Shown here: piece by piece, positions 1 through 64,000 of the stretch
Numbering within the stretch: the stretch's first letter is position 1
How the letters are laid out: the number at the start of each line of letters is the position of its first letter
NCBI GenBank assembly: GCA_963749915.1
Contig: CAVVOP010000008.1
Coordinates: 544,001-608,000 of the forward strand
Direction: 5' to 3'
Length of the DNA: 64,000 nt
Origin: an uncultured cyanobacterium
GTDB lineage: Bacteria; Cyanobacteriota; Cyanobacteriia; Cyanobacteriales; Cyanobacteriaceae
Translations under genes and position numbers: made by a program
The notes under the pieces: model-generated
The model's input: only the letters and a program-made list of their open reading frames with translations
The model's database searches: none
What the model was told of the DNA's origin: nothing

Positions 1-2
1 TC

Positions 3-563
3 GCTTATGCCTCCTTCGCTCATCTTAATTTTGTCGTGCTAGCTGTGGCCGCAGGTACACCTTTATCAGTATTAGGAGCAATTGTACTCATGTTTGCACA
101 TGGTATCATTGTCGCCCTGCTGTTTCATCTTGTGGGGATTATCGAACAGAAAACAGGTACTCGTAATTTATCTGAGTTACATGGCTTGATGAATCCCTAT
201 CGAGGTTTACCCTTTATCGGTGGCTTAATGATTACCGCCGTGATGGCAAGTGCTGGTATTCCGGGCATGGTGGGATTTGTGGGTGAGTTTCTTTCCTTTC
301 AAGGTAGCTTTAGTATTTTCCCTATCTATACTCTGATGTGTTTAATTGCCACTAGTTTAACCGCAGTTTACTTTGTTATTCTGCTCAACCGTGTCTTTTT
401 CGGCAGAATGGATAATCAAACAGGTTATTTACCTAAAGTTCAGTCTTTTGAGCGTATTCCCGCAGTTTTACTTGCTATTGTGATTATCTTTTTTGGTTTA
501 CAACCATCCCTTTTAACTAATCTTAGCTTAAGTACCAGTAATGCCATCGCCCTCATTAAGTAA
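3..563 (+). CDS. ndhD3: NAD(P)H-quinone oxidoreductase subunit D3 (CO2-uptake NDH-1), 5' part outside the window
   Basis: NuoM/NdhD motifs (AHG..ALLF, MASAGIPG.VGFVGEF) and position directly upstream of cupA-cupS. Confidence 0.85.
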   Translation, partial: AYASFAHLNFVVLAVAAGTPLSVLGAIVLMFAHGIIVALLFHLVGIIEQKTGTRNLSELHGLMNPYRGLPFIGGLMITAVMASAGIPGMVGFVGEFLSFQGSFSIFPIYTLMCLIATSLTAVYFVILLNRVFFGRMDNQTGYLPKVQSFERIPAVLLAIVIIFFGLQPSLLTNLSLSTSNAIALIK

Positions 564-588
564 TAGGTAATAAGTAATAGGTAATAGG
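561..588 (+). repeat. Heptamer tandem repeat (TAATARG) x4
   Basis: taatagg taataag taatagg taatagg beginning at the ndhD3 stop codon. Confidence 0.8.
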
Positions 589-628
589 CGATGCCCACGA
601 AAATCTAACTACTAACTATTAATAAGAG

Positions 629-1919
629 ATGACTACTACACAGACAAAACTTCCCCCATCTAATCATCAATTTGCCGATGTGATTCATCGTTTAGAAGTT
701 GGTGGTTCAATGTTACCAGATACCCCTGAAAATTTAATGCAGATTATCGGTATTTATAAAGCCTATGCTGTGCCGATGGATTTTTATTGGCGAGATTTGT
801 TATATATTGCTGAAAGAGTTTTTATTAATCCTCTCCCTTTCTTTAAATATTTCATCTCCCAAGAATATCTTGATTTACCAAATCATTACGCTGGAGATAC
901 TGCTGATTTGAGAATTTGGCGAGGAGAAGCTACTGCCCATCCAGAGTTACTCGCCTTCATGGAAAAAGGGGAAACTACCAAAATGCCCAAATTATTTCAC
1001 CACCTGTTACACGATCGCATTAATATGGAGTTTGCTGAAGCTTGTATGCGAGCGATGTTGTGGCATGGGAGAGATATGGGTTATGGTAAATTTGACGCTT
1101 ATCTCGATAGTGATGAGTACAAAGCCAACGCCGATAAAGCGATTAAAGCCTTCTTCAACAAAAATCCCTTGATGTTGGGCTTATACAAACTCTTCCCTGA
1201 TATGTTTTTAGAACAAGTACGGCAGGCATCTTACTATAGTAATTTGGGCTTATTCTGGGAAGTAATGGCACCCGTCTTTTTTGAAATGTCGGATATTTAT
1301 GATGAAGGTGGTTTTAAAGGTGTACCCGATGCCATGAATTTCCTTGTCAATGGTATTTTTGCCATCGCAGGCAGACCAATATATCATCATGTTTATGTCG
1401 ATGGAGAATGCTATGAAATCATTCCCAAATCAAAAGGATTTACCTGGCTATATGAAGCAGCTTTACCCTATGTAGAAGCAGTTTTTTACCGTACTTCTCC
1501 TTTCCGAGGTACCAAATCTTATAACGCCCAAGCCCATCAAATACCCCGTGAGCAAAAAGACTTTCACTATGGTATCCTCTATGCTGATGTCTTCCCTGTG
1601 GGTAGTGCGGGGATTCCTCCTACTTTGTTGATGGATGATATGTTGCACTTTTTACCTGCCATATTTAGTGAAATACTATCAAAAACATTGTCGAGGAGAA
1701 GATGATATGTTAATTCAATTAGGAGTTACATTTCAGCGATCGATGTATAATGTAACATCAGCCGTAATTCAAGCATTGAGAACAGCTTTACTTTATCCCT
1801 TAGATGACGGTAATCCCAAGCATTTACTGAAAAACCGTCAATTTTTTGAGATGCAAATGGACAGATTTAAACCTAAGGAAGCCCGTTTATCAGATATTCA
1901 AAATCCTGATTATCGTTAA
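629..1919 (+). pseudogene. cupA: CO2 hydration protein CupA/ChpY, split by a +1 frameshift near 1655-1660 (real or sequencing error)
   Basis: ORF 629..1705 is CupA-like up to MLHFLP. The conserved continuation PYLVKYYQKHCRGEDDMLIQLG is in ORF 1635..1919. Removing one base gives a 429-aa frame. Confidence 0.88.
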
Positions 1920-1931
1920 ACTCATTTAGTA

Positions 1932-1957
1932 GGTGGGGTTGACGCTTCAACCCCGCC
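1932..1957 (+). terminator. GC-rich hairpin between cupA and cupS (terminator or processing/stabilising stem)
   Basis: ggtggggttga-cgct-tcaaccccgcc, an 11-bp stem with one G-U pair and no long U tract. Confidence 0.45.
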
Positions 1958-2021
1958 AACATCATCTATAACTTTAAGTTTTTACATTGATTTAATCATT
2001 AATTGAAGGAGATAATTTAAA

Positions 2022-2423
2022 ATGCCCGATATAGTAGATATTGCCGTTAGTAACGACGATTTTAAAACTTTAGTAGCCGCAGTACAAGCCGCTAACTTAG
2101 TTGAAGTTTTAAAAAGTCCAGGTCCTTTTACCGTTTTTGCACCTACGGATGTCGCTTTTGCTAAACTTCCACCGGGAACAATTACAACTTTACTGCAAAA
2201 TATTCCCCAATTAGCAAGAATTTTAAGCTATCATGTTGTACCGGGAAAATTAATGAAAGCTGATCTAGAAAAGGTTGATTCGGTTATTTCTGTGGAAGGT
2301 TCAACCATTTCCATTGATTGTTCTGATGGTTTTGAAGTTAAAAATGCAACGGTTTTAGTTGGCGATATTGAAGCCGATAATGGAGTAATTCATGTCATTG
2401 ATAATGTAATTTTAATGGGATAA
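2022..2423 (+). CDS. cupS: Fasciclin-domain protein CupS
   Basis: FAS1 motifs [10 protein letters not shown] and NGVIHVID; follows cupA. Confidence 0.88.
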
Positions 2424-2535
2424 TTGGGGCTTATTGAATGACGGTAAAACCCTTATTGGTTAAATTTTTTAGCCTCCATTTTTTAGGCAAAAATGCAAGA
2501 AAATGGAATATGTAATCCGAAATTCCTCATTTCGC

Positions 2536-3918
2536 CTACTTATTTCTAGGTGCAATTGTTTGCCCTTCATAAAATCTTTCCTCTATTTTACCCAAATATA
2601 AATACATAACTAAATTAATGATACTTACTAAAGAAGAAACCATTACAATCAACGGCGGTAAACTATTGATATATAAACTAATTAAAGGAGTTACTGACCA
2701 TAAAATTGCGGTAGCAATTAGTAAGGCTAGGCGAATTTTTTTGATATTTTTTAACGCTTCCCGACAACTACCACATATTTCCGTATGGGAATGATATCTT
2801 TCCAATAAAATTTCACGAGTAGGAGTTTTAGGAAAAAATTGATTAGGAAATAATTCAGCATTATATTTATTAACCCATTTTCTCAATTCACTAACAAACA
2901 AATCTGCTTTGGTTGCTAAATAATAAGCCTGAGCAAACTTTTCACTCCCTCCTAATTTTTCTAAAAACCGCTCTTGGGAATGTAAGAAAATTTGGTCATC
3001 TTCAAGAATATTATTTTGATTAAGATGAGAATACCAACGGGGAGTTAATTTAATAAAGAATGCCGGTAATTTAGAAGAAAATTGAAAGGGAAATAAAGCA
3101 AATAATCGACATTTACCTTTACTAATAGGTGTTGCATAAACTACCGTCATGGTGCGTCCAAATTGTTTAGAGGTCAGGTCATGCCACATTAAATTTGGGG
3201 CAATAAAAGTCGTATATTGAGTACCTAATTTACCTTTTCTTGGCCCTTCTTGCCATACCCCTTGAAAACCTTGTCTATTAGTGCTAACAACTTCTAATTC
3301 CACGGGAGAAACATTGGCACGATTACCCACCGAACCATGATGAGTATAGGGAATATGACTAGAATCTAAAACATTTTCGAGCAAAGTTAAGGCGTCATAG
3401 GGAATATCCCTAAAAGTGTTTAATATCAACCAATTTTCTTCATTTTCGGCTAAAGGTTCAATAATAGGTAAAGGGGTTAAAAATGCGTTTTCAGGATTTC
3501 CTGCATAGGCAAATAATAAACCGTGTTTGATAGCTGTAGGGTAAGATTGAACACAACTACGGGGAGATTTTTCGCCATTATTTCCTATTATTTGTTGAGG
3601 AATTAATTCACAATTTCCCTTACCTGAAAATGCCCAACCATGATAGGGACATTCTAATAACCCTTCTTCATTAATTCTACCTTCGCTGAGGGGTGCGAGC
3701 CGATGGGGACATTTATCGGCAAATACTCGCCATTCTTCCCCATTTTTATCCCACCAAATAACTAATTTTTGTTCTAATAAGGTAAAAGAATTGGGTCTAT
3801 TTTTATCTAAATCTTCTATGAAAAAAAGAGGATACCAAACTTGATCATAATTAAAATTATTTTCCTCTTTTCCGCCCACAGGTAACGATTCCAAATTGTC
3901 GATCATGCCTTGATTCAT
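2536..3918 (-). CDS. Rieske 2Fe-2S oxygenase, pheophorbide a oxygenase/Tic55-like
   Basis: CPHRLAPLSEG...CPYHGW Rieske motif, ENVLDSSH.PYTHH iron site, C-terminal CxxC plus TM helices. Start moved to the ATG at 3918 to avoid overlap with usp. Confidence 0.85.
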   Translation of the reverse strand: MNQGMIDNLESLPVGGKEENNFNYDQVWYPLFFIEDLDKNRPNSFTLLEQKLVIWWDKNGEEWRVFADKCPHRLAPLSEGRINEEGLLECPYHGWAFSGKGNCELIPQQIIGNNGEKSPRSCVQSYPTAIKHGLLFAYAGNPENAFLTPLPIIEPLAENEENWLILNTFRDIPYDALTLLENVLDSSHIPYTHHGSVGNRANVSPVELEVVSTNRQGFQGVWQEGPRKGKLGTQYTTFIAPNLMWHDLTSKQFGRTMTVVYATPISKGKCRLFALFPFQFSSKLPAFFIKLTPRWYSHLNQNNILEDDQIFLHSQERFLEKLGGSEKFAQAYYLATKADLFVSELRKWVNKYNAELFPNQFFPKTPTREILLERYHSHTEICGSCREALKNIKKIRLALLIATAILWSVTPLISLYINSLPPLIVMVSSLVSIINLVMYLYLGKIEERFYEGQTIAPRNK

Positions 3919-3940
3919 GTTAATAATTAATAATTGATAA

Positions 3941-4804
3941 TTAACGGAATAATAACACAGGAATCCTCGTACTGCGTAAAAGTTGAATAGTTGTACTACC
4001 AATAATTAAGTGGCGGATACGACTATGACCGTAAGCACCCATAATCAAGAGGTTGATGTTATTTTCGGTAATATAATTAGAGATCACTTTTTCTGATTCA
4101 CCTTGTAATAAGGAAAATTGGGGATTAAAACCAGCATTTTGCAGTTGAGATACTGCTTGATTTAACTTTTCTTGAGAAGCATTTTCTGGTCCATTTTTAG
4201 CCACTGTTAAAATATGCAATTCTAGATCTTTAACTAGAGGAATTTCCGTTAAAAATTGTAAGATTTTTTGTCCTGTAGCACTACCATCATAAGCGATTAA
4301 AACTTTATCAATAGGCTTAAATTCACGGGGAATGACGAAACAGGGTTTATGACTACTGCGCACAATTCGCTCTAAATTTGTCCCTAAATGAGTTGAGGCA
4401 AAATCGGCATTTTCACCCCTTTTTCCTAAAATAATTAAATCAGCATTACTTTCAAATTCATGAAAACAATCCACCAAAAAACCTATTTTCGAGCTTAATT
4501 TAACTTCTTCTACTCCTTGAGCTTTTAACATTTTGGAAGCAGTTTGTAAGATTAATTTTGCTTTTTTATGGTTAAGTTTAGCCTTTTCATGTTCTAAATC
4601 TACTAATTTTTGCAAAAGTTCATCAGATGCACCTAAGCCGATACTACCGCTCAAATTTCCTGTAGAAATTGCCCGTTGAGTACGAATATCAGTAACGCAT
4701 AAAACATTGATTTTCCCATCTAATTTTTTGGCTATCCATGCCGCATATTTATAGATATTTTCGGCGTAAGTTGAGCCATCAGTACAAAGTAAAATATTTT
4801 TCAT
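3941..4804 (-). CDS. Universal stress protein (two USP domains)
   Basis: ILLCTDGS, DLIILGKRG, IAYDGS and MGAYGHSRIR..IIGSTT motifs. Confidence 0.9.
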   Translation of the reverse strand: MKNILLCTDGSTYAENIYKYAAWIAKKLDGKINVLCVTDIRTQRAISTGNLSGSIGLGASDELLQKLVDLEHEKAKLNHKKAKLILQTASKMLKAQGVEEVKLSSKIGFLVDCFHEFESNADLIILGKRGENADFASTHLGTNLERIVRSSHKPCFVIPREFKPIDKVLIAYDGSATGQKILQFLTEIPLVKDLELHILTVAKNGPENASQEKLNQAVSQLQNAGFNPQFSLLQGESEKVISNYITENNINLLIMGAYGHSRIRHLIIGSTTIQLLRSTRIPVLLFR

Positions 4805-4835
4805 TGGTTTTCAGAATTAATCTTTGATAGGATAT

Positions 4836-6320
4836 TTAATGCTCCTGAGTCTGATTCAAAGCATCAGGATCCTTGTGAATTGATAATTTATCTAGTAAGG
4901 TAGCACTAGCTTCATTTACCCCTACTAACTCTACATCAGCACCATTCCGGCGGAATTTGAGAACAACTTTGTCCATGGCGGCTACAGCACCCTGATCCCA
5001 AAGATGAGCCTGGGTTAAGTCAATGGTGATCAGATCAACCATTTCCTGAAAATCAAAAGCCTCTAAAAATTCATCTACGGACACAAAGAAAATTTGACCA
5101 GCCACGTTATAGGTGCGATGAGTGCCATCACTACTGAGAATTTTATCCACAAATACCAGTTTGGCAATTTGACGGGAAAAAAAGACGGTACTCATCACAA
5201 TCCCTGTAACTACGCCAATCGCTAAGTTATGAGTCAACACGGTAATAAATACCGTCGTAATCATTACTGCGGTTTCGCTACGGGGAGTACGGGCAATGTT
5301 TTTGAGGGAAACCCAGCTAAATGTCCCTATGGATACCATAATCATTACCGCCACTAAGGCCCCCATCGGCATTTGTTTAACCCAATGTCCTAATACTAAA
5401 ATGAAGAAAAGAAGGAAAACCCCCGATGTTAAGGTTGAAAGTCTTCCTCTTCCTCCAGATTGAATATTAATTACCGATTGTCCAATCATTGCACACCCGG
5501 CCATCCCTCCAAAAAATCCAGTTACGATATTAGCAATACCTTGACCTTTTGCTTCTTGGTTTTTATTGCTGGGAGTATCGGTTAGTTCGTCCACTAAAGA
5601 AGCTGTAAGTAAAGACTCCAACAAACCGACTATGGCTAAAGTTAGGGCAGGTAGGGAAATAATCTGTAATGTCTCCAAATTCAAGGGAACTTTGGGTAGG
5701 CTAAAAATCGGGAAAGTATTTGGTAGTTCGCCCATATCCCCCACGGTGGGGACTTCTAATTTAAAGGCTATCGTTGCTATGGTCATCACGACGATGGCTA
5801 CTAAGGGAGAAGGTACGGCTTGAGTAAATCGGGGCAATATATAGATAATTGCCAAAGATACTGCGGTGATCAGATATACTGTTGGCTGTACGTTTATCAA
5901 TTGTGGCAATTGAGCCATGAAAATTAAAATTGCCAAGGCATTGACAAAGCCAATCATCACCGCACGGGGTACATATTTCATTTGGCGTCCTAATTTCAAA
6001 ACACCAAAGATGATTTGCAACACTCCTGTCAAAATCGTCGCTGCCAATAGATACTGTAAACCATGATCTTTGACCAAATGCACTAACACCAGTGCCATTG
6101 CACCTGTAGCCGCTGAAATTAAGCCCGTTCTTCCCCCCACAAATGCCGTTACTACAGCGATAATAAAAGAGGCATATAGTCCAACTTTAGGATCAACTCC
6201 GGCAATTATCGAAAAGGCGATAGCCTCGGGAATCAAGGCTAAAGCAACCACTGCACCGGCCAAAATATCTGCTTTCACATTGGAAAACCATTCCCTGTTT
6301 AGAGTAGTTGTATTTAACAT
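4836..6320 (-). CDS. SulP/SLC26-family inorganic anion transporter with STAS domain
   Basis: [30 protein letters not shown] and [12 protein letters not shown] motifs, then a C-terminal STAS-like region. Confidence 0.92.
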
Positions 6321-6345
6321 TTCTCGAAATAAATTAACTAACTGG

Positions 6346-6381
6346 AAAAACCGACAAAAATATTCTGAATGTATTTACCGG
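6346..6381 (-). terminator. Putative attenuator hairpin plus U5 tract in the sulP leader
   Basis: Minus strand reads ccggtaaatacattc-a-gaatatttttgtcgg-ttttt, an imperfect stem (G-U pairs, two mismatches) followed by 5 U. Confidence 0.4.
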
Positions 6382-6394
6382 AAAAAGACAAAAA

Positions 6395-6430
6395 TTACAT
6401 TGACCTTGGCGGGGATAAAACTCTAATCAT
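6395..6430 (-). CDS. Putative 11-aa leader peptide [11 protein letters not shown] upstream of sulP
   Basis: Minus strand gagcaggtaatcaca-ATG ATT AGA GTT TTA TCC CCG CCA AGG TCA ATG TAA, with an SD-like AGGT 7 nt upstream. It ends 74 nt before the sulP ATG. Confidence 0.55.
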
Positions 6431-6498
6431 TGTGATTACCTGCTCGAACTTAATAATAGGCGTAATGCTAGTGGTCTGTCAAAGCGGTTAAAAAAAGC

Positions 6499-7130
6499 AT
6501 GATGTGGAAATTATCTTGCGTTCTCGATGGGGGTTTTTCTTTGCCTGAAATCATCAATCTTTGTGAACGTCAAAATGTTAAATATGTGTTTGGATTTAGT
6601 AGTAATGAGGTGTTGACACGAAAAATAGATTATCTTTTAGATCAAGCAAGATTACAATCTGTTCGGACTCAAGAAAAAGCTCGTTTATTTGGGGATGTTT
6701 ATTATCGAGCTAAAAGTTGGGCAAAACCTCGTCGAATTGTGATGAAAGTGGAATGGTTAGAGAAGGGCGAGAATCCCCGATTTTTAGTGACTAATATTGA
6801 GATGAAACCTCAAGAACTTTATGATAATTTTTATGTACAAAGAGATGCAACTTCCGAACAAAGAATAAAGAAACTAAAGCTAGGAATGAATGCAGATCGT
6901 CTCAGTTGTCATCAATTTATGGTGAATCACTTTCGTTGATTTCTATGTCAAGCAGCCTATATTTTAATGTTAGAAATTCGTCATAGTGCAGAGGAAACAA
7001 GGTTAGAAAATGCACAAGTTTCAAGAATAAGAGAAACTCTAATAAAAATCGGGGCAAAAGTGACAGTTTCAGGGAGAAGAATTTTGGTAGAATTAGCAAA
7101 TTATTGTCCTTTTAAGGAGGAAATAAAAAT
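6499..7130 (+). mobile_element. IS1380-family transposase remnant (5'-truncated, broken near 6937)
   Basis: DGGF, SW.KPRRIV.K.E, NPRFLVTN, EQRIKKLK...DRLSCH.F..N.FR and IRETLIKIGAKV motifs spread over two ORFs. Confidence 0.85.
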
Positions 7131-7249
7131 CATAATACCGGTTTGCTCCGCTCTAAGGACTCCTAAAAAAATCTGCCCCCTAAATGCCTGAATGGTAGGT
7201 AGTACAACGACTCCGGAATCTTAGACAACGTCGAACTCGTAAACTAATG

Positions 7250-7576
7250 TTAAACCGATGATCGTGTTGCTTCATGCTCAGAATGGAACGGAGAAATTGA
7301 TGCAAGGGCTTCACTCTCTTCTCTCATAACTTGATACAGTTCCCATGTCTGCTGTAGGTTCAACCAAAACTCTGAGCTGTTACCAAAAAACGCAGAGAGT
7401 CGAAGTGCAGTGCTCGGCGTCATACCACGCTTTTTATTGATAAGCTCGTTCACACGCTGATAGGGAACATGAATTGCTTCGGCAAGCTGTCGTTGTGAAA
7501 CACCCAAAGGCTGAAGGAATTCCTTCAGCAAAATCTCTCCAGGATGTGAGGGAGCACGGTTTTTCGGGATAATCAT
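7250..7576 (-). CDS. higA: HigA-family addiction-module antitoxin (HTH)
   Basis: HPGEILLKEFL, SQRQLA, RGMTPSTALRL..FFG.S.EFWLNLQ. Confidence 0.92.
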   Translation of the reverse strand: MIIPKNRAPSHPGEILLKEFLQPLGVSQRQLAEAIHVPYQRVNELINKKRGMTPSTALRLSAFFGNSSEFWLNLQQTWELYQVMREESEALASISPFHSEHEATRSSV

Positions 7577-7623
7577 CAAAATGCCCTCTCGTGATAGTCA
7601 ACAATATCAATATCTTCGGTTTC
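7576..7623 (-). pseudogene. 3' stump of a HigB-type toxin gene
   Basis: Frame reads ETEDIDIVDYHERAF*, matching the HigB C-terminal (E/D)IVDYH motif. Its TGA overlaps the higA ATG (TGATG). Confidence 0.7.
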
Positions 7624-8253
7624 TTTTTGCAGTTGTCTCATGGGTTAGAAGATTAACTGCCAGATGACGAACCACCGCTAAATTCTCGGCACTATAACCA
7701 AGGCATCCTTTCAGGCTGTCTTCTTGAAAACCCACGTCCAGAACCCAATGAAGTTGATTTTCAATGCCCCAGTGGCTACGAACTGATTGAGCAAAACGTT
7801 GAGCATCACTTTCAATACTCATTAAATAGTATCGCTGCTCTACCGTTATTTTCCCCTTAACTCGACGTTCGGATTCTACCATCCCAATACTTTGTAACCC
7901 TTTCCTAAGGCACTGCGTAAGGTTTTTCCATCAATAGCAATTACTTGTCCTTTCGTTATGTTCGTCACTGATTCAATCCAAGAGAGAAAACATTGCTGTA
8001 ATTCATTTGGTTTTAAACGGGCAAATAGTCTCATCAATGTATCGTGAGAAGGTATTCCCTGAGGTAACTCTAAAAATGTTTCTAACCATTCTTTTTTGCC
8101 ATGGCCATAATTTTCAATTTCGACCCAGTTATTGGCACCACAAATCACGGCACAAATGGTGATTATTACTATATCAAATTGACTATTTATTTTCTCTCAT
8201 CAACCAATTTCTTTGTTTTGCTAAATTGTTAAGTTTTGTGTGCGTTTGCCCTG
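7624..8253 (-). mobile_element. ISAs1-family element remnant, internally deleted
   Basis: ICAVICGANNWVEIE, GIPSHDT, IAIDGKTLR and RSHWGIENQLHWVLDV.F.ED motifs. A terminal-repeat-like cagggcaaacgca lies at 8241-8253. Confidence 0.88.
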
Positions 8254-8500
8254 CAAGAAATGACTTTAAGGCTAAAAGCTTTTGCCTGCAAGGGTTTCAG
8301 TATCTTGTTTGTCATCGCTTTGCGACGGTGGAGATTGAGATTGAAGATGAGGAAAGCACGATCGCCAGGATGATCGAGAGCCAACGGGGACAAAGAAATC
8401 GTATGCTGGTAATGATCAGTTATTTTATTTACCTAATAATTTGGCATAATAAATTAGTATCGGGTTAAGTTTCCGTGTCTGCCACCATTTTGTTAAACTC

Positions 8501-9970
8501 ATGTCCAAGAACTATTCAATTAAACCAGTTGGCGAAGTTTTGAAACAAGCAGGTTTAGTTTCAGCCGAACAGGTCGAGATAGCACTAAAAACTCAGCAAG
8601 AACAGGGAAACAGGCGACTGGGGGAAATTTTGGTCTTGCAGGGATGGCTCAAACAAGAAACAGCCGACTTTTTTGCCGAGGAGTGGTGGAGTTTACTCAA
8701 TCAGAAGCAGAAAAAACCCTTGGGGTACTATTTCGAAAAAGCCGGACTGCTGGATGCAGCTCAAATCAGAGACATTCTCAACGAACAAAAACAAAAAGCC
8801 ATCCTATTTGGGGAGTTAGCCATCAAGAAGGGGTGGATTACACCGGTTACTCTCAACTTTTTTTTACAGCATCTTTACTCAGCTCTCAGTTTGGCTGACG
8901 AACCTGAGCAACTAAACACTTTACGACCTTTTGACAAGCTCAGACTAAAATTACTAGAATTAGAAGGAAAAGCCACCTACCCTCATTTAGTGCTCAAAGA
9001 GGTGTTGTCATGGACAGGTGGTCACCCTTTTTTCACCCAAAAGCTTTGTCAACTTATCTGTGACTCTAACAAGATTATCCCCTCTGGGATGGAGGCAGAT
9101 GCAGTTGCACAGCTAGTGCAAGCCCGATTGGTTAATAATTGGCAAAGCCAAGAGGGACATGAATTGTTGAAAGAGATTAGCACTCGCCTTCTCGGAAATA
9201 AGCAGTGTCATCCCATCTTGTTGCTAAGGCTATATAAGGAAATTTTACAACAAGGAGAAGTGAGGGCTAATCAACGTGAGAAGGAAGATGTGTTACTGAA
9301 TTTGGGATTGGTAGTCAAGCATCAAAACAAGTTAAGGGTATCTAACCGCATTTACCAATCTGTTTTTGATATGAGGTGGGTGGATCAGCAATTAGCGACT
9401 TTTCAAAAGAGAGAAAAAAAGGAGATTGAGATCACGAAGAAAGCTAAACCCTCCCGAATTTCTTCCCCAAACACAAATGAGCCTCTCACTCAGTTGGGTT
9501 CTGTCATAACACTGTTGGGGCTTTTAATTGTTCCCCCTCTATTAATAAGGCTCAATTCTGGGTCTGTGCCTCCAAAACAAAGCACCAGTCCAACTCTAGC
9601 CTTACAGTCCTCTAGCCCTTCTTCCCTTGCTACTCTCTGCCAAAGTGAAATCCCATCGGATGTGGTAGATCAAGATAATTTGAGAACGAGACTTGAAAAT
9701 GAAAACCAAAAGCTGAAGGAAAGTTTTCCGCCAACTTGTAAATCTTTATTATATAAACTCTGGGGAATGAGTGCCCCAACATTAGGTAAATATAATCAAG
9801 TGATTGAGGCGGTTAGTAATTTGTGTCGAATTCCAGACAAGGCTGATAATTTTAATCAAGCTAAGTTCTGGATAAATTATTGGTATGATTCTCAAGATTG
9901 GGGCCAGAAGGTCAAAGCTTACTTATTGCTCACCCCTGATTGTCCAGCCGCAGAGGATCATTTTCCATAA
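8501..9970 (+). CDS. Membrane protein: tandem MshEN-like N-terminal repeats, AAA_35-type C-terminal helical region, TM helix and Cys-containing C-terminal domain
   Basis: Four (R/P)LGxxLxxxG(L/W)-like repeats, WTGGHPFFTQKLC...LRVSNRIYQSVF, and hydrophobic LGSVITLLGLLIVPPLLI. Confidence 0.65.
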   Translation: MSKNYSIKPVGEVLKQAGLVSAEQVEIALKTQQEQGNRRLGEILVLQGWLKQETADFFAEEWWSLLNQKQKKPLGYYFEKAGLLDAAQIRDILNEQKQKAILFGELAIKKGWITPVTLNFFLQHLYSALSLADEPEQLNTLRPFDKLRLKLLELEGKATYPHLVLKEVLSWTGGHPFFTQKLCQLICDSNKIIPSGMEADAVAQLVQARLVNNWQSQEGHELLKEISTRLLGNKQCHPILLLRLYKEILQQGEVRANQREKEDVLLNLGLVVKHQNKLRVSNRIYQSVFDMRWVDQQLATFQKREKKEIEITKKAKPSRISSPNTNEPLTQLGSVITLLGLLIVPPLLIRLNSGSVPPKQSTSPTLALQSSSPSSLATLCQSEIPSDVVDQDNLRTRLENENQKLKESFPPTCKSLLYKLWGMSAPTLGKYNQVIEAVSNLCRIPDKADNFNQAKFWINYWYDSQDWGQKVKAYLLLTPDCPAAEDHFP

Positions 9971-10057
9971 TTACAGACCATCCCCTGGTTACAAGGATAG
10001 GGAAGAAGGGGAAGCTTTCGGGTGTAGGTTTTTAATATTTGGGCGAAGGTGAGACTT

Positions 10058-10140
10058 GGAAGAGGGGGAAGAGAGGGAAGAGAGGGAAGAAAAATCCAGT
10101 ACTTCCCACACTTCCCACACCGACCACACTCCCCACACTT
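10058..10140. repeat. Opposed 9-nt short tandem repeats (GGAAGAGAG-like and CTTCCCACA-like)
   Basis: ggaagagggggaagagagggaagagagggaaga followed by cttcccacacttcccacaccgaccacactccccacactt. Confidence 0.75.
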
Positions 10141-10229
10141 CTCATCTCATAAAGTTTGATTGCCTAACCTAGCAGTATTGAGGAGGATACTCTTAATCTC
10201 CCCCTCAGATTGCCAAGTTGTGTGAGTGA

Positions 10230-11756
10230 TTAATAGAAACCGAAAGTCCCATCACTCCCTTTTGCTTCCTCCTTTGATGAGACCCTAAGAGACTCCCTAG
10301 CGATCTTTAGGTGTTTCACGATAAATTCTAGAGGAGAAGAAGGAATAATCCTTTCTGATTTATATTTCTCTCTAGGTTTTGGTAAAAAATTATCCTGGTT
10401 GTTTGTTTTCAGTTGTTTGAGCCTTTCATTTAAAAGTTCTGTCCCATAGAGGAAAAGCCCAATCAAGAGCCAAAAGACACAACTTAATACCAAGGTGACC
10501 AAACCAACAGATAATATGCCAATAACTTGACTCATAATTTGTTCAAACCGGGCTACATCATATTCAATGTAGGGAGGTAATTGGTTAACAAATAAACCAA
10601 CTGCCAAGGTTCCCCAAATTCCGCAGCCTAAATGAACAGGGACAGCCCCTACGGGATCGTCTATCTGACAAAACTCTAAAAAAGCCTCTCCCAAAATAAC
10701 GCACAAACCACCGACAGCACCAATGACCATGGCGATTGAGAAGCTAACGTAAGCAGAAGAAGCGGTAATGCTAACTAATCCTCCCAAAATGCCATTAATG
10801 ACTAGGGGAAGAGACGGTTTATGCCGACGTAATCCCTGAAGGAGTAACACAAAGACTCCACCGGCAGCACCGGCAATCATTGTTGTGATAATGATATGAG
10901 GTGCATGAGCTATGGATTTAGCTGAGCCCCCATTAAATCCTATCCAACCCAGCCACAGAACTAGACAACCTAGAGTAGAAAAGGTGAGATTATAGGGAGC
11001 CAATCTTTGGGGAGTCCCTGTAAATTTGTTATCGAGAATAGCATCTGGATTGTAGCCCTGCCAACCTCTTCGGGGTCCCAGGAGAAAAGCCCCTACCAAC
11101 CCTGCCAGACCACCGACTGAGTGAACAACGGTAGACCCCGCAAAATCCAAGAAGTTTACATTACTAGCAAGCCAACCATCGGGACCCCAAATCCAGCGAC
11201 CAGTTATGGGATAGGAAATTCCGACTAGGCAAAAACTGAACCAGAAAAAAGCCCAAAATTTGACCCGCTCAGCAACAACCCCAGAAACGATAGTTGCTGC
11301 TGTTCCAGCAAATACTAGTTGAAAGAAAAACACGCCCGCCAAGGACCGATTGGGATAAATGGCTTCAAGGCTCTTAAAGTCCAAAGAAAAACTCTGATTA
11401 AACGGTGAGTTAAGTGCGTGGAAAAAGAAGCCTTCTTGTCCCCAGAATTGATTTCCCTCACCGAACATTAAACCAAATCCCAAAAACCAAAAGGCGAGGG
11501 TTGAGGCACAAAAGACGATGAGATTCTTTGCTAAGACATTAGTGGCATTTTTGCTTTGACACAAACCGGCTTCTAACATGGCAAAGCCAGCATTCATGAA
11601 AAAAATCAAAGCCCCTGACGTTAACATCCAGACTAGGTTTGTATAGTCAAGTTCAATGTTTGTCTGATCCTGGGCCAGGGCTGGACTAAGGCCCAAAAAG
11701 GCAATAATTCCTCCAACAAATAAGCTAACGTACCACAGAGTGCATCTTTTATTCAT
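10230..11756 (-). CDS. amt: Ammonium transporter (Amt family), divergent
   Basis: FMNAGFAMLEAG, FFQLVFA..AATIVSG.VAER, DFAGSTVVH, GFNGGS and DDPVGAVPVH. Likely start at ATG 11756 (MNKRC) with a signal peptide ending ALA-Q. Confidence 0.92.
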   Translation of the reverse strand: MNKRCTLWYVSLFVGGIIAFLGLSPALAQDQTNIELDYTNLVWMLTSGALIFFMNAGFAMLEAGLCQSKNATNVLAKNLIVFCASTLAFWFLGFGLMFGEGNQFWGQEGFFFHALNSPFNQSFSLDFKSLEAIYPNRSLAGVFFFQLVFAGTAATIVSGVVAERVKFWAFFWFSFCLVGISYPITGRWIWGPDGWLASNVNFLDFAGSTVVHSVGGLAGLVGAFLLGPRRGWQGYNPDAILDNKFTGTPQRLAPYNLTFSTLGCLVLWLGWIGFNGGSAKSIAHAPHIIITTMIAGAAGGVFVLLLQGLRRHKPSLPLVINGILGGLVSITASSAYVSFSIAMVIGAVGGLCVILGEAFLEFCQIDDPVGAVPVHLGCGIWGTLAVGLFVNQLPPYIEYDVARFEQIMSQVIGILSVGLVTLVLSCVFWLLIGLFLYGTELLNERLKQLKTNNQDNFLPKPREKYKSERIIPSSPLEFIVKHLKIARESLRVSSKEEAKGSDGTFGFY

Positions 11757-11861
11757 CGGTGTAATCCTTGGAGACTGTTTATAATGTTTTGGAATGCAAA
11801 GTAAATGAATAATTATAATTGGAATTATATTCAAGGTCATCCCAAAGAAACAAAAAGATTA

Positions 11862-11960
11862 TTCCTCACCGCCGAAAAACTGGTAGAACTTTACTTATTG
11901 AGATTTCAAATTGAATTCAATTTTCGTGATGCAAAATAATTTTGGGGCTTGGAAGATTTC
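11862..11960 (+). pseudogene. Short DDE transposase fragment (IS4/IS701-like C-terminal motif)
   Basis: Translates as LTAEKLVELYLLRFQIEFNFRDAK*FWGLEDF, the YxxRxxIExxFRDxK signature with an in-frame stop. Confidence 0.7.
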
Positions 11961-12162
11961 GACCTGTGCAATTAAAATAGAAAAAGTTAAGTTATTCGTT
12001 TTTAGGCCTCCCAGCAGCAACTGTACAAAGTAACGGTGCAATAAAACATATTAAGGCTGAAACTCAGTTAGGACAAGACTTTTAAGCAAGTGGATAACTA
12101 GCAATTAGGCGAGGAATATTGAAACCTGAATAAGAGCCGTCAATAAGAAAAGAGAAGATAAT

Positions 12163-13491
12163 ATGTTTAAGACAAAAAAGTTTATCAGTATTTTTAGTCT
12201 CAGTATAGTTTTATTGACGACAGGATTAGATAATCCTCTTGCGGTATCCCAAGAAATAACTTTGGATAAGCAAATTTTTCAGATGGAAAAAAACTTAGAA
12301 AAGGAGTATGAAACTTATTTTGGCAAAGATTTAGCTGAAGTTAACCAAACATCAGAACAGATGGCTAAAACTCTAGCTCGTCTTAGTAGAGAAACTCAAA
12401 CAAGATCGGCTTTAATATGGGTTATGCCTAAAGATAACTATTTACGCTTGGTTTTGATTAATCCCGATGGTGAACCGATTTTCAGACACATAGAAGGAGT
12501 TTCTCTCTCCATTCTTCAAGATACCGTAAAGAAATTACATCAAGAAATAAATAAAGTCAGTTACCCAATAGACTTAACCAATGCACAAAAATTATATCAA
12601 TGGATTATTAAACCTTTAGAAGAAGAATATTTAAAACCCAATCAAATTGATACTATTTTATTTTGTATGGGTAATGGACTGAGAGGATTACCCATTGCGG
12701 CTTTACATGATGGAAATCAATACTTGGTCGAGAAATATGCCTTAAGCATAATTCCTGCTTTTAATTTAATCAATAAACAATACCAGAGAATGGAAAACCC
12801 GAGTATTTTAGCGATGGGGGCTTCTGAATTCAAAGAACAAAGAGATCTTCCCGCCGTACCCTTGGAAATTTCTTATATCGTTCAAAAAATTGTTGAAGCA
12901 AGTAAAATTCAACAACCTTTAAAAGCAAAACAATTCTTAAATTCCAAATTTACCATTGAGAACCTAGAATTGGAATTAAGTTTCGCCCCCTTTGATATTG
13001 TTCATTTAGCAACTCATGCTCGATTTATGCCAGGTATTCCTCGTAACTCATATATTCAATTTTGGGACGGGAAATTAACTCTGGAAAATATGAATAAGTT
13101 TAATCAAAATGATCACCCCCCTGAATTATTGGTATTGAGTGCTTGTCAAACAGCAGTAGGAGACTCTTCTGCCGAATTAGGATTTGCTGGTGTAGCTTTA
13201 AATTCAGGAGTTAAATCTGCCTTAGCTAGTTTGTGGTACATAAGCGATGCAGGAACTCTAGCTCTAATGGCTGAATTTTATCAACAATTACTATCCACAA
13301 CAACAAAAGCACAGGCTTTACAACAAGCTCAAATTAATTTAATTAAAGAAAAAGTTTATTTTGAAGGAAATCAGTTATCAATTTCTGATGAAAAAGTAAC
13401 TTTGCCAAATACAATTCCTCATCAAGGAAAAACTAATCTTTCCCATCCATTTTACTGGGCGGGGTTTACTCTTATTAGTAGCCCTTGGTAA
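12163..13491 (+). CDS. CHAT-domain (caspase-like) protein with signal peptide
   Basis: LPIAALHDG.QYLVEKY, VHLATHA, LLVLSACQTA.GD, SALASLW, HPFYWAGF and a hydrophobic N-terminus. Confidence 0.9.
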   Translation: MFKTKKFISIFSLSIVLLTTGLDNPLAVSQEITLDKQIFQMEKNLEKEYETYFGKDLAEVNQTSEQMAKTLARLSRETQTRSALIWVMPKDNYLRLVLINPDGEPIFRHIEGVSLSILQDTVKKLHQEINKVSYPIDLTNAQKLYQWIIKPLEEEYLKPNQIDTILFCMGNGLRGLPIAALHDGNQYLVEKYALSIIPAFNLINKQYQRMENPSILAMGASEFKEQRDLPAVPLEISYIVQKIVEASKIQQPLKAKQFLNSKFTIENLELELSFAPFDIVHLATHARFMPGIPRNSYIQFWDGKLTLENMNKFNQNDHPPELLVLSACQTAVGDSSAELGFAGVALNSGVKSALASLWYISDAGTLALMAEFYQQLLSTTTKAQALQQAQINLIKEKVYFEGNQLSISDEKVTLPNTIPHQGKTNLSHPFYWAGFTLISSPW

Positions 13492-13695
13492 ATTTCTTCT
13501 TTCTTTCTTTAATTAATTTTGTGCTTTTTCGGACTTTTGCCTAAATAAATGGGAATGATTCGCACAAAAGAACTTTGTCGAGTCCCTCTTCGGGATCGCT
13601 GTCTAAAAAAATAGAATACTCTCAAAAAGATTATGCACTTCAAAACATTACAACTTTTCTACTTTAGCATCTTTATTTTTGGCTCAATAAAATTG

Positions 13696-13711
13696 AGATG
13701 CGTTTGCCCTG
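13696..13711 (+). mobile_element. Isolated ISAs1-type terminal repeat
   Basis: agatgcgtttgccctg shares tgcgtttgccctg with 8241-8253. Confidence 0.5.
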
Positions 13712-13798
13712 AATCAGGTAATCGGTGATTGTTCATTTTGCCCTGAATTAATGTAAGATAACATATATTGCCTATTATTCCCCGACTATGAGTTGATC

Positions 13799-14968
13799 AT
13801 GTGCCCATCGGAAAATGAATCAGAATTTTCGTCTAATACAGTCGATATTAGCAAAAATGGGAAACTTCAGTTGTTATTATTTGTCGATAACCGTCGTAGT
13901 TCGCAAAAAAACATTGAAGAAATTAAAGCCTATCTACATAGTTTAACTCAAGATTATCATTTTCAATTAGAAGTATTAGAAATTAGTAAACATCCCCATT
14001 TAGTTGAATATTTCAAATTAGTAGCAACCCCAGCACTGGTTAAAATAAATCCCACACCGCGACAAACCTTGGCAGGTAGCAATTTAACAGCACAATTGCA
14101 AAAGTGTTGGTATAAATGGCAAACTTCCTTACAAGAAAATGAGGGTATTTTTAGGCAATATTCTGATGATAATTCTTTACTGCAAACCTGTTTACCTTCA
14201 TCAGAACTAATTCATTTAAGAGATGATATATTTCAATTAAAACAAGAGGTAGAAAAATTAAAACAACAAATACAATTTAAGGATCAAATGTTAGCAATGT
14301 TAGCTCACGATTTAAGAAGTCCCTTAACAGCTGCATCCATTGCAGTAGAAACTTTAGAAATAATCAAAAATAGGCCAAATTATGATGCTAATAGGGAATT
14401 ATTTAATAAGTTATTTCAACATGCTAAAAGACAATTTTCGACCATGAATAAGATGATTACTGATTTACTTGATTCATCTAGGTATATTAATAGTCAACTA
14501 AATATTATACCTACAAAAGTTAATTTGGCAAGAATTTCTGAAGAGATTATTGGTAATTTAAGTTCTAAATTAGCAGAAAAAAATCAATCTATTATTAAAG
14601 AAATTCCTCAAGATTTACCCCCCGTTTATGCCGATGAAAAATTAATTAGTCAAGTAATCATTAATTTATTAGAAAATGCCATTAAATATAGCCCTTTTTC
14701 GTCTCCGATTATTTTATCTATCATTCACAAAACGACTCAAAAAGTAGAAGTTAGTGTCATCGATATTGGTGCGGGTATCCCTGATAATAAGAAAGAACGC
14801 ATTTTTGATGGTCATTTTCGGCTAAAAAGAGATGAACAAGAAGATGGTTATGGTATTGGTTTAACTCTTTGTCGTCGAGTAATTACTGCTCATTATGGGC
14901 AAATTTGGGTTGACGACAACGGCAATCGAGGCAGTTGTTTTCGGTTTACTATCCCTGTTTACAACTAA
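13799..14968 (+). CDS. sasA: Adaptive-response sensor histidine kinase SasA
   Basis: KaiB-like N-terminus (LVEYFKLVATPALVK..P.PRQTLAGS), H-box AHDLRSPLTA and HATPase N/G boxes. Confidence 0.92.
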   Translation: MCPSENESEFSSNTVDISKNGKLQLLLFVDNRRSSQKNIEEIKAYLHSLTQDYHFQLEVLEISKHPHLVEYFKLVATPALVKINPTPRQTLAGSNLTAQLQKCWYKWQTSLQENEGIFRQYSDDNSLLQTCLPSSELIHLRDDIFQLKQEVEKLKQQIQFKDQMLAMLAHDLRSPLTAASIAVETLEIIKNRPNYDANRELFNKLFQHAKRQFSTMNKMITDLLDSSRYINSQLNIIPTKVNLARISEEIIGNLSSKLAEKNQSIIKEIPQDLPPVYADEKLISQVIINLLENAIKYSPFSSPIILSIIHKTTQKVEVSVIDIGAGIPDNKKERIFDGHFRLKRDEQEDGYGIGLTLCRRVITAHYGQIWVDDNGNRGSCFRFTIPVYN

Positions 14969-15000
14969 ATTGGTTTACTATCCCCGTTTACAACTAAATT
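14943..15000 (+). repeat. 29-bp tandem duplication of the sasA 3' end
   Basis: ggtttactatccctgtttacaactaaatt followed by ggtttactatccccgtttacaactaaatt (1 mismatch). Confidence 0.9.
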
Positions 15001-15159
15001 TATGACTATCTTCGGTGTATCTGTTGTTGAGGATTTGAATAAAATTTATTCTGTGAAAAAAACTCAAAAAATTTTTTATGTAAATTATTCTTAAATAAAT
15101 CAAAGCCCCAGAAAAAAGTAAGTTAGAATGGAGGCAGAGCGTGAGAGGATGAATTGTTT

Positions 15160-15603
15160 ATGTATAAGTTATTAGCTACGACCATCGCAATTTTTAGCAC
15201 GTTTTTAGTCGTTGTTCCTGTCAATGCTGAAAATCCTGCTCATCGGCAACAATTATTAGAAACGAATCAATGTATGGGATGCGATCTCAAAGGGGTTGAT
15301 TTGGAGGGTGAACACTTAATTGGTGCAGATTTACGAAACGCTGATTTACGTTATGCGAATCTTGAAGGTGCAAATTTAGAAGGTGCAGATTTGGACGGTG
15401 CAAATTTGCAGGGTGCAGATTTGAGTAAGACTTTTTTAACTAACGCAACGATGAATAATGCCAATCTGAATAGCGTTGATATGAGCTATGCGATTGTTTT
15501 CGACGCTCAAGTTTCTGGTGCCTCGATGACTAACATGAATATTGAAAATGCCATGATTATGGAAACTGGTATCGCTGTTGGAGGGGAATATCCTGACGAG
15601 TAA
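15160..15603 (+). CDS. Pentapeptide repeat protein with signal peptide
   Basis: Signal peptide, QQLLETNQC.GCDL and A(D/N)Lxx repeats. Confidence 0.9.
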   Translation: MYKLLATTIAIFSTFLVVVPVNAENPAHRQQLLETNQCMGCDLKGVDLEGEHLIGADLRNADLRYANLEGANLEGADLDGANLQGADLSKTFLTNATMNNANLNSVDMSYAIVFDAQVSGASMTNMNIENAMIMETGIAVGGEYPDE

Positions 15604-15640
15604 TTAACGGTGTGCTTTTTCTTGACTATTTTTAAGTATG

Positions 15641-15658
15641 TTTACAAATCTTTACGCT
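15641..15658 (+). promoter_or_regulatory. Possible HLR1 (RpaB-type) direct repeat upstream of psbU
   Basis: TTTACAAA-tc-TTTACgct. The first half matches (G/T)TTACA(T/A)(T/A); the second is degenerate. Confidence 0.3.
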
Positions 15659-15909
15659 TTGCTGAATGAAAAAGGCGGTTTCACTGATAAAATCAGATAA
15701 CAACTAAACCTTATTGGGCAGAATGGCCTAGGCCAGTGATGGTTAAGGACGGTTCGATTAATATATTTTTAAAATCCCTGTGTTAAGGGAAAGTCTTGGC
15801 TAATAGACTTTGTTTCCGGAATATAAAAGATTATCCAGTTATGTTCGAGAGAAATTAGCATATATAAAACAATACTTAAAGTTATCTTAATCTTGGAGGT
15901 TCAATTTTC

Positions 15910-16338
15910 ATGAAGTTATGGCATCGGGTTGTAACGATATTTAGTTTAATGTTGTTCTGTTGTTCTTTGGCTTTTTCTCAACCAGCCCAAGCATTGGATT
16001 TTAAAACTATTTTACAGGGGAATTCTCCTTTAATAGCGGCCGAAAATACCCGTCGTAATGTGGCGGATGATTTGTTGGGTACTGAATTTGGTCAAAAAAT
16101 TGATGTGAACAATAGCGATATTCGTGATTTTCGCGATTTAAGGGGGTTTTATCCTAAATTAGCGAGTATTATTATTCAAAATGCTCCCTATGAGAAAGTA
16201 GAAGATGTTTTACTTATCCCTGGATTAACTGACACCCAAAAAGAAAGATTGCAAGCGAACCTTGATCGTTTTAGCGCTAGACCTACTTCGGAGGTATTTA
16301 ATGAGGGCGATGAGCGTTATAACGCGGGTGTTTACTAA
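15910..16338 (+). CDS. psbU: Photosystem II 12 kDa extrinsic protein PsbU
   Basis: KID.NN..IR.F...GFYP.LA..I..NAPYEKVEDVL.IPGL and the terminal RYNAGVY. Confidence 0.95.
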   Translation: MKLWHRVVTIFSLMLFCCSLAFSQPAQALDFKTILQGNSPLIAAENTRRNVADDLLGTEFGQKIDVNNSDIRDFRDLRGFYPKLASIIIQNAPYEKVEDVLLIPGLTDTQKERLQANLDRFSARPTSEVFNEGDERYNAGVY

Positions 16339-16464
16339 CCCTTTTTAATAGGTTGGATCGAATATCACAAATATATAATTAGAGGGAGAGAAGTTTTATT
16401 GCTTGTCTCCTTTTTGATCGACATTTAATTCAGATTAACGAGTATTATACCTCTACGGTAATTG

Positions 16465-18621
16465 TTAAATTGTTTTTACAGAATTACTTGCTATCATCAT
16501 CATAGTTTCATGGGTACTTAATTCTTTCTCTCCTTTTTGGCAAATATGACGGATATAACTACCATCAGATTGTAACTCCCATGATTGTTGATTGTCAGAA
16601 AGCATAATTCCTAAAATTTCTTGTAGTTGTTTAATTAATTTTGGATCTTCGATGGGAGTGACGGCTTCCACTCGGCGAGATAAATTACGCCCCATCCAAT
16701 CCGCACTACCGATATAAATTTCTTCTTCACCGTTGTTATGGAAGTAGAAAATGCGGGAATGTTCCAGAAAACGCCCCACAATGCTAATAACTCGAATATT
16801 ATCACTGACACCTTCAACCCCGGGACGCAAACTACATATCCCTCGCAAAATTAAATCAATTTTTACCCCTGCCTGAGATGCTCGATATAACGCCTGAATA
16901 ACAGGTACATCCACCAAAGAATTCATTTTGGCAACAATTCTCCCACTGTATCCATTTTGAGCATGTTCTGCTTCTCTTTGAATCATGCTTAACATACGGT
17001 CACGCATCGTCACCGGGGCTACTAATAGTTTACGGAAAGCCTTTTGTTTAGAGTAACCTGTCAGGAAATTAAATAAATCCGTTAAATCTGAACCTAAATC
17101 TTCCCGACAACTAATTAAACCAATATCCGTATAAAGTTTAGCGGTTTTTGGGTTGTAATTACCCGTGCCGATGTGAACATAACGGCGAATTTTATCCTTA
17201 TCTTTCCTCACCACTAAAGTAATTTTAGTATGGGTCTTCAAGCCGACAATACCATAAACTACATGAACTCCGGCTTTCTCTAATTTTCTCGCCCAAAGAA
17301 TGTTATTTTCCTCATCAAAACGTGCTTTCAATTCCACTAAAGCAACAACTTGTTTGCCATTTTCCGCCGCTTCAATCAAAGCTTTAATAATCGGGGAATC
17401 CCCAGAAGTGCGATAAAGAGTCATTTTAATCGCCATCACATTGGGATCATGAGCAGCTTGGGTGATAAACTGTTGTACAGTTGCAGTGAAAGAATGGTAA
17501 GGATGATGTACCATTAAATCCGACTTGCGAATCATGGCAAAAAATTCTTCACTAACGGTATTCTCCTCTTCATTTTCTTTCGCCATTTCCAATTGCTGAA
17601 ATCGATCAAAAGGCGGAGGTATAACCCCATTCCAAGGCATATCTTTCAATTCTGGCAAAGGTAAACCAGCTAAAGCAAATAAGTCATTTAAGCCTAATAA
17701 ACCATCAATTTTATAAACATCCATCTCCTCTAAATTCAACCCCTGCATTAACATTTGTTTCACGTTCTCCGGCATGGAAGCATGAATTTCTAAACGTACC
17801 GCAGAACCGGCAAAACGACGTCTTCGTAATTCCTGTTGTATTGCTAATAATAAATCGTCTGCTTCGTCTTCTTGTACTTCTAAATCGGCATTACGGGTTA
17901 AACGAAAATTATGACATTCTTGCACATTCATGCCTGGGAATAAGGCGGATAAGTGGTGTGCAATGACCTGTTCAAGGGGTACACCAACCCATAAAGGATT
18001 CTCGTTTTGATGACTGACGTGGCGTAATTCAGGCGGAAAAGTAACAAAACGGGGAAGAGTTTTTGGTACTTTAACCCTAGCAAACAACTCCGCCCCTGTA
18101 TCGGGATTTTTGACTAAGATAGCTAAATTTAGACTTAAATTAGACATATGGGGAAAAGGGTGACTGGGATCAACTGCTAGGGGAGTTAGTACGGGAAATA
18201 TGTTATTGTCAAAATATTGATGTAAATAATTTCTTTGTTCTTGGTTTAAATCAACGAAATCAAGTAAATGTATTCCATGACTATTTAATTCTTTTTTGAG
18301 GTTATATTCGAAGTTTTCCACCTGTTGTTTAATTAAAGGACGTAAACGGGTATTAATTTCTTGTATTTGTTGTATAGGAGTTCTCCCATCGGGAGTTAAT
18401 TTAGTAACTTCCGCTTCTATTTGTCGTTTTAAAGCGGCTACTCTCACCATAAAAAACTCATCAAGATTAGAACTAAAAATAGCGGTAAATTTTAGTCTTT
18501 CTAATAATAATGTTCTCTCGTTTAAGGCTTCTTGTAATACTCTATAGTTAAACTCCAACCAACTTAATTCTCGATTGAAGTAGTATTGAGGATTTTCAAG
18601 ATTAATATTCTGATCTTTCAT
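16465..18621 (-). CDS. ppk1: Polyphosphate kinase 1
   Basis: NRELSWLEFN, SNLDEFFMVRVA, ELKARFDEENN, GRFLEHSR. Confidence 0.97.
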   Translation of the reverse strand: MKDQNINLENPQYYFNRELSWLEFNYRVLQEALNERTLLLERLKFTAIFSSNLDEFFMVRVAALKRQIEAEVTKLTPDGRTPIQQIQEINTRLRPLIKQQVENFEYNLKKELNSHGIHLLDFVDLNQEQRNYLHQYFDNNIFPVLTPLAVDPSHPFPHMSNLSLNLAILVKNPDTGAELFARVKVPKTLPRFVTFPPELRHVSHQNENPLWVGVPLEQVIAHHLSALFPGMNVQECHNFRLTRNADLEVQEDEADDLLLAIQQELRRRRFAGSAVRLEIHASMPENVKQMLMQGLNLEEMDVYKIDGLLGLNDLFALAGLPLPELKDMPWNGVIPPPFDRFQQLEMAKENEEENTVSEEFFAMIRKSDLMVHHPYHSFTATVQQFITQAAHDPNVMAIKMTLYRTSGDSPIIKALIEAAENGKQVVALVELKARFDEENNILWARKLEKAGVHVVYGIVGLKTHTKITLVVRKDKDKIRRYVHIGTGNYNPKTAKLYTDIGLISCREDLGSDLTDLFNFLTGYSKQKAFRKLLVAPVTMRDRMLSMIQREAEHAQNGYSGRIVAKMNSLVDVPVIQALYRASQAGVKIDLILRGICSLRPGVEGVSDNIRVISIVGRFLEHSRIFYFHNNGEEEIYIGSADWMGRNLSRRVEAVTPIEDPKLIKQLQEILGIMLSDNQQSWELQSDGSYIRHICQKGEKELSTHETMMMIASNSVKTI

Positions 18622-18730
18622 ATAACTCTTAATGTAAAGTAAATGGAATATTTAAAGTTTGTAGTTAAGGGTTTACCCTTCATTGTGAGACAAATTATTC
18701 AATATTTCGAACCTATGAAAAGTCACCCTA

Positions 18731-20455
18731 TCAATTTTTCCGCCATTGTGCAATATTCCATGTTCTCGAATCCCAAGGAGTTAAACTCACACCCTGTAAA
18801 TTGTTGCTAACGCCGACTACATCGGCACGATGAATTATAGGTATCACCGTTGCTTGGGTGACTAGCATATCATTCAATTGTTTAAAAATTATCGCCCTTT
18901 TTTCAGGATTTAATTCGGTAATTACTGTTTGTAAAAGTTGATCATATTCAGGGTTACAGTAACGGGAATAGTTATCTCCCGACCAATTATTGCTTTTTTG
19001 GGGTATATTATCGCAAGTATAAACTTTAAAATAAGGCGTTGGATCTGGGTTATTATTACCAGTAGTGAACATTTGAGCATCAGCATAAAAATGCTCTACA
19101 GTGTCATTATTGCTAGGATCACTAGAAAAGAAAACACTGGCATCAATACTTTTTAATTCTACTTCCATGCCTAAAGATTGCCAACTTTGTTTAATAATTT
19201 CTTGGGTTTTTTGCCGTAGAGGATTAACAGTTGTTTGAAATAGGACTTTCATCTCTACGCCGTCTTTATCTCTAATACCGTTACCGTTGCTGTCTTTCCA
19301 TCCTGCTTCCTCTAATAATTGCTCTGCTTTTTGGAGGTTAAATTCAGATACTATGTTACTAGAAACAAATTCAGGAGGTGCTAATAAAAAGTTAGAAGTC
19401 GCTTTTCCTGTTACACCATATAATTGATTAGCGATGGTCTCTTTATCAATAGCTAAAGCAAGGGCTTGTCTAACTTTCACGTCACGGAGGAAAGGATGGG
19501 GAAATTTGAGACTGGATCTTTCACCTTCCCCAGTTTCTCGGTTAGGATCAGTATAGTTCAACAAAATACGTTCTCCTTGAGAACCAAAATTAGTAATTAA
19601 TTTACCCTTATTTGCCTTCGCTAATTCTTCTAGAATATTCGACTCAACTTGTAGATTGTAAGCAAAATCCGCATCTCCCGTTTGTAAAACTGCCCTAGCG
19701 GCGGAAGTAGCATCTCCTCCTCCTTTAATTTCAATGCGCTCAAAATTCTGATTTTCTGGTTGTCGATAATAAGGATTGGGTTGATAAATTACGGAATCTC
19801 CGGGTTTAAATTGTGATACCGAATAAGCCCCAGTGCCTACAGGAATGAGGTTAAAAGGTGCTTCCCTGGCATTTTCACCATTATATTGGGCGTATAAATG
19901 TTGGGGTAAAATCATCCCCGCACTACCGACAAAAACGGAATACCATGCAGGAGTAATTTCTTTAAAAGTGATTTTAACAGTATATTCGTCTAAGGCTTTC
20001 ACACTTTTAACAACCGCATAATCAGCACTGTTAACACTGCCAACCTGAGGATTCGTCACAAATTCGTAGGTAAACACCACGTCATCGGCGGTGAATTTTT
20101 CTCCATCTGACCATTTGACATCTTGACGTAACTTCCAAGTAACTGAAAGTCCGTCTTTGGCAACTCCGCCGTTTTCCTCCGTGGGGATTTCTTGTGCTAA
20201 CACGGGAATTAATTTTCCTTCAGGGTTAAAAGTCCCTAAAGGTTCAAGGGTTATTCTACTAGCTTCCGAGTCTTTAAATCCAGTGGAGAGATGAGGATTC
20301 AGCATAGTAGGTGCTTGCCAATAAATCATTTTTAACACTTGGTTATGGTTGGCGGTGTCGCTTTGAGTTGGGGATGAAGAATTACAACCAACAACTGTTA
20401 AGCCACTGATTACGGCGATGATTAAATTCACCCCAGATTGTCTAAATTTCCTCAT
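18731..20455 (-). CDS. Peptide ABC transporter substrate-binding lipoprotein (SBP family 5)
   Basis: Lipobox VVGC, KWSDG.KFTADDVVFT, VRQALALAIDK. Confidence 0.9.
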   Translation of the reverse strand: MRKFRQSGVNLIIAVISGLTVVGCNSSSPTQSDTANHNQVLKMIYWQAPTMLNPHLSTGFKDSEASRITLEPLGTFNPEGKLIPVLAQEIPTEENGGVAKDGLSVTWKLRQDVKWSDGEKFTADDVVFTYEFVTNPQVGSVNSADYAVVKSVKALDEYTVKITFKEITPAWYSVFVGSAGMILPQHLYAQYNGENAREAPFNLIPVGTGAYSVSQFKPGDSVIYQPNPYYRQPENQNFERIEIKGGGDATSAARAVLQTGDADFAYNLQVESNILEELAKANKGKLITNFGSQGERILLNYTDPNRETGEGERSSLKFPHPFLRDVKVRQALALAIDKETIANQLYGVTGKATSNFLLAPPEFVSSNIVSEFNLQKAEQLLEEAGWKDSNGNGIRDKDGVEMKVLFQTTVNPLRQKTQEIIKQSWQSLGMEVELKSIDASVFFSSDPSNNDTVEHFYADAQMFTTGNNNPDPTPYFKVYTCDNIPQKSNNWSGDNYSRYCNPEYDQLLQTVITELNPEKRAIIFKQLNDMLVTQATVIPIIHRADVVGVSNNLQGVSLTPWDSRTWNIAQWRKN

Positions 20456-20612
20456 TTTTATTTTTTTCGATAATTAATTAGCTTGATATTGAGAACAAAT
20501 ACAGGATACATAATCGAGAAATTAGATTTGAGAATATTTAATTTATACTGAATATTGAATACTTTTTCCATAGCTATTTCATTGTTGATTATTCATTGTT
20601 AATACTTTATTC

Positions 20613-21443
20613 ATGAAAAAACTTATCGAAGGTTTGCACCGATTCCAAGCTGGTTATTTTGAAAGTCATCGGGATTTATTTGTAGAATTATCTCACGGAC
20701 AACATCCCCGTATTTTATTTATTACTTGTTCTGATTCTCGCATTGATCCTAATCTGATTACCCAGGCGAATGTGGGCGATTTATTTGTCATTCGTAACGC
20801 TGGTAATATTATACCTCCTTTTGGTGCTACTAATGGCGGTGAAGGTGCGTCCGTTGAATATGCCATCGCAGCTTTAGATATTGAACAGATCATAGTATGC
20901 GGACATTCTCATTGTGGTGCCATGAAAGGCTTATTAAAAATGTCAAAATTAGCGGATAAAATGCCCTTAGTTTATGAATGGTTAAAACAGGCCGAAGCAA
21001 CCCGTCGCTTAATTATAGATAATTATTCCCATGTGCCGGAGGATGATTTATTACAAATTACCGTAGCCGAAAATGTCCTAACCCAGTTAGAAAATTTAAG
21101 TACTTATCCCGTTATACGTAGCCGGTTACATCAGGGCAGATTATCTCTTCATGGTTGGATTTATAGCATAGAATCAGGAGACATTCTAACCTATGATCCC
21201 GTAGTTCATGATTTTGTCAATTTGGAAAGTCGTACGAGTGATTTTGAATATGTTTATAATTTACATCCTAGTTGTTCAGTGTCGAAATCCATTGGCTGCA
21301 AAATTTATGGCATGATGGAAGAAGGAACTGTTACTCCCACGGAAAAAACGACTATACCCAATGTAACCAATACCAACTTACCTCGATCAAATCGTCTATC
21401 GAAAGAACAAGCCGAAAGAATTTATCGTGGTAGTGCAAGTTAG
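20613..21443 (+). CDS. ccaA: Beta-carbonic anhydrase, carboxysomal CcaA/IcfA type
   Basis: CSDSR and HSHCGAM zinc motifs; C-terminal extension ending EQAERIYRGS. Confidence 0.9.
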   Translation: MKKLIEGLHRFQAGYFESHRDLFVELSHGQHPRILFITCSDSRIDPNLITQANVGDLFVIRNAGNIIPPFGATNGGEGASVEYAIAALDIEQIIVCGHSHCGAMKGLLKMSKLADKMPLVYEWLKQAEATRRLIIDNYSHVPEDDLLQITVAENVLTQLENLSTYPVIRSRLHQGRLSLHGWIYSIESGDILTYDPVVHDFVNLESRTSDFEYVYNLHPSCSVSKSIGCKIYGMMEEGTVTPTEKTTIPNVTNTNLPRSNRLSKEQAERIYRGSAS

Positions 21444-21497
21444 TAATTGTAGCAATAAACAATGAACAATTAACAACTATCAACTCATTGTCAATTG

Positions 21498-22586
21498 TCA
21501 ATAAGAAAAGACTTCCCTCAATAAATCACTACTAATTTGATCTGTAATCTTCACTGTGCCAATGGTTTCAGGTAAAATAAAACGAACCTTACCAGCCTTA
21601 ACCTTTTTATCCGTTTGTAAGTTAGAGATAATTTCCTCTAAATCGAGATAGTCAGGTATTTTAGTCGGTAATCCGGCTTTTTCAAGCAATTTTTGCTGCC
21701 TTTTGGCCTCCTTTTCCTGCCAAAGATTAATTTTTAAAGCAATTTTACCCGCCGCCACCATACCAATAGCCACCGCTTCCCCATGGACAAAAGTTTCATA
21801 ATGGGTCAAACTTTCAATAACATGACCGATGGTATGACCATAATTGAGAATAGCTCTTAATCCTGCCTCTTTTTCATCTTGACAGACAACATCAGCTTTG
21901 GCTTGACAGGAACGTATTAAGATTTCGTTTAATAGCAACTCTGATAAATTATTCAAGGTATGAAGGTTATTTTCGTTTTCTAGGCGTTCAAAAAGAGTTT
22001 TGTCCCAAATTACACCATATTTAATAACTTCCGCCATACCAGCCCTAAACTCTCGGTTCGGCAATGTTTTTAAAACACTAGAGTCAATTAAAACTAATTT
22101 TGGTTGATAAAAAGCGCCAATTAAATTCTTACCTTGGGGATGGTTAATTCCCGTTTTTCCGCCAACAGAAGCATCAACCATGGCTAATAAGGAAGTAGGA
22201 ATTTGGATAAAGTTGATTCCCCGTAACCACGTAGCGGCAGCGAATCCCGTCATGTCACCAACAACTCCCCCTCCCAAGGCTACCATGGTTGAATTGCGTT
22301 CAAGACGATACTTAAGGGCACTATCATAAATGTGAGAAATAAACTCAAGGGTTTTATAATTTTCTCCGGCGGGGATGAGATGATAATTGACGGTAAAACC
22401 TGCATCTTCTAGGGATTTAATCGTGGTTTTACCATAATAATCGAAAATTTCGGGGTTGGAAACCACCAATATTTTTTTCCCGATGTTCAATTTTTGTGCT
22501 TTTTCGCCAATGGTTGATAAGCCATTATCGGTGACATGGATTGAATAAGGGTTATCTGGCAAAAGTACTGATATAATTGATTCCAT
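21498..22586 (-). CDS. aroB: 3-dehydroquinate synthase
   Basis: [37 protein letters not shown]. Confidence 0.97.
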
Positions 22587-22646
22587 AGCTAATGACTTGA
22601 GAATGAGAAAGACAAGGAAGACAGCTGGACAAGTAGACCTTGTTCA

Positions 22647-23615
22647 CTAACTACGATCGACTTGTGCTAGAATGGCCCCTAGAATTTCCCCTGCACCTTG
22701 TTGTTTAAGTTTTTCTGCCAATTGTGCACCAATTTGCTCGGCATTAGTGCGATCGCCGATTACACTATCTTTAAGTAACTGTTTCCCGTCAAGACTTGCC
22801 ACCATCCCCGTCAAAGTGAGGTTCTTATCGCCACTAATACTACTATTAACACCAATGGGCACTTGACAACCACCTTCTAACACTCGTAAAAAAGAGCGCT
22901 CGGCAATGGTACAATCTCTTGTGTTAGAATGCTCAAGGGCCTTGATAATTTGTAATACGGGATTGTCTGCGATACGGCATTCAATGCCCAAAGCGCCCTG
23001 TCCGACTGCATGAAGGGAAATATCAGCAGGTATTACTTGATGTATGCGATCGCCCATGCTTAACCTTTCTAAGCCAGCCACAGCCAGGACAATCGCATCA
23101 TACTCCCCTGCATCTAACTTACCAAGACGAGTATTAACATTACCGCGCACATCTTTAAAGGTTAAATGGGGGTAATGATGACGTAATTGAGCAAGACGAC
23201 GGAGAGAAGATGTACCAATGACAGCACCTTCAGGAAGAGTATCAAGTTGTTTATCTTTATGTTTTTCGTTAACCACTAAAGCATCGGCGGGGTTAACCCT
23301 TTCGCTGACGCAACCTAACATTAAACCTTCGGGAAGATTTGTGGGTAAATCCTTAAGAGAGTGCACCGCAAAATCTACCTCGTTATTAATCATACCGACC
23401 TCCAACTCTTTGGTAAATAAACCCTTATCACCAATTTTCGCTAGGGCCACATCGAGAATTTTATCCCCTTGAGTACTCATTTTTTCCACCTCAAATTCCA
23501 CATCAGGGAAGCGAGTTTCTAATTCTTTTTTCACCCAATAGGTTTGCACTAATGCCAATTGACTTTTACGAGATCCAATTACTATAGTACGTTCATTATC
23601 AATAGTTACGGTCAT
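22647..23615 (-). CDS. hemC: Hydroxymethylbilane synthase
   Basis: [34 protein letters not shown]. Confidence 0.97.
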
Positions 23616-23697
23616 ATAAATATTTTTTATAGAAATTAATTTTTAGCCCCGGATCTAGCTTATCAGAAAAATGCTAGTTATATCATTGTCAATTTGA

Positions 23698-24309
23698 TTA
23701 ACTTTTATAAAATTTACTTGACATAATGACATCTATTTGATGCTGTAAATCAGCTAAATTTTTATTATTATGAATAACAATATCAGCGAGTTTGCTTTTT
23801 TCAGCTAAAGGCATTTGACTATTAATTCGGGAGATAGCCTCATCTTCTGTTAAATTATTACGTTTTTTTAGACGGCTTAATTGAGTAGAAAAATCACAAC
23901 TAACCACCCAAATTTCAGTAACTAAATTAGTCATCTTTGCCTCAAAAAGTAAAGGAATAGATAAAACAATAATGGGATTAGATAATATTTTCATTTGTGA
24001 CTGTAAAGAATCGGCAACGAAGGGATGTATTTGTTTCTCTAACCAAGCCTTTTCTTTTTGACTGTGAAAAATAATATTGCCTAACTTTTCTCGGTTTAAA
24101 TTTCCATCATCTAATAAGATATTTTGCCCATAACGGTTAACAATGTTGTGAAAAATAGGAGAGTTAATAGTTACCGCTTCTCTAGCGATTAAATCTGCAT
24201 CCAATACGGATATTAAATATTTTTTTGCTAAATAGTCAGATACTGTTGATTTTCCTGTAGCAATTCCCCCAGTTAAACCAATAATAATTTGCGCTTTGTT
24301 CCTCATCAT
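23698..24309 (-). CDS. coaE: Dephospho-CoA kinase
   Basis: IGLTGGIATGKSTVS, DADLIAR, IPLLFE. Confidence 0.95.
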   Translation of the reverse strand: MMRNKAQIIIGLTGGIATGKSTVSDYLAKKYLISVLDADLIAREAVTINSPIFHNIVNRYGQNILLDDGNLNREKLGNIIFHSQKEKAWLEKQIHPFVADSLQSQMKILSNPIIVLSIPLLFEAKMTNLVTEIWVVSCDFSTQLSRLKKRNNLTEDEAISRINSQMPLAEKSKLADIVIHNNKNLADLQHQIDVIMSSKFYKS

Positions 24310-24369
24310 TATTACCAAAGTGTAGCGAGGGTTCGGCAAAATCAATTAAGATTTATTACCAAAAACAGA

Positions 24370-24657
24370 TTATAAATATCCCGAAAAACAATTAATCAAA
24401 TCCTCTTGAGTGACCAAATATAATGCTCTTCGAATGCCTTTTTCTCATTTTTCTGAATAAATAGATGATAAATTCATAACTAATTCTTTATCCTCCGGTG
24501 TTAAAATATTTCCTTATTTTTGATTTTATTCTAACATGGCTAATAAATTACAGACTCGTTCCATTACATTGTCTCAATGGGATAAATCTGATGGGAAATT
24601 ATTTAACTGATCAATGACTTTTCTTCCCACGGTCCCTCTCCCAAAATTCTTGATCAT
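24370..24657 (-). pseudogene. Decayed fragment of a cyanobacterial hypothetical-protein family
   Basis: A single frame with four internal stops: ...NLLAMLE*NQK*GNILTPEDKELVMNLSSIYSEK*... It resembles the widespread EDxELxMxLSxxY family. Confidence 0.45.
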
Positions 24658-24684
24658 AACGTTTTATGAACTACCTTTTTATTT

Positions 24685-27639
24685 ATGAAAGTTTTAATTG
24701 CTGAATTTGACTTATTCTCTAAAATTGGCGGAGGGCAAACATTTTATCGCCGTGTTATCGAAACAAACGCTCATATGGAATTTTACTATCTAATAGTTCA
24801 GGAAAAAGTTAATAATCCTCGTCCAAAAAATGCCCAAGTTCTACCTTATAAGCAACAATATCTTAAATCAGATTTGAAGGGTTTATCAACTACTTTACCT
24901 TTGGAAAAAATTTATCGTCCTTTTTTGATGGCTAGCAACATTAGCTATTCGGTAAAAGATAATAATTTTGACATAATCGATTATCCAGATTATGAACAAT
25001 ATGGGCTTTTTTTTCCCCCCGCTTTAAGTTATCATCAAGTAAAATTTAGCAAAATAGTTATTTCTTTACATGGAATAGTTTCCCAAAGTTTAAGTCATGA
25101 TTGGGTGATCGACGGGGAGTATATCGATAACTTAAAATTTGCCGAAAATTTACAATACAAAATCGCTGATATTCGTTACGGTATTAGTAAAGACTATCTG
25201 GAATGGTGGCAAAAAATTAGTTATCTTCCTAATTATTATTTTCATCCTTTGCATTTTCTCGATTTAACTCCGAAATTAAATTATCAACCATCAAATACAA
25301 AACCAAGTTTAAACTTTATTGGTAGAAAAGAAAAAGGAAAAGGAGTCGATATTTTTGTTAATTTAGTCAGTTTTTTGCCGAAAAATCTCTATAGTCAAGC
25401 TAATATTATTGGCGGTAACCCCAAAACCTTAGACGGGAAAACGGGGGAATTTTATTTACAACAAATGTTAGCCTTACGTCTTGGTTCAATAAATATATTA
25501 CCTGTTGTGAGTCGCTACGTATTACAAAAAAACTTTACCCTCAATTCCTTAACAGTGTTACCTTCTCGATTTGACACTTTAAATTTAGTTGCTTTAGAGT
25601 CTTTATTGACGGGTTGTCCTACTATTATTGGTAAAAATGCCGGAGTTTGTCGTTTTTTAGAAGATAATTTTCCTGGGATACCTTTCATTAAATTAGATAT
25701 AGACAACTTTTATTCTTCCTTGCCTGAAATTATCGAAGTTTTAAGCAATTATCATGACTATCGTCTTAATTTGCAGAAAAAAATTACTTCCTTTTCTTCT
25801 CAATTTAATCGAGAAGAATTTACCTTAATTGATATTTATAAACAACCTAGTAATTTTGAGGAAGAAATAAGAGACAAATCCTCTCAATGGTATGGAGAAT
25901 TAATCAATTATTGTCAAGGAAAACAGTATTGGGGTAAACCGCAACTTATCGAAATAATGAAAATAATAGCTAACCCTATAGTTAATCAAACAAAAACTCA
26001 AGTAGAGAAGATAGAAGTAAAAATTAGTCAGCAGAAAAATACCATCACAAATCAATTAATTAAGAGTGTCTTTTTTTCCTCTGAATGGAAAAGAGTATTT
26101 AGGCTTTCGGAAACTTCAGCCAAAGATATTGATGAGAAAATTAACCAACTCAAAAATTTAAGTCATGCCCTTAAACCATCCCCCATAATAAAAGTTAATA
26201 AACTTAAAACTGGTTATTATATAAACCGCCTAAAAATTTGGCAAGAAATCGCGAGATTAGAAACAATTAGAGGTAATTATTTATTATCTGCTAGCTACGA
26301 TATAAGAATTATTCGTCTTCTTAATAGAGATAAATTTAACCGATTAGAAGCCATAACAAAAACTCTGGTTAATCACAATTTTGAGGAAGAAGCCCATATT
26401 TTAAATTTACTTTATCAACTTCGGGAAAATTCTCCTCAATTATGTTATGAATATCTCTTAAAAAATTATCAAAGTCATCTTAACTATCAAGAAAAACCCT
26501 ACGAATTTATTAAAGATTATCGCCAGAAAAAAAATTATCGAGTTTCAATCATCGTTTCGCTGTATAATGCTCAAAGTAAATTGGGTCGCTTTTTGTCAAT
26601 TTTAGCCCAACAAACAATCTTCCAAAAACAATTTGCCGAAATAATCTTAATCGATAGTGGTTCACCCCAACAAGAATACCAAGTTTTTCAACAACTGTTA
26701 CCGACATTAAACTTACCCATGGTTTACGCCAGAAGCCAAGAAAGGGAAACTATCCAAAGTGCCTGGAATCGAGGAATTTTATTATCCCAATCTTCCTATA
26801 TCACTTTTTTGGGGGTTGACGAAATGATAACCGCTGACGGATTGGAAATTTTAGCGGATAAACTCGACAAAAATAACAGCATAGATTGGGTTGTTGGTCA
26901 TAGTTTGGTGACGGAAGTTGACCAAAAGGGTAACTGGCAAATGGATGTCATGACATATAACCGTCGAAATTTCAGTCAAGATTTGGTTTACCTCGACACT
27001 TGTTACTTAACCTACGTTGGGGGATTATACCGTCGTAACCTTCATTCCCGTTTCGGTTTTTATGATGAGACTTTTCGAGGTGCAGGGGATACGGAATTTA
27101 AAAACAGAGTCTTACCCCATATCCACTGCGAATTAATCGATAACGTCTGGGGGATTTTTTGGAATTATCCTGAGGATCGCACTACTCAAAGCCCACTAGC
27201 TGAAATTGAAGATATAAAAGCATGGTATTTGTATCGCAGTCTTGGGGGAATAAAATACGCTTTTGACAATAAAAACACTTCTAAAGTCGAAAAATTATTG
27301 TTATATTGCCTCAACTATCGTAAAACTTTTTTAAATAGTAATAGTACCGATTTTGATTTAGCCTATCAACTCATTTTGTGGCTAGAGGAAAATTCCCCTC
27401 AATCTCCTTTTTTACAATTTGCTGAGGGAGTGAAAAAAATCCGTGAAAGTTATCAAAAATTAGAGTATCTTGGGGATAAATGTTCTGTTTCATGGCAATT
27501 ATGGCAAACAAAAAAATTGACGCAAACAACCGCCTATCACCACCAAAACATCGCCCAAAATTTAGGTATAAATATCTTTAACCCTAACTACGAAATTTTT
27601 AACGATAACCGCTACCAACAACACTCACTTTTATGGTGA
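24685..27639 (+). CDS. Fused glycosyltransferase (GT4-like plus GT2-like domains)
   Basis: FIGRKEKGKG.D and PSRFDTLNLVALES (GT-B); VSIIVSLYN, ILIDSGS, AWNRGI and FLGVD (GT-A). Confidence 0.85.
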   Translation: MKVLIAEFDLFSKIGGGQTFYRRVIETNAHMEFYYLIVQEKVNNPRPKNAQVLPYKQQYLKSDLKGLSTTLPLEKIYRPFLMASNISYSVKDNNFDIIDYPDYEQYGLFFPPALSYHQVKFSKIVISLHGIVSQSLSHDWVIDGEYIDNLKFAENLQYKIADIRYGISKDYLEWWQKISYLPNYYFHPLHFLDLTPKLNYQPSNTKPSLNFIGRKEKGKGVDIFVNLVSFLPKNLYSQANIIGGNPKTLDGKTGEFYLQQMLALRLGSINILPVVSRYVLQKNFTLNSLTVLPSRFDTLNLVALESLLTGCPTIIGKNAGVCRFLEDNFPGIPFIKLDIDNFYSSLPEIIEVLSNYHDYRLNLQKKITSFSSQFNREEFTLIDIYKQPSNFEEEIRDKSSQWYGELINYCQGKQYWGKPQLIEIMKIIANPIVNQTKTQVEKIEVKISQQKNTITNQLIKSVFFSSEWKRVFRLSETSAKDIDEKINQLKNLSHALKPSPIIKVNKLKTGYYINRLKIWQEIARLETIRGNYLLSASYDIRIIRLLNRDKFNRLEAITKTLVNHNFEEEAHILNLLYQLRENSPQLCYEYLLKNYQSHLNYQEKPYEFIKDYRQKKNYRVSIIVSLYNAQSKLGRFLSILAQQTIFQKQFAEIILIDSGSPQQEYQVFQQLLPTLNLPMVYARSQERETIQSAWNRGILLSQSSYITFLGVDEMITADGLEILADKLDKNNSIDWVVGHSLVTEVDQKGNWQMDVMTYNRRNFSQDLVYLDTCYLTYVGGLYRRNLHSRFGFYDETFRGAGDTEFKNRVLPHIHCELIDNVWGIFWNYPEDRTTQSPLAEIEDIKAWYLYRSLGGIKYAFDNKNTSKVEKLLLYCLNYRKTFLNSNSTDFDLAYQLILWLEENSPQSPFLQFAEGVKKIRESYQKLEYLGDKCSVSWQLWQTKKLTQTTAYHHQNIAQNLGINIFNPNYEIFNDNRYQQHSLLW

Positions 27640-27791
27640 AAAACAATAGTTCTTCCAGTTTGAGTATGATAAATTTTTAATAAAAAAGCGTTTTTAATCT
27701 CTTAGTTAGTTAACCATTCCCTATTCCCTAACATTTTAATTTATTGTGTCATAATTACTCTCCAAGAGCAAAAACAATTAACATTAACTAA

Positions 27792-29537
27792 CTAACTTAA
27801 AATTTCCTCTAATTGATGTTGTTGCCATAAAGATTTATATAAACCTTCTTGATAAAATAATTCTTCATGAGTACCTGATTGAACTATTTGACCAGTCTCC
27901 ATGACTAAAATACGATCGGCATTTTGTACCGCCGATAATTGGTGAGTAATAAAAATAACTGTTTTACCTTTTTCTTGTTTGAGGTTTTCTAAAATTTGAG
28001 TGGCGGTTTTATTATCAACACTAGAAAGGGCATCATCTAAAATTAAAATGGGGGCGTTGGCGAATAAAGCCCTAGCTAATGAACTACGTTGTCTCTGTCC
28101 ACCAGAAAGAGTTATACCTCGTTCTCCCACCAAAGTATCATATTTTTGCGGAAAAGTGATGATTTCTGGATGAATTTGAGCTTGTTTAGCAGCATATTCT
28201 ACTTCTCGCATATCCCCAACGGGATCACTATAGGCAATGTTATTTTTAATGGTAGTGGAGAATAAAAAACTGTCCTGAGGTACATAGGCGATCGCCTTAC
28301 GCAAATCTGTTAGTTTAATCTTGGTAATATCAATACCATCTAAAAATAATTGTCCGGGTTTTATATCTAATAGTCGGGGAATGGCATTGGCAAGGGTCGA
28401 TTTACCCGAACCAATTAGGCCTACAATAGCTACAGTTTCACCCTGATTAATAGTAAAATTCAGGTTATTTAATACAGGATGATTTCCATTGGGATAACTA
28501 AAATTCAGATTAACCGCAGTGATTTGTCCTTTAACTTCTTCTACCGGTAAATTGACCGAGGAAGGATTATCTTGTATCTTAGACTCAACTTGGGTAATAG
28601 ATTCAATACGATCGATACTAACTTCACCCCGTTGATAAGTGGTAATAGTAAAACCAAGTAAAGCAGTAGGAAAAACTAATCTTTCCACATAAATAATTAA
28701 GGCGATAAAATCACCCACGGTAATTAAACCTTTTTCAATATCAGCAGTACCAAACCACAGTAAAACTAATAAACTAATGTTAGCGATACCTTGAATAATG
28801 GGAAATAACAAATTTCTTGTTCGTGCTAACTTTAAATTAGCGTTTAATAAACGTTGATTTTTTTTGGCAAAAGCCTTTCTTTCGTTTTCTTCTTGAGCGT
28901 AAATTTTGATTAAAGAAATACCGCTCATATCTTCCTGAATTAACTCACTAATATCTGATAATTTTTCTTGTACTTTCAACTGTTCATCTCTTAACTTTCC
29001 GCTAAACAACTGAACTGTAAATAACATTAAGGGATAAATAGATAAAGCCATTAAACTTAATCTTACATTGATTAAGAGCATGGCGGGCAAAGTTAAACTA
29101 TAGGCAAAAATGGTATTTATTATACTCAGAATAGCAAAGCCAACTAAACGGCGAATATTATCCACATCACTGGTGGCACGATTAATTAAATCTCCTGAGG
29201 TATTAACATTAAAATAAGCGGGTTCTAATTTTAATAAATGTTCAAAAATACGTTGTTTTAAATCAAATTCTACCTGTCTGCCAATGCCAAAAATTATGAC
29301 TCTGGAAAACATACGAATGCCCCACATTATACAAGCTAAAATAAACAGAAGAATAACATAACTGATGAGAGTTTCATAAGCAAAATTATCCTGTAAATCA
29401 TCAAAAATACTGCGGATTAGCCAAGGAATATAAACCCCGATAATATTCACCAACAATAAAGCAGAGGTTCCCCAATATAACTTACCAATATGAGGTTTCA
29501 GGTAAGAGATTAATTTATTAAATCGAGAATTAGCCAT
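27792..29537 (-). CDS. ABC transporter, fused permease/ATP-binding (MdlA-like)
   Basis: TM domain, GLIGSGKST, LSGGQRQR, ILILDD. Confidence 0.92.
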   Translation of the reverse strand: MANSRFNKLISYLKPHIGKLYWGTSALLLVNIIGVYIPWLIRSIFDDLQDNFAYETLISYVILLFILACIMWGIRMFSRVIIFGIGRQVEFDLKQRIFEHLLKLEPAYFNVNTSGDLINRATSDVDNIRRLVGFAILSIINTIFAYSLTLPAMLLINVRLSLMALSIYPLMLFTVQLFSGKLRDEQLKVQEKLSDISELIQEDMSGISLIKIYAQEENERKAFAKKNQRLLNANLKLARTRNLLFPIIQGIANISLLVLLWFGTADIEKGLITVGDFIALIIYVERLVFPTALLGFTITTYQRGEVSIDRIESITQVESKIQDNPSSVNLPVEEVKGQITAVNLNFSYPNGNHPVLNNLNFTINQGETVAIVGLIGSGKSTLANAIPRLLDIKPGQLFLDGIDITKIKLTDLRKAIAYVPQDSFLFSTTIKNNIAYSDPVGDMREVEYAAKQAQIHPEIITFPQKYDTLVGERGITLSGGQRQRSSLARALFANAPILILDDALSSVDNKTATQILENLKQEKGKTVIFITHQLSAVQNADRILVMETGQIVQSGTHEELFYQEGLYKSLWQQHQLEEILS

Positions 29538-29603
29538 GGAGTTTCAATTGATAATTGACTAAATTTTTTCTGCCATTGTTGGTTGAAAATTAGTTACTAA
29601 TTA

Positions 29604-30326
29604 CTAATATGCACCGCTATTTTTCGGGAAAAGAACAACCCCAATAGTTTTGAGTATAATCCAAATATCTAATAACCAGTTATGATGATTGACATAATAA
29701 ACATCAATGAGGACTCTTTGGGGATAAGGGATGTCATTTCGTCCTGATACCTGCCATAATCCAGTAATGCCGGGTTTTATGGTCAAAACTCGATCCATTT
29801 TACTACCATATTTATGTAACTCATCAGGTACAAGAGGACGAGGACCCACTACAGTCATATCACCTTTTAAAACATTGAAGAATTGCGGAAATTCATCCAA
29901 ACTTGTCCAACGTAAAAATTTACCAATCCAGGTAATGCGTGGATCGTCTTTAAGTTTAAAATTATCTTCAAATTCTTGGCGCTTTTCTGGATATCGTGCC
30001 AACATTCCCTCTAAAACTTGATCTGCATTGACTACCATAGTTCTAAATTTAATACATTTAAACCGTTTAAAGTTCCTGCCGACTCTTTCCTGACTGTAAA
30101 AAATAGGTCCGGGAGAGGCAAAAGCAACTAAAATGCTCAAAATTAGATACAGTGGCGAAAAAACCACTAAGACAAAAACAGAAAAAATAATATCAAAGCT
30201 ACGTTTATAAAATTCCTTGGTAATTCTTATTTGTTCTCGATTCGGCTGACGAGATATACTAATTAATCCCCGTCTTGCCAAACCTTGAATTACCTTTACG
30301 GAAACAAGTTGGCTATTTGCTGTCAT
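29604..30326 (-). CDS. Priming sugar transferase (Bac_transf, HepC/WcaJ-like)
   Basis: KRSFDI, KFRTM, DDPRIT..GKFLR.TSLDE.PQ, GPRP, PGITGLWQVSGR. Confidence 0.92.
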   Translation of the reverse strand: MTANSQLVSVKVIQGLARRGLISISRQPNREQIRITKEFYKRSFDIIFSVFVLVVFSPLYLILSILVAFASPGPIFYSQERVGRNFKRFKCIKFRTMVVNADQVLEGMLARYPEKRQEFEDNFKLKDDPRITWIGKFLRWTSLDEFPQFFNVLKGDMTVVGPRPLVPDELHKYGSKMDRVLTIKPGITGLWQVSGRNDIPYPQRVLIDVYYVNHHNWLLDIWIILKTIGVVLFPKNSGAY

Positions 30327-30518
30327 TTTACTCCTTCACTTCACACCATGAATAATTAACAATCAAGTTGTTGTCTAGTATTGTAAAACTTTTTTGATTC
30401 TATGGACAAAAAATTCATAGAATAAGTTTGCTTAAAAACTTTTGCCCTAAATTTTTCAGTTTGAAGACAACAACTAAACAACTAAAGGTAGTTTTAATTT
30501 TTCTCAAACTGCTTATAT

Positions 30519-30878
30519 TTAAAAGTTACCATCATTCTTCTGGCTATAATTTTCATTATCTTGTTTGGATCCCAATAAATCAAGATTAGTAACTCTAATT
30601 ATTGGTTTTGAACGTTTATCCCCTGTATTGCGATCGCTCCATGTATCAATTTTTAACGATCCTTGAATACCCACTAAACTACCCTTTTTAACATAATTAG
30701 CCGCAATTTCAGCAGTTTTTTCCCAAATTTCCAACTCAAACCAATCTGGCTGATCATCTTTTTTACTGCGACGATTAACGGCAATATTAAACTTACATAA
30801 AATTTTCCCATTATCGAAATAGCGCACTTCTGGATTTGAACCGGCACGCCCTACTAAATGTACTATGTTTAAGCTCAT
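30519..30878 (-). CDS. ssb: Single-stranded DNA-binding protein
   Basis: LVGRAG.NPEVRYF, W.KTAE.AANYV.KGSL.G.QG.L. Confidence 0.93.
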   Translation of the reverse strand: MSLNIVHLVGRAGSNPEVRYFDNGKILCKFNIAVNRRSKKDDQPDWFELEIWEKTAEIAANYVKKGSLVGIQGSLKIDTWSDRNTGDKRSKPIIRVTNLDLLGSKQDNENYSQKNDGNF

Positions 30879-30885
30879 GGTTTTG

Positions 30886-30899
30886 CGTATAAATGTACT
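30886..30899 (-). promoter_or_regulatory. Candidate cyanobacterial LexA box upstream of ssb
   Basis: AGTACATTTATACG matches RGTACNNNDGTWCB with one mismatch, 7 nt upstream of the ssb ATG. Confidence 0.55.
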
Positions 30900-30932
30900 A
30901 AACGAAATTGAAATTATTCTATCACAATACCG

Positions 30933-31030
30933 ATGAATATGTCAGTTACAATGAGGGAAAAATATATTACTGATGTTGAAGGTAATTCCATTGAAGTTTT
31001 TTAGATATAAAATATTATCAAACATTTTCA
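30933..31030 (+). pseudogene. Remnant of a small antitoxin-like gene
   Basis: MNMSVTMREKYITDVEGNSIEVF*, continuing out of frame as LDIKYYQ. It resembles the YITDxxGxxxxVxLDxxxY small-protein family. Confidence 0.4.
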
Positions 31031-31139
31031 GATATCGTTGATTTTATGCTAGATTTTCTTAGTTAAAAATTTATATTAGAGTCTTCTTTGTACATCAAAC
31101 ATTAAAATCAGAATTCATATAAAAATTGAGGATATAAAA

Positions 31140-32171
31140 ATGGGTTTATTCGATCGTTTATCGGAATCGCAGGATATGGGCATAGATTTAGGTACCGCTA
31201 ATACCTTAATTTATATACCGGGAAAAGACATTGTTTTAGATGAACCTTCTGTCATCGCCATTGATGATGATAAAAATGAAGCTATCGCCGTTGGCAAAGA
31301 AGCACAAAAAATGTTAGGACGGACTCCCCAAAATGTGAGAACAATTCGCCCCTTAAAGGACGGTGTGATCACTGATGTTAAAGAAACTGAGATGATGCTC
31401 AGAGAATTTATAAAAAAAGCTAGAGGAAATAATAATCTAACTCGTTCCCGTATCATTATAGGCGTACCTAGTGGTATTACTTCGGTGGAAAGAAAAGCCG
31501 TGGAAGAAGCCATGGAAACATCAGGGGCGATCGATAATATAGAATTTATAGATGAACCCGTAGCCGCCGCTATTGGTGCAGGATTGCCCGTTGATGAGCC
31601 TGTGGGTAGTATGATAGTCGATATAGGAGGGGGGACAACAGAAGTGGCCGTATTAAGCCTTCAAGGCATCGTTTTGAGCGACTCCGTGAGGATAGCAGGG
31701 GATGAAGTCAGTGAAGCCATTAAACGTTACCTAAAAAGATCCTATAATTTAATAATAGGAGAAAGAACTTCGGAACAAATTAAAATACAAATTGGATCGG
31801 TCTATCCCACTGAGAATGATAAAGAGGCAATGGAAATTAGAGGCTTAAATATCGTCTCAGGATTGCCCAAAACCGTTACCATTACTGTAGAGGAAATTAG
31901 AGAATGTATCGCCGACACCGTTGAATTAATGATTGATGCCATCAAAAAAATTCTCGAACAAACCCCCCCCGAATTGGCAGGAGATATTATTGATCGGGGT
32001 ATCATGTTAGCCGGAGGAGGTGCATTACTTAAGGGTTTAGATAGTCTCATCGCCAATGAAACGGGAATCATAACCCATATTGCCCCAAATCCCCTTAAAT
32101 GCGTTGTCTATGGTACTGGTAAAGTATTAGAAGATTACGAGCGATTAGGAAGGGCAAGTCGTAAAAAGTGA
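31140..32171 (+). CDS. mreB: Rod shape-determining protein MreB
   Basis: GIDLGTANT, IRPLKDGVI, EPVAAAIGAGL, DIGGGTTEVA, LAGGGALL. Confidence 0.95.
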   Translation: MGLFDRLSESQDMGIDLGTANTLIYIPGKDIVLDEPSVIAIDDDKNEAIAVGKEAQKMLGRTPQNVRTIRPLKDGVITDVKETEMMLREFIKKARGNNNLTRSRIIIGVPSGITSVERKAVEEAMETSGAIDNIEFIDEPVAAAIGAGLPVDEPVGSMIVDIGGGTTEVAVLSLQGIVLSDSVRIAGDEVSEAIKRYLKRSYNLIIGERTSEQIKIQIGSVYPTENDKEAMEIRGLNIVSGLPKTVTITVEEIRECIADTVELMIDAIKKILEQTPPELAGDIIDRGIMLAGGGALLKGLDSLIANETGIITHIAPNPLKCVVYGTGKVLEDYERLGRASRKK

Positions 32172-32283
32172 GTAAAGACAAGTGTATAGGGGGATAGCAT
32201 GGAAGAGGAGAAGAGAAAAAATTCAACTTTTGCCTTTTATCCTTACTAGTACCTGTTCAATTTTAGAAAATAAGAGAAAAAAT

Positions 32284-33285
32284 ATGGGTGCAAACGATTA
32301 CAAAGATTATTATTCAGTATTAGGAGTTAGCAAAACTGCCACTCCAGAGGAGATTAAAAAAGCCTTTCGTAAATTAGCCGTAAAATATCATCCTGACAGA
32401 AACCCTGAGAATAAAGCTGCCGAAGAAAAATTCAAAGGGATTAGTGAAGCCTACGAAGTTTTAGGGGATACAGACAAACGCAAAAAATATGATCAATTTG
32501 GGCGTTATTGGCAATCAGCATCATCGGGAAGTCGGCAATCCCCTTGGGGAAAAACCACCTCCAGAAATTCTAACGTTAATGTCAATAACTTTGATTTTGG
32601 TAATTATGGCAGTTTTGATGACTTTATCAATGATTTATTAGGGCGTCCATTTCCTAACACTAACCCTGGAAGCGATGGCACTAGGACATCTGGATTTTCT
32701 TCGGGGAATACAGGTTTTGGCACAGGAACTCAATCCTCCACCGCCAAAGGGAACGACACTGAGAAAAATATTACCCTCACCTATAGCCAAGCCTATCATG
32801 GCCTAGAAACTAAGCTTAATTTAGGTACAGGAAATATTAGTGTGAAGATCCCCTCTGGTGCCAAAAACGGTACTAAAATTAGATTAAGAGGGAAAGGACA
32901 AGTTAATTCTCTCACGAAACAAAGAGGTGATCTTTATCTGAAAGTAGAGTTAAAACCTCATGATTTTTTTCAGTTTGAAGATGATAAATTAGTATGTGAA
33001 GTGCCAATTACTCCCTATGAAGCTGTTTTAGGTGGTGAAATTAATGTGCCTACCCCCACAGGAGAAGTGAAGGTTAAAATTCCTTCAGGTATTCGTCATG
33101 GTCAATCTTTAAGACTCAAGGGTAAAGGGTGGAGTAGTGCTAAAGGTGATTATGGTGATTTACTGGTTAAAGTTGCCATCACTACTCCTAATAATGTCAC
33201 GACCCAAGAAAAAGAATATTATGAAAAAATTAGAGAGATAAGTAAAGATAACCCCCGATCCTATTTAAGGAAAGTTCAATTATAA
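32284..33285 (+). CDS. DnaJ-class chaperone without zinc finger (CbpA-like)
   Basis: J-domain KDYY...KYHPDRN, G/F-rich linker and DnaJ C-terminal domain; start set at ATG 32284. Confidence 0.9.
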
Positions 33286-33400
33286 ACAAATGAATAACAG
33301 AAAGAGTAATAAGTTCATGACTATAGTTGACAGTTAATCGTTAAGATAGGTAATCAATCAATTTTTTATTATTATTCATTGCCAATTGCTAATTACTCAG

Positions 33401-35224
33401 ATGGAATCTTTAATTGCTGGACGTTATCAAATTATTAATACTTTAGCTCAAGGAGGCTTTGGGGAGACTTTTTTGGCTAGAGATACTCATATGCCTTCTC
33501 AACGGTTGATTGTCATCAAACGTCTTAAGCCGATTAATTCTCAACATCGGGTATCAGCAGAAATCATTGAAGATTTATTTCAAAAAGAAGCCCAAGTATT
33601 AGAAGATTTAGGACAACATTGCTCAGAAATTCCCACTTTATACGCCTATTTTACGGATAACGATCGATTTTACCTTGTGCAAGAGTATGTTGAGGGTAAA
33701 AGTTTAGCGGAGTTGGGTCTTATTAATTGTTCTCAGTGTCACGATATTTTATCATCCCTACTCAAAACCCTTCAATATATCCACAGCAAAAAAATTATTC
33801 ACCGAGACATTAAACCTGAAAATATTATTATCCGCAGTCAAGACAATAAACCTGTCCTCATCGATTTTGGTGCGGTGAAGGAAACGATGGGAACAGTAGC
33901 CCTAGGAACGGGATCCATGGTAAGCTCTATTATCGTTGGTACTAAAGGATTTATGCCTCCTGAGCAAAGTACGGGAAGAACTCTTTATAGTAGCGATTTG
34001 TTTGCTTTAGGTTTAACCATGATCTACAGTTTAACGGGTAAATATCCCATCGAATTTCCTAGTAATTCCTTGAATGGTCAATTAGAATGGGCTAATTATG
34101 TACCTAATTTAGATCCATTATTGCAAACCGTACTAGAAAAGGCTACGAAAATTGATTTGAGTCAACGTTACACTACCGCCGATCAGATGTATCAAGACTT
34201 ATATTTAAGTGCTATTAAAACTGTAGCGGCAATCCCCCAACGTAAAAATATCCCCGTTGCCTCTCCTTCCACTGGTATCGAATCCCACACCTTTGCCATT
34301 ACTAGAGATCAACTTTACCCACAATCTCAATCGTTTTCTCCTCAACCTGCCTCTAAGCCTCGTTATACCCCTCAATCTGTCTTAAAAACTCGTCATACTC
34401 CTCAACCTGCCTCTAAACCTCGTTATACCCCTCAATCTACCTCAAATACTAGTTATACCCCCCAACGGGTTTCTCAGTCTGTCCACGAAGATAGCAATAT
34501 CAGAGAAAATAATGGAAATAATTGGCTACCCTTAATTTTAAGTGCAGTAATAGCAGGAATTGCGGTATCGGCAGGGTTTGTTTTTACCGAGTATATTCAA
34601 CAAACCCAGGCAGAATTAGCTAATATTGAAAGACTGAAGCAGGAAACTGAAGCTAAACTGGCTGAAGGCCAGAAAAAACTCGAAGAAGAGGCAAAAAAAC
34701 GCTTAGAAGCCGAGAAATTGCGGCAACAAGCAGAATCTCAAAGAATAAGGGCGGAAGAATTAAGACGACAGGCGGAGGAAAAAGCCCAAGGTCAACCTCA
34801 AAATCAAGCCGAAAGTCCACCAGTTATTAATAATACAGAGCAAAATTCTGATAATACCATTAACGATAATGCGATCGCCAATAATGATTCTCAAGGCATT
34901 GATAAAAATGAAGCTATCGCGACTATTCAACAATTATATGATTTAGTGTCCCAGAAAAAATATGATCAAGCTAAGAATTTATTTGCTAATCCCAACGATT
35001 TAGACCTAACATTTTTTGATCAATTTAATCAAGTAACCGTCGAAAATTTCTTAGAATTAAAGCAAGATGAAAAATCAATCATCATAACTGCTCAAAATAC
35101 TTATTTTTATCCTGATGGTTCAACTCAAAAAGAAGAGAGAAACTATATTTTAGAAAGAATAGATAACTCTTTAAAAATTGCCAAATCTAGTTTTATTAAA
35201 GTAATAGAAGGAAGAAATAACTAA
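33401..35224 (+). CDS. Hanks-type Ser/Thr protein kinase with TM helix, coiled coil and extracytoplasmic domain
   Basis: LAQGGFGET, HRDIKPEN, DFG, SDLFALG, and TM WLPLILSAVIAGIAVSAGFVF. Confidence 0.93.
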   Translation: MESLIAGRYQIINTLAQGGFGETFLARDTHMPSQRLIVIKRLKPINSQHRVSAEIIEDLFQKEAQVLEDLGQHCSEIPTLYAYFTDNDRFYLVQEYVEGKSLAELGLINCSQCHDILSSLLKTLQYIHSKKIIHRDIKPENIIIRSQDNKPVLIDFGAVKETMGTVALGTGSMVSSIIVGTKGFMPPEQSTGRTLYSSDLFALGLTMIYSLTGKYPIEFPSNSLNGQLEWANYVPNLDPLLQTVLEKATKIDLSQRYTTADQMYQDLYLSAIKTVAAIPQRKNIPVASPSTGIESHTFAITRDQLYPQSQSFSPQPASKPRYTPQSVLKTRHTPQPASKPRYTPQSTSNTSYTPQRVSQSVHEDSNIRENNGNNWLPLILSAVIAGIAVSAGFVFTEYIQQTQAELANIERLKQETEAKLAEGQKKLEEEAKKRLEAEKLRQQAESQRIRAEELRRQAEEKAQGQPQNQAESPPVINNTEQNSDNTINDNAIANNDSQGIDKNEAIATIQQLYDLVSQKKYDQAKNLFANPNDLDLTFFDQFNQVTVENFLELKQDEKSIIITAQNTYFYPDGSTQKEERNYILERIDNSLKIAKSSFIKVIEGRNN

Positions 35225-35347
35225 AATGGGTTCTGACTTCTGAGACTAATAATTTATTAATTAATTAATAAATTATTAAAAAGGATTAAAAGTATTTCCT
35301 GTTTCCTACCCTGACCAAAACACTTTTTCAGCAAACTCTAATTAATA

Positions 35348-36085
35348 ATGATTTTTGAGTCTATTTCTACACAACTTTATCAACTACAGCAACTAGCCAA
35401 TCAATTAGTAAATAATCAATTAAATCAACTAAGTGTTTTTAGTGTTGCTATTATTTTACTCACAGGATTAATCACCAGTTTAACCCCTTGTATGTTGTCG
35501 ATGCTTCCCCTCACCGTTGCTTATATCGGCGGTTATGACAATAAGGGCAAGTTTTCTTCCTTGATACAATCCACCTATTTCGCCATTGGTTTAGCCACTA
35601 CTTTAGCTATTTTAGGAATTGTTGCGGCATTATTGGGAAAAGTTTACGGGCAAATCGGCACAGGTTTGCCCATTTTTGTGAGTGGCATCGCCATTATCAT
35701 GGGATTAAATCTATTAGAAATAGTACCTTTAAAATTTCCTAGTTGGGATAATTCAAATTGGATAAAAGATAACTTTCCCGATAGTTTAAAATCCTATGTA
35801 TTAGGGTTAACATTTGGTTTGATTGCTTCTCCTTGCAGTACCCCAGTTTTGATAACATTACTTGCTTATATCGCTAACAGTCAAAATTTTATTTTAGGTA
35901 GTGTTTTTCTTGGTAGTTATGCAATGGGCTATGTTTTCCCCTTAATTTTAGTAGGTACGTTTACAGGAACATTAAAAAGTCTTCTAGATTTAAGAATAAT
36001 TACCCAATGGATAAATCCCTTAAGTGGGGGAGTTTTATTAGTATTTGGAATCTTTTCTTTAGCCTCCCATTTTAACATCAATTAA
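35348..36085 (+). CDS. ccdA: Cytochrome c biogenesis protein CcdA
   Basis: TSLTPCMLSMLP and ASPCSTPVL cysteine motifs in a multi-TM protein. Confidence 0.92.
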   Translation: MIFESISTQLYQLQQLANQLVNNQLNQLSVFSVAIILLTGLITSLTPCMLSMLPLTVAYIGGYDNKGKFSSLIQSTYFAIGLATTLAILGIVAALLGKVYGQIGTGLPIFVSGIAIIMGLNLLEIVPLKFPSWDNSNWIKDNFPDSLKSYVLGLTFGLIASPCSTPVLITLLAYIANSQNFILGSVFLGSYAMGYVFPLILVGTFTGTLKSLLDLRIITQWINPLSGGVLLVFGIFSLASHFNIN

Positions 36086-36253
36086 TAGTTGATCCACAAG
36101 GGCAAACTCTCCGTTCGCTTATTTATTTCCACAAGCTACAAAATAATTAACTGTATCAATCAGGGTTATTCGTCCACTCATCGCTAACATTGCACATCAG
36201 AATTAACAGGACTAATTCTGATGACATTCTTGCCCAAATTTAGGGCTGAAGGC

Positions 36254-37738
36254 TCAACTATTTAATTTGGCATTGAGAATTTTATTAGCTAATTTAGGAT
36301 CAGCTTTTCCACCTGTTTCCTTCATAATTTGCCCTACAAAAAATCCTTGTAATTTAGTTTTTCCTGCTCTAAATTGTTCTAGCTTGTCAGGATTAGCGGC
36401 AATAATTTTATCAATAATTTCTGTTAATTCATCAGGATTAGAAATGGCAATTAGACCCTTACTTTCGACAATTTCTTTAGGAGATCCGCCTTTTTCTAAT
36501 AATTCAAAGAGCAAATCTTTTGCAATTTTACCACTGATTGTGCCGTTTTCAATTAAGGTAATTAACTCCGCTAACATCTCAGGTTTTAAGGCAATATCCT
36601 TTATGGTAACTCCAACGTTACTATTTAAATAAGCCGCAATATCCTGTGTCACCCAGTTAGCCGCCGCTTTGACACTCGCACCCCCAGCTACTACGGCCTC
36701 AAAATAAAGCGTTACATCTCGATCATCCGTTAAAACTCTGGCATCATAGGCAGATAAGCCAAATTCACCTTCGTAACGGCCACGTTTTTGGGCTGGTAAT
36801 TCGGGTAAAACCTTTTGTAAGTGTTCTAGTTGTGCCTCTGTGACTTCTAAAGGCGGTAGATCAGGTTCAGGGAAATAACGATAATCGCTTAAACCTTCTT
36901 TCACCCTCATACTAATGGTGCGTTGACTACTTTCTTCCCACAAACGAGTTTCTTGGATTATCGGCTCGCCATCACCGATCGCTTCGATTTGTCTTTCAAT
37001 TTCATACTCAATGGCTTTTTGAATGGCACTAAAGGAATTCATATTTTTAATTTCGACTTTGACACCGAACTCTTTTTGACCCACAGGACGCACGGAAATA
37101 TTAACATCGCAACGTAATGATCCCTCCTGCATATTACCGTCACTGATGCCTAAATAACGCACTAAACGGCGCAATTCTTGGGCGTATTCGGCGGCTTCTT
37201 GACCACTTCTTAAGTCAGGTTCGGACACAATTTCTAATAATGGCACACCTGTTCTATTAAAATCTACCAGAGAATGGGTTGATCCCGCTAATCGATCGCT
37301 TCCTGCATGAACTAATTTTCCTGCATCTTCCTCCATGTGTAGGCGAGTGATGCCGATGGTTTTTTTGCTGACTTCTTTGGTTTTCGCATCTACCAATTCT
37401 ATTTCCAACTTGCCATGTTCGACAATGGGTAAGTCGTATTGAGATATTTGATAATTTTTCGGTAAGTCAGGATAAAAATATTGTTTGCGATCGAATTTAC
37501 TATAACGGGCAATTTCTCCTTGAATGGCTAAACCCATTTTGATGGCGGAGTTTAACACTTCTTCATTCAACACAGGCAAAACTCCTGGATGTCCTAAACA
37601 GACAGGACAAACATTAGTATTAGGAGGACTATCAAAATTAGTGGAACAACTACAGAAAATTTTAGTATTAGTATTAAGTTGACAATGAGTTTCTAAACCA
37701 ATAATAGCTTGATACTTGGTTTGAATAGCTGTGGTCAT
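36254..37738 (-). CDS. gatB: Asp/Glu-tRNA amidotransferase subunit B
   Basis: IGLETHCQL, FDRKQYFYPDLPKNYQISQ, YRYFPEPDL. Confidence 0.97.
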   Translation of the reverse strand: MTTAIQTKYQAIIGLETHCQLNTNTKIFCSCSTNFDSPPNTNVCPVCLGHPGVLPVLNEEVLNSAIKMGLAIQGEIARYSKFDRKQYFYPDLPKNYQISQYDLPIVEHGKLEIELVDAKTKEVSKKTIGITRLHMEEDAGKLVHAGSDRLAGSTHSLVDFNRTGVPLLEIVSEPDLRSGQEAAEYAQELRRLVRYLGISDGNMQEGSLRCDVNISVRPVGQKEFGVKVEIKNMNSFSAIQKAIEYEIERQIEAIGDGEPIIQETRLWEESSQRTISMRVKEGLSDYRYFPEPDLPPLEVTEAQLEHLQKVLPELPAQKRGRYEGEFGLSAYDARVLTDDRDVTLYFEAVVAGGASVKAAANWVTQDIAAYLNSNVGVTIKDIALKPEMLAELITLIENGTISGKIAKDLLFELLEKGGSPKEIVESKGLIAISNPDELTEIIDKIIAANPDKLEQFRAGKTKLQGFFVGQIMKETGGKADPKLANKILNAKLNS

Positions 37739-38024
37739 ATTTTCAGTAAGTATTAATTATATCTCGAACTTATTTTAACTCGAATTGTTTCTATAGCAAT
37801 TCTAACGTTTCAGCTTTATTGTTACATTAAATTCCCGTAAGTGGTTTTAATATAACAATTTTAGAAATTATTGTAAGTATTTAAGTATTATATTAATTTT
37901 AGTAATAAGTACTTCATTCTCAGCGATCGAGACCAAAAAGCAACATCACCAATAATTTTGCTTCTCAACAATACCAATTACAAGTATTTAACTTGAACCA
38001 ATTTTCTGAGGATTGATCTTATCT

Positions 38025-40175
38025 CTAAAGAGATAAAAGTTGGTTTATTTCATTAAAAGGTAAAGGTTCACAGAATAAATATCCTTGGGCATATTCGCAT
38101 CCCAATTCTTGTAAAATAATCCACTGTAAATCATTTTCGATTCCTTCAACAATTACCTCTATATTAAATCCTTTAGCAAAAGTTGTAATAGCGGAAACAA
38201 TGGCTTTATCCTGAGAGTTATCTTTGATATATTTTATAAAATTTTGAGCTATTTTTAAATAATGAAAAGGAAATTTTTTGATGTTATTAAAATATATATT
38301 ATGAAGACCAAAATCATCTAAAGTAATTTTGATTCCTAAACTTAATAGTTTTTTGAGACAGTTTTTTCCTTGATTGTCTTCTAACCATAAGTTATTGCTT
38401 ATTTCAATAATTAAAGTAGGGGCAAGATGAATATTATTTTTGATAAGTTGGATAAAATTATCCCAAGCATTTTGATCTTGAAAAAGTTGATGAGATACAT
38501 TAATGGCTATAGGTATTTTAGCGAATGAATTGGAGTAATTAGTTAACTTTTTATGAATAATATCTTCTAATATCCACAGGGTCATGTTATTTATTATATT
38601 AATATGTTTAGCTATATCTAAAAACTTATCAGGAGAAATTATTCCCTTATATTGATGATTCCATCTTAATAAAGCTTCTAAGGCAATGATCGTATTATCT
38701 TTGCTAATGATTGGTTGATAATAAATAATAAATTCTTGGTTGGATAAAGCATGATTAAGCTCGTTACTTAAACGCAATAATTCTTTGTTTTCAAAGTCAA
38801 TTTTCGGACTGTAAAATGATGCTTGATTTTGTCCTGCATTTTTACTTATACTTAGGGCTTGATCTGCTTTTCTAATTAAATCAGTTTCATTTTCTGCGTC
38901 ATGGGGATAAACGGAAATACCGATATTAATACTTAATTTTAGCTCTTTATTATCTACAGTAATAGGCTTAATAAGGTTATTCATTACCCTTTGGGATACC
39001 GAGCCAATTTGACTAAAATCCTCTATTTCTGATAACAAGACTATAAATTGATGTTCCCGCCAATAGGCAACGGCATCTTCTAATCTAAATATTTTTTTGA
39101 GTTTTTCTGAACAGTTTTTAATAAGATTATATTCATTTTTCGGAGTAAGAGTATCTCGTCCTAAATTTATTCTATCTATCTCAATAATCATCACCGCTAA
39201 TTTAAGGTTAATTCTTTTATAACTAGCAATGGTTTTTTGTAAGGTTTTAATAAAAGATTTATAATTAGGTAATTTTGTTTTCAAATCATATTCCAAAATT
39301 TGTTTTAAATTCTCTTTTTGTTTATATATTGTGGTTATATCAAAAACATATAAACGGATTATTTGTAAATCTTTTAAGTAATGTATATATTCTTCAACAA
39401 ACAAATTATTAACTTGTACTTCTCTCTTAAATAAGTTAGTTTCTAAACGGGAAAGATAAGGTAAAACATGTTTGAGTAAAGGATGATTAATTTTCTCTTC
39501 TAAAAGAGTCGCAAAGTTAATTTTAGCAGAGGCATTGGCGAACAAAATATTACCTTGAGTATCTATTTCAATAATGGGATAAGGAGAGAGATTAACAATA
39601 GAAGCGAATTTTAACAATTCATCAATTCCATAATCATAATTAGATTTATATGTGGCGATAAAAGTTGGCTCAATATCTTCCTTCTCACCATCAGAAATAG
39701 TCTCTATCATGAGGTTTTTTTGTGCAAGAATCTTGACTTTTTGTTCTTGAAATTTGCCTTCATAATCGACAAAATAAGTTAAAGTAACTTCTGATCCAAT
39801 CTCGATTATATCTCCATGTTTAAGATTACTAGATTGTAAAACTTTTTTCTGATTAATTAATAAACCATTATTACTGGGATTTCCTTCAATATTCCCATCG
39901 GTTATGATATAGTATATTTCTTGGGTTTCTTCATTACAACACTCAGTTAAATAACAGTGATATCTAGATGCTTGTAAAGAAGATAAAATAACATCGTTAT
40001 CATCACTTCTGCCGATAGTGGTTTGTTTGTTTTCTAATAAAATAGTTTTAATTAATTTTTGTATAGAGGTATTTTCTTCTAAAATTAAAAAGTGATTGAT
40101 AATACTATCTAATTCACTATTTGTCTGTTGATACTCAGAGGTTAGATCAGAATTTATGGTAAAGTTTTGAGTCAT
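38025..40175 (-). CDS. FHA - degenerate GGDEF - EAL domain protein
   Basis: IGRS..ND...SRYH...SNNGL.IN (FHA); the GGDEF position reads WREHQF; EALLRW, LDDFG, EGIE and QGYLF (EAL). Confidence 0.88.
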   Translation of the reverse strand: MTQNFTINSDLTSEYQQTNSELDSIINHFLILEENTSIQKLIKTILLENKQTTIGRSDDNDVILSSLQASRYHCYLTECCNEETQEIYYIITDGNIEGNPSNNGLLINQKKVLQSSNLKHGDIIEIGSEVTLTYFVDYEGKFQEQKVKILAQKNLMIETISDGEKEDIEPTFIATYKSNYDYGIDELLKFASIVNLSPYPIIEIDTQGNILFANASAKINFATLLEEKINHPLLKHVLPYLSRLETNLFKREVQVNNLFVEEYIHYLKDLQIIRLYVFDITTIYKQKENLKQILEYDLKTKLPNYKSFIKTLQKTIASYKRINLKLAVMIIEIDRINLGRDTLTPKNEYNLIKNCSEKLKKIFRLEDAVAYWREHQFIVLLSEIEDFSQIGSVSQRVMNNLIKPITVDNKELKLSINIGISVYPHDAENETDLIRKADQALSISKNAGQNQASFYSPKIDFENKELLRLSNELNHALSNQEFIIYYQPIISKDNTIIALEALLRWNHQYKGIISPDKFLDIAKHINIINNMTLWILEDIIHKKLTNYSNSFAKIPIAINVSHQLFQDQNAWDNFIQLIKNNIHLAPTLIIEISNNLWLEDNQGKNCLKKLLSLGIKITLDDFGLHNIYFNNIKKFPFHYLKIAQNFIKYIKDNSQDKAIVSAITTFAKGFNIEVIVEGIENDLQWIILQELGCEYAQGYLFCEPLPFNEINQLLSL

Positions 40176-40279
40176 AATGCTATTTTCCAGCCTTTTTTAG
40201 TTGAACAATGATTTTTTTAATGATATGATTTTTGATCTTAATTTCTGATTATTAATCAGTTTGCACTAAATATTTCATC

Positions 40280-40765
40280 ATGGAACTAGAATCATTATCT
40301 CCTAATCTTACTAATAAAATTGAGGCTATTTTATATCTAAAGGCACAACCGACTTCTCTCACAGAACTTGTCGCATTAACTAATCAGTCCATAGATAAGG
40401 TGCAAGAGGCTTTAATTCAATTAATGTCTGATTATGGTTATCGTGATAGTGCATTAGAAATATTAGAAACTCCTAAGGGCTATAGTTTACAGTTAAGAAG
40501 TTGTTATCAATCTTTACTTGAACATCTTATTCCTGCAGAATTAAATCCGAGTATTCTTAAAACTTTAGCGGCCATCGCCCTCAAAAATCCCATTCTTCAA
40601 AGTGATTTAATCGTAATTCGTGGTAGTACTGCTTACCAACACGTAAATGAGTTATTAGAGGCAGGTTTTGTCCGTAAACGTCGCCAAGAAGAAGGAAGAT
40701 CCTATTGGCTAGAGGTAACAGATAAGTTTCATCAATATTTTGAAATTAATCAACTACCACAGTGA
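40280..40765 (+). CDS. scpB: SMC-Scp complex subunit ScpB
   Basis: IEAILY, GYSLQL, LKTLAAIA...PI, RG, T.KF..YF. Confidence 0.9.
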   Translation: MELESLSPNLTNKIEAILYLKAQPTSLTELVALTNQSIDKVQEALIQLMSDYGYRDSALEILETPKGYSLQLRSCYQSLLEHLIPAELNPSILKTLAAIALKNPILQSDLIVIRGSTAYQHVNELLEAGFVRKRRQEEGRSYWLEVTDKFHQYFEINQLPQ

Positions 40766-40840
40766 AAAAAAAGATTATCATATTGTTAAGAAGTTATAGA
40801 GTTAAAGTAAAGGCATAAATTCCAACAGAGGAAACTAATA

Positions 40841-41164
40841 ATGGTATTTGATTCAAATTTTTTTCAGCGCGAATCAGAAACGACAATTAAGAATACATTA
40901 GTAGAATATTTACAGAAACAACATCCTGATACCTTAGAAAGAGTGGCACAATCTGCTACTCCTGAAGTTAGAGAAATTATCACCCATAATGTACAAGGTT
41001 TACTGGGGGTGTTGCCTTCCGAAGGTTTTAATGTACAAATAGTTACCGATAGACAGAATTTAGCTAATTTATTAGTATCCGCTATGATGACTGGTTATTT
41101 TCTTAGTCTGATGGAAAAAAGAAAGGATTTAGAGGAAAGTATTGCTAACACAGATTCTCTTTAA
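40841..41164 (+). CDS. DUF760-family protein
   Basis: NVQGLLG.LPSEGF.VQI.TDR.NLA.LL.SAMMTGYFL. Confidence 0.85.
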   Translation: MVFDSNFFQRESETTIKNTLVEYLQKQHPDTLERVAQSATPEVREIITHNVQGLLGVLPSEGFNVQIVTDRQNLANLLVSAMMTGYFLSLMEKRKDLEESIANTDSL

Positions 41165-41249
41165 ATAGTTAATAGTTAATTATTTATTGCCTGTTGGGGA
41201 ATCGGCAGTTAGTTGTCTTTCAACATTGTTAATTGTTAATTGTTAATTG

Positions 41250-41345
41250 TTATCCTCCTTTGGCAAAAGAAGCCATTACCAAAATGGAGAGTAATAATCC
41301 CGGTACTAATAATACAATTAACATTAAAAATTGATCAGTAGTCAT
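41250..41345 (-). CDS. 31-aa single-TM microprotein MTTDQFLMLIVLLVPGLLLSILVMASFAKGG (possibly Norf4-like)
   Basis: Clean ATG..TAA frame with a hydrophobic core. Length and character recall the 31-aa Synechocystis Norf4 (from memory, unverified). Confidence 0.7.
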   Translation of the reverse strand: MTTDQFLMLIVLLVPGLLLSILVMASFAKGG

Positions 41346-41464
41346 AATTTCATTTTGATTGTGGTACATTAACTATCATCTTAGGAGATCCTTTTGATTT
41401 AGGATCTTTCTGTGGTGAAAAACTAGTGGAAAAGAAAGCGCCTCAATGAAACAGGGGTTTTAAA

Positions 41465-41557
41465 GTGGTCTGTCAAGATAATTTTGAAAGACTGGTAACG
41501 GACAATTTTGGATTTTGGAGAATCCTGCTATCCCTCATTTCAAAATTGATAGACCAC
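41465..41557. mobile_element. About 93-bp MITE-like element
   Basis: Terminal inverted repeats gtggtctgtcaa / ttgatagaccac (11 of 12 match) plus inner attttgaaa / tttcaaaat. The same end sequence occurs at 6471-6482. Confidence 0.7.
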
Positions 41558-41634
41558 CAGAAGAGTATAATTTCCCATTGTTCAGTGTTTTTGCTCTACG
41601 ATTATAACTCTCAACCCTGAACTATTGTCAATTG

Positions 41635-42018
41635 TTAGAGGTCTTCTAAATCAACTTGTTTAAGGTGGATATTTTTTCTGCCTAAGACAACTTCAAATTC
41701 ATCACCGGGTTTTAAACCCATTTTATCGGTATAGGCTTTACCAATGGAGAGATTACCGTTAGATTGTACATTGATACGATAATTGGCACTTCTGCCTCTT
41801 TTTTTAGTGTCAATGCTGGTTTCATTATCAAGACTAATGCCTTCGGCTTCGATTAAAGCATTAAGAAATTTAACCATACTAACTCTTTTTTGATCATTAT
41901 CTGTAATAGTATAATAACCACACTCGATGGCCTTTTCTTCACGGGAAACGTTACCTAATTTTTTAACTGTTTTAAGTAAATCTTTTCCGATTAAGGGTTG
42001 TTGTTTTTTAGTCGTCAT
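41635..42018 (-). CDS. Cyanobacterial AbrB-like transcriptional regulator (cyAbrB)
   Basis: L.GKDLL..VK, A.ECGY, GRSANYRI.VQSNGNL.IGKAYT..MGLKPGDEFE..LGRK.I.L. Confidence 0.9.
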   Translation of the reverse strand: MTTKKQQPLIGKDLLKTVKKLGNVSREEKAIECGYYTITDNDQKRVSMVKFLNALIEAEGISLDNETSIDTKKRGRSANYRINVQSNGNLSIGKAYTDKMGLKPGDEFEVVLGRKNIHLKQVDLEDL

Positions 42019-42227
42019 TTACTTTTATTTTGCTAAATTTTACACTAACTATTTTGAGTTAATATACAAAATAGTTCTTAAATTTTTGTTCATAAACTAT
42101 AATAGACTAATATAGCAAAATTTCACTTTTTTTACTAAACTTAATCGCAAGGAAACTAATTTATAATCTCTGGAAAAATAAAACATCTTTTGAATTAAAA
42201 CTCACGCTGAAAGGCTATAATAATCCC

Positions 42228-42671
42228 ATGAAGTTAACGACTAAAGGCTATTATGCCGTTAAAGCATTATTGGATTTGAGTCTTCAACCTAATTATCAAC
42301 CTGTCTCGGCTAATACCATTGCTGGTCGTCAAAACTTACCTGCACCTTATTTAGAAAAAATTTTAATTAAAATTCGTAAAGCGGGATTAATAAAATCTAT
42401 CAGGGGTGCCAATGGTGGTTATCAATTAGCTTCTTCACCAGAGGATATTTCTTTGGGAGATATTCTTGTGGCAGTGGGGGACAAAATTGAGCCTTTACCT
42501 AATTATAATATTGATAATGATTCAGCGGAAGATTGGGTAACAATTTGTTTATGGAGACGTTTAAATCACAAGTTAAAAGAGGCGATTTATAATATAACTT
42601 TAGCAGATTTATATTATGATGCTCGTAGTCGTCAAGCCTCCTACGGTGAGGAAAATAATTTTATTGTTTGA
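42228..42671 (+). CDS. Rrf2-family transcriptional regulator
   Basis: MKLTTKG.YAVKALLDL, YLEKIL..., SIRGANGGYQL. Confidence 0.92.
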   Translation: MKLTTKGYYAVKALLDLSLQPNYQPVSANTIAGRQNLPAPYLEKILIKIRKAGLIKSIRGANGGYQLASSPEDISLGDILVAVGDKIEPLPNYNIDNDSAEDWVTICLWRRLNHKLKEAIYNITLADLYYDARSRQASYGEENNFIV

Positions 42672-42726
42672 AACTTAGATATTCCGCCAAGATATCAATC
42701 TTTAGTGAATATATAGAATATAATTA

Positions 42727-43701
42727 TTGGTTGTTAATTATTCATTTTTAATTGTCTGGTTTGCCTCTATTTTAGATTATTTTCTCGGTGATCCTTGGGG
42801 TTGGATTCATCCTGTACAATTAATGGGATGGGTTATTGATCGTCATGCTAATTTTATCGTCAAGAATACTGATCATAAATTGGGGAGAAAAATTGCTGGA
42901 GTTCTTCTCGCCATCGGTTTAATTATTAGTAGTGGTACAGTGACATGGTTATTAATAGATGTTGCCACCAAGATTAATAATTATTTCGGTATCGTTATTC
43001 AAGTTATTTTATTAGCCAGTTGTTTCGCCGGAAAAAGTTTGTGTCGTGCGGCGGAAGATGTTTTACAATATCTGGGACAAGATGATTTATCACAGGCTCG
43101 TTATCGTCTTAGTTTTTATGTCGGTAGAGACACTGATAATTTATCCACTGATGAGGTTTTTCGAGCTATTTTGGAAACCGTGGCCGAAAATACTACTGAT
43201 GGAGTCACAGCTCCCTTATTTTATGCTTTATTGGGGGGTTTTGTTCCTGTCATTGGTTGTGTTCCTTTGGCGATGGCTTATAAAGCCTTAAGTACATTAG
43301 ATTCCATGATCGGGTATAAAAAAGAACCATTGATAGATATAGGCTGGTTTAGTGCTAGATTGGAAGACTATTTAACATGGTTACCTTGTCGTTTAACTGT
43401 CTTAACCCTTGCCATCATTTCTGGTGACGTGAAAAATAATATTACTGAATGCAAACAATACGCAATCAAAGATCCTAGTCCAAATTCAGGATGGAGTGAG
43501 GGAATTTACGCTGTGATTTTAGGGGTACAATTGGGAGGCGAAAATACTTATAAAGGAGAGAAAAAATTCAAACCTCTATTAGGTAAACCCCTTAATAAAA
43601 TCGATGAAAATATTATCCAAAAAGCATTATTATTAACTAGATATTGTTTCTTATTGTGGCTTTTTATGGCTACTTTAATATCTATGTTCGTTATCATCTA
43701 A
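42727..43701 (+). CDS. cbiB: Adenosylcobinamide-phosphate synthase CbiB/CobD
   Basis: GDPWGWIHPV, VGRDT, ETVAEN.TDGV.APLFY, TLDSMIGY, SPNSG. Confidence 0.93.
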   Translation: MVVNYSFLIVWFASILDYFLGDPWGWIHPVQLMGWVIDRHANFIVKNTDHKLGRKIAGVLLAIGLIISSGTVTWLLIDVATKINNYFGIVIQVILLASCFAGKSLCRAAEDVLQYLGQDDLSQARYRLSFYVGRDTDNLSTDEVFRAILETVAENTTDGVTAPLFYALLGGFVPVIGCVPLAMAYKALSTLDSMIGYKKEPLIDIGWFSARLEDYLTWLPCRLTVLTLAIISGDVKNNITECKQYAIKDPSPNSGWSEGIYAVILGVQLGGENTYKGEKKFKPLLGKPLNKIDENIIQKALLLTRYCFLLWLFMATLISMFVII

Positions 43702-43813
43702 AGTTTTTAAAAAAAATATCATATTAAAAATTATCAAAATTTGCTCTACAATAAAAAGTTAACATTTAAATATATTAAATATAGTTTTTTCAACCAAAAA
43801 TAATTTTTGAAAT

Positions 43814-44596
43814 ATGGAAATTTTTTTAATCTTTAATACCATCATAATGTCTCTATTCTCTCCCGTTGGATTTTTCCTTAATAATTCTTTAACCAACGTG
43901 GTTCACAATAAATCGGGGGAAGTTGGGAATGTCAAGGTAAGAATTAATAGTATTCCTACCCATCAACTGATTAAAGGGGAAGCGGATTCTATCCAAATTA
44001 GCTTAAAACAGTGGCAACCACAGCCAAATATTCGAGTAGAATTGTTAGAGCTAGAGACGGATTCCGTTAAGTTAAATTTGCCGAAAATTAGACAAATAAA
44101 GCGAGATAATTGGCAAGAGGCCTTAAAAGCGCCCCTTAACATGGGTTATCGCATTATTTTAACGGAAAATGACCTTAATAACTTGATTAAATCTCCACAG
44201 GCAGAATCCATTATTTCTGAATTTGGTGGGAATTCTCAAAAGTCACAGTTTAAAATCATCGCCTTAGCTTTAAATTTATTGCCTAATAATCGTATTGTCA
44301 TTGACACTAAATTAAAATTACCGATTCGGGGGGAAGAATTATTAAATGTTAACCTAGAATTTAGTTTACAGTTAATGAGAGGTCATATACTGAGAATTAC
44401 TGATATTCAAGGAACATTAAATAATAGACAACTATCATCTAAACTACTACAAGGGTTTACTGATAGGATAAATACTCAGTTAAATCTGCAAAATTTAGAA
44501 AAATTTGGTCTTACCATGAGACTTTTGCAATTAAATATCAATGAAGGTAATTTAGAAATAGTTGGTTTTCTTCATCTTCAACCAAAATCACCCTAA
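43814..44596 (+). CDS. DUF2993/LmeA-like protein
   Basis: VRI.S.PTHQLIKG..DS.QI, LELETD and LTE.DLN motifs. Confidence 0.7.
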   Translation: MEIFLIFNTIIMSLFSPVGFFLNNSLTNVVHNKSGEVGNVKVRINSIPTHQLIKGEADSIQISLKQWQPQPNIRVELLELETDSVKLNLPKIRQIKRDNWQEALKAPLNMGYRIILTENDLNNLIKSPQAESIISEFGGNSQKSQFKIIALALNLLPNNRIVIDTKLKLPIRGEELLNVNLEFSLQLMRGHILRITDIQGTLNNRQLSSKLLQGFTDRINTQLNLQNLEKFGLTMRLLQLNINEGNLEIVGFLHLQPKSP

Positions 44597-44700
44597 GTAA
44601 TAAAAGTTCGGAGTTTTGTTGAAGTTAATAGCATTAACTCGTTGGGATTTCGAATTAATTAAGACTAAATATAAAAAATATAAAATAAAAAGTAATAATT

Positions 44701-45303
44701 ATGGCAGAAAATCAAAAACAAAATCCTTTTTTATCCACTAAAGCGATCGCCGCTTTAGCGACAACAGTGATAGCCGTCGGCACGACCACAGCTTGGTATT
44801 CTTACAGTAAATTAGCCGTTAAAAACCCTGTTGATAGTCCTCCCACCAACGTACAAACAAATCAAAATCCTACTAAGCAACAGATCGAAATTTATGGCAT
44901 TAATGATAAATTAGAAATTACCGCTAGTGTTATTGAAATTAAAAAAGGACAAGATGAGCAACAATCTTTAACTGTCGCATTTAATCAATTATTAACAGGT
45001 TTAAATAGTAATAATGTCACCACGGCTATTCCCGAAAATACGAAGTTAAGGAATTTAACTGTCAAAGATGACGGCATTCACATCGACTTATCTTCCGAGT
45101 TTACCACTGGTGGCGGTAGTGCTTCGATGATTAGTCGTTTAGGACAAGTCATTTATACTGCTAGTAGTGTTAATCCTTCTGCCAATATTTGGATTAGTGT
45201 TGAGGGTAAACCTTTAGAAATTTTAGGGGGGGAAGGGTTAATGGTAGAACAACCCATGACCAGAGATCTATTTATAGAGTCTTTTTCTGCCAGTAATGAG
45301 TAG
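44701..45303 (+). CDS. GerMN-domain membrane-anchored protein
   Basis: TAIP.NTKL, DLSSEFTTGGGSASM..RLGQVIYT, V.GKPLE.LGGEGL. Confidence 0.88.
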   Translation: MAENQKQNPFLSTKAIAALATTVIAVGTTTAWYSYSKLAVKNPVDSPPTNVQTNQNPTKQQIEIYGINDKLEITASVIEIKKGQDEQQSLTVAFNQLLTGLNSNNVTTAIPENTKLRNLTVKDDGIHIDLSSEFTTGGGSASMISRLGQVIYTASSVNPSANIWISVEGKPLEILGGEGLMVEQPMTRDLFIESFSASNE

Positions 45304-45342
45304 GGTTGTTTTCTGCCGCCGTTTCTAGTTGTCTTCTACCTG

Positions 45343-45438
45343 GAAATAAATTTCAAAGCTAATAGTAAGAATCCACTTTAATGGACTAATTTTTGTCATT
45401 TTTAGATAACTTTTGTTATCAAGGAAGAAATTTATTTC
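45343..45438. repeat. Intergenic inverted-repeat element (REP/MITE-like)
   Basis: gaaataaatttc at 45343-45354 and its perfect inverse gaaatttatttc at 45427-45438. Confidence 0.55.
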
Positions 45439-45521
45439 TTGGTGTTTATCAGAATCAATAAATCTAACAATACATCTAGAAAAAGGTTAAAGTTCTTTTT
45501 GAAAAATATAAGCAAAAGATA

Positions 45522-46670
45522 ATGATTATAAAAAAGTTTAAATTTATTGGTGTTATATTATCTTGTTTATTATTTGTTTTTGGCTTTTATAATTTGGCAA
45601 TTTTAGCTGACGAGCGAGTTTTTTCAGAATTAAATTTACAGTTTTTAGATGAATATGAGTTAACAGAAACTAACTATCAAAATACGGTAATAGGCGGGTT
45701 TTCTGGCATAACTTATAATCCTCAAAAGGATCTTTTTTATGTCATTTCTGATGATCGAGCAAATTTATCCCCTGCCCGTTTTTATACCTTAAAAGTGCAT
45801 ATAGATAATAATAAAATTAACGGTATTAGTATCGAAAATATTACCTTTTTAAAAGATCAACAAGGAGAAAATTATTCCCCCAATGTTACCGATACAGAAG
45901 CCATTGCATTTAGTCCGAGGAATACCTTCTTTATTGCTAGTGAGGGGGTTTATAAAACAAATTTTCCTCCTTTTATTAATGAATATAACCTTGATGGTAA
46001 ATTTATAAATTCTGTCACAATACCAGAAAAATATATACCAGAAGAAGGAGAAAAAAAAGGTGTAGAAAATAATCTCGGTTTTGAATCTTTAACCATCAAA
46101 GCTAATGGCATAATGCCCCAAGATCCCTTTAGATTATTTACCGTCACGGAGTCGGCATTATTGCCGGATGTGGATCTCAATAACCCCGAAACTATTTTAA
46201 GATCAAGGTTAATGCACTACGTAATTAATCCCTTTGGAGATCCTGTATTAGTAGGCGAATATCTGTACATCATTGATAATCAGGAGTTAGGGGTATTATA
46301 CAATGGAGTGTCTGATTTATTAGCATTACCCCAAGAAGGTTATTTATTAAGTTTAGAAAGGACTTTTGGCTTAAGGGGATATGGGGCAAAAATTTTTCAA
46401 TTAGTTATGGCTAATGCAACTGATATTTCTAGTCAAAAAACTTTAGCAGGAAATATTGATAACATTACGCCAATTAGCAAAAAATTGGTTTTAGATTTAC
46501 AAAAATTAGGCATCACATTGGACAATTTAGAGGGCATGACTTTTGGTCCCCATTTAGCCGATGGTAGTCAAAGTTTAATCATAGTTAGTGATAATAATTT
46601 TGCGGAAGAAGGAAAACAAAAAAATCAATTTTTACTATTCAAATTATATAAACATAATAATTCAACTTAG
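45522..46670 (+). CDS. Esterase-like activity of phytase family protein, secreted
   Basis: GGFSGITY, ISDDR, NLGFESL, LSLERTF, DNLEGM.FGP, VSDNNF. Confidence 0.88.
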   Translation: MIIKKFKFIGVILSCLLFVFGFYNLAILADERVFSELNLQFLDEYELTETNYQNTVIGGFSGITYNPQKDLFYVISDDRANLSPARFYTLKVHIDNNKINGISIENITFLKDQQGENYSPNVTDTEAIAFSPRNTFFIASEGVYKTNFPPFINEYNLDGKFINSVTIPEKYIPEEGEKKGVENNLGFESLTIKANGIMPQDPFRLFTVTESALLPDVDLNNPETILRSRLMHYVINPFGDPVLVGEYLYIIDNQELGVLYNGVSDLLALPQEGYLLSLERTFGLRGYGAKIFQLVMANATDISSQKTLAGNIDNITPISKKLVLDLQKLGITLDNLEGMTFGPHLADGSQSLIIVSDNNFAEEGKQKNQFLLFKLYKHNNST

Positions 46671-46783
46671 TAACATAAAAGTACAAATAATGTTATGTTT
46701 CTTCAAGTTAACATCTTCAATCCCCTGTTATATCTTATCTTTAAGAGTATTGTCGCCCCCACAGGCTAATAGTTTACGGATGA

Positions 46784-47677
46784 TTATGACTCTCTCCAGA
46801 TTATTAGTTGAATCGAGACGAGGATGAGGGCTATTATTAGTAGAATACTTGTACTAGCGGCGGCATAACCGAAGTTAAATTGCCCGAAGGCTTCTTCGTA
46901 TATATAGTAGGAGATCAGATTCGTTGAGTTAGAAGGGCCTCCATTGGTTATGATATATACCTGTTCAAAAGAACGAAAGGTAAAAATAGCGGTGGTAATG
47001 GTAGCAAATATCAAGGTAGGTTTTAATCCGGGAAGGGTTATATACCAAAGTTTCGCCCAAAAGTTTGCACCGTCCAATTCGGCAGCTTCATAGCGAGATT
47101 GAGGAATGGCTTGTAATCCCGCTAAAAATACGACCAAGTTAAATCCTATTTGTCTCCATGTGCTGAAGATGATAATAACAGGCATCGCCCAAATGGTACT
47201 ATTGAGCCAAGGTATAGCGTTGATATTTAGTTGTAACAATAGTTGGTTTATGGGTCCGTCATTTTGGAATAACCATCGAAATCCTAGGCCCATGGCGACT
47301 AAAGATGTGATGCTAGGAAGAAAGTAGGCTGTGCGAAAAAATCCTCTGCCAATTATTTTTTGATTTAATAAGATGCTTAAGCTTAAAGGAATTATAATAC
47401 TGGGAATGATTGTGGCGATGGCAAAATAGATGGTATTAAAAATTATTTGTTTAAAATCAGGATCTATCAGTAACCTTTTGTAGTTAGCGAATCCAATCCA
47501 TTCACTGCTGATCAAACTCCCATTGGTGAAACTGAGATAGATAAGGGAAAGAATAGGGACAAATAAAAAGATGGTTAATAGTATTAATGCTGGTGCTAAA
47601 AATAACCAGGGAATGATACTTTGTTTATTTAGTTCCTGAATAGGGCTTATTTTTTTCAACGGTAGACTTTGAGACAT
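46784..47677 (-). CDS. Carbohydrate ABC transporter permease
   Basis: FLAPAL, GFANY and the LAGLQAIP.SRYEAAELDGA EAA loop. Confidence 0.92.
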   Translation of the reverse strand: MSQSLPLKKISPIQELNKQSIIPWLFLAPALILLTIFLFVPILSLIYLSFTNGSLISSEWIGFANYKRLLIDPDFKQIIFNTIYFAIATIIPSIIIPLSLSILLNQKIIGRGFFRTAYFLPSITSLVAMGLGFRWLFQNDGPINQLLLQLNINAIPWLNSTIWAMPVIIIFSTWRQIGFNLVVFLAGLQAIPQSRYEAAELDGANFWAKLWYITLPGLKPTLIFATITTAIFTFRSFEQVYIITNGGPSNSTNLISYYIYEEAFGQFNFGYAAASTSILLIIALILVSIQLIIWRES

Positions 47678-47688
47678 TTCTCCAAAAA

Positions 47689-47737
47689 GTTAATTGTTAA
47701 TTGTTAATTGTTAATTGTTAATTGTTAATTGTTAATT
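47689..47737. repeat. Heptamer tandem repeat (GTTAATT) x7
   Basis: Seven perfect copies between tldD and the permease gene; a shorter run of the same unit is at about 41225-41251. Confidence 0.9.
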
Positions 47738-47742
47738 GTTGA

Positions 47743-49212
47743 TTATCTGCCGCCAACGGTTATAGAATCTACCTTGATATGAGGTTGGCCTACTGTTACA
47801 TAAACACTTCCACTAACTGAGCCACAAAAACCAGCCGCCAATCCCAAATCGTGGGATGACATGGATATTTTCGTCATGATTTCTTTGGCTGTGCCGATGA
47901 GGGTTGCACCTTTTAAGGGTCTAGTTATTTCACCGTTTTCTACGAGATAGGCTTCATCAACCCCAAAGTTAAACTCTCCTGTAGGTCCAACGCTTCCACC
48001 GCCCATTTTTTTACAGTAGATCCCTTTATCCACGGAGGCGAACACGTCATCTAGGCTATATTTACCCCCTGCAATGTAAGTATTACGCATACGAGAAGCG
48101 GCAGCAAAACTATAGCTTTGTCTTCTGCCACTTCCCGTGCGAGGATGCCCTGTACGCATAGATCCGGCCCTATCTGCTAAAAAGTTCTTTAAGATGCCAT
48201 TCTCGATTAAAAGAGTCCGTTGTGGGGGCATTCCTTCATCATCCATATCAATACTGCCAAAGGCATTTTTTGATAAGCCTTCATCCCATGCCGTCAGATT
48301 TTCATGGGCTATTTTTTCGCCTTTTTTATCGATAAATGGAGTACTTTTTCTTTCTATTTGGGTGGTTTCCAGTAAGTGTCCACAGGCTTCATGGAAGATG
48401 ACACCCCCGAATTGATTAGCCATGATCACAGGATATTGCCCTGATTCTACATAATCGGCATACAACATTTTTCCGGCAGATTCTGCCACTTCTTCGGCCA
48501 CGGTATCATAATTCCAGTGACGTAAAAAGTCGGGATTGCTGGTGTCACCGTCTCGTTTACCAATAGATGATCTATTTTCTCCATCTGCACATAAAAGGTT
48601 ATAACCAACGGATTGAGTTAAGCGAATGTCACGGGCAAAAATACCATCACTGGAGGCGACTAAAACTTCTTGCCAGTCGCGAAAATAGCTAGCACGTCGA
48701 GATTGTACATGACTGGCTTTTTGATTGAGTTTATGGTTAGCAGACAGTAAGATATCTCCCATTTCCTGCATATTACTACAGTTACTTAACCAACTATCTT
48801 TATTTTTGGCGATTCCATAATCTCGGAACATTTCGAGGTTGATTTCGGGGATAAATGAGCTTCCCTGAGGCAAAATTAGGCCTAAGATTGATAATGCTTT
48901 CTCTAGGGCTTGTTTTAATCCTGAAAACGTTAGATTATTGGTACTAACGTAACAATCTGTCTTCCCTCGAAAAACTCTTACTCCTGCACCGGTAGAAAGT
49001 CTGGGGGTGATACTCGTGATAATTTCATCTTCGGCCGAACAACTGATATAGTTGGCCTTTTCAAGAAAAAATTCAACAAAGTCCGCACCTGCCGCCCTTC
49101 CCATGCCTAATAAGGTGGATAGAGGTTTTTCCCATGTTAGGTCAAAGCGATCATTACTAGGATGATAGGATAAATTTGGTATTTCACGAGAAATTAATAA
49201 AGTTGGTGACAT
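47743..49212 (-). CDS. tldD: TldD metalloprotease
   Basis: [26 protein letters not shown]. Confidence 0.93.
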
Positions 49213-49583
49213 AAATTATATTCTTTTTCTACGGCTAGTTATATATTCTACTATGGTAGTCTGATTCGGTTGATAGTTGCTGAGGGTTATAATTCATTCG
49301 TCTTCACTATGCACAATATCTAAGTCAAAATCATCATTTTAAACTGGATTTTATTACAGGTGCTTCCGTAATCAGTTAAAAATGGCGGTGGAGGAATTTA
49401 ATTTAAAACTAAAAAGTAGGTAAAAAATTGACAATTGACAATGGATAATTGTTGTTTCTGTCATTATTAGCGAGAAAATTATCTTCTTTACTAAAAATAC
49501 TCCATAGTTTTTTATTTCTAGCATTGAATGTATTTTATATACTGTGATTATTAGTTTCTTATTATTTCTTGTTAATTATTTAT

Positions 49584-52500
49584 ATGGTTTATATTAAGTG
49601 CATTGAATTGTCTCGTTTTAAGTCTTTTGGCGGTAATAATTCTATCCCCTTTTTACCAGGATTTACAGTTGTTTCTGGTCCTAATGGTTCAGGAAAATCA
49701 AATATTTTGGATGCTTTATTATTTTGTCTTGGTTTGGCTAGTTCTAAAGGAATGAGAGCAGAAAGATTACCAGATTTGATTAATAATAATCAAAAAAGCA
49801 ATACTAAGGCTTTAGAGACTATTGTTTCTGTTACTTTTGATTTAGGAAATTTAGGTAGCTTAAATAATAATTTATTAGAGGAAAACAATAATAGTAATAA
49901 TAAAGAAAATAAGTCAGAAAATAAATTTAGTTTAGAGTCATTGTCAGAGTTGAAAATTACTCGGCGTTTACGGGTCACAAAAGGGGGAAGTTATGCCTCA
50001 ACTTTTTATCTCAATGACAATCCTTGTACAGCCAGTGACTTACACGAGCAATTGAACCGTTTACGTATTTATCCCGAAGGTTACAATGTGGTTTTACAAG
50101 GTGATGTTACCCGTATTATCACCATGAATACCAAAGAAAGACGAGAAATTATTGATGAATTAGCTGGTGTTGCAGAATTTGATCGCAAAATTGAGCAAAC
50201 GAAGACGACTTTGGAGGCTGTTAAAGAAAGGGAAGAAAAATGTCACATTATTCAAGATGAGTTAATTGAAAATAGTGCTAAGTTAAAACAAGATTCAGAA
50301 AAAGCAGCTAAATATCAAAAATTAAAGGCACAAATTAACGAACAAAAACAGTGGGAAATAGTTATTAATTGGCAATTTTTACAGGAACAAAAAAAAGAGA
50401 TAAAAAAAGAGTTAATAGAGTTAGAAAATCAACAGAATAACAAGAGAAAAAATTTAGCAAAAATCGAGATAAAAATTATCACAGCTCAAGAAAGTTTAGT
50501 TAAATTCAATGAAGAAGTAAAAGCCTTAGGAGAAGAAGAACAAATTAAAGTTGCTTCAAGGTTAGCTAGTGATAAAGCAAAAAGGGAACAACTTTTAAAA
50601 CGAGAACAAGAACTGAGTAACTTAGATAAAGATTTACTATCCAAACAGGAAGAAATTGAGCAAAAAATGGCTAGTTATCAAAGACAGTTGGCCACTTTAT
50701 CGACAGAAATTTATCAAATCGAACATAACTTTATTCCCCAATTGGAAAAGGAAAAAACTGTCACTAAAAATGAGTTAGATGGTTATAAAAAAGAGGCTCA
50801 ACAAATCGCATCTAAATCTCAGGCATGGGTAGAAAAACAGACAGCATTAAACAAAAAAATTACTGCTATTCAACAAGAATTGAATCCACAATTAACTCAA
50901 CAGGCTTTATGGAAGGAAAGATACAGTAAGTTACAGTCAACTATTAAAAACGAAAATGGACAATTACAAAAGTTTGAACAAGATATTAAGACAAAAACTG
51001 GCGAATTACCGACTTTGAAACAAGAAATAGCCGAATCAGACACCAAAATTCAAGATTTAGCCGAAAAATTGGCAGAAATTGAGGCAGATATTTCCTTAAA
51101 TCAAGATACCGTTAATCGGTTACAGTTAGAACAGCGACATAAACAAAGACAGTTAGATAAGTTAGATGCTACAAGACAGGCACAACAAGAATTACAGGGA
51201 ACTTATGCCAGTAAAATTATCTTGAATTCTGACTTGCCTGGGGTGTGCGGATTGGTGGCACAGTTGGGAGAGGTGGATTCTGTTTATCAATTAGCATTAG
51301 AAATTTCAGCGGGGAGTCGTTTAGGATTTATCGTGGTGGAAGATGACACCATTGGGGCGATGGGTATTAAAATTCTCAAACAACAAAAGGCGGGAAGGGC
51401 AACTTTTTTACCGTTAAATAAGATACAATCCCCCCGTTTATATATTCCCAGAGAGATTTCTCAAGCAAGAGGTTTTATTGATTTAGCGGTGAATTTAGTT
51501 AAGTTTGAGCCTCAATATCAATCAGTTTTTGCTTATGTTTTCGGCAATACCGCCATTTTTGAAGACTTGGACTCCGCACGACGTTTGATGGGACAAGGAC
51601 GTATTGTTACTTTAGAGGGGGAATTGTTAGAAGCTAGTGGAGCTATGACTGGAGGTAGTATTTCTCAACGATCGAGCTTAAAATTTGGCACAGTATCATC
51701 GACGGAAAATAAGGAGTTTCTGGAGTTAAGTGGTCGCATTCGGGAAATTGAAGATATAATTATCCACCTTAGCCTGAAAATATCAGAAAAGAGGGACTTA
51801 GTCAAGGACTGGTCAGAAGCATTAAATCAAGAAAGACAAAAAAGACAGAAAAAACAATTACTTTTAGAACAATGTCAACAGGAAATGAGTCGTTTAGAAC
51901 AAGATAAGGAAAAAATTATTGTTACTAATGCTAATAACTATCGAGAGTTAGTTAAAGGAAAACAAGAGTTAAATAATCTTGAACAAAATTTACCTCTATT
52001 ACAGAATTTACTTACTGCAAAACAAGCAGAATTAAAAGAGTTAGAATCTAGTTATGATAATCAGGAATGGCAAAATTTACAACAGATTGTTAGTCAATGG
52101 GAGTTGTTATTAGAAGATAAACAATTAGCATTGAATAAACGTCAACAAGAGTTGCAAAGATTCGTGAGTAATTATCAGGATTTAGAGGAAAAAATTAGGG
52201 AAGGACAAGAAAATATAGTATCTTTATCTGGTCAACAAAATCAACTTACTCAAGAAAAAATTACTGGGCAAGAAGAGTTAATTTTAATGGAAGCAGAAAT
52301 TAAAAACTATGAAAATCTTTTCCAAGAATTAGCTAAAAAACTAGAGGAGATTAAACAAAGAAGAAATCAACAAGAAAGTCTCGTTAAACAATTAGAAAAT
52401 GAACGGCAACAATTCAAGTGGTCATTAGAAAAACTAGTTTTACAACATCAAGAATCCCAAACAAAACTCGATGAATTAACCTTACATATAGAAGAAGTTA

Positions 52501-53246
52501 GCCAGGAATTACCCAATCCTTTACCTGAGGTTCCTTGGTTAGTTAATAATAGTGAAACAGGAGAAATTAATCATAAAATTACCTTTGATAGTTTGCGGGA
52601 ACGACTGGAACAAATTAAGCAAGAAATTCGTAAAGGAGAAAAAAAAATGGAAGCTTTAGAACCTGTTAATATGTTAGCTTTAGAACAATATGAAAAAAAT
52701 CAGGAAAGATTAGAGGAATTATCACAAAAGCTGACAACTTTAGAAGGTGAAAGGACAGAATTATTATTAAGGGTTGAAAATTTTACTACCTTGAGACTAA
52801 GGTCTTTTAAAGAGGCTTTTAATGCCGTAAATGAGAACTTTAAAACTATTTTTGCAACTCTTTCTGAGGGTGATGGTTACTTAAAATTAGAAGACGAAAA
52901 TAACCCCTTTAATGGTGGCTTAACTCTTGTTGCTCATCCCAAAGGAAAACCAGTGCAAAGATTGAGTTCTATGTCAGGAGGAGAAAAATCTTTAACAGCT
53001 TTAAGTTTTATTTTTGCTTTACAAAGATACCGTCCTTCACCTTTTTATGCCTTCGATGAAGTTGATATGTTTTTAGATGGGGCAAATGTGGAAAAACTGT
53101 CAAAAATGATTCGTCAACAAGCTCAATCTGCTCAATTTATTGTGGTAAGTTTGAGAAGACCAATGATTGAGGCTTCACAGCGTACAATTGGGGTAACTCA
53201 AGCCAAAGGTGCTTATACTCAAGTATTGGGTATTAAATTGAGTTAA
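49584..53246 (+). CDS. smc: Chromosome segregation protein SMC
   Basis: FKSF, GPNGSGKSN, hinge GRATFLPLN, MSGGEKSL, FDEVD. Confidence 0.97.
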   Translation: MVYIKCIELSRFKSFGGNNSIPFLPGFTVVSGPNGSGKSNILDALLFCLGLASSKGMRAERLPDLINNNQKSNTKALETIVSVTFDLGNLGSLNNNLLEENNNSNNKENKSENKFSLESLSELKITRRLRVTKGGSYASTFYLNDNPCTASDLHEQLNRLRIYPEGYNVVLQGDVTRIITMNTKERREIIDELAGVAEFDRKIEQTKTTLEAVKEREEKCHIIQDELIENSAKLKQDSEKAAKYQKLKAQINEQKQWEIVINWQFLQEQKKEIKKELIELENQQNNKRKNLAKIEIKIITAQESLVKFNEEVKALGEEEQIKVASRLASDKAKREQLLKREQELSNLDKDLLSKQEEIEQKMASYQRQLATLSTEIYQIEHNFIPQLEKEKTVTKNELDGYKKEAQQIASKSQAWVEKQTALNKKITAIQQELNPQLTQQALWKERYSKLQSTIKNENGQLQKFEQDIKTKTGELPTLKQEIAESDTKIQDLAEKLAEIEADISLNQDTVNRLQLEQRHKQRQLDKLDATRQAQQELQGTYASKIILNSDLPGVCGLVAQLGEVDSVYQLALEISAGSRLGFIVVEDDTIGAMGIKILKQQKAGRATFLPLNKIQSPRLYIPREISQARGFIDLAVNLVKFEPQYQSVFAYVFGNTAIFEDLDSARRLMGQGRIVTLEGELLEASGAMTGGSISQRSSLKFGTVSSTENKEFLELSGRIREIEDIIIHLSLKISEKRDLVKDWSEALNQERQKRQKKQLLLEQCQQEMSRLEQDKEKIIVTNANNYRELVKGKQELNNLEQNLPLLQNLLTAKQAELKELESSYDNQEWQNLQQIVSQWELLLEDKQLALNKRQQELQRFVSNYQDLEEKIREGQENIVSLSGQQNQLTQEKITGQEELILMEAEIKNYENLFQELAKKLEEIKQRRNQQESLVKQLENERQQFKWSLEKLVLQHQESQTKLDELTLHIEEVSQELPNPLPEVPWLVNNSETGEINHKITFDSLRERLEQIKQEIRKGEKKMEALEPVNMLALEQYEKNQERLEELSQKLTTLEGERTELLLRVENFTTLRLRSFKEAFNAVNENFKTIFATLSEGDGYLKLEDENNPFNGGLTLVAHPKGKPVQRLSSMSGGEKSLTALSFIFALQRYRPSPFYAFDEVDMFLDGANVEKLSKMIRQQAQSAQFIVVSLRRPMIEASQRTIGVTQAKGAYTQVLGIKLS

Positions 53247-53402
53247 CAATTGACAATTAAGAATAAACCCCTGACAATGATTCAAATAAGATATTTTAAC
53301 ATTGGCTTAATAAGAATTAATCTCTTCTCTATGTTTATTCGCTATTCTCTTTCCTCACAAATAAAATTAGATGCATAACAGCTTATTTATGACTTAAAAT
53401 TT

Positions 53403-55139
53403 ATGGAGAAACTTAACTTAATTTTGAAGATGAAAAGATATACTAATTACTTATTTTTTATAGGAATTTTTTTCATATCTTTAGCTTTAGTGTTACGACA
53501 GATTAATGATAATATACCCATTTTTAGTCTGGTAATTGCTGGCGTTGGCATCGCTTTAATTATTAGTAGCATAACAATTTTTCTCTACACTAATAAGGGT
53601 TTTTTCGGTAAAAGAAGGGTGGAAGTCGTTACCAATTCAATTATCTCTACTTTTGCTTTATTATTAATTTTAGGTTTAGTTAATTTTCTAGCAATAAAAT
53701 ATTCTGTAAAAGTCGATTTAACAGAGAATAATCTTTACACTCTTTCTCCTCAATCTCAGCAATTAGTTACTAATTTAAGTCAGCCTTTAAGGGTATATAT
53801 TTTTGATTCTCCACCTAATGATTTCGATCGCAAATTACTTCAAGATTATGCTAGAAAAAGTGACCAATTTCAATATCAATTTGTCAATCCTCAAGTTGAT
53901 ATTAATTTAGCTCAAAAATTTCGAGTTACTCGTCTCGGGGATGTTTATTTAGAGTATGAAGATAAACAACAATTAGTGCAAACTTTATCTCCTGATAATC
54001 GCCTTTCGGAAATAAAATTAACAAACGCGATCGCCAAAATTCAACAAACAGCACAACCAATCATCTATATTTTACAGGGTCATGGCGAATCCGCGATGGA
54101 AAAAGGACAAATTAGTTTATCCCAAGCAGTAACAAGATTAAGGGATAAAGGTTATATTGTCTATCCTCTAACCCTTGCCACTTCTCCGTTAATTCCTCCC
54201 GATGCCAATGTGTTAATAATCAGTAACCCCGAAAAAGAATTATTGGAAGGAGAGATAAACATTATTCAAAAATATGTAGATAATGGCGGTAGTTTATTGG
54301 TAATGTACAACGCAGGAAGCACTGTAAATCTTGATCAAATAATGAGAGAATGGGGGATAAAATTTGATGATAGATTAGTGGTTGATGCCTCGGGTACGGG
54401 GGAAGTTTTCGGTCTAGGTCCTTCTATTACTATAATTGTTGATTATGGTGTCCATCCTATCACCCAAAATTTTGGTAATGGTATGAGTTTATTCCCTTGG
54501 GCAAGACCAATTATAACCGAAACAGTAGAGGATGTCACGGCAACAGCTTTATTCATTACCAATAGTCAGTCATGGGGGGAAAAAAATCCCGAAGGCGAAA
54601 ATGTAGAATTAGATCCTACAGTTGATTTACCCGGTCCTTTAAATATAGGGGTTGCATTGGCTAAGAAAAATCCATTGAAAGAGACTTCTAACAATCAAGA
54701 AGATAGTTTAAATAATAAAAATGAGCAAAATGTTAAAAATGAGCAAAAAACAGTATCAAAAGAAGAATCGAGTAAAAAATTAGATAGTGATTTACCTTTA
54801 CCACCCACTATAAAAATCCCTTCGGAGGAAAAAACCGATAGTCAAACAATATCAAAATCTCTACCTTCGGAAACAAGAATGGTAGTGATCGGTAATACTA
54901 ACTTTGCCACTGATGGCTGGTTTCAACAACAGCTAAACGGCGATTTATTCCTAAATACCGTGGGATGGTTAGCCCATGAAGAAGATTCCACTTTATCTAT
55001 TAGCCCAAAAGAGACAACTAATCGTAGAATTAACCTTAATACTTTTCAAGCTGGTTTAATTGGTTGGTTAGCTTTATTTATTATTCCGGGATTAGCGTTT
55101 ACTGCTTCTATAGTTACATGGTGGCAAAGAAGCCGATAA
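53403..55139 (+). CDS. GldG-family ABC transporter auxiliary protein
   Basis: DLTEN.LYTLSPQS, LQGHGE, NGDLFLN.V.WL and a C-terminal TM ending WWQR. Confidence 0.85.
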   Translation: MEKLNLILKMKRYTNYLFFIGIFFISLALVLRQINDNIPIFSLVIAGVGIALIISSITIFLYTNKGFFGKRRVEVVTNSIISTFALLLILGLVNFLAIKYSVKVDLTENNLYTLSPQSQQLVTNLSQPLRVYIFDSPPNDFDRKLLQDYARKSDQFQYQFVNPQVDINLAQKFRVTRLGDVYLEYEDKQQLVQTLSPDNRLSEIKLTNAIAKIQQTAQPIIYILQGHGESAMEKGQISLSQAVTRLRDKGYIVYPLTLATSPLIPPDANVLIISNPEKELLEGEINIIQKYVDNGGSLLVMYNAGSTVNLDQIMREWGIKFDDRLVVDASGTGEVFGLGPSITIIVDYGVHPITQNFGNGMSLFPWARPIITETVEDVTATALFITNSQSWGEKNPEGENVELDPTVDLPGPLNIGVALAKKNPLKETSNNQEDSLNNKNEQNVKNEQKTVSKEESSKKLDSDLPLPPTIKIPSEEKTDSQTISKSLPSETRMVVIGNTNFATDGWFQQQLNGDLFLNTVGWLAHEEDSTLSISPKETTNRRINLNTFQAGLIGWLALFIIPGLAFTASIVTWWQRSR

Positions 55140-55165
55140 TAACTAACAATTAACAACAACTTTTT

Positions 55166-55310
55166 TTACGATCTTTTCCCTTGGGTTTGCCGAAGATTGC
55201 CGATGGCACCCAAAATAATTCCGACTAAAATCAGACTCCCTCCCCAGTATTGAGCTACTGTCGGTACCTCTTGCAGAATTAGATAAGCAAAGGCGAAGGC
55301 GATCGCTACA
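55166..55310 (-). pseudogene. 3' fragment of an EamA/DMT transporter gene
   Basis: AIAFAFAYLILQEVPTVAQYWGGSLILVGIILG...*, a typical DMT C-terminus. Confidence 0.65.
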
Positions 55311-55331
55311 CTTATTATAATTACGCTACTG

Positions 55332-55816
55332 CTAAGAGTAAATCAGCTGATGAAATTTAAGTTTTTTCTCGAAAGCTTTCGCTGGCAATTGGCCATCGGC
55401 TTCACAGGCAAACTCTTGTGCCCCCAGTTCATCCAGCGCCTTCTGTTGCTTTTGCCTCTGTTGCTCGAGCTTTTTGTCCAGCTTTTTGAGGTCTGCTACC
55501 CGACGAGGTTGACTTTCAACTATAATCCACCGTTGAGGTACACCTCCATAAGTGGTGCAGACCCCACTGAAGCGATAGTCCTCAAGGGCATTGGTTGGAA
55601 AGGGGTCAAATTGTTGATTCGGTTGAGTTTGCATCAACCTAATCGCCTCACCTATGCTTGCTGGCACTCGGCTGATCCAAGGCAAATCTCCTAGAATCCC
55701 TAGGTGGTCGATATCTCTTACTTCTATGTTGTCCAAGTTCTTTGTTTGAGCCATTGTTCAATTACCAATATTTCTCTCAAAATAACTCTTTCCGAACACA
55801 ACCTGCCGAATGTAGG
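55332..55816 (-). mobile_element. IS1634-family remnant with a large internal deletion
   Basis: End-like cctacattcggcagg, N-terminal VRDIDHLGI joined directly to WISRVP...YGGVPQRWIIVES...FACEAD. Confidence 0.8.
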
Positions 55817-55900
55817 ATCGAGAGCGGCAAAAATCAATCCGGGGGCGATCGCACCAGATAAAATAGCGATGATTATCAAACTAATCCAATCCTTAGGATA
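55817..55900 (-). pseudogene. Internal fragment of an EamA/DMT transporter gene
   Basis: KDWISLIIIAILSGAIAPGLIFAALD, cut at the IS end. Confidence 0.6.
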
Positions 55901-55956
55901 ATTCATAAGCTAGTTTTACTAACTATTTGAACTGCTTTTCTGGAGTTTATTAATTG

Positions 55957-56955
55957 CTAATTGCTTGAAGAAGTTCCTAATTCAGAGATTTTTTCAAGGG
56001 TTTTACGTTTTTCTCTCTCTAAAGGTTTTTGTACTCCTTCTTCTGGTAGTTGATCGACCTTAGCTAAGGCTATATCAAAATTTTTCACGGCTTCTTGTAA
56101 CAATAGAAGATTATTTTCTTGTTGTCCTTTTTGTCTTAATATTTGTCCTTTTAAATAGTATAATTCAGGGTTTAAGGGTGTACTTTCGATGGCTTTATCA
56201 ACAAAAGTTAAAGCTAAATCATAGTCTTTTAAGTCCCGATAAGCAAGGGCAATTCCGCGATTAACGAGGTATTGGGGAGATGCATAAGTTTGTAAACTAT
56301 CGATGGCTTGTTGAGGACTAGAAAAAGGTAAATTTACCGCTAACATTAAGTTTAAATAACCCTTAATTAAGTTTAATTCTGGATCATTTTCATCAATTTT
56401 TGTAGCTTTATCAAAGTAATCAAACACTAATTGTAATTTACCTAAAGCTGCGATCGCACCTTTTTTCCGGTACTCATTAGCACCATCTAAAAAATTGCCA
56501 ACACCTAAATATAAATTACTACGAAGAGGATCTTGTTTAGCGATCTCCCCCGCAATTTTGAGAGTTTCGGTAGTATAGGTTTCCATGGCATCCCAATCTT
56601 GCTCAGTATAAGCCAAAGAAGCTCTTAAAGCCGGTAACATGGGATCATTCTGGGGAAAATTTTGGGCTTTGTTTAAAAATTCTTTAGCTTGAGGATAGTT
56701 GCCATCTTCAAATAAGGCTTTGAAAGCAGATTCTGTTTCAGGAGTGATATTACGAGAGTTAGTAATACGAAAAGGATCACCTGCGAAACTAGCGGTAGAA
56801 AAGAAAATAGCAGAGAGGATTGATAATAAAGCAGTAGAAGACAATTTTACCCAAGAAAAGGAGATTTTAGGGTTAAAATTAAGCTGACGTTGATCACCAT
56901 TACCTTTAAGGATGCAAGAATAAAAATTCATACTTATCAAAATTTTGAGCCACAA
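55957..56955 (-). CDS. TPR-repeat protein (Sll0314/Alr1548-like)
   Basis: A.DPFR, DPLRSNLYLGVG.FL.GA, DPELNLIKGY..LMLAVNLPF, NPEL.YLK.QIL. The true start is uncertain. Confidence 0.75.
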   Translation of the reverse strand: MWLKILISMNFYSCILKGNGDQRQLNFNPKISFSWVKLSSTALLSILSAIFFSTASFAGDPFRITNSRNITPETESAFKALFEDGNYPQAKEFLNKAQNFPQNDPMLPALRASLAYTEQDWDAMETYTTETLKIAGEIAKQDPLRSNLYLGVGNFLDGANEYRKKGAIAALGKLQLVFDYFDKATKIDENDPELNLIKGYLNLMLAVNLPFSSPQQAIDSLQTYASPQYLVNRGIALAYRDLKDYDLALTFVDKAIESTPLNPELYYLKGQILRQKGQQENNLLLLQEAVKNFDIALAKVDQLPEEGVQKPLEREKRKTLEKISELGTSSSN

Positions 56956-56993
56956 TCAAATTACTTCGTTTTCGATTTTAACTTAAACTTTTT

Positions 56994-57674
56994 ATGCTTT
57001 ACTTAAAAAACGTTACTTATCATCCGGCGGCAACTACCCACCCCATTATTGAAAATATTAATTTAGTCTTAGCACCCCAAAAACTAGGTTTAATTGTCGG
57101 GACAAGTGGTTCAGGAAAAACTACATTATTGGAAATTTTAGCCGGATTAGCCGAAAAAACCAGTGGCAAAATTTTGTGGGGTACAGAAGAACTAACATCA
57201 CAGGAATTACAACAATTAAGCGGTATAGTATTTCAATTTCCTGAGCGTCATTTTTGTGGTAACAATATCTTAGAAGAATTACGGTTAGGGCATCCGGAGT
57301 TAAGTGGGATTCGTGTCAAAGAGGCTTTAGCAGAGGTAGGCTTAGATCATCTTAGTTATGAAGCTGCACCCCGTGCCCTTAGTGGAGGACAACAACGACG
57401 ACTATCTTTAGCAGTACAATTAATTCGTCAGCCCAATCTTTTACTGTTAGATGAGCCAACGGCGGGGTTAGACTGGTTAATGAAAGAGCAATTAGTCAAT
57501 TTATTGTCAAGATTAAAACAACATTGGACATTATTAGTTGTTACCCATGATGCCAGTGATTTGGTGGATATTGCTGATAATTGTTGGCGCATTGAAGGGG
57601 GGAAACTAGAGGCTGTTAACCCCGATGTTTTTAACGTGAAACAGAAACAAAAACTATGCCTTGATAAGTGGTAA
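56994..57674 (+). CDS. ABC transporter ATP-binding protein (EcfA/CbiO-like)
   Basis: GTSGSGKTT, VFQFPE, LSGGQQRR, LLLDEPTAGLD. Confidence 0.9.
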   Translation: MLYLKNVTYHPAATTHPIIENINLVLAPQKLGLIVGTSGSGKTTLLEILAGLAEKTSGKILWGTEELTSQELQQLSGIVFQFPERHFCGNNILEELRLGHPELSGIRVKEALAEVGLDHLSYEAAPRALSGGQQRRLSLAVQLIRQPNLLLLDEPTAGLDWLMKEQLVNLLSRLKQHWTLLVVTHDASDLVDIADNCWRIEGGKLEAVNPDVFNVKQKQKLCLDKW

Positions 57675-57761
57675 ACTCAGATGTTGCCTCAGTGCAAAAA
57701 ACTAAATGGACAAAGTTTTTATTTTTAAAAACCAATTTTAATAATAAAAAAGACCCTCTAT

Positions 57762-59279
57762 TTATAATGCGACTTCAAACGCAATACCTTCTTCGACAAA
57801 TTGGGGAAAATTTGCAATAATACTTTGACGTTCTTCTTCCCCTACAAAAATATAAGTTCCTGGTTGTTGAGTATTTTGGAAGCGATAGAAATCAATTCCT
57901 AAACCGGCATTGGCATCATAAGCATAAAAAGCAATTCCTTCCTCATTGAAATTAGGAAAATTTTGGCGAATATTGATGCTTTCTTCTTCTCCAGCATAAA
58001 GATAAGTACCCGGCACATTCTGATTTTGAAAACGATTAAAACGAATTAAATCATCTTTTGGTTCTGATGACACAGAAAAAGCACGTCCCTCTTCCTGAAA
58101 TTGTGTAAAATTTTGAAGAATACTTTGACGTTCTTCCTCTCCTACAAAAAGATAAGTGCCTGGACGATCACTATTCTGAAAACGGTAAAAAGGACGATCT
58201 AACTCCGACTCACCCAAAGCGGCAAATACCGCCGTTTCACCAAAACCAACAATATCAGCAAAACCATCACCGTTAACATCACCCAACTGACGAGGATATT
58301 TATCAAAACTATCCCAGCCTCCATCATCGATGGTATAATTGCCATCTAAGGCTGTGTAAACAGGACTAAAAGTACCATTAGCATTACCCAAAGCGGCAAA
58401 TACTTGAGTCTGACCAAAGCCGACAATATCCTCAAAACCATCACCATTAATATCGGCCAACTTACGGGGATATTTATTAAAACTAGTCCAACCACCATCA
58501 CTAGGGGTAAAGTGTGCATCATCATTAAAAGCAGTGTAAGGTGTGCCAAAAGTACCGTCGGCTTTGCCCAAAGCGGCTGTTACCAGTGTTTCACCAAAAC
58601 CAACAATATCAGCAAAACCGTCGCCATTAATATCTCCTAGCTGACGAGGATATTTGTCAAAACTATCCCAGCCTCCATCATCAACAGTATAACTACCATC
58701 AAGAGCCGTGTAAACAGGGCTAAAAGTACCATTAGCATTACCCAAGGCGGCAAATACTTTAGTCTGACCAAAGCCGACAATATCCTCAAAACCATCACCG
58801 TTAATATCGGCTAACTGACGAGGATATTTATTAAAACTAGTCCAACCACCATCACTAGGGGTAAAGTGTGCATCATCATTAAAAGCAGTGTAAGGTGTGC
58901 CAAAAGTACCGTCGGCTTTGCCCAAAGCGGCTGTTACCAGTGTTTCACCAAAACCAACAATATCAGCAAAACCGTCGCCATTAATATCTCCTAGCTGACG
59001 AGGATATTTGTCAAAACTATCCCAGCCTCCATCATCAACAGTATAACTACCATCAAGAGCCGTGTAAACAGGGCTAAAAGTACCATTAGCATTACCCAAG
59101 GCGGCAAATACTTTAGTCTGACCAAAGCCGACAATATCCTCAAAACCATCACCGTTAATATCGGCTAACTGACGGGGATATTTATTAAAACTAGTCCAAC
59201 CACCATCACTAGGGGTAAAGTGCGCATCGTCATTAAAAGCAGTATAAGGTGTTCCGAACGTAACTTTAACATTTTGCAT
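57762..59279 (-). CDS. FG-GAP/lectin-like beta-propeller repeat protein with a three-repeat C-terminal domain
   Basis: Six GGWxSFxKYPRxL(A/G)DxNGDGFxDIVGFG repeats and three FxRFQNxxxPGTYxxxGEEE repeats. Confidence 0.8.
   Translation of the reverse strand: MQNVKVTFGTPYTAFNDDAHFTPSDGGWTSFNKYPRQLADINGDGFEDIVGFGQTKVFAALGNANGTFSPVYTALDGSYTVDDGGWDSFDKYPRQLGDINGDGFADIVGFGETLVTAALGKADGTFGTPYTAFNDDAHFTPSDGGWTSFNKYPRQLADINGDGFEDIVGFGQTKVFAALGNANGTFSPVYTALDGSYTVDDGGWDSFDKYPRQLGDINGDGFADIVGFGETLVTAALGKADGTFGTPYTAFNDDAHFTPSDGGWTSFNKYPRKLADINGDGFEDIVGFGQTQVFAALGNANGTFSPVYTALDGNYTIDDGGWDSFDKYPRQLGDVNGDGFADIVGFGETAVFAALGESELDRPFYRFQNSDRPGTYLFVGEEERQSILQNFTQFQEEGRAFSVSSEPKDDLIRFNRFQNQNVPGTYLYAGEEESINIRQNFPNFNEEGIAFYAYDANAGLGIDFYRFQNTQQPGTYIFVGEEERQSIIANFPQFVEEGIAFEVAL
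58212..59262 (-). repeat. Three tandem 354-bp intragenic repeats
   Basis: Identical anchors (ctaggggtaaagtg) at 58501, 58855 and 59209. Confidence 0.92.
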
Positions 59280-59458
59280 AGTTGATTTAGGTTTATTAAA
59301 TAAATTGATATTTCGGATTTATCTATTGACGATATTTTTAAATATTTGTTCATCGTACCAAATGTCAACTTCTACTAATTGGTTAGCAGATAATTATAGT
59401 GATCACTTAAAAGTAGTCAGGACTTCAATACTTTAAGGATTGAAGATTTAGGGACAAA

Positions 59459-62035
59459 CTACACAATCACAAAGTTAACTAATTTGCCCGGTACAACGAT
59501 AACTTTTTTAACTTCTTTATCAGCGATATATTTTTGGGCAATATCTGATTCTCTGGCAAACTTTTCCAACTCCTCTTTACCAGCGGAAGCGGGTACGGAA
59601 ATAGTACCTCTAGTTTTACCCATAATCTGAATAACGAGGGTAATTTCATCGACAATTAAAGCCTCATTATCAAAGGTTAACCATGATTGTAAATGCACCG
59701 ATGCACTATTACCCAATTTTTGCCATAATTCTTCACTAATGTGAGGGGCAAAAGGTGCCAAAAGTAAAATGAAGGTTTCGATTCCTTCTCGAAAAACAGG
59801 AGAATTTTTAATCTTATTATCCCGTAAAGCGTTACTTAATTTCATCAATTCCGACACTGCGGTATTAAATTGATAATCGCCGTTTAAGTCTTCAGAAATC
59901 TCTTTAATAGCGGTATGAATTGCCCTTCTTAAATCTTTTTCTTCCTTGCTTAATTTACTTTGATCAAAGGTTTTATTCTTAGCTGAATGGGGATTTTCTA
60001 CGAACTCATTTATTAATAACCAAACTCTGTTTAAAAAACGAAATTGCCCTTCAACATCTGCATCTTGCCATTCCAAATCCTTCTCAGGAGGCGCTTTAAA
60101 TAAAATGAACATTCTGGCGGTATCAGCACCATATTTCGATAAAACAATTTGTGGATCAACCCCATTATATTTAGACTTGGACATCTTTTCAAAAAAGAAA
60201 GATAGTTTTTCTAATGTTGTGGCATCTCTCCAGGCGTCATATTTATAAATGACTTGTTCGGAAGGTACATATTTCCCTGTTTCAGGATTTTTATAGGTTA
60301 AACTCTGTACCATCCCTTGAGTTAATAACCGCTTAAAAGGCTCATCCACATTAACCAAACCTCGATCGCGCAATACCTTAGTGAAAAAGCGAGAATAAAG
60401 CAAGTGTAAGATAGCATGTTCAATACCTCCTACATATTGATCCACAGCCATCCAATCATTGACCCTATTGACGTTAAAAGGCTCATCTTGGTTTGTTGCA
60501 TCAGTATAACGGAAAAAATACCATGAGGAGTCGATAAAGGTGTCCATGGTGTCCGTTTCTCGTTTTGCCAGAGTGCCACAACTAGGGCAAGCAGCATTTA
60601 CCCAATCATCCATCTTCGCTAAGGGTGAGGGTCCACGACCGGAAAATTCCACTTGTTCAGGCAATTTTACAGGTAAATCCTCCGTAGGTACCGGCACAGC
60701 ACCACACTCGGGACAGTGAATCACAGGAATAGGACAACCCCAATAACGTTGACGGGATATTAACCAATCTCGGAGACGATATTGAATCCGTCTTCTACCA
60801 TAACCTTGGTTTTCCGCTAGTCGAATAACAGCCTCTTTACCCCTAACGGAATCCATGCCATTAAAAGCATGAGAACTGACCATCGTGCCAGATTCAGTGT
60901 AGGCTTCTAAAAAACAAATATCGGAATTATCGGCATCATCAGGTAAAATTACGACTTTTATCGGTAAATCATTTTCTTTAGCAAATTTAAAGTCTCTCAC
61001 GTCGTGTGCAGGTACCCCCATTACCGCCCCCGTACCATATTCGTATAATACATAGTTAGCGATCAAGATGGGAATTTCTTCACCGTTAAAGGGATTAATG
61101 GCCTTACCCCCCGTTAATGTACCTTTTTTGGGTTTATCTTCAGCTGTGCGATCGATTTCACTCTCATGACTGACCTCTGTAATAAAGGCTTGTACAGCTT
61201 CTTTTCTGTCTTCAGTGGTAACAACCGGGGTTAAAGGATGTTCAGGAGCTAAAACTACATAAGTAACACCATAAACTGTATCAGGGCGAGTGGTAAAGAC
61301 GGCGATTTTTTCTTCACTGCCGACAACGGGAAACTCTAAATATGCACCCACTGACTTACCAATCCAATTTTCCTGCATAGTTTTAACTCTTTCCGGCCAC
61401 CCGTCCAACTGTTGCAAATCCCTCAATAATTGTTCGGCATAGTCGGTAATTTTCAGAAACCATTGTCTTAATAATTTACGCTCTACTTTTGCTCCACTAC
61501 GCCACGAATAACCGTCAGCATCCACTTGTTCGTTAGCTAACACCGTTTGATCTATAGGGTCCCAGTTTACCGCCGCTTCCCGTTGATATGCCAATCCTGC
61601 TGTTAAAAATTGTAAAAATAACCACTGTGTCCATTTATAATAATCAGGGGAACAGGTGGCGACTTCCCTACTCCAATCGATGGATAAACCTAATTCTTGT
61701 AATTGCGATCGCATTTGGGCTATATTTTCATAAGTCCACTTAGCGGGAGGGATTCCCCTGTCAATAGCGGCATTTTCCGCAGGTAAACCAAAGGCATCCC
61801 AACCCATGGGATGTAACACTCTATAGCCTTGCATTCTCTTATAACGAGCGATAACATCAGTAATCACATAGTTGCGTACATGACCCATGTGTAATTTGCC
61901 TGAAGGATAGGGAAACATAGATAAGGCGTAAAATTTAGGTTTTTCTTGATTTTCGTCTGTGTCATAAAGTCCAGTTTCTGACCACTGTTTTTGCCATTTA
62001 GATTCTATATCACTGGGTTGATAGGGAGATTGCAT
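59459..62035 (-). CDS. leuS: Leucine--tRNA ligase
   Basis: [29 protein letters not shown]. Confidence 0.98.
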
Positions 62036-62204
62036 AAAATATTTTTGGAGTATCTATAATTATTTAATTTGGTAGATCTTCCATTTTAGTCGAAAAAAAT
62101 AAGTAATAAATTGGTAGTATAAAGAGTGGACAAATAAGCTCAAAAATCTTATTCTGATACTCTTATCTCCTCTTATAGAGTCCGGCATTCTAAGGTTTAA
62201 ACCT

Positions 62205-63017
62205 CTAATTGTCAAACACCCTAGTCCAAACCCTAAATTTGACCAAATTAACCGGCTTAAATGAAGTAGTCAAGGCTGTATCTACCGCATCGCGGCCTCG
62301 GCTGATTAAGATCCGTCCTACCCGGGGGACGTTATGACGAGCATCAAAAGTGTACCATTGATGGTCCAAGTAGGCTTCAAACCAAGAGCTAAAATCCATG
62401 GGCAAGGTTGTTGGTGGGACGCCGATGTCGCCCAAGTAGCCAGCTGCGTATCGAGCCGGGATGTTCAAGCAACGACAGAAAGTAACTGCCAAGTGGGCAA
62501 AATCGCGGCAGACCCCCCGGCGCTCAGTGTATACTTCATAGGCAGTTTTGGTTGGACGGGCATACTCGTAGCCAAAGACCACGTGGTTATGAACCCAATC
62601 ACAAACAGCTTGTACTCGAGCCCAGCCAGTCGGTGTTTGCTCAAAGAGCTTCCAGGCAATTTCTGAGAGGAGATCTACTTCACAATAGCGGCTACCGAGT
62701 AAATAGGGTAGCACCTCCAGAGGCAACGACTCTACTGGGTGCTGTTGGGCTGAGGAGTTGACTAAATCTGGCCGAGAGTTGACCCAGAGCACGGCCTCAT
62801 TCACCAAGCTGACGCGACCTGCTGGCAAGACCAGGCGACTTACTCGATTACCGAAGCCATCGACAAATTCTTCTACCGCCGTCTCTGGCTCAATTCTCAG
62901 TCGCTCAGGCTGTTTTACCTCAGCCAGCCGGGACGGATGCAGGTAGACCTTCAAGAGCATAGGTGCCGGCGACGGCACTTCAAATAAAAATTGATAACCA
63001 ACACGAATTAAGATCAT
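62205..63017 (-). CDS. Transglutaminase-like family protein
   Basis: SRYCEVD, GVCRDFAH, NIPARY..GYLGDI, MDFSSWFEAYL, FDARHN.PR.GR. Confidence 0.9.
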   Translation of the reverse strand: MILIRVGYQFLFEVPSPAPMLLKVYLHPSRLAEVKQPERLRIEPETAVEEFVDGFGNRVSRLVLPAGRVSLVNEAVLWVNSRPDLVNSSAQQHPVESLPLEVLPYLLGSRYCEVDLLSEIAWKLFEQTPTGWARVQAVCDWVHNHVVFGYEYARPTKTAYEVYTERRGVCRDFAHLAVTFCRCLNIPARYAAGYLGDIGVPPTTLPMDFSSWFEAYLDHQWYTFDARHNVPRVGRILISRGRDAVDTALTTSFKPVNLVKFRVWTRVFDN

Positions 63018-63060
63018 TTGGAATAGCGTGGAATATTGGAGTGGATAAACGGTCCTTTTC

Positions 63061-64000
63061 TTAGTTATTTTGGGCTTGAATGGCGGTAATTACCACTGTA
63101 TTAATTATATCTTCGACGGTGCAACCACGACTGAGATCATTCACAGGCTTATTTAAACCCTGTAAAATTGGACCAATGGCCATCGCCTTGGTTTCTCTTT
63201 GCACGGCTTTATAAGTATTATTGCCAGTATTCAAATCCGGAAAAATAAATACTGTCGCTTTGCCTGCTACTTGAGAATTAGGCATTTTTTGGGCAGCGAC
63301 GGTGGAATCCACAGCGGCATCGTACTGCACTGGGCCTTCTAATTTTAACTCAGGTTGTCGCTGTTGAGCAATTTTAACTGCTTGACGTACTTTTTCCACT
63401 TCGGCCCCTTGACCAGAAGTCCCCGAAGAATAAGATAATAGAGCAACTCTAGGCTCGATGCCAAAAACTGCCGCAGTTTCCGCCGAAGATAAAGCAATTT
63501 CGGCCAACTGCTCGGGATTAGGATTAGGATTAACGGCACAATCGCCATAGACTAAGATGTGAGTCTCCAGACACATGAAAAATACCGAAGAAACTAGAGA
63601 AAATCCGGGTTTGGTTTTGATAATTTCCAAAGCAGGTCTAATGGTATTTTGAGTTGTGTGAATTGCACCAGATACCATCCCATCGGCATCACCAGCATAA
63701 ACCATCATTGTTGCCAAATAAGATAGGTCTTGGAGGCAGTCTCTGGCACCATCAATAGTGATACCTTTGTGTTTTCTTAATTGATAAAAAGTCTGAGCAT
63801 ATTCCTCAAACTGAGAAAATTGACTTGGTTCAACAATCTCCAGCTCATCAAGATTGAGGTTAATACCATGATGGTTAATGGATTCTTCAATGTCACGCCT
63901 CTGACCTAAAAAAACTAAATCGGCCATATTTTGAGCCAGTAACACAGAAGCAGCCCGCAGAATTCTCGGTTCTGCTCCTTCGGGTAAGACAATCTTCTGG
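63061..64000 (-). CDS. pta: Phosphate acetyltransferase, C-terminal part (5' end outside the window)
   Basis: IVLPEG.EPRIL, ADGMVSGA.HTT, YGDCAVNP.P, GPVQYDAA, FPDLNTGNNTYK, PVNDLSRG. Confidence 0.95.
   Translation of the reverse strand, partial: QKIVLPEGAEPRILRAASVLLAQNMADLVFLGQRRDIEESINHHGINLNLDELEIVEPSQFSQFEEYAQTFYQLRKHKGITIDGARDCLQDLSYLATMMVYAGDADGMVSGAIHTTQNTIRPALEIIKTKPGFSLVSSVFFMCLETHILVYGDCAVNPNPNPEQLAEIALSSAETAAVFGIEPRVALLSYSSGTSGQGAEVEKVRQAVKIAQQRQPELKLEGPVQYDAAVDSTVAAQKMPNSQVAGKATVFIFPDLNTGNNTYKAVQRETKAMAIGPILQGLNKPVNDLSRGCTVEDIINTVVITAIQAQNN

Follow-up and report, generated by a model that had tools for sequence, protein, structure and literature searches.

The MgtL leader of mgtA is an open reading frame (ORF) with proline codons that lies ahead of an ion transporter gene. 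MgtP of Salmonella mgtCBR has the same arrangement (PMC3641672), and in this respect both resemble the family of leader ORFs that we describe here ahead of a subfamily of SulP anion transporter genes. In MgtP and MgtL, however, several internal proline codons are coupled to defined stem-loops, whereas the present family has one terminal proline pair at a spacing of 88 to 567 nt from the gene, and no conserved switch was found in it. A second group of leader peptides, TnaC, PepNL/NanCL, and MsrDL, is described in the accessible portions of PMC12407103 and PMC11890864 as arresting the ribosome at the leader's own stop codon. These are also short ORFs before a regulated gene, and a pause at termination is what we predict here, but they need specific upstream residues or a ligand, whereas the family conserves only x-Pro-Pro-stop and length. 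The copy at the locus studied here departs further from the TnaC type of arrest in having no stop codon behind its Pro-Pro. By these analogies, the family would work like the termination-arrest leaders and the Pro-codon transporter leaders while apparently being a member of neither.

The RAPP/RGPP arrest peptides likewise carry Pro-Pro near the C terminus of an upstream ORF, but there the pair follows Arg-Ala or Arg-Gly, often together with a localization signal, whereas the family and the present locus have no arginine at that place; in the accessible part of the source, these peptides are reported to be absent from many Cyanobacteriota, and the SulP entries among the rows listed of its supplement (2 of 15) are annotated proteins of more than 100 residues (PMC12992588). 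The structured RNA sul1 of Rfam (RF03058) is an orphan riboswitch candidate for which, in the accessible text, sulfate binding was not seen (PMC5737381). Our search found no paper on the substrate or the control of the SulP subfamily concerned, and no description of the leader family was found in the full-text literature, with most subscription journals and several supplements being outside reach. The leader family is widespread and, apparently, undescribed.

Results

The window, i.e., the whole stretch of 64,000 nucleotides that was analyzed, comes from an uncultured cyanobacterium and carries a sulP-usp pair preceded by a micro-ORF (Table 1). The original prediction was that of a leader-peptide attenuator, and the ORF, the AGGT, the stem-loop, the five U's, and the spacings (13 nt from the stop codon to the stem-loop and 25 nt from the U tract to the sulP ATG) are all found where it had placed them. 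Judging from its consensus match, the predicted promoter would start transcription about 16 nt ahead of the micro-ORF. The native leader extends no further than 163 nt, up to the broken end of the IS1380 remnant; beyond this point, a second genomic copy of the element and an environmental contig each run on with different sequence. A sediment contig spans positions 6000 to 6407 with one difference and no gap. This argues weakly against an assembly error, as the contig stops at the second Pro codon and its independence is uncertain.

Table 1. Features of the sulP-usp leader region in the window
Feature	Position	Strand	Remarks
usp	3941..4804	-	287-aa protein with two Usp stretches
sulP	4836..6320	-	494 aa; anion transporter of the SulP family with a STAS domain; does not reach the curated cut-offs for BicA or DauA
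Weak A/U-rich hairpin and five U's	6346..6381	-	Stem-loop 6381-6351, five T's 6350-6346, 25 nt before sulP ATG
Micro-ORF	6430-6395	-	ATG at 6430, 11 sense codons, stop ending at 6395; direct reading of the sequence
Ser-Pro-Pro codons of micro-ORF	6407..6415	-	Next is an Arg codon; the family has a stop there
Weak SD-like AGGT	6441-6438	-	7 nt ahead of micro-ORF ATG
Sigma-70-like promoter match	6482-6453	-	TTGACA-18-TATTAT, 11/12 consensus match only; adjoins IS breakpoint
Truncated, frameshifted IS1380-family transposase remnant	6484..7191	+	Broken end at 6484

The sulP-usp pair borders a patch of mobile-element debris, where a lone higA antitoxin gene is located (window positions 7250 to 8413) beside repeated transposase-like fragments that have copies elsewhere in the genome. 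Elsewhere in the window, a gene at positions 629 to 1705 overlaps an ORF at 1635 to 1919, and the pair resembles a single gene that a frameshift has split, either a real break or an assembly error. The product of the split gene (629 to 1919) would be a putative CO2-uptake-type protein.

The SulP subfamily of the window is present in 90 of 401 genomes of its class, and 1,778 of 72,556 plasmid records match it at an E value of 1e-100. No relative of more than 86% identity was found in 401 genomes of the order or among the 80 best metagenome loci. The closest lineages are three with 83 to 86% identity, beside which the window's SulP is placed in the tree with a support of only 0.58, and all three carry the canonical x-Pro-Pro-stop motif described below.

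A total of 245 loci holding the 5' end of this SulP subfamily were collected; the window's two loci and two with less than 150 nt upstream were dropped, and the remaining 241 gave 186 dissimilar leaders, of which 161 had at least 100 nt of intergenic DNA. In these 161 dereplicated leaders, [C/S/T/Y]-Pro-Pro-stop occurred in 38 on the coding strand and in 2 on the other, compared to a mean of 1.46 and a maximum of 4 in 100 shuffles. Pro-Pro was the dipeptide most enriched before a stop codon, with a z score of 15.4 versus 4.0 for the next. Ile and Asn were admitted afterwards, giving 41 of 161 leaders with the motif and 120 without, counts that include the 23 orthologs in which the motif was first spotted and related loci that are not independent. 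The distance from motif to gene ranges from 88 to 567 nt. Otherwise the peptides are unalike, and the motif is scattered over the SulP tree, occurring in cyanobacteria and in alpha-, beta-, and gammaproteobacterial records. It was absent from the leaders of 25 other SulP paralogs (22 of them of at least 100 nt), and it precedes a second SulP gene or gene fragment inserted ahead of sulP in two of the seven regions examined (L294 and L295). For the family, enrichment, a reading-frame signal, specificity for the SulP subfamily, and a position at the front of the operon are shown. In the one annotated record examined that has a family micro-ORF, the micro-ORF carries no annotation.

Of the conserved leader family first envisaged, the part that stood is the presence of a Pro-Pro micro-ORF ahead of orthologous sulP(-usp) genes; RVL(S/T), an SD-like site, and a terminator fell away as its parts. 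Of the 161 orthologous leaders, 2 contain RVL(S/T) versus 3.6 expected, and an SD-like site was found in only 3 of 36 family ORFs. Leaderless starts were considered and rejected, with a -10-like hexamer at a fitting distance in only 3 of 36 ORFs. No wider regulon was detected in the window's genome, where none of 315 pattern hits was at once intergenic, ATG started, and followed by a gene on the same strand. A less strict screen picked out 1 of 2,187 upstream regions.

Several further observations concern the genes themselves. Another SulP paralog often accompanies this sulP, either in tandem or in divergent orientation (L295, L294, L081, and G045:C97); of the paralog upstream in L294 only a fragment is left, which the leader still precedes. 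On a Sinorhizobium plasmid (L260), sulP is flanked by two annotated NYN-domain genes (485 to 1087 and 4262 to 4500). TTG seems to be the start codon of most orthologous sulP genes (31 of the 41 that have the motif and 68 of the 120 that lack it), and the TTG starts of the motif-bearing group usually stand behind a strong SD, while the window's sulP has an ATG and no such SD.

An Rfam scan gave no match between positions 5500 and 7500 at E values up to 5, and sul1, with which a scan had been suggested, matched neither the window nor its genome. An Rfam scan of 40 related loci returned only tRNAs and one sul1 hit, with no sul1 in the x-Pro-Pro-stop loci among them. The same sul1 search was positive in 17 of the 151 genomes from one alphaproteobacterial order, and among the 16 of 19 sul1 loci listed, sul1 stood some 120 to 300 nt upstream of the same SulP subfamily in 15, with no common reading frame and no [CSTY]PP-stop in the 16. 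The idea that sul1 is a hidden ORF was rejected: three Roseibium-type loci read M..WLFRPPIRR, and the frame and start are lost in the others. From these comparisons, sul1 is a separate alphaproteobacterial element, so that two different leader elements would serve this sulP in different lineages. In the sul1 loci (L322 to L340), a GGUGG tract and a CCGCC loop could pair, like CC(A/G)CC and GGUGG in x-Pro-Pro-stop leaders, which may be a coincidence.

The window's micro-ORF matches the family in part. It lies on the same strand as, and upstream of, a gene of this SulP subfamily, its Ser codon is 95 nt from the sulP start and so within the family range, and it has an in-frame ATG and a [C/S/T/Y]-Pro-Pro. 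The residues Arg-Ser-Met, however, stand between Pro-Pro and the stop codon, which thus comes three codons late, and the family's codon signature is missing, with a score of -5.8 bits in frame versus a family minimum of 10.0. Eroded copies are known from other leaders, such as CPPS-stop (L119 and L129), SPL-stop (L238), and CPP running on into other sequence (L136), and these retain 5 to 11 bits of the nucleotide signature. When the leader DNA of the window was aligned to other leaders, no convincing homology emerged (best z score of 4.1, heavily gapped, and -1 to 2.7 for sister loci). [CSTY]PP followed by one to three extra codons occurs in 3 of the 120 motif-less leaders versus 2.9 expected, and for lack of enrichment a read-on variant cannot be regarded as a class. 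At its Pro pair the micro-ORF reads R-V-L-S-P-P, with the Arg five residues from the last Pro instead of two residues before Pro-Pro as in the RAPP/RxPP peptides, which speaks against the RxPP-like stall originally suggested.

The most likely reading is that the window's micro-ORF is an eroded relative of the family that has kept the ATG and Ser-Pro-Pro and lost the adjacent stop and the family codons. Weighing the sequence evidence by judgment, we lean towards common descent of this ORF with the family, while we consider it unlikely that the ORF is functional in any form. With the adjacent stop and the family codons gone, the termination pause of this copy has probably been lost or weakened.

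It is less likely, although worth serious attention, that the micro-ORF is a chance look-alike and that the true leader, once located at a greater distance upstream, was lost when the IS1380 element was truncated at 6484. The three closest lineages hold the canonical motif 187 to 298 nt upstream of the gene, past the position of the window's breakpoint (-163); only 10 of the 41 motifs lie within 163 nt, and leaders of 100 to 200 nt have a motif in just 2 of 37 cases. No canonical motif was found beyond the IS up to position 8600, where the sole PP-stop is inside the IS itself, and all three codons of the window's motif are atypical. On the other hand, members of the window's own family have short versions of the motif (MYPP, MNYPP, and MQYPP; 4 to 5 codons) at 138 to 191 nt, and the ORF is uncommon by chance. 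Among 3,000 dinucleotide shuffles of the 163-nt leader, 15 contained an ATG-started ORF with [CSTY]PP, 3 contained one with a stop within three codons as well, and 55 contained any M..PP. In the last 163 nt of the genome's 2,187 upstream regions, ATG-started [CSTY]PP was found in 10, the form with a stop within three codons in 1, presumably the window's own, and M..PP with a stop within five codons in 15. Overall, this places the chance at 0.1 to 2% (0.1 to 0.5% for the tighter patterns and 1.8% for the loosest), for patterns that were picked after the sequence had been seen. An ORF with a chance of 0.1 to 0.5% nevertheless stands ahead of the only gene with motif-bearing orthologs.

Still less probable is a working variant, in which the pause would have shifted from termination to an EF-P-dependent elongation pause at Ser-Pro-Pro-Arg that still sets the output of sulP-usp, as in the switch first proposed but with no terminator involved. 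The ATG and its weak SD lie directly behind a strong promoter match, and the Pro-Pro-Arg codons are low-use ones in this genome (11%, 18%, and 10% of their residues). An internal SPP stalls ribosomes of EF-P-less Bacillus subtilis and triggers cleavage by Rae1, according to the accessible part of PMC12407103, and a gene of the Rae1/YacP nuclease family is present in the window's genome. [CSTY]PPR is found in 6 of the 120 motif-less leaders versus 2.4 expected, a number as high as that occurring in 1 of 100 shuffles, but among the cases inspected, L221 is the reverse strand of a gene and L136 is a disrupted leader, and there is no conserved read-on variant. In Escherichia coli, stalling is weak when Ser precedes a run of prolines, and Arg does not belong to the residues with a strong effect at the position that follows (PMC4176338); the weak stalling after Ser also argues against a stall at S-P-P as such, as originally proposed.

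Nor did folding reveal a switch in the window's leader. The hairpin, with a loop of 15 nt and an energy of -3.1 to -3.6 kcal/mol, is no more than expected by chance; no intrinsic terminator was called in the leader, which as a whole folds worse than its own shuffles (z score of +1.25). At about -3.5 kcal/mol, with no terminator call and a leader no better folded than shuffles, the hairpin and U tract lose the role of terminator or switch first assigned to them. Neither an intrinsic terminator nor Rho-dependent termination, as in an mgtP/mgtL-type attenuator, was found in the window's leader. A modeled ribosome footprint shifts the cost of opening the window's sulP start by only -0.2 kcal/mol; in the 41 family leaders, the median change is 0.0 kcal/mol, with 3 below -1 and 5 above +1. 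Sequestration of the sulP start that is relieved by a stalled ribosome was not seen in this equilibrium model, either in the family leaders or in the window.

In the family, the motif behaves like a coding element. The stop codons of the 41 motifs are TAA in 27, TAG in 9, and TGA in 5, and three codons are used at each Pro. An in-frame ATG is present in 37 of the 41 leaders; within 66 nt of the motif, 45 ATGs are in frame versus 7 and 6 in the other frames, and upstream stop codons occur in frame in 3 of 41 leaders versus 19 and 24 out of frame. The ORF usually has 14 to 19 codons, with a modal peptide length of 18 residues (17 of 36).

Codon choice and pairing show some further structure. The first Pro is never CCT (0 of 41), although CCT makes up 41% of the genome's Pro codons, the second is never CCA, and Cys in the motif is TGT in 17 cases and TGC in none. 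Codon-pair effects on pausing (PMC8129111) were rejected as the source of this bias, since CCC is frequent at the first position of the pair. With downstream sequence, the Pro codons have a mean pairing of 0.47 versus 0.33 in shuffles, and the value exceeds 0.5 in 20 of 41 leaders, while 20 shuffles reached a maximum of 21. In a subgroup of 11 sequences, the Pro codons are able to pair with either of two downstream tracts, and covariation there was not above that of shuffles. A cyanobacterial subgroup (L048, L086, L104, L133, L172, L173, L238, and L244) has a near-invariant RNA stretch some 15 to 35 nt past the leader stop that can pair with the motif instead of forming a local hairpin and is a candidate switch. 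That the conserved element is mainly RNA, a CC(A/C)CC(U/C) pairing or protein-binding site with the peptide secondary, could draw on the lopsided codon choice, on the two alternative pairings of the invariant downstream element, and on L238, which retains the RNA element although Pro has become Leu, but is very improbable since an RNA-only element does not predict the use of all three stops with no near-stop codon, the in-frame ATG excess and stop avoidance, or the fixed length.

Discussion

Our preferred explanation for the family as a coding element is that its leader would be translated and that the ribosome would pause at the stop right behind [C/S/T/Y]-Pro-Pro, the only residues that are conserved. 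In the accessible text of the preprint 10.1101/751305, Pro-Pro-stop is avoided at bacterial C termini and is among the strongest termination stalls of E. coli, where release was not accelerated by EF-P. A ribosome pause at the leader stop is the simplest reading of the motif. The pause probably controls the transporter gene downstream. TnaC acts through Rho, which would not be the output in the window's genome as no Rho was found over the cut-off there. Candidates for the output are RNA refolding and Rae1-type cleavage, and B. subtilis Rae1 is described in PMC12407103 as cutting 12 nt upstream of a ribosome that has stalled at a stop codon or at SPP. In the window, sulP-usp would be driven mainly by the promoter beside the IS breakpoint. 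As for this explanation as a whole, with termination-pausing leaders in the family, an eroded copy in the window, and mainly promoter-driven expression of sulP-usp, we regard the case for and against it as about evenly balanced.

Peptide release is pH dependent, and for this reason our guess at the input is pH or anion stress. Only tentatively do we propose the broader possibility of a minimal leader class that crosses phyla, in which Pro-Pro-stop alone would make peptide release the sensor, e.g., of pH or anion load, and would do so Rho-free in cyanobacteria. If true, this would be a further leader that senses termination, in bacteria that lack Rho. The x-Pro-Pro-stop family and sul1 may answer the same signal since both occupy the same regulatory slot.

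The present analysis contributes the cyanobacterial branch and the controls, as well as the fixed peptide length, the comparison with sul1, and a copy that departs from the family type. For the mechanism of the family, this copy in the window makes a poor model. If the proposal is true, either the family or sul1 could reveal the substrate or role of the SulP-Usp module, which is found on many plasmids, and a peptide-encoded element of twelve nucleotides would be a direct handle on the condition that induces it; the ligand of sul1 may be the same.
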